In this document: in pieces, positions 1 through 64,000 of the stretch
Position numbering within the stretch: position 1 is the stretch's first letter
How the letters are laid out: every line of letters starts with the position of its first letter
NCBI RefSeq assembly: GCF_011386835.1
Contig: NC_088800.1
Coordinates: 29,078,001-29,142,000, forward strand
Source of the DNA: Chrysemys picta bellii
Taxonomy: Eukaryota
Length of the DNA stretch: 64,000 bases
Direction of reading: 5' to 3'
Program-made: the position numbers and the translations under genes
The notes under the pieces: generated by a model
Told to the model about the DNA's origin: nothing
Databases searched by the model: none
The model's input: the letters and a program-made list of their open reading frames with translations, nothing else

Positions 1-12121: not shown

Positions 12122-12339
12122 AAAAAGAAGAACAGGAGTACTTGTGGCACCTTAGAGACTAACAAATTTATTAGAGCATAAGCTTTCGTGGACTACAGCC
12201 CACTTCTTCGGATGCATATAGAAGAAGTGGGCTGTAGTCCACGAAAGCTTATGCTCTAATAAATTTGTTAGTCTCTAAGGTGCCACAAGTACTCCTGTTC
12301 TTCTTTTTGCGGATACAGACTAACACGGCTGCTACTCTG
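12122..12339. mobile_element. Penelope-like inverted pseudo-LTR module (88-bp perfect arms plus tail)
   Basis: 12122-12209 is the exact reverse complement of 12221-12308, with an 11-nt spacer. It is flanked by a 12-bp duplication AAAGCTTATACA (12111-12122 and 12340-12351). Confidence 0.9.
12176..12215 (-). ncRNA. Minimal hammerhead ribozyme motif (Penelope-type, palindromic stem III)
   Basis: The minus strand reads GCAU-CCGAAGA-A-GUGGGC-UGUA-GUCCAC-GAAAGCUU-AUGC. This gives a core with U4C, stem II, GAAA, an AGCU palindrome and a GCAU/AUGC stem I. Activity has not been shown. Confidence 0.7.
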
Positions 12340-13071
12340 AAAGCTTATACAGGGTAAACTTAAATTGTTCGCCCTTTATAACACTGATAGAGAGAGATGC
12401 ACAGCTGTTTGCTTCCCCAGGTATTAATACATACTCTGAGTTAATTAATAAGTAAAAAGTGATTTTATTAAATACAGAAAGTAGGATTTAAGTGGTTCCA
12501 AGTAGTAACAGACAGAACAAAGTAAGTCACCAAGCCAAATAAAATAAAATGCGCAAATCTATGTCTAATCAAACTGAATACAGAGAAGATCCTCACCAGT
12601 TCCAGAATGCTCCCTTTTATAGACTAATCTCCTTTTAGCCTGGGTCCAGCAATCACTCACACCCTTTGCACACTGTCCTTTGTTACAGTTTCTTTCAAGA
12701 ATCCTGGAGGGTGGGAGGCTCTCTCTTTAGCCAGCTGAAGCCACCATGGAGGACTCTCCCAGGGGTTTAAATAGACCTTTTTCTTGTGGGTGGAGACCCC
12801 CTCCTTACTCCTATGCACAGTCCAGCTCCAAGATGGAGTTTAGGAGTTACCTGGGCATGCATGCAAATAGATTCAGTAGATCATAACTTTATATAGATAT
12901 GTTACATAGCATATGTAGCAGATAGATTCAGTAGATCATATTCCAGTTGTGTCATATTCCCATAAAGCATTATGGGGTACAGTGTCACACTACCTAACAA
13001 AATGAAAGATACCAAGGGAATTCATTTGTTTGCAGGTATCATCACAGTCAACGATCGTAGGGGTTGGAAAA

Positions 13072-15677
13072 ATGAAACGTACAAATCTCTTCAGGATTTG
13101 AGAAGAGAAAGTAGAAGAAAGCCAGACAGACGCAAGAAGAAAAGGGAAAAATAACTTCACAAATGTCTTCAGGCACAAGCCACGTCAAGTCAGTTGACTG
13201 AGTTGATCGATGCTGACATTCAAGGCTCTTCAGAGGTGGGAAGTGAAAGTGGTGTTGGTAAGAGAAAAAGAAAAGGCGGTGTGTGAGGAATCCAAAATAT
13301 TACCACATTCAGAAAACAATGTTATGGTTGTTGTGGAGGAAGAGAAGGAAATCCAGCCTTTTTGGATAGACAATGAAGAACACAGCGGTAATACTGCTAT
13401 AACTGAGAAACTGGTACAGTCGACTAGTCCTGCTGCTGTAGATGGGAATGATGAAGAAGAGTTGTGCAGTAATGACCCAGCCTCTTGGAAGTACCTAGAT
13501 ATAAAGAAAAGAGAACTTATTGTATTGAAGGGTCCACCACATAAGCCCAAAAACTTTCCTCATGATTCTTTTGGCAGGAAATTGCCGATAACAGTTTTTT
13601 CTAAACAGCTGAGTAATGGCGAATGTATTGAAAGAGACTGGATGGTGTGGAGTAAAGATGCTGAAGCAATATTTTGTTTCCTTTGCAGTCTCTACAGAAG
13701 TGCAACTCAAACTAACCAATTACATCATTCAAAATTTGGCGAAGGTGGAATTGCCGATAATTGGAAAAAGTTTTACGAGAAAATCAAGAGTCATGAAGAA
13801 AACGCTTTACATTTCAGCAATTACATTAAGTGGAAGGAATTATTTCAGACACTCAGTGATAAAAGAGGCAGCATTACAACATAGTATTAAACAGGGGGAG
13901 GAAAAATGGCGTAAAATATTAACTGCCATTGTTGATGTAATTATTTTCCTGGCAAAGAATAATCTGCCATTTCATGGTAGCCATTCTACTGTTGATTATG
14001 ACAACTGTGGGCTTTTCTTGTCAATACTGAAGCTTGTGGGCAGGTACAATACTGAGGTGAAACCACATCTAGACATGGTAGCTCAATGCAGAGAGCCTGG
14101 CTGAAGAATGCAGGCTCACTACCTGTCATGGCGTAGTCAGAATGAGTTCTTGAAACTGTGTGGGGAGAAAAAGTTTTAAATTCTATTCTTGAAGAGGTAA
14201 GAAAAGCCCGATATTTCAGCATTGTTGTTGATGGTACATCTGATGTTTCACACACAGAGCAGTTAGTTTTTATTCTCAGATATGTGATGCAAAAAAAACA
14301 AAATTGGGATGTGCATGAAAGATTTGTTAAACTAGTAGATTTTGAAAAGAAGACTGGTGCAGATATAGCAGAACAGATAAAGAGATTTTTTAAAGAATGT
14401 GATTTAGAACTATCTTGGTGCAGAGGGCAGGGATATGACAATGCCTCTAACATGTCAGGAAAATTTTAGGGAGTAAAGACAAGAATTTTGGAAGAAAATG
14501 CCCAAGTCTATTTTTCTCCATGCATTGCTCACACGCTGAACCTCTGTGGCACCCACGCTATGGAAACCAGTGTGGAGGTAAAAACATATTTTGGAAATGT
14601 TCAGAAACTCTATAAAGTATTTGCTCTTAGCCCTGCAAGATGGAAAATTTTGCAGACCACTGCAAATATATCTCTTCACTCTGTATCTAAAACTAGGTGG
14701 AGCGCAAGAGTTGATGCTGTTCGCCCCCTAATCAAAAAAAATCATCACACAGGCGTTTCATTTATCTTCCGAAATCCAGGCAGATGTTGACTGTTTGATT
14801 AAGTGGCTTAAGTCATTTGAATTTGTACTTCTTACTACAATATGGTTCAACGTGCTTCAGTGTATTGATGATAAGAACAAGGTCCTACAAAGCGCCAAAT
14901 CAACAATGGAAGAGGGAACTAAACACATGAGCAAATTAGTCAAGGTAATTCAAACATTGAAAGATTGTTGGCCAATTTTTTTTGAAGAAGCCAAACAAGT
15001 CGCTTCAAGCCTCGGCATTGACCCAAAAATGAAAAGTGGCTCAAGGATCCGGAAGTACAAGCGATTCTTTGACAACACAGGGGATGCAGACTATACGTTT
15101 GACTCTCCCAATATTCAGTTCAAAGTACAGGTGTTCTTCCTGACAATGGATTTGCTTCTATCAGAGCTAGGAAGTCTTGGTGAAAGAATGGCTGAAGTCT
15201 CAAATTTATTTTCACCCATTTTGTGTCCGCCAGATAAAGTGGATGAATCTTCTATAGAAAATTTTGTTGACATTTTGGCCACAGCATATCCAAAAGACCT
15301 CCAGAGAGAAAATCTTAAAAGAGGAACTTAGAATCTTTTACAAAATAAAAGAAGATTCCAACTTAAGAGTTGATGGACATATAACCTCTGCACTTGCACT
15401 TCTTAATGCTCTCTTCAAAAAAGGGTTGGAAAATGTGTTTCCACAGATTTGTTTATGCCTACTAACAGTGTTGCCAGTGTCAGTAGCATCGGGAGAGCGT
15501 GCATTTAGTAAGCTAACATTGATTAAAAATAGTTTGCGTTCAGCCACCGGGGAAGAAAGGCTGAACCATTTACTCACTTTGAGCATAGAATATGAAATGG
15601 CCAAAGACATACGTTTTGATGACATTATTAATGAGTTCACCAAAATGAAAGCGAGGAAAAAAATTCCAGCTGTATAA
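13072..15677 (+). pseudogene. hAT transposase pseudogene
   Basis: Ordered fragments: TTF-type zinc finger (RDWMVWSKDAEAIFCFLC), FLAKNNLPFHG, FSIVVDGTSDVSHTEQLVFILRYV, CRGQGYDNASNMSG, CIAHTLNL, TRWSAR and the dimerisation domain LPVSVASGERAFSKLTLIKNSLRS. There are several frameshifts and stops. The start ATG at 13072 is inferred. Confidence 0.93.
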
Positions 15678-18600
15678 TTAATGTTCAGAACAATTGGTAA
15701 CAAAAATAATTTCATAAGAAGCATTATGTAATTGCAAATGTATACATACCATTAAAGCATTTAATGTTTTCAAATAATGTATTTTGTGTATTTTCAAATT
15801 ATTAAAATTAATTTTAAATGTATTTCACTGGTTATTTTTTACATTTCCAAATACATGTTACTATAGTTTTGCAACGTTTTTTATGGAAGGGGCCCCTGAA
15901 ATTGCTTTGCCCCAGGCCCCCTGAATCCTCTGGACGGCCCTGGTCCTGATACTTGAAGCTTTGTCTTATATAGGCACTTATTTCGCCCACTCCACCCCCG
16001 TCCCAAAACACTTGCTATCTAGTAAGTGTCATTTTCTAGCATCATGTGCTAGCTCAAATGCCAGAGAAACAGTCCAGGGAAGTCATTCAGATGAGAAGTA
16101 CACAATAAACCACTGGTACACAACATCCAACAGGCTAACTATATAGCCTAAAGTAATCAGCTGGCATATATAGGTCGCTAAATTCACAGCCAAATTAACT
16201 TCATAGTTAAGTGACTCATCCCCTCACTTGTACTTATGGCAGGCTGTGCTGCCGTTTGAAAAGAAAATTGTTCAGACACATATGAAAAGCCTTGCGCTCT
16301 CACAGGTAAGTTTTCAAGCCTATTGTAATGGAACATTACAAGGATGACAGGAGTGAAGTATAAAAGAATGGAAAGTTACAAAGTGTTACATATGCATCTA
16401 GGGCGACAGAAAAGATACTGTCAGAGACAGGATACTGATTAGATGGAACATTGGTCTCAGCCAACATGGCAATTATCTTCCTGGGAGAACAGCATTTTCT
16501 CTATTTGCCAAAATTGATGGCCTTACATAATTAAAGCCTATGATGATAGTGCAGAGGCCATTGTTAAAGATGCACAGACACACTTGATTTTAAGCACTTA
16601 CCTACCCAAACTTAATGTTCTCTTAGGGCCTGATCCAAAACCCTGGGTAGTCTTGAGTTCAGTGGACTTTGCATGAGGCCCTTAATGCAGGGGACTTTGG
16701 GCGGAATTTTTGTTTAAATGCAGAGCCTAAACCTACACTCCATTGCCACAGTTTTACACTAACACAGCTTCACTGGGATCAAAGGGTCTACACCACCACA
16801 AAACCAGTGTAACGGTGTGGAGGATTGGGCCCAAAATGATGACAGCAAATAATCTCCAGAGTTACTCTCTTGGGCCGCTTCCAAGTCTTTTTTTTAATTG
16901 TAGCTTTTGGTTTTTATTGACAGCAGGTTTAAAAAAGACAGTTAGCCATGTTCTCTAAAGCAAATGTTTTATACTCCCATCATAAAACTCAACACTGCAC
17001 ACCAGTAACCCTAATTCATTTTCTGCAACTAAATCAACTGTTGTGAGCAAACCTGTTGTATGAAGCAGGAAAAGAAAAAAGAAAAAAAAAAGAAGTACAA
17101 TACATAGCTAGTGCAAACACTATTCAATGGAACTACTCCAGATTTAAGTCAGTGTAAATAAGAGCACATTTTGATCTATTCCTAAAACCTAACTAGCAAG
17201 AATCAGGTGCCAGATTAAGGAATTAGGTTCTCAGGTAAGTGTGCTGGGTATTCCAACCATACTTATGTTTAAGGCACCTATAAGATAGCTCAAGTCAGAG
17301 CAGCTTGTCTGGTCTTTCTAGCCCCTGACACTTGTTATTTTATGGCATTTTTTCCTTGAAGGATATCTGTTTTTTCACTGAAGTCACTCACTCTCAGAGC
17401 ATAGTTTAGAGAATCAGGATTTCAACTCTATTGTTACAACAGAATATTTGAAATTTTCACAAGGCCCAAAAAGAAGAGTTGAGCATTACAAAAGTCTGGA
17501 TAATGTCACCATTTTTAGCTTTCATTTTGAATCCTTGATGATATCTAAATGACTTGGAATCATATCCATCACCAGACCTTGTGCCAGGGAGAAGCCCAGG
17601 TTGGCAGAAACATGTACCATAGGACTGATGGACCAGTTAGGTGAGTCAGAATGCACTGATGGTACCATGGTCAGCAATAAACTCAGCAAAGGACTGGTCT
17701 CTTCCAATGCATTCCCTGGTCACAGACACAAGACAGGGACAAGAGCACTGTGCATACAAGACTGGTGGGATGTCGGAAGATAAGAAGCACAGGCTTCTCT
17801 CATCCACAGAATTGTGTAATTGTGCTATGCTTGAGACACTAGCAAAATTAAGTGATACTATTCTTCAATCCAAAGAACAAAGTCTTATCAGTAGAGGGAT
17901 GCATAGAAAACAATGATGATTTCTACTATTTCTGTTGAGAGTTCATATCACCACCGTGACTATTTAATTCTGCCATGTCAGACCTGAAACTTCTTTAGAC
18001 TAAAGGAAAAACTTACATTTTTAGGAAAGGACATATTCATTCTAGGGCTTTTTATTAAAAAAGTGGCCTGGAGAAAAGGACTATGGCAATGCTCAATGGT
18101 AACAGTGAGCCAGATTCTACAGTTCAGTTTAGCCAGTTTGCTCCATGCTCCTGGCATAATCTGGCTCTAAGGGGAGTTTACCAGCCCAGGGGAGATCACC
18201 CAGGGAGTGTAAAGAGGTTCCTCTGGTGATATAGAGCTGGAGTAGTGACTCTTACACCACTCTTCCTTGCTGCTAAATACTTGTCTCCCAGCAGTATATT
18301 ATTTAAGTTTATAAGTTTCAGTTATAGTGTGGCCAGAGGAAAAGTGGCATTTTGAGATGTTTCTATACTGCCCCAATCCTGCACTGAATTTTCAGCCCCC
18401 TGGAGCCACTACAGCTCCATGTAAATTGGAGCAACTCATAGGCTGTTCTAGCACAGTTTCGAGAGTCCAGCCTGGCACAGCGCAGCATCAAGGGAGTGCC
18501 ATAGGGAGCTGCAAGACACCCATTCACCCTTCCCAATTTGCACAATGCATCAAGCTGGACCCCTGGATATGGCCCAACATGTCTCTTACCAAATTAAAGA

Positions 18601-19199
18601 GATTAGGGTCACTGGCTCTTCATCCTCCATAAAAATAACTAACTAACTTTTTTCCCTTAACCTCTTGTACAAAACGCTCTGGAATGAGCTCTTGGGTTAT
18701 CTGGATGGGACAAATTCCAAAACAAGAAGAGGCTCCCCCTTCCTTACATACATTATGATTACAACCACCCGGGGGTTAGTCAGTGCGAAGGGGAAAGCAG
18801 CTCTGAAATGGTTCCTTATGGGAAAAGAATCAAGTAACAATAAAAGAAGGGCCAGGAATCCCCTAGATGAGATCAGAAATGTGTAGGAGAGAACGCCTTC
18901 AAAGCTACAAGCCACATGATCTGAGATCACATTAGCCTGCTAGCAGACCAGGACTCTGTGCCATCCATTTGGGGGACATCAAGGGGGCCTGAAGAGCAGA
19001 TGCAGATTGGGAGACAGGAGTGCTGAATAGTCACTTACTTCCTGTGGGGCCCAACAACTGGCCAATTCCCCCTCGGAACTGTGAATATTCAACGTGTCCC
19101 ACAGAGGCAAACTCCAGCCTCAGCACGTGGGGCTCTCAGCAGCCCTTCAAACCACCACCAGAGAGACACGTTCAGCATGTTACCAAGAGGGAAATGACA

Positions 19200-19790
19200 C
19201 CCCGTACGCGCCGGCTAAAGCCTCTCAGATCAAAAGCACCAGGTCACTCTCCGATCCAAGTGACCTGCCTCTCTCCTTTCCGATTCCCGCAGCTGGCATG
19301 GGGGGATCCCTGCAGGCCGGCTGCTCCAGCGGCGGCTGGGGAGCGGGACAGGGCTGGAGCAAGCAGAGCGTTTACCTTGTCAGTGTCACCGGGAGCTCAC
19401 GTCCAGTCCCCCCACCGCGAGGATCCCTCTGTGCTGCTGATGCAAAGCCTGATACCCGAGCAGCCTCAGTCCATGGAGAGCAGCGGGGAGCCCCTAAGGA
19501 ATGGCCAGTGCCCAGCCAGGCAGCGCCTGCTGGAAACCCTGCGGGATCCGAGGCGGGTTCCCAGGCTGCGGGGAAAGCGCCTCTCTCGCGGGCGCCCTTC
19601 CTCGCTCCCCTTTCCCTCCTGCCTGAATGGGCAGAGAAACACACAGTCAACAGGCAGCGGCGGACGAGCTGCTGCCCCTGCCGCCACCCGGCGGCTCTTC
19701 TGGAGAACAGCATCTCCCGCTCGGCTCACAGCGCTTCCCTCCGCACCTCGGCACAGGCTGAAACCACTTAGCTACCACTAACAACTGTTG
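19200..19790. promoter_or_regulatory. CpG-island-like, non-repeat GC-rich region; possible promoter or 5' exon of a minus-strand transcript
   Basis: Dense CpGs in an otherwise CpG-poor background, with no TIR, TSD or LTR ends nearby. Minus-strand donors AAG|GTAAAC (19376/19375) and GAA|GTAAGT (19039/19038); acceptor CTGCCCATTCAG at 19623. Confidence 0.6.
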
Positions 19791-20099
19791 GACATTTAAC
19801 AAACTGCAAGTCAGGGCCAGGCAGCGCCTCGTTCTCTCTCCCCCCTCGTTCATCCAGTGGACTTGACCCTCACCTAGCACGGCTAGTGCTGTCCTCCTGG
19901 GCCGGGGTGATTTTAAAAACACTGCTAGATTTCTAGCTCTGCTAGCCAGGTGCCTGGAAGGGTGAATCCCAGGCTCCTAGTAGCTTTGCTATGTGCAGAA
20001 GTGGGAGCAAAGAGGGAAAACGACAATAATCCGAGTAGTAAGGGACTTGCTGAGAATCCTGAGAACCGCATGCTTGGGCCAGCCCCCCACAGGGGAAAT

Positions 20100-20153
20100 A
20101 CTGGGCTAGATGGACCAGAGGTCTGACCCTGTATGGCAATTCCTCTGTTCCCT
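20100..20153 (+). mobile_element. CR1 LINE 3'-terminal fragment
   Basis: CTGGGCTAGATGGACCAGAGGTCTGACCCTGTATGGCAATTCCTCTGTTC resembles a CR1 3' tail. Confidence 0.6.
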
Positions 20154-22912
20154 CCTGGCTTAGCCTCTGCTTCAAGGGGAATGCTCAGCCAGAATTACAA
20201 TAAAAGATTCCATTCACACACACAGGCCTACTTAGAAATTCTTTACTTCACCCCCCTGAGCGAGCACTGTAAAGTGGCAGTGTAGACAGTGCTATGGCAC
20301 TGGTAGCTAGGCTCCCAGTGCTTTAATGTCAGCTGTGTAGACATACCCTTGGTAACTAGCACTAACTCTACTTTAAAGTGAAAAGGATTGGTAACACCAC
20401 ACCCAACACCTGCCAACCAACCTGGAGAGATTACAGAAAAGAGTAATCAGGCCAGAGTCCTCTGGCACTTCAAAAGGCGAGAGTAGGCAGAGTAACTCAC
20501 ACGTATGCTCTTACACAATTAATTTATTACAAGGAGAATATTTGCTGTGTGCCAAGACAGTAATGCCCTCAGCAGCTCTCTTTCATGGGAGGGAGGGCTG
20601 GAATACTTGTCTCCCAGCAATATAGTCATCATTTAAGTGTATACATGGCAATTATGTTAGCTGCTACAGTCTTACAAGGTGCCAAAGTGTTTTGTGTGTG
20701 TGGCTGTGATCTCATTTCAAGATCATTCTCTTCGTGGGAGACTTTGGGGAAAAAAGTCCCTATTAGAATTGAGTGAATGATTTCCAACAAATAATGTATT
20801 CAACTATTTTAGCTCCTTTTTCTGATCATGGAATAGCCATAGATTTCTTTGATTTATTCATTATTAGAACCTTTTAAGTTTTTCTTATTTATAGATTGGT
20901 CATTAAAGGTCACTGCAAGTTTGCACTAATGAATATTTGTAATAAGAGTTGTGTTACCTGGTTTTAGAATTGACCTGGTAAACCACAGCCTATGGTTTGT
21001 TTCCTGGATGGATGAGTGGGGAAGTACTTCTAACATGAATACTCACTAAAGAAAGGTTAACTTTTTATTTCTACACAGAGGACTCTGAAATTTGATGCTG
21101 TCAACATTCTGCTAGTAAAGTGTGATGCTCTGACGTCTGTGGAAAGTGGAACACAAAATGAGTACAAACACAGGGAGTTCTGTTTGAACTTCAAGTCCAT
21201 GTACAATAGATTTTAAGTATTTGCCTGCCTCTCCACACCATATTAAATATACTGGAACCTAAATTATAACCTAGCTACAGTCCTGTACTACTACTAACAA
21301 TCTTTCCTTATGATGAAGTGTTCCATAATGAGATCTCAGTGTCATAACAAGATATCCACAGGGAAAGACTCGTTAGGAAGTTAATCACTATTATTCTGGT
21401 GCTGGGTGGAGCCATTTTGTTACTTGCACTTAGACCAAAGTAAAACAGATTACTTTTCTTTACAAAAATGTTGGGGTGAGGGATGTAGCATTTGTATTAT
21501 AGTAGCACTGTCCCAGCAGGGCCGATAAGTTGCCCACTGTGCTGTGTATACACACCACACCAAGAAAGGACTGTCCCAGCCCCCAAAGCAGTGCAAAAAT
21601 GACATAAGCAGATACAAACAGAAAAGGAGCACAAAGTAACAAGAGAGATTTATGATAGGGATAATAAGCAGCTATCACAGCACAGTCCAGGCTACCTAAG
21701 CACTCTTGAGTGTTTTGTGAGCACCATAGTGCAAGAGGTGAGTTTTAAGGAGAAATTTGAAGAACAATGCAGAAACCTTGAAGATTTTTTTGATTCCCTG
21801 TTGCATTGCTTCCTACTTCCCATAGGCAACTTTAGGGGGACTATGATGAATGCTTAGTGCTCAGAAGCACAGAGCTAGGCTGTACAGTCAGGGGATTCAT
21901 ACAGCTTCCTTTCCCTCCTGGAGACCTTTAAATCTTCATAGGGGACATGTAAAGCATGGTTGGTGGTATCTAGAATGGACACTTTCAGTATGCACCTTAC
22001 TAAGCCAGCCCACAGTTCAAGCTGATTAGAAGTTTGAGCTCAGGGAAAGGGCTAGGAGGGGAATAGAAAGGAAGATTGAGGCCAGCCCAATAGTACATTG
22101 GTAAAGCTGTGCCAGATAGCTAGCAGAATGCTTGCTTAGTTCTTGACCCTGCCCACAGCAGCATTCAAGTGACTAAACGCAGTATCTTGAATCAGATATA
22201 GTGTGAGCAAACATTCTAAAAGCTTCCCCACATAGACAGACCAGTGTACAGAGCCTCTTTTCTGATCTGCATTACCCCTAGTTTATCCACTCTGGCTCTG
22301 TCCTGGGTAAAGAATGCCAATTACCTCATTTTATGCCATTCAAAGGGCTTCAGTGAACCCTATTCTCTACTCAGCACCCAGGTTCTGCTCTTTGTCAAGA
22401 ACCATGCCGGTTTCCTGGGTCCTTACACACAGTCAGAATGGATTGTTAGTCTTGTCCTAAAGAGCGGAGTACTTCACTGCAGAGCATTTGCCATCCTGGC
22501 ACAGTCTGATTGCAGCGGTCTCTCACACCTGAGGTTGAGAACAAATGATTTAGTCTATAATTGAATGCTGATGTGAAGCTAGGCCACCTAATCTTGTCAG
22601 AACTCAAGCTGAAGGACAATATTGTTTGAGTTGCCCAGGACAAAGAAGTCCAACTAACAACAGTTTATGTGCTGCTGAGAGGCATGTGGGATAAACAAAA
22701 TGCCTATTGAAACAGATGTTAATAGCATTCAGAAGAAGGCTCAGTGTTTTGAAGTTCACCATTCACAATTACAGTCACAAATAACAGACTCACAATATTG
22801 GTGATCTGAATATCAGAAAAAGCAGAGGACAGAGCATATACCCAATCACTCACCCATCTCACCATTTTACTTTTCTTCTTGTCTCTTTTCCTCCCCTCCC
22901 CGATTCTACAGT

Positions 22913-23797
22913 CAGGGCCGGCTCTAGGTTTTTTGCCTCCCCAACCAAAAAAATTTTGGCTGCCCCCCACCCCAGCCCTGGGCTCTCACCCCCCCCCAGT
23001 GCCCTCCCCCACCTGGACCTCCTGCCATCCCAGGCCTGGTCTCTCTCTCCCCCCTACCCACACCCCCTGCCGCCCCAGCCCTGAGCTCTCTCCTCCCCCC
23101 CACCCACACCCCCTGCCGCCCCAGACCTGGGCTCCCCTCCACCAGTGCTGACTCCGCCTGCTCCCCCCTTGCCTCCAGCCAGTCCGGCGCTGTCAGGGTT
23201 GGGGTAAGCAGTGGGGCTCTCGGGCCGCGCCTCAGCCCAGGGTCCCTCCAGCCAGGGATCCTACCTCCAGGACTGGCCGGACCCGGGAGGGCAGAGCTGG
23301 GGGACCGCCCCGGCAGGGGGCTGAGGAGCTGGGACAGGGTAGCCCCAGAGGGAGTGGAGCCCCGGAGAGTGGGATGCGGGCCCTGCATGACAGCACCCCG
23401 CCCTCTATGGCCCCGCTGCTGCTTCTGCTTCTGGCTGCCCTGCTGCAGTCCCTGGGCAGCTCGGGCTGTTTCGCCCAGCCCCAGCTGCGGCACTGGGGGG
23501 CAGCCGCCCTGCGGTACCTGCAGGTGGCTCCCTGTGCCCCGCGGGGCGGCCCCCAGCACGAGTATCTCCTGCTCGGCCCAGCCACAAGGTACGGGCGCAG
23601 CTCCCCCACAGCGTGAACCGTAGCAGCCCCAGGGCTCCCTTCACGCACCACGCACTGCTGCTGCCAGGGCCGGCTCTAGGCTTTTGCCGCCTGAAGCAAC
23701 AAAAAACAAAAACAAAAAAAGATGGCCAGAATGCTGCCCCTGAAAATGTGCCACCCCAAGCACGTGCTTGGTTTGCTGGTGCCTAGAGCCGGCCCTG
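22913..23797. mobile_element. Composite hAT non-autonomous element (two left ends, one right end) with GC-rich cargo
   Basis: CAGGGCCGGCTCTAGG occurs at both 22913 and 23665, with a single right end CCTAGAGCCGGCCCTG finishing at 23797. The TSD TCTACAGT / TCTGCAGT (7/8) flanks the whole unit. Confidence 0.85.
23407..23588 (+). other. Signal-peptide-like candidate first coding exon inside the composite hAT element
   Basis: The ATG opens MAPLLLLLLAALLQSLGSSGCFAQPQLRHW...HEYLLLGPAT, followed by a donor-like AAG|GTACGG. The source gene is not recognised. Confidence 0.4.
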
Positions 23798-25693
23798 TCT
23801 GCAGTCATTTCTAGCCACAACTCATCTTTCCCTCTGCACCATTCATCTCCCTTTCCTCTTTGGGAGAGAGTTCTTTCCCCCAGTGCTAAAGCAGGAGCCT
23901 AGAGATGAACAGAACCCCTAGTTTGCCTGATTAAGTATTGGCAGGTACAGCTGCCATCACTTTTTCCATCAGCCAAAGAGGAAATTTGTTGCTGAGCTGG
24001 TGAATGGAAGAGGAACAATGTTTCCATAGCTATGTATCTATTCTTCAGATTAGCTGACATGCAGAATTTATTTTCAACAAGTATATTTCTATGAATGTCA
24101 CTTTGTTATCATGCTCCAATAAAATCCTAAAGCTTTCAGCAGAGATTTCATAATCTCATACAGTGAGTTTAGAAAAAGGCAAAAAGTTCATTCTGATTGC
24201 GGTTTTATGTTTCTAAAATATAGACAACACTAAGGACCCTGCGAAACAGACACCATTCTTTCCAAAAGTAGAGCAGGATTCACTGAAGCACTCCAGGACC
24301 AGAACTGACAGTGAGTTTAGAAGTATTTCTCCTGCAGTAATCCCTAAAGAAAATATTTAATACTTCAGCTTGTGACTGTAGGTATAGATGAAAGATTGAA
24401 ACGGTATGCCTTTGGGGAAGGCCTGAGTGAAACCAGTGCCACTAGACACACAAAAGACTTGATCATTCACTCAGCACATCATGACCAAGCCAGATCCCTT
24501 CTATCAGGTCATAGGCAGGAGTATCCACCAGCTTAATTTAAAGGGCACATTGCAACTACATCCATTTGAAATGCACAGGGTACCCAGGATCCTTCTGTCT
24601 TCACAGCTGGAAGATACTCCTGCCCATAAAGACATGCCAGCTCTTAGGCCAGCTGCTGCAGTGAGAGAATAATTTCCTGTTTCTGTAAGGTTTCATTGAA
24701 ATGCTTTGGTCACAGCAGCCTGGAAAGTGGACTTCAGGGCTCCTTTGAAAATCCCACACTAGGTTCCTTCCCAAGGTAAAAGTACTGGGGGAGGAAGAAA
24801 TGTTATGGTACAACAACAGGGGATTGCCCAGGAAAGCAAAAGATTTTGTTCCCATTACTATTCACCAGGAAGCATCTTGCCCTGCCAGGGACCCCACTCC
24901 CTGTCCTTTCCCTCTAGTAGTAGGGAAGGAGAAAAAAACACCACACGGGAGATGAGATTTTGTGAGAATAAGAAACTCTTGTACTGAAGTTTTCCCTTTT
25001 TTAAAATTGTCTCAATCCCTTATAACTCATCCCCATATCTCTTTGTGAGCCACTAACAGATGAAATAGGATCTTTCTACTTTCAAGACAAAGCACGTGCC
25101 ATGGATCTATTTCCAATTCTTTGGGAGAGCAGGAAACAACATTGCAGAGAGTTGGAAGTCTGCTGCTCAGTACAAGGAAGCCCATTTTAGATCTGCAGGA
25201 GGATCCAACAGATCCGTGTCATAGTTAAGGCTGGGAAACCTGCTCCAAGGCCTTATAATGCAGAGCCAGATACTGAGCGAGTGGAATGTTAGACCCTACA
25301 CAGGCTTGGACGGAGCATGCAGTTTCTACAGGTTTCCTCTTCATCTCTATGTTAATCAATCACTTTATTAGTGACAAAAATTCACATGTCCACATCTGGG
25401 TATTACTACTTGACAATCATAGGTTTTAACAGAATTGCTGCTTTGAAAACTTGAATAATAGTATTTAGCACTTCACATCCAGAGGTCTCAAAGCTCATCT
25501 CAAAGGAATAGTATATTGCCCTCATTCTACAGAAGAGCAAACTTAGGTACAGACAGGATAAGGGACTTGCCCCAACCCACAAAGTAAGCCAGTGGCAGAA
25601 CTGGAAGGAGATATGGATTCCAGAACTTCCAGTCCAGAGATCACATGTCACATTGCCTCTTAAATAACAGATGATTATTTGGAAAAGAACAAA

Positions 25694-25905
25694 AGAACAG
25701 CCATACTGGGTCAGATCAAAGGTCCATCCATCCCAGTATCCTGTCTGCCAACAGTGGCCAATGCCAGGTGCCCCAGAGGGAGTGAACCTAATAGGTAATG
25801 ATCAAGTGACCTTTCTCCTGCCATCCATCTCCACCCTCTGACAAACAGAGGCTAGGGACACCATTCCTTACCCATCCTGACTAATAGCCATGAATGGACT
25901 TAACT
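25694..25905 (-). mobile_element. CR1 LINE 3' fragment
   Basis: GCCATACTGGGTCAGATCAAAGGTCCATC...CCTGACTAATAGCCATGAATGGACTTAAC resembles a reversed CR1 3' end. Confidence 0.75.
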
Positions 25906-26820
25906 GAGAACATAGGAGGGTAAAAACACTAATTTCTACTGGGTGTGCATTTCCTCTCATCAGTGGCTGGAAACCAGCATGAACGAGATAATCAGAAGGC
26001 AAGAGAGATCCAGTGAGAACTGAATGTAGAGACTCAAACAGAATCCATGTTTTCTGTGTCTTACAGTGCTGAGGCACACAGTGTAAAGCAAAGGACCATG
26101 TCTTCCTCAAGTGTAAGTCACTGTATGTCAATCGAAGAATAAAAATGTACACCAGCTGAGGAGGTGGCCCACAGTTCTTAAAGCTTAAAGGACATGCGAT
26201 TAAGCATAAATCCTCTCACTGGGATCCATGGGACTAATGTAGCCATGAGCATAGCATCAGGTTGGGGACACCCCATTACATGAGTAAAGTTCTCTTCTCA
26301 TTTTTTCTAGTTTAAGGAATTGATCTTCCAACCCCTATATTCATGTTTGAGAAAGAGCTTCTGAGATAAATAGATGAAAAGTTACACAAGACCTAAATTG
26401 TCCTATTGGAATGAAAGAGGACACCCGTTTTACAATCCAAATTCTGGTCTCAGCTATGATTGTGTAATTCCAGAGTAACTCCACAAATTAAGTGCATGAG
26501 TATAGATTTACAGTGTCACAGCAGCCACCCAGCCACACCAAAAAGAATGCCCAGCCACTCTTCCCAGGTCTAGTCCTTCCCCTTGGCTCACAGTGAAAGA
26601 CTTCCTCCCACCCACTCTAGATGCACCAGCCTGTGACCTATAGATGATCCAGTAGGGTTTTGGATAAGTCAGATTGTCTGGGACCCATAAAAGATAAGCA
26701 GTTGCACAGACATGATCCCAAACTCACATCACTCCACCTGTCCCAGACCCTAATAGTATCTCAAACACAACCCTTCACTCCTCAGAACAGGCCTCACTAA
26801 TAGTTCCTTGACAACACTAT

Positions 26821-27712
26821 TGTCATAAATATAAAGGGAAGGATAACAACCTGTATGTATGCAGTAACATAAATCCCTCCTGGCCAGAGGTACAGAGTCA
26901 TTTACCTGTAAGGGGTTAATCAGTTCAATTAACCTAATTGGCACCTGACCAAAAGGACAAATGGGGAAAGAAGATACTTTCAAATCTGGGGAGGAGGAGA
27001 GGAGGTTTTGTTGTGCTCTCTTTGTTGGTTCCCTCTCGGGACAAAAAGAGAGACCAAGCAGGTAACCCAGTTCCTAAAAAGATCCTGAACTGATACATCT
27101 AAAAATTACAGAAATTGCAAGTAATAGCAAGGAAATGCATTAGATTATCTTTTGTTTTAGCTTGTGAATTTTCCCTATGCTAAGAGGGAGGTTTATTCCT
27201 GTTTTTGTAACTTTGAAGTTAAGCCTAGAGGGGAATCCTCTGTGTTTTAAATCTTTTTATTTAACCTGTAAAGTTATCTTCCATCCTGATTTTGCAGGTG
27301 TGATTCTTTTACTCCCCTTTTTTTTTTTTTTTTTTTTTTTTTTAATAAAATTCTTTTAAGAACCTGATTGATTTTCAGTGTCCTAAAACCCAGGGATTTG
27401 GTCTGTGCTCACTTTGTTAACCTATCGGTTGGTATATTATTCTCAAGCTCACCCCCCCCCCTGCCCCCAGGAAAGAGGGTGAAGTGGCTTGGGCGGGGGA
27501 TATTTTGGGGGAGATAGGGCTCCAAGTGGCCCCTCCCTGAATGTTTGTTTAAATCACTTAGTGGTGGCAGCAATACCGTCCAAGGACAAGGAAAGGAATG
27601 TGTGCCTTGGGGAAGTTTTTAACCTAAGCTAGTGGAATATAAGCTTAGGGGGTCTTTGATGTGGGTCCCCACATCTGTACCCAGAGTTCAGAGTGGGGAA
27701 GGAACCCTGACA
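26821..27712 (+). mobile_element. Solo LTR (Gypsy-like)
   Basis: TGTCA...TGACA termini; perfect 5-bp TSD ACTAT. Confidence 0.9.
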
Positions 27713-29155
27713 ACTATACAAGGCTCCTTCCTGGGTATCACCTGGCTCTCAGTCACACAATCCCTTTCAGTCAGGTTTAAAAACAGCTGAGGCATTGATG
27801 GACCCATACTGTCCACAAAGGAGGACTTGGTCCAATAGACTAAATTCATTCTTGATGTAACTCTACAGAAGCCTATAGCACTACACCAGGGATGAATCAG
27901 GCCCTAATGTGATATTCAGCTCTACAGCTCTTCCTTTATATCAGCAGTACTGCAGTAGGGCTGTCAAGGTGCTGCTGCATTTGCACATCAACAACAGGTG
28001 ATGTTTACAATCAAGGAAACCAACTGACACCAAGGTCCAAGCCTGAGATGCATTTCTCTCTTCTCTGTACCAGCATTCACATTAATTCCCTTCAGAGCAG
28101 CTGAAGTTCCCAGGACACTCAGCAATGCTGCTGCTAAGCAGTGCCCAGCCTTTTTCAAAGAAGTTGCAGCTCAGATTTCCCAGCTCTTGAGACAAGGAGG
28201 ATCTGAAGAATGCTTCTCTGATGGCAGACAGGCTGCACTAAGTATTATGCCAAGTCATTCTCCATTTATAAATATTATAATGTGCTGGAGTGTGATACAA
28301 TACAAAAATGATTTAAATTATACAACAGAAAAACAAGAGGAACACAAATATAAGACAGCAGACTTGGTACATGCTGTAGGTCAAGAGTCTTGCTACAGAC
28401 AGCGAAAATAAAAACAAGAGATAAGGCCACCCTATCTACGGACTCTGATCTTATAAATGTGTATCTGCACTGTATCACGCTCACTTTATAGATCCCTTTG
28501 CCTGACATTTTGAGCTCAGATTAAGGAGAGATAGCTTGGCCTCTCTCAGAGCCACTAGGATATTGTTTGTGTCAAGTAAAAAGTTTATGTAAATTTCACT
28601 TCAGGGCTTTGTAAGTGCCTACTTAATTCATTTGGTTTATTTGGCTCCTTTTTTCCTTGAATAAAATCCTCTCTTCTGTTGCTCAATTAAGGAACATATG
28701 CAGAGTTCTCCTCTTTGCTATGGATTTTCTGACATCTGGCTGTCTGATCACCACTGTCAGTGTTTGGACTATTGCTCATCAATCATTGCTAGTTTAGCTT
28801 AATGGGTCTCTGCTACACCTGACTGACCAACGCCCAAACCAGTCATGTGGAAAGGACTCTTCCCCATATCAGGGGTAAGAGGATAAGAATGGTGAGATTT
28901 CATTTCAAAAATTAAATTAAAGAATAAAAGGGGAAGTACAAATAACTGTAGGTTATCTTACTAAGTCTGCACTCTCTAGTGAGTCCTCAAGTAACCATAT
29001 TTTAGATTTTAACTTCTTCGTAAGTCCAAGTAAATTGGCCTGAGAGAGATGGAAAACAAAAACTTTAAACAGTTGCTTTTGGTATTCTAAACTTGTCTCT
29101 TTTGGACCAACCCATTCACACAATTAGTAACCACACTCTTAAAAGTGCCTTAAAG

Positions 29156-29289
29156 CAGTGGTTTCAACCTTTTTTTTTCATTTGCAAAGCCCTAAAAAAT
29201 TTCAAATGGAGGTGCGGATCCCTTTGGAAATCTTAGACACAGAGTGCAGACCGCCCAGGGGTCCATGCACCGCAGGTTGAAAACCACTG
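29156..29289. mobile_element. hAT-Charlie-type MITE
   Basis: TIRs CAGTGGTTTCAACC / GGTTGAAAACCACTG; TSD CCTTAAAG / CCCTAAAG (7/8, central TA). Confidence 0.88.
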
Positions 29290-29680
29290 CCCTAAAGACA
29301 AAAGCATCCTTGGAAGTGTGATAATTGTGTTAGATACTAAAGAAATTGAGAGTTGATGATAAGTTAATTATATTGATAATTTGCCTTGTTCCGAGGTATA
29401 ACCACTGAGCCTCAACTCTAGTCTGTAATAATTGCTTGCAAGGCTATTGCATGTGTAGTACATACCTAGAACATTGGCTGTGTCTACACTGGATTGTAGA
29501 CTGTTGATCGTATACTAATGTGGTTCTGGGTGAATTAATAAATTGTTGGCTTGTTAAGAATAAGCAAGTTCTGATTTGAGAAATACTGTTTGAGTTGAAA
29601 GTTCACCTGAAAAGAACCCAACGTTAAAGTTAGTCAGCTAATGTCCCATGAACTGAATAGAGGGGTATTATCCTTTAGAT

Positions 29681-30053
29681 CAGTGGTTGTCAACCAGGGT
29701 CCCAGGTCCCCCTGAGGAGCCACAAGCAGGTTTCAGGGAGGCCACCCCGGAGAGCCAGCATTAGACTTGCTGGGGCCCAGGGCAGAAAGCTAAAGCCCCA
29801 CCGCATGGGGCTGAAACCCAGTGCCCCGAGCTCCGCCTTCCAGGGCTGACGTGGAAGCCTGAGCAACGTAGCTTCACGGGGCTCCCTTCAGCATGAGGCC
29901 CAGGCAATTGTGCTGCTTGCTACATCCCGTGCTGTCCTGGCCTTTTATGTGCAGAAAAACAGTTGTTGAGGCACAGGTCAGCCATGGAATTTTTATAGCA
30001 TGTTGGGGGCGCGTGAGGGGAAGGCTCAGAAAGACAAAGGTTGAGAACCCTTG
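29681..30053. mobile_element. hAT-Charlie-type MITE
   Basis: TIRs CAGTGGTTGTCAACC / GGTTGAGAACCCTTG; TSD CTTTAGAT / ATTTAGAT (7/8). Confidence 0.85.
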
Positions 30054-32019
30054 ATTTAGATTCTATTCTATATTGGCTAACACTTACCCAGTTGGCAACC
30101 CCAGACTTCAGCTTTAAAATCTAACTGGCACAACAGCAAATTCATAAAAGTTGACCCCTTTCACACTTCCCTGGAGCACATGAAGTTCTGACTCAAAAAT
30201 GAAAATCCAACTGCTAGGAGGATATATTAGGAAAGCATTAGACTGCACATGCCCTACATGGTCTGAGCAAGGAGGAGAATTAGTTACAAAGTGGCATTGT
30301 TTTTGTTGTGAAGTCATGTTGGGGATCTCGCTCTCTGTCCTTGATTTGTCTGTGGGACTCCCACAAGCACCAAGGAACTTTACAGTTGCACATCAAGAGA
30401 AGATGGATGTTTTTCATTATTGCCACTTACAATATAGAGCTAGGAAACTTAACAAAAAAAGAAAAAAAATGACCAGTGACCACCTCTTATGCTGTTGCCT
30501 CCTCCTGCTCCCCTTCCCAGAAAACCCCACCATTATACCCTGAAATTATAGTATGGTAGCTTGTTAAAAGACTAGCTGGGAACATCTTAAAGGGGAGGCT
30601 GCCCCACAGTGGAGGAACGCTGCAGAAAATAGAGCGCTGTTTTCTGCAAGTAAACTTCGGGGAATGATGTGAGGGGAATGTAAACATTCCCCCGGCTCGG
30701 CTCAGCTCCTCAGCCCACCTTCACCTGACCCAAGCTTGCCCACTGCTGCTCCCCACTCTGTGGGGCCCCAGAGAGAGACCTCAATGTGGTCTAAGGAAGG
30801 GGAGGGTGCTGCTTGGAAGTGGCTGAACCACTTTTCAGCACTGGTGGGGTGCGACCCTTCTACATGCAGTGATGTGGTCTGGGCTATTGAGAGGAGAAAC
30901 TGTTCATACATTAGCTGCCTTTGTAAGCCATTTGCCTGTTGAAAGGTGTGAAAACACCTCTGACATCCTGTGACAGGCCGAGGGTCCTGAAACAGCCAGG
31001 ACTCCTCCTATGGCATTATAACTTCACAAATATTAACTTTGGATAAATCTTGACAAAATTCTGATTTTTTTTTTCCCCCCTTCCAAGTGGATTTCCAGAG
31101 CTAATTTTCCTAAGGCAACACACATGACACAAGAATGAGCCCTTTGAATAGTGATGCAATTGCTTGGTCATGAAACGAAAAGGCTGAGTTTTGATGGATA
31201 GCCTGATTTCATGCTGTTTGATTTACTCCGGATTCTTTGTCAGCCCATTGCTATTCTTGCCAACGCATGTCAGAGTTCTATTGATTATGGGCTGAAATAC
31301 TGTTTAAAAAAAAAGCTTTCTGAACTTTACACTTGATCAATTCTCTTATTTTCTTTTCCATGGAAGCCATGCACTTTTACCCATAAATCTTTGCCTTACA
31401 GTTACTTTGTAAGTTACAACCCTTCACATGCTATGAGGCCTGATTCTCCTCTCTCTTGCAGTAATATAAAGTCAAAATAACTTAATTTACTTTAGTGAAG
31501 TTATTCCTAATTTATACTTATGCAAATGAGGAGAGTCAGGTCCATTATGGTTAGGAAAGGGACTATTTCTGTCTACATTAAATGAGTTTGGTTGTCTCTT
31601 TTCAGTTCCTGCTGGGTAAGTTCCCAGTCACAACAACTTCCATCCCAGTTGGCACATAATGACCCCTTCATTTACAGGCTATTTTATATGTTTAAAACAG
31701 GAGTCCACCCTAGGATTTTTCCACTGGGCTGGTTTCCATGCTGCAGATGAAATCACAAAGACTTAACAGTTATGAGAGACTATTTATGTCTCTGAAATGT
31801 GAGTTCCAGGGTAGATAAGTTTTCTTAAAGACATTTTTCAGAGTGCTACTTTTATTTCAGCACCCGAAGCTGTCTAGCTAACAGAACAAGATAGCGAACT
31901 CATAAACAAAGTTGACTGTTATTCACAGCTCTGAAGCTTAATGTAAGCATACTGTATATCAGCCTTTTAGGCAGGAAACCTCTGTTGCCTACGGGTGAAG
32001 GATATGTTCAATTAAACGG

Positions 32020-33128
32020 AAAAGCAGCAAGTTTTAGGCTGATCAAAATAAAGTCTGTATCACACAGTGTGTGATTAGCTTGTGGAACCGTCACTGGGCC
32101 TGGCTCCCCAATCACACCCCCCTTCTGAACCAATGTGGTGCTGGGGGGACTCCTTGCCTTGAGATGGGTCCCCTCGGCCAACCCTGGGACAAGGTTGGTA
32201 ATATGACAAATTTTAAACCCTTCTAGGGTAACAAAGTCCAAACAAACAGCCAAACATCTTGACCCATTTGTGCTACTTTTCAGCCCATCTTCTAGACTCA
32301 GCTCTCACTCCTTCTAGGCTGTCAGCGCTTTCCTGCTCTGTTCAGAGAGCCACTCCCAAGCTCCTTTCCCTGGAGTCTTTCTCTCTCACAGTCTTCCATG
32401 CATTGGAGTTCCCTGTTCTTTATGTCTACAGCCAGGACCTGCAGAGCACTTTCTTACTCTTTTGGAAGAGCACAGCATCCTAGAGCTCTCTCCCTAGAAG
32501 CCCTTTTTCCTAGCAGTTCCCCAGAGGACTCCCAAGGACCTTCCTGTAGACATTACCTCACACATCTACTTTACTTCCTGGAGCACCTTCCTCTGACTGA
32601 GTTCCTTGCTTCCCTCAGCTCATTTTATAAGACCTACATATTTGTCCTGGTAATACCTGACCCCGTTAGTCCCACTCCTTCTGGGTGGGAGGCAGTTAAT
32701 TAAAGCATAGGTGGGGTTAATTGAACAGGGCAGGCTGGCCCAAGGTTCCCTGGCTCTTATAGGGGCAGGCCAGGCTGTTACAAACTCATTGCCACAAGAG
32801 ATCACTGAGTTGAAGTGCTTGGTAGGCTTCAAGAAAGGACTGGACATTTATATAGATAACTCTGCATATGGTTATGATAGCAAAGATGAAAAACAAAAAA
32901 TAGGAGTTGAGGAAGGGATATGAACTCCCATACCTCAGGCCAGAAGCTGACCTTTAACTGACATGAGTTAGGAGAAAAATTTCCCTGTAGGCAGCTTATC
33001 CCAGGACTGCCTATGGCAGGGTTTCTTATGGTTTCCTCTGAGGCAGTACTGTCTACTGTGGGACGCAGGATCGTAGATTAGCTGTTCCCCTAGTCTGATC
33101 CAGTATAGCAATTCCTGTGTTCCTATGC
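32020..33128 (+). mobile_element. CR1 LINE 3' region interrupted by an LTR
   Basis: ...GATTAGCTTGTGGAAC at 32073-32088 resumes as AACTCATTGCCACAAGAG after 32782. The element ends CTGATCCAGTATAGCAATTCCTGTGTTCCTATG. Confidence 0.7.
32089..32782. mobile_element. Solo LTR-like insertion within CR1
   Basis: (C)GTCAC...TGTTACA termini that interrupt a continuous CR1 motif. Confidence 0.6.
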
Positions 33129-33578
33129 CTCTTGCCAGCTTCAGGCTCCAATGGGAAGTCTTTGTCAGATCCAGTTCAAACAACTTCGGAGACAAATCAT
33201 TGGCCCATTAACTGACACACAGTTGGCTGAGCAGTGAGATCCATGTTTAGTTTCTTCTGTAAGGAAACACTCAGATTTGCAGATAAATCTTACAAAAGAG
33301 AGGATGGTTTATTTCTGTTTCTGTACACTAGGCTTCATTAGTTGAGGGGAAACAAAGCAAATGGATATCAAAGTTTTGTACATTTGCACATCTCTTTTAA
33401 AAAGCAAACTATCAGGACAAACTTTGTTCATTCAACAGCTTTTGAAAATATAAACAAATCTATACATATACCTTAGTGTTACCTAAGCACAGTAACCAGC
33501 AAAGAACACTAGATGGCTCTGATCTAGTGCATGTGAATGGAGGCTATATGTGGATGCAGGTAGAGTTAAGCAGAAGTA

Positions 33579-33710
33579 AGACTATTTCAGGAAAGCACTT
33601 AACCATGTGCTTAACTTTAAGCATATGCTTAAGTGAGTTGCTGAATAAGGATAGACTTAAGCACATGCTAAAGTTATGCACATACTTAAGTACTTTGCTA
33701 AATTGGTCCT
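33579..33710. mobile_element. Palindromic MITE (Harbinger/Chompy-like), degenerate
   Basis: AAAGCACTTAACCATGTGCTTAACTTTAAGCATATGC and GCACATGCTAAAGTTATGCACATACTTAAGTACTTT form a fold-back. Confidence 0.65.
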
Positions 33711-36700
33711 AAATCTTCAGTCCCTTATTCTCAAAAAATAAGAGAGGATGCGATTAGACAAGCTGCAGCTGAGGAGACATGAGAGTAAGTGTGATCCATA
33801 GCAAGAAAGGAGGCACAAAGCTACATACTCCTCTCTTTATAAGAGCAGGAGTAGCTTGGTAACCTTCAACAGAGCTCTTGTAAATGCAAAATTAAGTTAC
33901 TTAATACTGCCTGCCCTGCTCACTATATTTTTACCTATATGTGCAACACTGAACCCAGGGCATGCAGGCTCGTGTCCCTAAAACTGAACTCATCTTTGAG
34001 ACAGAAGGTCTGTGCATGTCCAGGGCTGCTTCCAATCTACATGTAAGAGCAGTTAGTAAATAAAGTTCAGGGGGGAGACTCTCTGGTCTCATGGGTAGAC
34101 TCGCTGAAACTACAGTCTCAGCCAAAACCATGTTCCTTAGCTAGGAAGAAAAGATTTAGGACCTGCAACTGAAACAGCTGTATTCCTAAGCAATACTCTG
34201 GGGAACTACCTAGAGAACAGAACACAGAATTCCAGTCTCTGAGCTATGGCTCTGAACAGATACCAGATTACAAACCGCTGGCGACAGTATTCCTGCTCAT
34301 CGTGTGATTTCATGCTGTACGCAGGCAACTCACTGCTAAATATTTGAATGTTTGTACCAGCAATTCAATCAGGATATTAATCTGAAGCATAAGAAGCTTG
34401 TTTACAAAAATATAAATAAGAAGCTTGTGCCTGATGTAAGTGAAAAAATATGTGCCTGCTTCCCCATGAGGTGGAGATGCCTACATGTTTTACGCCTGAG
34501 TCATGAAAACAGTTGGAGCATAAGCGACCTGCATACCGATCTGCAGGCAAGCCTAATATCAAAACATTGATCTAGGCCTCAAATATTTTGACTGCATGAG
34601 GACTAGCATGAAACAAAACATTTTGGTGCATGTTTCCCCCACAAGCGTGCATTGATAAGCAGATCTGCATAATCTTTTACTGTCAATGGTGGGCGTTAGC
34701 ACTCATGGGTCATCCTTTCTCTCCCACACTGCAGACAATGCCAGTGCAATGGAACACTGTGACAAGATGGCCGATGTTCGTATGGTGGATGCTGTGCTTT
34801 TCTTGGGGGGGGCTAAGACACCCCCCCTTGCCCCTGCTCTTGGGCACCGAGGGCCCCGCTAGTGGCCCAGGAAGGTGATAGAGGAGGGAAGCGGGGGAGG
34901 GGTCTGGGTTTGCTCCTCGCTCTGAGTCCCAGCCCCTCTCAACCCCTGCGGGTTTCTTATCCTCTTCCCCCCTAGGTTGGGGCAGGGTCTCCTTTACTTT
35001 GGTTCTCTGGTCTTCCAAATCTCACAACACACCTCCAAGCTCCAGTCCTCTCTCCTTCCTCCACACTATACACGTGCATTAATGAAAGGAAAGGGAAGTC
35101 CCATTGCTGGCCCAGTCAGGCCCCACAGCAACCTGCCATGCAGGGAGCCCTTGCAGAGCACAGTATGTTCTCCCATATCCTGTCCTGTGCAGTAGCACAG
35201 CATCACTTCCATTGCCAATGGGCTTGTCACAGCCACAAATAAAGGCATGATTTGGCCCTTAAAGGAAGCTTTTTCTTCTAAAGGGCAGAGTTAAGCCTCT
35301 CTTAGCCCCCACAAAGTCTCTTGTATCCCCTGCAGGGAGGGAGAGGCATTTGTTTCACTTGAATAATAATAGGAGGAAGAGAACTTGACTAGACAATGCG
35401 TTTGTCTTTGCACAAATATGTAAGTAGATTTCAGTTCCTTTTAATTAGATGTCCAAGATGCATTTCATACAGGCATGTGAAAGGTATACTTGGATGAATA
35501 AGGTGGTTAAGGACTTCAGATCTCCTCAATCTAGCTCCGTTCTTAAAGCCTTTATTCATTACACACCATGCACTTAACTCAGAGTGCTGGCCTCTTCCAG
35601 ATCTCACACACAAGTCATTCTTGGGATATACAGTGGGGAAACAAAGCATTCCTCCCAGGCTTAAAGATTTCACCTGTTTGAGAGGCAAAGCAGCAAAGTT
35701 TTAAAGCAGCAGAACATTCAAACTGGGAGAAATATTCTGGGTGTGCCTCTAATGTACATACCCGTCTACATTTAAAAAGCAGCTACTGATTTTGGGCTCC
35801 TCCATTTTTGGGTGGCCAGTTCGCAATGCCTGAAGGAGGCCCATCAGGGAATGGGTGTTCAGCAGACTGAGCACCTTTAAAGTGTCTCCAGTTGGGCAGT
35901 GAAAAGGCGAGGTACCCAAATTCATGAATCATTTTTAAAATGTAGGTCCTATTCTTATTGCAGGGATCAGCAGGTGGTGCTCAGTTCTTTTTCCTTATCA
36001 AGCAAGCAAGCCTTGGAAAATATGCTGTATTGTTGGTTTTCTGATGAAGTTTCTCTGGGGGAGCCATGGCTAGCAGCAAGAGCCTTTTCTCTCTGCCTTA
36101 AATTCCCTAAACTATGGTCAATGCCTGAGGTGAGAGTTGTTCCCTGGGGCCTGTGCATCGGTGTTTGGGCTGAGATGCCTGAGAGGCAGGCCTGTGCACT
36201 GTTTGTGACCAGCACTTTTCCAGAACTGGGCTATATTTGCAAATAAAAAAGTTACACTAGGAAAATACCCAAACTCTGTGTCCTTGATTTCTCCTCCAAC
36301 AGGAAGCTGACCTGCAAGGCCCTGACTTCTGTCTGCTTGGCCAAGAGGCAATAATGAATGTTAGCATATACATAGTCTCACACAGATTAGATACTCGCCC
36401 ACAGTCTCCAGAGGATTAAACTGTACTAATTGCATCAGAGCCCCAGATAAAATTTGTGAGAAATATTGCTCATCTTCCTGAATGAAAGCTGTAGAAAACT
36501 TGTAGATGATGACAATCTATTACTTAAATCAAATTTAATTCCTATACTCTTCATAGAAGTGGATCTACTTTCTCAAGGGCCAGCTCAGCCACTAAAAAAA
36601 ATTGGCCAGTAGCATTGATCAGACACATTTGTAGACAAGCCAGAAGAAAAACATAGTTTTTGAGCTACACAGCAATAGCTCAATCTGCAGTGTTCCTGGA

Positions 36701-37071
36701 ATCTCAGTTTCCAGTTCCTTTAGCTCATAGCACATCTGTATGGTTAATTACAACCCAGCTACAAAATCAAATAGGCATAATGCGCGTAGGGAGATGCCAT
36801 TTTATGTCAAAAGCATTTACCTCATGTGCAAACCTTGCCAAGGATGCACATACACACCTCTTAGGATAGGTGACGCTTTAGCCAAAGCAATCACTTATTA
36901 AATCCAAGCTATGCTAGTTGGCTCTTTGTGCGGAAAAGGGTTTTTGTATCATTCGTATTTATGGCAAATGAGAGAAAAAGCAATGGTTACTCTAAACCAC
37001 CATATTTCGTCATTCTCATGTCCAAGAGATCTTCAGTTCCTCCCTCTTAGGCAGATAATTTTTTAATAAAG

Positions 37072-37829
37072 TGTGAAGTGGGGCACTCCCCCCCAGCACA
37101 ACCTAGTGGTCCAGCAGGGGTGTAAAGCAGATTGTCTTCATCCCAGGCATCCCCCTTTTTCACTACCACTCACCTTACAGTGGTCTGTCCCTCCAGCAAC
37201 TCAGGGACCAGGTGACATATTCAATACTAGGGTATGCAGAGAGAGTCCAGCAATGGGAGAGCCTTTGGGATTAAGCAAGAGGCCTCAAGTCTCCCCCCTT
37301 AGGTTGCAATAACATAGCCCAGACCCTTTTATCTTCAGGGTCTCTCCCCCACAACTTGGTTCCTCACATCAGGGACAGGCAGTTGTAGTCATCTCTCATT
37401 AAGGGTTGATAGAGAAGCCTAGGCCCACCCTCTTCACCAGGCTCCAGTCCAGGGCAAATTGTAGACAGCTAAACCCTACACCCTGGGGTGCTATTCAGCT
37501 GCTTCCCTAGATCATTTCCTACCAGTCCTCTCTCCTCCCACAGAGTAAAGCATAGAACTATAATCTCTAGCCTCCAGGGAGTCACAGGTCCCTTCATCAT
37601 AGGCCTGGCCAGGTCACTGTAGCCAGGCCTCAAGCAACGAGAGCTCCTGCGATGGCCTCAGGAACTCAGAGGTAAATCAGCTCATCTCTACTGAGCTGCT
37701 CCGTTCCCTTTTTAAAGCTCCTCCTCAATCCAGTGCAGGCTTGCAAGTGCAGTGGGGCAGGACCACCTGGGCCCAGAGCAACTCTTTAACCCCTTCATTT
37801 CCAGTGTGTGGTTTGTACACCCCATTACA
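37072..37829. mobile_element. Solo LTR-like element
   Basis: TGTGA...TTACA termini; partial 5-bp TSD TAAAG / TACAG. Confidence 0.5.
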
Positions 37830-52311: not shown

Positions 52312-52583
52312 GGCTACATCGACACAGCCTATGGCAGCAAGCCCCCCAACCTGGGTCAACAGCTTCACATTAGCACTCCAAAAATAGCTGTGGAGACAGT
52401 GTTTTGAAGTTGCAACTCAGATTAGAGCCCCTGCCCTAGGCTTCAGAGCCTGAGCTGCAGCCTGAGACAAGTTTAAAGCTGTGTCTACTCAGTTATTGTT
52501 AGAGTGCTAGTGCAAGCCCCACAAACCCAAGCCTGTCAATCCAGGTTAGGCAGCTTGCGTCTGCAGGCTGTGTAGACATACCC
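52312..52583. mobile_element. PIF/Harbinger-type MITE
   Basis: GGCTACATCGACAC ... GTGTAGACATACCC termini; flanks TAA / TAG. Confidence 0.7.
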
Positions 52584-52703
52584 TAGGTCTTTCTCCTGAG
52601 AGCTTACAGTCAATTTAGAACCCAGGAGTGGATATGACTAGCTCAAATTATTCGGTCCAATGCATATTACTCTGCATTTCTCAAAACAGAAGTTCATCTA
52701 TCA

Positions 52704-53214
52704 CAGGGGTGAGCAAACTTTTTGGCCTGAGGACCACATCTGGGTATGGAAATTGTATGGCAGGCCATGAATGCTCACGAAATTAGGGGGTGGGGGGTGC
52801 TCTGGGCTGGGACCGAGGGGTTCGGCAGGAGGGAGGGGGATCAGAGCTGGGGCAGCGGGTTGGGGTGGAGGAGGTGGTCACGGATGCAGCTCCCAGAACC
52901 AGTGGCATGTCCCCCCTCCAGCTTCTATGCGGAGGCACAGCCAGGTGGCTCTGCACGCTGCCCTGTCCACAGGCGCCAACCCTGCAGCTCCCATGGGCCA
53001 CAGTTCATGGCTAATGGGAACTGCTGGGGCAGCATGCAGAGCCCCGGGGCTGCCCCTAGGCCTAGGAGCCAGAGCGGGGAACATGCCACTGCTTCTGGGG
53101 GCTGTGAGGAGCAGGGCAAGCCCCGGACCCCACTCCCCAGCGGGAGCTCAAGGGCCAGATTAAAACGTCTGGTGGGCCGGATGCGGCCCCAGGGCAGTAG
53201 TTTGCCCACACCTG
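52704..53214. mobile_element. hAT-Charlie-type (MER58-like) MITE
   Basis: TIRs CAGGGGTGAGCAAACT / AGTTTGCCCACACCTG; perfect TSD ATCTATCA. Confidence 0.92.
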
Positions 53215-54817
53215 ATCTATCATCATGTTGTCCAACCATGTGGCTCTGTTATGACCCTCCCCCCCCACCCCCCCAAGTTTTTTTACACTCTTTTTTAGGG
53301 TTGCCCATCCTAAATATTTTTGCAAAGATACAAATTAAAAATTACCCATACCCAGTTTGCCAAATTCTTTCCTCATTCAAGTCCCTCCTAAAGATTTATT
53401 CACAATGCCCACAAGATGTGAATAACAACAACCACCAAGTTACTCCCTCCTCTGGCTTTCCCAGTGCACTTCTGTGTATGTCTTGTAGGCTGTCATCTCA
53501 TCAGAGCAGGGACTAGAGCACGTGGCTGGCACTTAGCAATAACAGCTACTGCTCACAAAACAGGTATAGGTTCACTAGGAATTCTGCTCATGTGACTGAA
53601 ACATCAGGACATAGTTGAGATTCAGCAGGCTAGTATGGGAAAAAACTAAAACACAGAAATCCAACCAGGCCAACACATGTTCATAAACTCATTTCAAGTG
53701 CTTAGGCATTTCTGAAATCACATATCCGTAGATGTTATTATAGTACACATTGTGTCCTGGATGCTGCCAGATACAGGCACAAAGGTCACAAGTTAAGGTG
53801 CAGTATTGGAATTAACTCTGAGAAGTGGTTGCATTCTTTCTACTACTGTACTAGGGCTAAAGTTGTTCTGACACAATTAGTGACAGATTCTACCATGATG
53901 GACTCTGTGGTGAGGAGCACAGTGTAGAAAGACAGGTAGCTAGATAAGATATTGAAGACAGACTGATAGCTAGAACACAGAGACTCCGTTTTTAGTAACA
54001 ATTACTGAGACACACACACACAATATAGTTCTGCTAGTTCTTTTTGTTTAAATTGTCACAACATATTAATATCCCTGGGATACTGGCATCAACTTCAAAA
54101 GTCCAGCAAAGCCCCAACTCACTGTTTTATTTTTATACCTCAGCATGTTAACATTAGTAATCTATTGCTCACTTAACTTCTTTGTAGGATGTAATGGCAT
54201 CTGCAGATGGTTCAGAAAGCTGCTGTTAGGGTACTTACTCCCACTAATCTATCTCAGCAAATCATTCCCACTCTGAAGTCACTTCACTGGCTTCCTGTTA
54301 GCTAGCTTATTGACTATAAAATTGCTCTCCAACTGCACCAGCAGTTTACCACTTTACCCTTCTGATTCAGAAGATTTGCTTTCTCACTCTGCTCCCAGGT
54401 CATTCTCTTTATCCTGGTCTCCACTGTACCTGTGCTGAACACTGCTAGGATAGCTCAGAACAAACATGTTCAGCATCCGTGGTTTTAATCACAGTTTCTG
54501 AAGTGGTGCTCAACACAGTTTGTCTTTGCCTACATGTGCAGCTAAATCTCATTCATCTCCAGTGCAGATGCAATACTGCCAACACCCAATGTCAGCAACT
54601 GGTAATTTTCCTAGTGTAGACAAGATTTATGTCCATGGATACTATGCTTCATACCATTCATAAATACCAGCTTGAATCACAAGCCATTGTGACTAATTAA
54701 CATTTGAGTTCACCAAGCATCTGGTTGTTGTTGACCTTGAAAGGGAGACAATGAGGTAGAGGACCGGATCCTCAGCTGATGTAAACTGGTGCACCTGTGT
54801 TGAATGCAAATGGAACT

Positions 54818-54908
54818 ATGCATCCGAAGAAGTGGGCTGTAGCCCACGAAAGCTTATGATCTAATAAATTTGTTAGTCTCTAAGGTGCCACAAGTACTCC
54901 TGTTCTTT
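54818..54908 (+). ncRNA. Solo Penelope-like terminal module with a minimal hammerhead motif
   Basis: GCAUCCGAAGAAGUGGGCUGUAGCCCACGAAAGCUUAUGA, near-identical to the 12221-12308 arm. It is inserted in a palindromic MITE with TATGC repeated on both sides. Confidence 0.75.
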
Positions 54909-55525
54909 ATGCTGATCTAGTCCATCTGTGGGTCTGGACCATAGTCTTTTCTTAAAGTATTTTTTAATTAACATGGTCTTATTCATACCACGTAACGCAA
55001 AACATAAAATCCCTTGGATTATTTGCACAAGAGGCTATATGCACATGTAAATTTACCTTGCATGCTAAAAAATAATTTCTCACACAAGAGCTTGCTCACA
55101 AGCAGTTCCAGTGAAGTCACTGACATTTCTCTGCTCTAAGTCGCTTTATCACTTGCAAACCAGTTTTTCTATGGCATACTGAACTATGCAAAGGGTACAT
55201 ATCACCTGGTACACCTTAGCCTGCAAGGCCCAAATATGGGACTTGTGTATGCAGGGAGAGGCGGACTGGCGAAATCTTAAAATATATTTGGTATTCATCT
55301 CTTTCTGATAAACAACATTTTCTGCTTCCTGTGTTTCACAACTCTGCCTTCCCAGTGTGAATTATTGACAGTAATTTTAATAAGATAGTAGCCAGTCATT
55401 GTAGGACAGGAGGTCATTTGGGTCCAAAGTGAGAGACAGCCTTTGTCATGAAGAGCAGCTGGGAGAGGGTACAGAAGTGTTTAGTGATCATTTAACAATT
55501 GTACTTCACATTCTGATATGAAGGA

Positions 55526-56364
55526 CTTTGGAGGACAGGATTAGAATTCCAAATGACCTTGACAAATCAGAGAATTGGTCTGAATGCAACAAGGTGAAGT
55601 TCAATAAAGGTAATTGTAAAGTACTGCACTTAGGAAGGAAAAATCAAATGCTCAAAACATAAAATGAGGAATAAGTGTCTAGGCAGCAGTACCGCTGAAA
55701 CAGATCAAGGGTTATAATAGATTAGGTATCACACATAGAATATGAGCCAACAATATGAAGCAGTTGCAAAAAAAAAAAAAAAAAAGGGCAAAATGTTATT
55801 CTGGGGTGTATTAAGAGGAGTGTCACACATAAAACGTGGGAGGTGATTGTTCCATTGCACTCAGCACTGGTGAGGCCTCACCTTGAGTATTGTGTCCAGT
55901 TTGGGACACCACATTTTAAGGAAGATGTGGAAAAACTGGCAAGAGTCCAGAGGGGAGCAACCAGAATGATAAATGGTTTAGAAAACCTGACCTATGAGGA
56001 AAGGTTACAAAACTGGACATATTTAATCTTGAGTCAAGACTGAGGGGGGGACCTGATAACTGTCTTCAAATATGTTAAGGGCTGTCATGAAGAGGATGGT
56101 GATCAATTGTTCTCCATGTCCTCTGCAGGTAGGACAAGAAATAATCAGCATAAATCTGCATCAGGGAGACTTAGGTTAGAAATTAGGGGGGGAAATCTAA
56201 CTATAAGAACAGTTCAGTACTGGAATAAGTTACCAAGGGAGGTTGTGGAATCCCTATTACTGGAGATTTTTAAGACCAGGTTAGACAAACACCTGTCAGG
56301 GATAGTGTAAGTATACTTGGTCCTACCTCAGTGTAAGGGGGATGAACTAGTTGACATCTCAAAG
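55526..56364 (+). mobile_element. 5'-truncated CR1 LINE
   Basis: RT C-terminal remnant IVPLHSALVRPHLEYCVQFGTPHFKEDVEKLARVQRGATRMINGLE, followed by a CR1 3' tail. Confidence 0.92.
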
Positions 56365-58694
56365 ATGAACCTTTAAGCCAACAATCAGCATATAGATGAT
56401 GTTCCCAAAATACTGTAGACTGGGAATCCTTTTCCTGCCCACTACCCAGAGTTCACTGTATTTAGACAGATTGGGGTATTTCTACTGCTGATGATGCTAA
56501 TTTAAAGAACTGAAGCCTACGGACCTAATTCTGATTTCACATATGCTGGTGTAAGATTAAAATCAAAGCCTTTGTTTAAAAGATAAACAAACAGACAAAC
56601 CAACCCTACATTTGTACAAAGTTTCATGCCAGGTTAAAAAAAAAAGTGAGGTTTCACCTTTAGAAGTCCTTTCTAATTCTTCACCCTCTGCCTGGGATGA
56701 TCCTTAGAATTAGCATTCTGCAATTTAATTAGTGTTAAATGGCAAGAGTTCAAAAATTTTTAGCTGTAAAAGGGATAAGAAGAAACATTTCTAAGGCTAT
56801 TTATGTCAATTCTCATTCAGACTTATCTGTCCAGTTCCCATGATCTGAAATCTTAAAGCTAGTCTCAGCACATTTCCTTAAATATTCTTAGCATGCTTTA
56901 CTGATTCAGAGTTGGTTTTTCCATTGTGCTGATCACAAATCATCAGACAGAAAAGGCCTCTCTTTCCTCTCTGACATGGGGAATGAGTTTGCAATCCATC
57001 TGCCTTTATCATTCATTTGGGTGCAAATATGATTTGAATAGAGAGCTTCAAACAAAGGCTTTTACAATCTTTCAAAGGCAACATAAATGGATAAGGACTG
57101 GCTAACTGAAAAATTCACTGCGTTTTTCTCTGATCCATATTAGGAGAATCTCTCCAGCGTCCCAAGAGAGATTTGCCCATGTCACAGAATAGCTATACAC
57201 TTTGGAATAAGCAGCTGCTGTTGCATCAAAGATTCCCAACTTTCAGTGAGAGAAGGCACTGATTCGCCAACCCTGGGTGGTCTCCATAGAATAAAGGTTG
57301 AGGTATGTGGGCAGAAAAGTCTGAGAAATTCCTGAAGTGTCCTCTCACAGTTTCCAGCTCAGGAAGAAGGAAGTGGCCTTTGTTTAAAGTTGTTTGGGGG
57401 GGACAGGTAATATCCTGCCTTAATGTGACAATGTGTGGTGTTTGCACAATATTAATCAAGCAACATCAACAAAAAAGAGGTAAGCGTGGCAGGTTGACAT
57501 CTTGGCCACTCCCACGTGGAGTATTAGGGTTCAGCACGATTGTGTCAATCACCCATGGGAAGTGTTAATGATTTAAAAAAAAAAAAAAAAGACTCTATAT
57601 GACTGAATTTCCCCTTCAGCCTCCCACCAACAAAAACAGAGGTGGTGAAAAAAAAAGACACAGAAAGAATGGACTTCACTCAAATACTCCCTAATACAGC
57701 TTCACCTAAATCCAAAGGGAACTGAGATGGTCACGCAAAGAGTATCAGAATGAAATGTATAATCCTTGATCTAAGGAACAAATCTCATTCCCAGAAGATG
57801 GAGACAATTGCTCTAACAAAGATAAACACCAAGGGTCAAATCCTGAAGCCTATACTCAGTCCCAATTCAGACCCTCTTCAGAATTTGGCCCCAAGAATTT
57901 AGTATACCAACAATAAATAGTTCTATAGATTTATCTATTAAGAAACATTTCATATTTTTATTTCACAGATGTTACAGTGTATCACAGGGTCATTTTTTTT
58001 TTTCAAGACCAACTCCTAACCTCAGGCTCTCATATATCGTTCTGAAGAATTGCAGATTTATACCAGAGTCCTTCCTTTTGCCAGCTGAAGTTCAAGGCAG
58101 AAAATTTCTGAAGCTGCTGGATCAAGGACATACAATATTTTATGGCTAATGAAGGTCCTCTGGCAGTACATGCCTAGAATGCACAACTATATTCCTCAAA
58201 ATAAGGGATCTCTCTGTTGTGTTAATCTCTAAAATGTACACTGGTTTCAATGCCTTTCCCTAACAACAGTGTGTTAGTAAGAGGTCAAATGCAATTGTTC
58301 TTCATGGGGTATTTCAGTATCTGTGTCCATTCAATCCTTGCCTCTGTGATAAAACTACCAATAAGGGAGTCCATTTAATGGCAATTGTAATGGTAGTTTT
58401 CTGAGCTGAACAGCTGTTCACTAGCAACTGGACTTTGACTACCAACAATTTTCACAGGCTGCTGCAAAGCCATCAGATTCTACTGACTTGTGCCAGATAT
58501 TAAAAGAAAGAAAAAAAACACTACTCAGCCATATTTTCTGTAATGCTTCAAGTTTTTGGAGCTCATTTGGATCAGATAGTATAGATTTGCCATTTAAAAA
58601 AAATTAGGAATAGCAGTAGTATTACGGTAACTCCTGTTGTCCCCAGCAAAGATTGAGGCCCTATTATGGTAGACCCTGTACAAATTCCTAGTAA

Positions 58695-59042
58695 GGGCAT
58701 GTTTACTGCATTGTCACCCTGGATCAGACTCAGGTTTGAGCCCAATCTTCACAGCTGACCACACACAATTTTTTCTGACTCAGGTCTGCAAGCACTCCAG
58801 ACACAGGTCCTTGGACCCACCTGGGGGGGGGGGGGGGGGTAGGTCCAAGCCCTGTCATTTTGCAGTGTAGATGCATCTCAAGCCGCAGACCTGAGTCAGA
58901 GGGACTGTATAATGCAGTATGGACATGTTAGCATGGTTGTGAGATGCAGGTCCAGCAACTGTAAACTCAGGTTTACAATGCTGTGTAATGCTGAAGCACA
59001 AGTCCCACAGACCCATGTTTACTATACAGTGTAGACATACCC
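58695..59042. mobile_element. PIF/Harbinger-type MITE
   Basis: GGGCATGTTTAC / GTAGACATACCC termini; perfect TAA TSD. Confidence 0.85.
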
Positions 59043-60119
59043 TAAGTTGTAAGTGCCCAGGCACAATGAATGAGGAAGGGAAAGTGTTACTAGACATGTA
59101 TTGCTAATCCATGGATGATAGGTAACACATGGTTCAAAAAGAGGATGAGTCATGTGGCCGCCTCTTGTGGCAAAGACTGCAGTAGAGCATTGGACAAGGG
59201 GGGAACTAAGCTCAAAAGAAACAAGATTAAAGTACAGGAAGTTATGGGCAAGTGCAGCAGAGAAGTTTGTGCAAGCAGGACAAAGAAGGATGTGTAAAGG
59301 AGAACAAATGAACCCATTGAGTGTAAATGAAAGTGCATACAAAGAAGCAAAGCAAGCTGCCACACCGCAGTGAAAAAGGCCAAAGAGAATGTCCTAAATG
59401 ACCTGAACTCCAAGCTTGTAAACTACTCACACCCCACAGATGCCTGAAGTTGTTGCAGCAGCTGTGCAACACCATTAGTGTCCCCAGCAGGGGCGCACCC
59501 TCCAGATTGGTCTGATATGGATTCTGGGACTCCCATTCCTGGCCCTGGCCTGTTGGTTACCCCGCAAGGCTCACTCCTGTCCCCCTCAAGTACACTCTGA
59601 GATGGACAATTTGAGCCTGGATGCTGCACTTCCCTGAGGCCCGTGCAACCACCACACATTGTCACATTAAGGCAGGATATTACCTGTCCCCCCAACCTCA
59701 GTCTGTTGCAAAACACACTCATCCCTGGAATCAGCCTCACCCCATCTCCTGGGTTCAGTGTAGAAGAATGTTGTGGTTCTGGGCAGCCCAGTACACTTTG
59801 GAAGCCCCCATAGTGCTGTGGAAACAACCTCACTGACCACTTACCGCAAATGGTTGTGCCAGAGCTTGCACCTTTAAAACTTTCTGCCCTTACATTCCAA
59901 GGAGGTGAGTCAGTGCTTCAAAGCTGACCAACACCACTTTTTTGCAGCACTTTCTGACCTTGTTCCACCTACCCCCCACCATAAAGCGCTACTGCCTTCC
60001 TCCGGCAAGCCTGGGTAACGGCACCCCTGCTTAGAGTGCAGGGCGGTCATTATCCACCACACCCACAAAAGCTTTTTCTGTATCATCACTTCCCAGAATA
60101 CATTCCCCCAATCTTTGTT

Positions 60120-60540
60120 CTGAGATGTATATATTTACATTTAGCCACATTAAACTGTGTATTGGTTGCTTTTGTGCCCAGTTAACCAAGTGACCAGGTC
60201 ACACTGTATCAGTGGCCTGTCCTCTTCATTATTTACCACTCTCCCAATTTTTGAGTCACCTGAAAATTTTACCTTTGAAGATTTTATTTTCTTCCAGGTC
60301 ATTGATAAAAATGGTAAATACTGTAGGGCCAAGAATTGACTCCCTATGGAACCCCACTGGAAACACACCCATTTGATGACGATTCCCCATTTACAATTAC
60401 ATGTTGAGACTACCCTATAGCCAGTTTGTAATCCATTTCGTGTGTGCCATTTTAATTTTATATTCTAGTTTTTTAATCAAAATGTCATGCAGTATCAAGT
60501 CAAATGCCTTACAGACGTCTAAGTATATTAAGTCAAAAAG
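60120..60540 (-). mobile_element. CR1 LINE RT fragment
   Basis: Minus-strand remnants DLIYLDVCKAFDLILHDILIKKL and KVKFSGDSKIGRVVNNEEDR. Confidence 0.85.
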
Positions 60541-61492
60541 TATATTACATGTCTGAGCTGGCCATGCCCTACCCCCTCTTCCTCCAGCCAATATCATACA
60601 GTTATTGGGCTGTGCTGGCTCCATGCAGGATGTGTTAAGTGTATCTCCTTAGTTGACATCACCAGAGTGAATCTCTGAGTGGGAGGATCGAGGCAGGGGC
60701 AGCACACAAGCTACAAAATTACTTTCCTCTTTGCCAGCATGGATGAGTCTAGTCCTATAAACTTAAAAATTCATGACCTATGTTTCACATAGCACCTTCA
60801 TTTAACTGAATAAAATTATAAAGATCAAATTCAGTGTTTTATGTTGTTACAGTTTATCATTACTCTCAACTTGGGCAACGTATATAGACTAGTTAGATTC
60901 TAGACAATTTCTCTTTCAGTTTCTCCTGAACTAGCAGTAGGAACTTGTTTGGAACCTGGATGGGGAGTACAGGTTACTAGAGACAAGAGTTGGAGAAGGC
61001 TCTAGGAAGTCAGTCTATGTGTCAATACTAGGAATGCTGAGCCTGGTTTTGGAGCAGTATAATAAATAATTGCTTTAATACAGAGAGTTTGGTATGATAA
61101 GAATAGAATTGTCTCCAGTTATTACCTAGTGCACAGTAAATAAAACACTAGCTAAATGCAGCAGTGCTTGGGCTGCAAACATTAACAATAATAATTAGTT
61201 TAGATCATGACTGGCCCAGCCGTGGGAAAGAAAAGGGTTCAGTGCATTGTGGGAATTGGGGAAGAGGACTATTGAAACTCTGGACCTGGTACACAGCTCT
61301 TTTCCCTGTTTGTCGATTTATACTGTAGGACCTTCAAGGCAGGCACTTAGCTGCTGCTTCTTTCCCATATCCCATCATCTGGAGTTGGGTTGTCAGGTAA
61401 GCATCCTCCACCCTCATCTGTCTGAGATGGCACTATATGCACCTATTTATCACCTTCTTTGACACAATCAATCCATCACTTCTTCATCTTAC

Positions 61493-61658
61493 CTTCATGT
61501 CTCTTTCCTACCCCCTTCTTCACTAGGGCTTCTTCTTTCATCTTCTGTATGAGTCTGAGCCAGCAAAGTCGAGCTTCCCGGTAATCATTCGCAAATGGTG
61601 TTACAATATCCTCCTCCTTCCTGTGGGTCTCATTTTTGCAGATCTCTTTGCCAGCCAG
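61493..61658 (-). CDS. Candidate internal exon (166 nt) of an unidentified gene
   Basis: Acceptor CCCTCCCTCTCCCCGCACTACTCACAG| and donor GAAG|GTAAGA. Only one frame is open: LAGKEICKNETHRKEEDIVTPFANDYREARLCWLRLIQKMKEEALVKKGVGKRHE. The product is not recognised. Confidence 0.45.
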
Positions 61659-63103
61659 CTGTGAGTAGTGCGGGGAGAGGGAGGGAGGGCAGTGGTGTGG
61701 TTGAAACCCCTGGGCACATGTCAACTCACTGGTCATTAAGACAGATAGCCTTCTAGAATAGGGTTGAGCTTCCTGAGGGGGCCGGGGCTCCTCATTTGAT
61801 CAGACAGCTTCCGAGATAATTTAATTGCTACACGTTGAAAATGGCAGCAACCACTGATCTACATTGGGCCCCCCAACATTGCAGTTTCACTAGTTTTTAG
61901 CAACAGGGACATTTTTATAAAATTCCTCTAGGCAGACAAGATTTTATAGGGCTTAATATTTCTATGGCCCAAAATTCCCATTAAATGCTTTTGATTGATT
62001 AGATAGATAGATAAATATCTCTCCCTTGCTATATCAGTGTAATGAAAACGTAGAACAGGAGAATGTTGACCCACTGCTTTCCACCAGTCTGAGACTTATA
62101 AACCATCCTAAATTATCAGTGGGAGCCTTGTGTGAAAAAACTGGGAAGACGGAAGCTTGTTAAACTTGAAGCTTGATCTGGATGTTCTCATCATATAAAG
62201 TTCTGTCTCCTCAGCACATAGCATGCCATGAAGCAAGCCTCTGCTGACAGGAATAAAATCAGCACACACTAAAGTGAGAACACACCTGCAGAAAGCCTGG
62301 TTGCCAAGTTAGCTGCCTCATCCAAATTCTTCACAGCTGCTTGGTTATTCTCAAATTGAATGGCAACAAAAAACACCTCACTGTAGTTTACAAAGCCGCG
62401 TTACTAAATCACTAACAACATAGAATCATTTCACCATGCTACTTCTGATAGAAGCACACACACAAAGAACATTTGTAATAAGTGACAGAGGTTAGAATTG
62501 CTTAACTGCCTTTTTATCCTCACCTTCAGCCTTATAAATAATCCTCTATTTAAAAAAGACTTACAGGAGAAACTATAAAAACAGAACAAGCAATTAATGA
62601 GCCCAATCCTGCTCTCCCTGGAGTCAGTAGAAGAGAATCTAGGAATTGCACATGAAAGGTCATCAATTCAGGTAAATACTGTTCAGTTAGTCTTCATTCA
62701 GATAAGTTCTTACTAATTTTAATGTCATCTTTTCCCATAGAATAACGAGGATCTTGATCAAGTGGCCCAAATTAAAGTGATGAGTAAATATTTTTTCATA
62801 TTTTAACAAAAAATGAATTTCAATTTGTTTCATTAACAATTTTCAAATTCTAATGAATTGTAACAATAATTACCAAATATTGCTATTTCTAAAAAATTCC
62901 CCCCACCTATGTCAATCAGGTCCCAATTCTGTCAGATGAAATACCAGGTTTGATAAATATAGAGTTTTGGTAATTATTACCCATTAATAAGGAGAAAGCA
63001 TGTTATAGATAGAGGTTAAAATATAGGACTCTCAGTCACGGGACATGGGGTGCTTTCTCATCTTGGCCACTGATTTGATATGTGCTCTTGAGCAAGACAC
63101 TAT

Positions 63104-64000
63104 GGGTCTGGTACTATTCAATATTTTCATTAATGACTCGGATGATGGAATGGAGAGTATGCTTATCAAATTTGTGGATGACACCAAGCTAGGAAGGGTT
63201 GCTAGCACTATGGAGGACAGGATTAGAATTTAAAATGACCTTGACAAATTGGAGAATTATCTGAAATGAACAAGGTGAAATTCCTTAAAGACCAATGAAA
63301 AGTACTACATTAAGGAGCGAAAAATCAAATGCACAAATACAAAATAGGGAATAACTGGCTTGGTGGTAGTACTGCTGAAACAGATCGGGAGTTATAGTAG
63401 ATCACAAACTGAATTTGAGTCAGCAATGTGATACAGTTGCAAAAAAAGCTAATATCATTCAGGGATATATTAAAAGGAGTGTCATATGTAAGACACAGGA
63501 GTTAATTGTCCCCAGTCTATTTGGCACTGGTGATACCTCTACTAAATTCTGGGCACCACACTTTAAGAAAGATATAGGAAAATTGGAGAGAGTCCAAAGG
63601 AGAGGAACAAAAATTATAAAATATTTAAAGGAAGTGACATATGAAGAAAGATTTTAAAAAACTGGGCATGTTTAGTCTTGAGAAAGATGGAGTGGGATCT
63701 AATAACTGTCTTCAATTATGTTTAAGGCTGCTATAAGGAGGATGGTGACCAGTTGTTCTCCAGGTCCACTGAAGATAGGGCAAGAAGTAATTGGTTTAAT
63801 CTGCAATGAGGGAGATTTAGATTAGATATCAGGACATTTTCTAATTATAAGGGTTATAAAGCTCTGAAATAAGCTTCCAAGAGAGGCTGTGGAATCCCCA
63901 TCAGTGGAGGTTTTTAAGAACAGGTTGGACAAACACCTGCCAGGGATGGTCTAGGTATACTCAGTTCTGCCATAGCACAGGGGGCTGGACTAGATGACCT
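63104..64000 (+). mobile_element. 5'-truncated CR1 LINE running to the window end
   Basis: LVLFNIFINDSDDGMESMLIKFVDDTKLG (FADD-like motif), WAPHFKKDIGKLERVQRR and a 3' tail. Confidence 0.92.

Follow-up and report, generated by a model that had tools for sequence, protein, structure and literature searches.

The analyzed window, i.e., the whole stretch of 64,000 nucleotides from Chrysemys picta bellii, harbors at positions 22913-23797 an 885-bp unit in which part of a host gene residing at another locus lies between the ends of a hAT-type transposon and inside one target-site duplication. The 16-mer terminal inverted repeat (TIR) CAGGGCCGGCTCTAGG is present in exact form at 22913 and 23665 on the plus strand and at 23782-23797 on the minus strand, in agreement with the original prediction of two identical left TIRs sharing a single right TIR. 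Allowing up to three mismatches, six matches to this 16-mer were observed in the 64-kb window vs. 0.35 expected. The left target-site duplication TCTACAGT (22905-22912) and the right one, TCTGCAGT (23798-23805), agree in seven of eight positions (chance of approximately 4e-4 for one pair) and enclose all 885 bp. At the inner site, the eight nucleotides preceding the inner left TIR (GCTGCTGC, 23657-23664) match the right flank in five of eight positions only (chance 0.027), and the duplication was therefore correctly assigned to the whole unit and not to the inner miniature element (MITE). The partial likeness of 23657-23664 to 23798-23805 could be due to chance or represent a trace of the inner MITE joining the cargo.

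The outer left end (22913-22953, plus strand) consists of the 16-nt TIR (22913-22928) followed by subterminal MITE sequence and spans about 40 nt, being 83% identical to the left end of the inner MITE and 86% identical to the MITE sequence at 5700-5734. It is followed on the same strand by C-rich tandem repeats of approximately 46 nt (22967-23159; TRF: 23006-23134, period 46, 2.8 copies), the number of which varies between copies, since other copies skip 65-154 nt within this segment in the alignment of Logan contigs. The right end of the whole unit is formed by a complete 133-bp MITE on the plus strand (23665-23797, left TIR 23665-23680, right TIR 23782-23797), showing 81-83% identity to both ends of a separate 222-bp MITE of the same family, which is located at 5700-5921 on the plus strand and flanked by the perfect 8-bp duplication TTTCCTAC at 5692-5699 and 5922-5929.

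Transposons of the hAT superfamily are recognized by short CAG-type TIRs in combination with 8-bp target-site duplications, and YARNG termini define their ends. The 16-nt TIRs begin with CAGGG at all three ends, and duplications of eight base pairs were found around both 22913-23797 (7/8) and 5700-5921 (8/8). In other copies of the family, the foreign flanks show a consensus of approximately CTTATAAC beside both ends, which fits the nTnnnnAn target preference of hAT elements and suggests a TTATAA-like preference for this family; TCTACAGT departs from nTnnnnAn at positions 2 and 7. A transposase open reading frame (ORF) is absent from the unit, in which only the gene fragment and GC-rich shadow frames were observed. 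The element is a non-autonomous hAT-type unit that moved as a whole. Elsewhere in the window, a decayed hAT transposase remnant was noticed at 13210-15677 on the plus strand (weak Dimer_Tnp_hAT match, E 0.004, below the cutoff). It probably belongs to another hAT family, since no match to the TIR 16-mer lies near it. A reverse-transcriptase remnant is located at 7455-7898 on the minus strand, and the Rfam search of the window gave no matches.

The cargo (23160-23664, 505 nt) features a GC content of 72% and a CpG observed/expected ratio (o/e) of 0.44 vs. 0.21 for the window. Its description as CpG-rich thus holds relative to the background, whereas the ratio (0.37-0.46 across the cargo) stays below the value of 0.6 that classical CpG islands exceed, along with GC above 55% over at least 200 bp. 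The segment upstream of the captured ATG (23160-23406, plus strand; 73% GC, CpG o/e 0.37), which may stem from the promoter or 5'UTR of the parent gene or from an older transposon interior, is also kept in another copy, represented by P0002, a 171-aa ORF deduced from a Logan contig, whose residues 68-163 match positions 23269-23556. Within the window, 19251-19750 is the sole 500-bp stretch passing the CpG-island thresholds (67% GC, o/e 0.63); its distance to the element downstream is 3.2 kb, and it possibly represents a genuine promoter.

The signal-peptide ORF was found as described, except that it starts at 23407 and not at 23408. It derives from LOC135974104 of C. picta bellii, whose 512-aa product is designated P0005 here and whose zebrafish orthologue is si:ch211-67e16.11. 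Based on a tblastn search of P0005 against the window, the plus-strand segment 23407-23562 (frame +1) encodes parent residues 1-52, comprising the signal peptide and the start of the mature part, with 43 of the 52 residues identical (83%). At 23563-23564, about eight parent codons (residues 53-59/60) are missing, so the reading frame of the match shifts from +1 to +3. The fragment continues in the latter frame at 23565-23664 (approximately parent residues 60-98; 47-51% identity with a six-residue gap), includes the region of the conserved H-K-V-R-A-L-L-P motif and ends exactly at the inner TIR. Both pieces, which were aligned and searched apart, obtained a joint E value of 1e-14, supporting the claim that a host first coding exon with a signal peptide had been captured. 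No other exons of LOC135974104 were detected by tblastn in the window, i.e., within 23 kb upstream and 40 kb downstream, and no second cargo copy was found in it.

Logan contigs from one putative RNA run (organism A) and from three DNA runs of three related organisms (B, C and D) were aligned to positions 22300-24400 at 80% likeness. The summed word depth amounts to 26-38 in the flanks and to 5e3-1.5e5 in the cargo bins, and every bin between 22868 and 23861 reaches thousands to hundreds of thousands. Relative to the flanks, depth is about 17,000-21,000-fold at the MITE right end, 800-4,200-fold at 23152-23435 and 190-720-fold in the coding part at 23436-23648. Since summed contig depth is a rough copy-number proxy, these values are to be read as orders of magnitude, and the cargo looks like roughly 10^2-10^3 copy-equivalents in the three related organisms. 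Depth of the coding part is several-fold below that of 23160-23400, which suggests either many internally deleted derivatives or an upstream block older than the capture; part of the cargo may accordingly represent older transposon interior and not host DNA. Furthermore, 35-89 distinct contigs per DNA run carry an alternative letter at single sites of the coding part (23467-23599). Together with the protein searches, these results provide the cargo-bearing copies whose existence had been proposed for verification. The copies are about 8-19% apart, and the cargo family is present in both pond and sea turtles. Metagenome contigs were scanned for exact patterns of the cargo/inner-TIR junction and of the coding part, with no match.

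Mobility of TIRs and cargo as a chimera is indicated by several findings. Per run, about 210-235 contigs of other loci leave the alignment at 22912/13 and about 290-370 at 23797/98, with about 290-310 leaving at 23797 itself, and their flanks are mutually unrelated apart from the TTATAA-like consensus beside the ends. Such a pile-up of ends with disagreeing flanks is the look of true transposon termini. Moreover, the start of P0002 is translated left TIR and subterminal region (57% identity over 47 aa to the window frame across 22913-23050), and P0002 as well as P0004, its near-twin on another contig, continue from the left TIR into the gene-derived part (83% over 40 aa vs. the parent). Left TIR and cargo are therefore linked in other copies, too. 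P0001, an unnamed 114-aa product of Caretta caretta, retains residues 53-59/60 lost in the window copy and reaches approximately parent residue 116, beyond the cut at the inner TIR, which suggests that the original capture was longer and that the three-ended form is a derivative.

Regarding the origin of this three-ended form, the 133-bp MITE might have landed locally, beside or inside an older element already inserted at this position. The 5/8 match of the nucleotides before the inner TIR to the right flank points in this direction, as does an identity of just 83% between the outer and the inner left end outside the TIR. However, the better duplication flanks the whole unit, and the cargo does not resume after 23797. 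In addition, two paralogue contigs, X12 record 7 and X6 record 31, contain the cargo tail, inner left TIR, MITE and right end in the same order before entering foreign flanks, so the three-ended arrangement is not private to the locus at 22913-23797. A local origin is therefore considered unlikely.

The original prediction further envisaged a working cassette, in which transcripts start in the GC-rich part, the signal peptide is translated and splicing proceeds from 23588 onto downstream exons. The ATG and the hydrophobic core are indeed intact, a C. caretta gene model (P0003) joins the ORF of a related copy to interferon-gamma exons, and chimeric RNAs have been reported from some animal Pack-TIRs (Tan et al. 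2021, Nat Commun 12:4280, PMC8277862). However, the donor-like string AAG|GTACGG, although present on the plus strand at 23586-23594 as predicted, represents in the parent frame internal Lys-Val-Arg codons in the middle of a conserved motif; parent coding sequence runs through 23588, and no exon boundary is located there. Following the frameshift, the ATG frame is nonsense up to a stop at 23614, the CpG ratio of the cargo is not island-like, and the peptide of the copy at 23407 is encountered in no protein of the searched collections. At 23467/69, 23483, 23492, 23515 and 23558, the majority letters among the copies convert Cys, Gln, His, Tyr and His into Arg, Arg, Arg, His and Pro, which are the parent residues, and four of the five changes restore a CpG, a pattern of CpG decay. 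The proposed check for RNA junctions was likewise unfavorable: in one run that is only guessed to be RNA and was considered solely at the contig level, no joint was listed at 23588, no depth appears downstream of 23862, and cargo contigs are only those 6-15% diverged, originating from other copies or the parent. P0003, for its part, is a gene model predicted automatically, carries no name and shows additional odd sequence at its C-terminus. Overall, a functional secretory exon trap at this locus is very improbable. Copy number, age, decay and the coding nature of the donor string instead point to an ancient, highly amplified Pack-hAT fossil and not to a demonstrated secretory cassette. As far as the thin evidence goes, the copy at 22913-23797 has no detectable function and nothing points to activity. 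In the same run of organism A, exact low-depth contigs (depth 2-3) were seen in unique upstream sequence at 22324-22466 and 22714-22861; these may represent intronic transcription or DNA carry-over.

At this locus, unique contigs of organisms C and D pass from either flank into the adjoining TIR for 23 nt, those of organism B do so on the right side, and no contig directly joining both flanks was obtained in organisms B, C and D. Flank divergence at the locus is 0.3% for B and C and 1.5% for D. Based on these contigs, the insertion appears to be fixed and shared in the relatives examined, the overlap of 23 nt being shorter than the 31 nt of the tool's bridging rule.

In principle, an ORF of this kind could also arise by chance in the GC-rich interior of an ordinary transposon family that owes nothing to a host gene. 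High copy number is compatible with such a shadow ORF, and so is the outcome of the phmmer search, in which the 60-residue peptide retrieved only two proteins, P0001 and P0002, both of them transposon-type ORFs, from 1.84 billion representative proteins. The parent was missed in this search, likely due to a diverged N-terminus of its cluster representative. It was reached by a word search limited to region 1-60, using P0003, the Caretta cluster mate, as a longer carrier. This search yielded RefSeq proteins of 508-512 aa starting with the same peptide, namely LOC135974104 of C. picta bellii, LOC119863467 of Dermochelys and a Natator product. Against a shadow ORF stand the match, in two frames, to a 512-aa protein whose conservation extends from sharks to turtles and the extension of the matches (residues 17-52 and 60-98) beyond the low-complexity leucine run. 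Accordingly, this explanation has very little probability left.

For P0005, 171 homologues were identified at E ≤ 0.001, covering tortoises, pond and sea turtles, geckos, anoles, snakes, lungfish, sharks, rays, gar, bowfin and many teleosts, in which the gene bears the name si:ch211-67e16.11; mammals and birds were not represented among the 120 matches listed. The host gene hence persists elsewhere, as determined at the protein level. The orthologues are conserved unnamed vertebrate proteins of about 510-560 aa with a signal peptide. For the parent protein, neither a Pfam family nor a PDB sequence match was obtained, and its language-model look-alikes point weakly (0.86) to legumain/peptidase C13. 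No paper naming the zebrafish orthologue was found.

A transfer in the reverse direction, i.e., a turtle gene receiving its first exon from a transposon copy, would be compatible with the shared sequence, and nothing beyond that speaks for it. In the alignment, the gecko, anole, snake, lungfish, shark, gar and carp orthologues keep the N-terminal motifs of the cargo region, namely the hydrophobic N-terminus, the R-W / A-A-L-R-H block and the P-G-H-K-V-R-A-L-L-P-D-G block. The exon thus belongs to the ancestral gene and is the source of the transposon copies. Moreover, the copies are nearest to the turtle proteins and, like these, are devoid of a segment that follows the R-G-G motif in squamates and fishes, from which a capture in the turtle lineage is inferred. 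The reverse direction can therefore hardly be credited. A resident first exon struck by separate MITE insertions is practically dismissed, even though the peptide is a genuine gene N-terminus, since the gene has no further exon in the 40 kb downstream or the 23 kb upstream, the segment is highly repetitive in three organisms whereas its flanks are single-copy, the coding fragment is frameshifted, and a single target duplication surrounds the whole unit.

Taken together, 22913-23797 is with good confidence interpreted as an old, fixed and amplified non-autonomous hAT Pack-TIR insertion that carries a captured host gene start and is now a fossil. According to the scenario proposed for this Pack-TIR insertion, a member of a short hAT MITE family would have gained approximately 260 nt of a host first coding exon in the ancestor of living cryptodiran turtles. 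The captured piece would have comprised the start codon, the signal peptide and approximately the first 100 codons, possibly along with upstream DNA, and the chimera would most likely have formed by a template switch in the course of repair or replication. The unit would then have been recognized at its outer left TIR and at its right TIR by a hAT transposase acting in trans and inserted with an 8-bp duplication. Subsequently, the chimera may have amplified, giving rise to copies with variable internal deletions whose number is estimated at hundreds to thousands. The three-ended form would be a derivative of a longer capture, in which the complete 133-bp MITE now provides the right end. The copy at 22913 would have entered at TCTRCAGT and later lost CpGs and, within the coding fragment, approximately 22 nt as well as the reading frame.

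The element shares the 16-nt TIR, 8-bp duplications and an A-rich subterminal tract with the hAT MITEs at 5700-5921 and 23665-23797, and differs from such simple MITEs by an extra left end and approximately 700 nt of repeats and host-derived sequence between its ends. In composite or alternative-end transposition of Ac/Ds-type hAT elements, left and right ends of different simple elements are used. Similarly, the left and right ends of the turtle unit do not belong to one simple element; however, its left piece is a partial MITE devoid of its own right TIR, and mobilization of two whole neighboring MITEs does therefore not fit. Pack-MULEs of plants are amplified TIR elements with gene fragments, often GC-rich 5' ends of genes; they belong to the Mutator superfamily and feature 9-10-bp duplications and long TIRs. 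The turtle unit resembles them as an amplified TIR element with a GC-rich 5' gene fragment, but it is a hAT unit showing no MULE features.

Being a non-autonomous TIR element with an interior taken from a host gene that resides at another locus, 22913-23797 corresponds to animal Pack-TIRs, in particular Pack-hATs, and fits the Pack-TIR definition. Among the 100 animal genomes surveyed by Tan et al. (PMC8277862), hAT elements were the main Pack-TIR carriers (208 of 370), and the parent fragments tend to be GC-rich. Plant Pack-MULEs are named in the abstract of the same article. Only four multicopy cases were reported therein (three from frog, one from alligator) with about 3-4 copies each, for which template switching was proposed, and the painted turtle assembly (chrPic1), with just 330 TIR elements annotated, had 0 Pack-TIRs. 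Unlike these animal Pack-TIRs, the gene-derived part of the element described here apparently exists in hundreds of copies, is old (approximately 8-19% between copies) and occurs in pond and sea turtles. No paper on a turtle hAT MITE with a gene fragment was found in the literature, and the repeat may well have been catalogued already as an ordinary hAT-N family.

Capture of gene fragments by cut-and-paste transposons is well documented in plants, whereas in animals mostly single-copy events are known. A hAT family carrying the signal-peptide exon of a conserved gene at apparently high copy number across turtles indicates that animal Pack-type elements can amplify massively, and hundreds of dispersed gene-start copies constitute a dated natural experiment on the fate of such sequences. 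There is a small chance that a few younger or better preserved copies of this gene start, with its ATG, signal peptide and possible promoter, are transcribed and spliced onto neighboring genes, resulting in chimeric secreted proteins, with the interferon-gamma fusion in P0003 as one candidate. If this were true, the family would represent a natural genome-wide agent of signal-peptide exon shuffling in a vertebrate.

P0003 itself, an unnamed 296-aa gene model of C. caretta, consists of 111 residues of the related copy's ORF, an interferon-gamma part and an odd C-terminal sequence, and positions a cargo copy in front of IFNG in the same orientation. Its interferon-gamma part matches Pfam PF00714 (E 1e-24) only from profile position 24 onward, indicating that the normal IFNG first exon is missing. 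P0003 is probably a prediction artefact, and dispersed gene-start copies can mislead gene prediction, as this Caretta model suggests.
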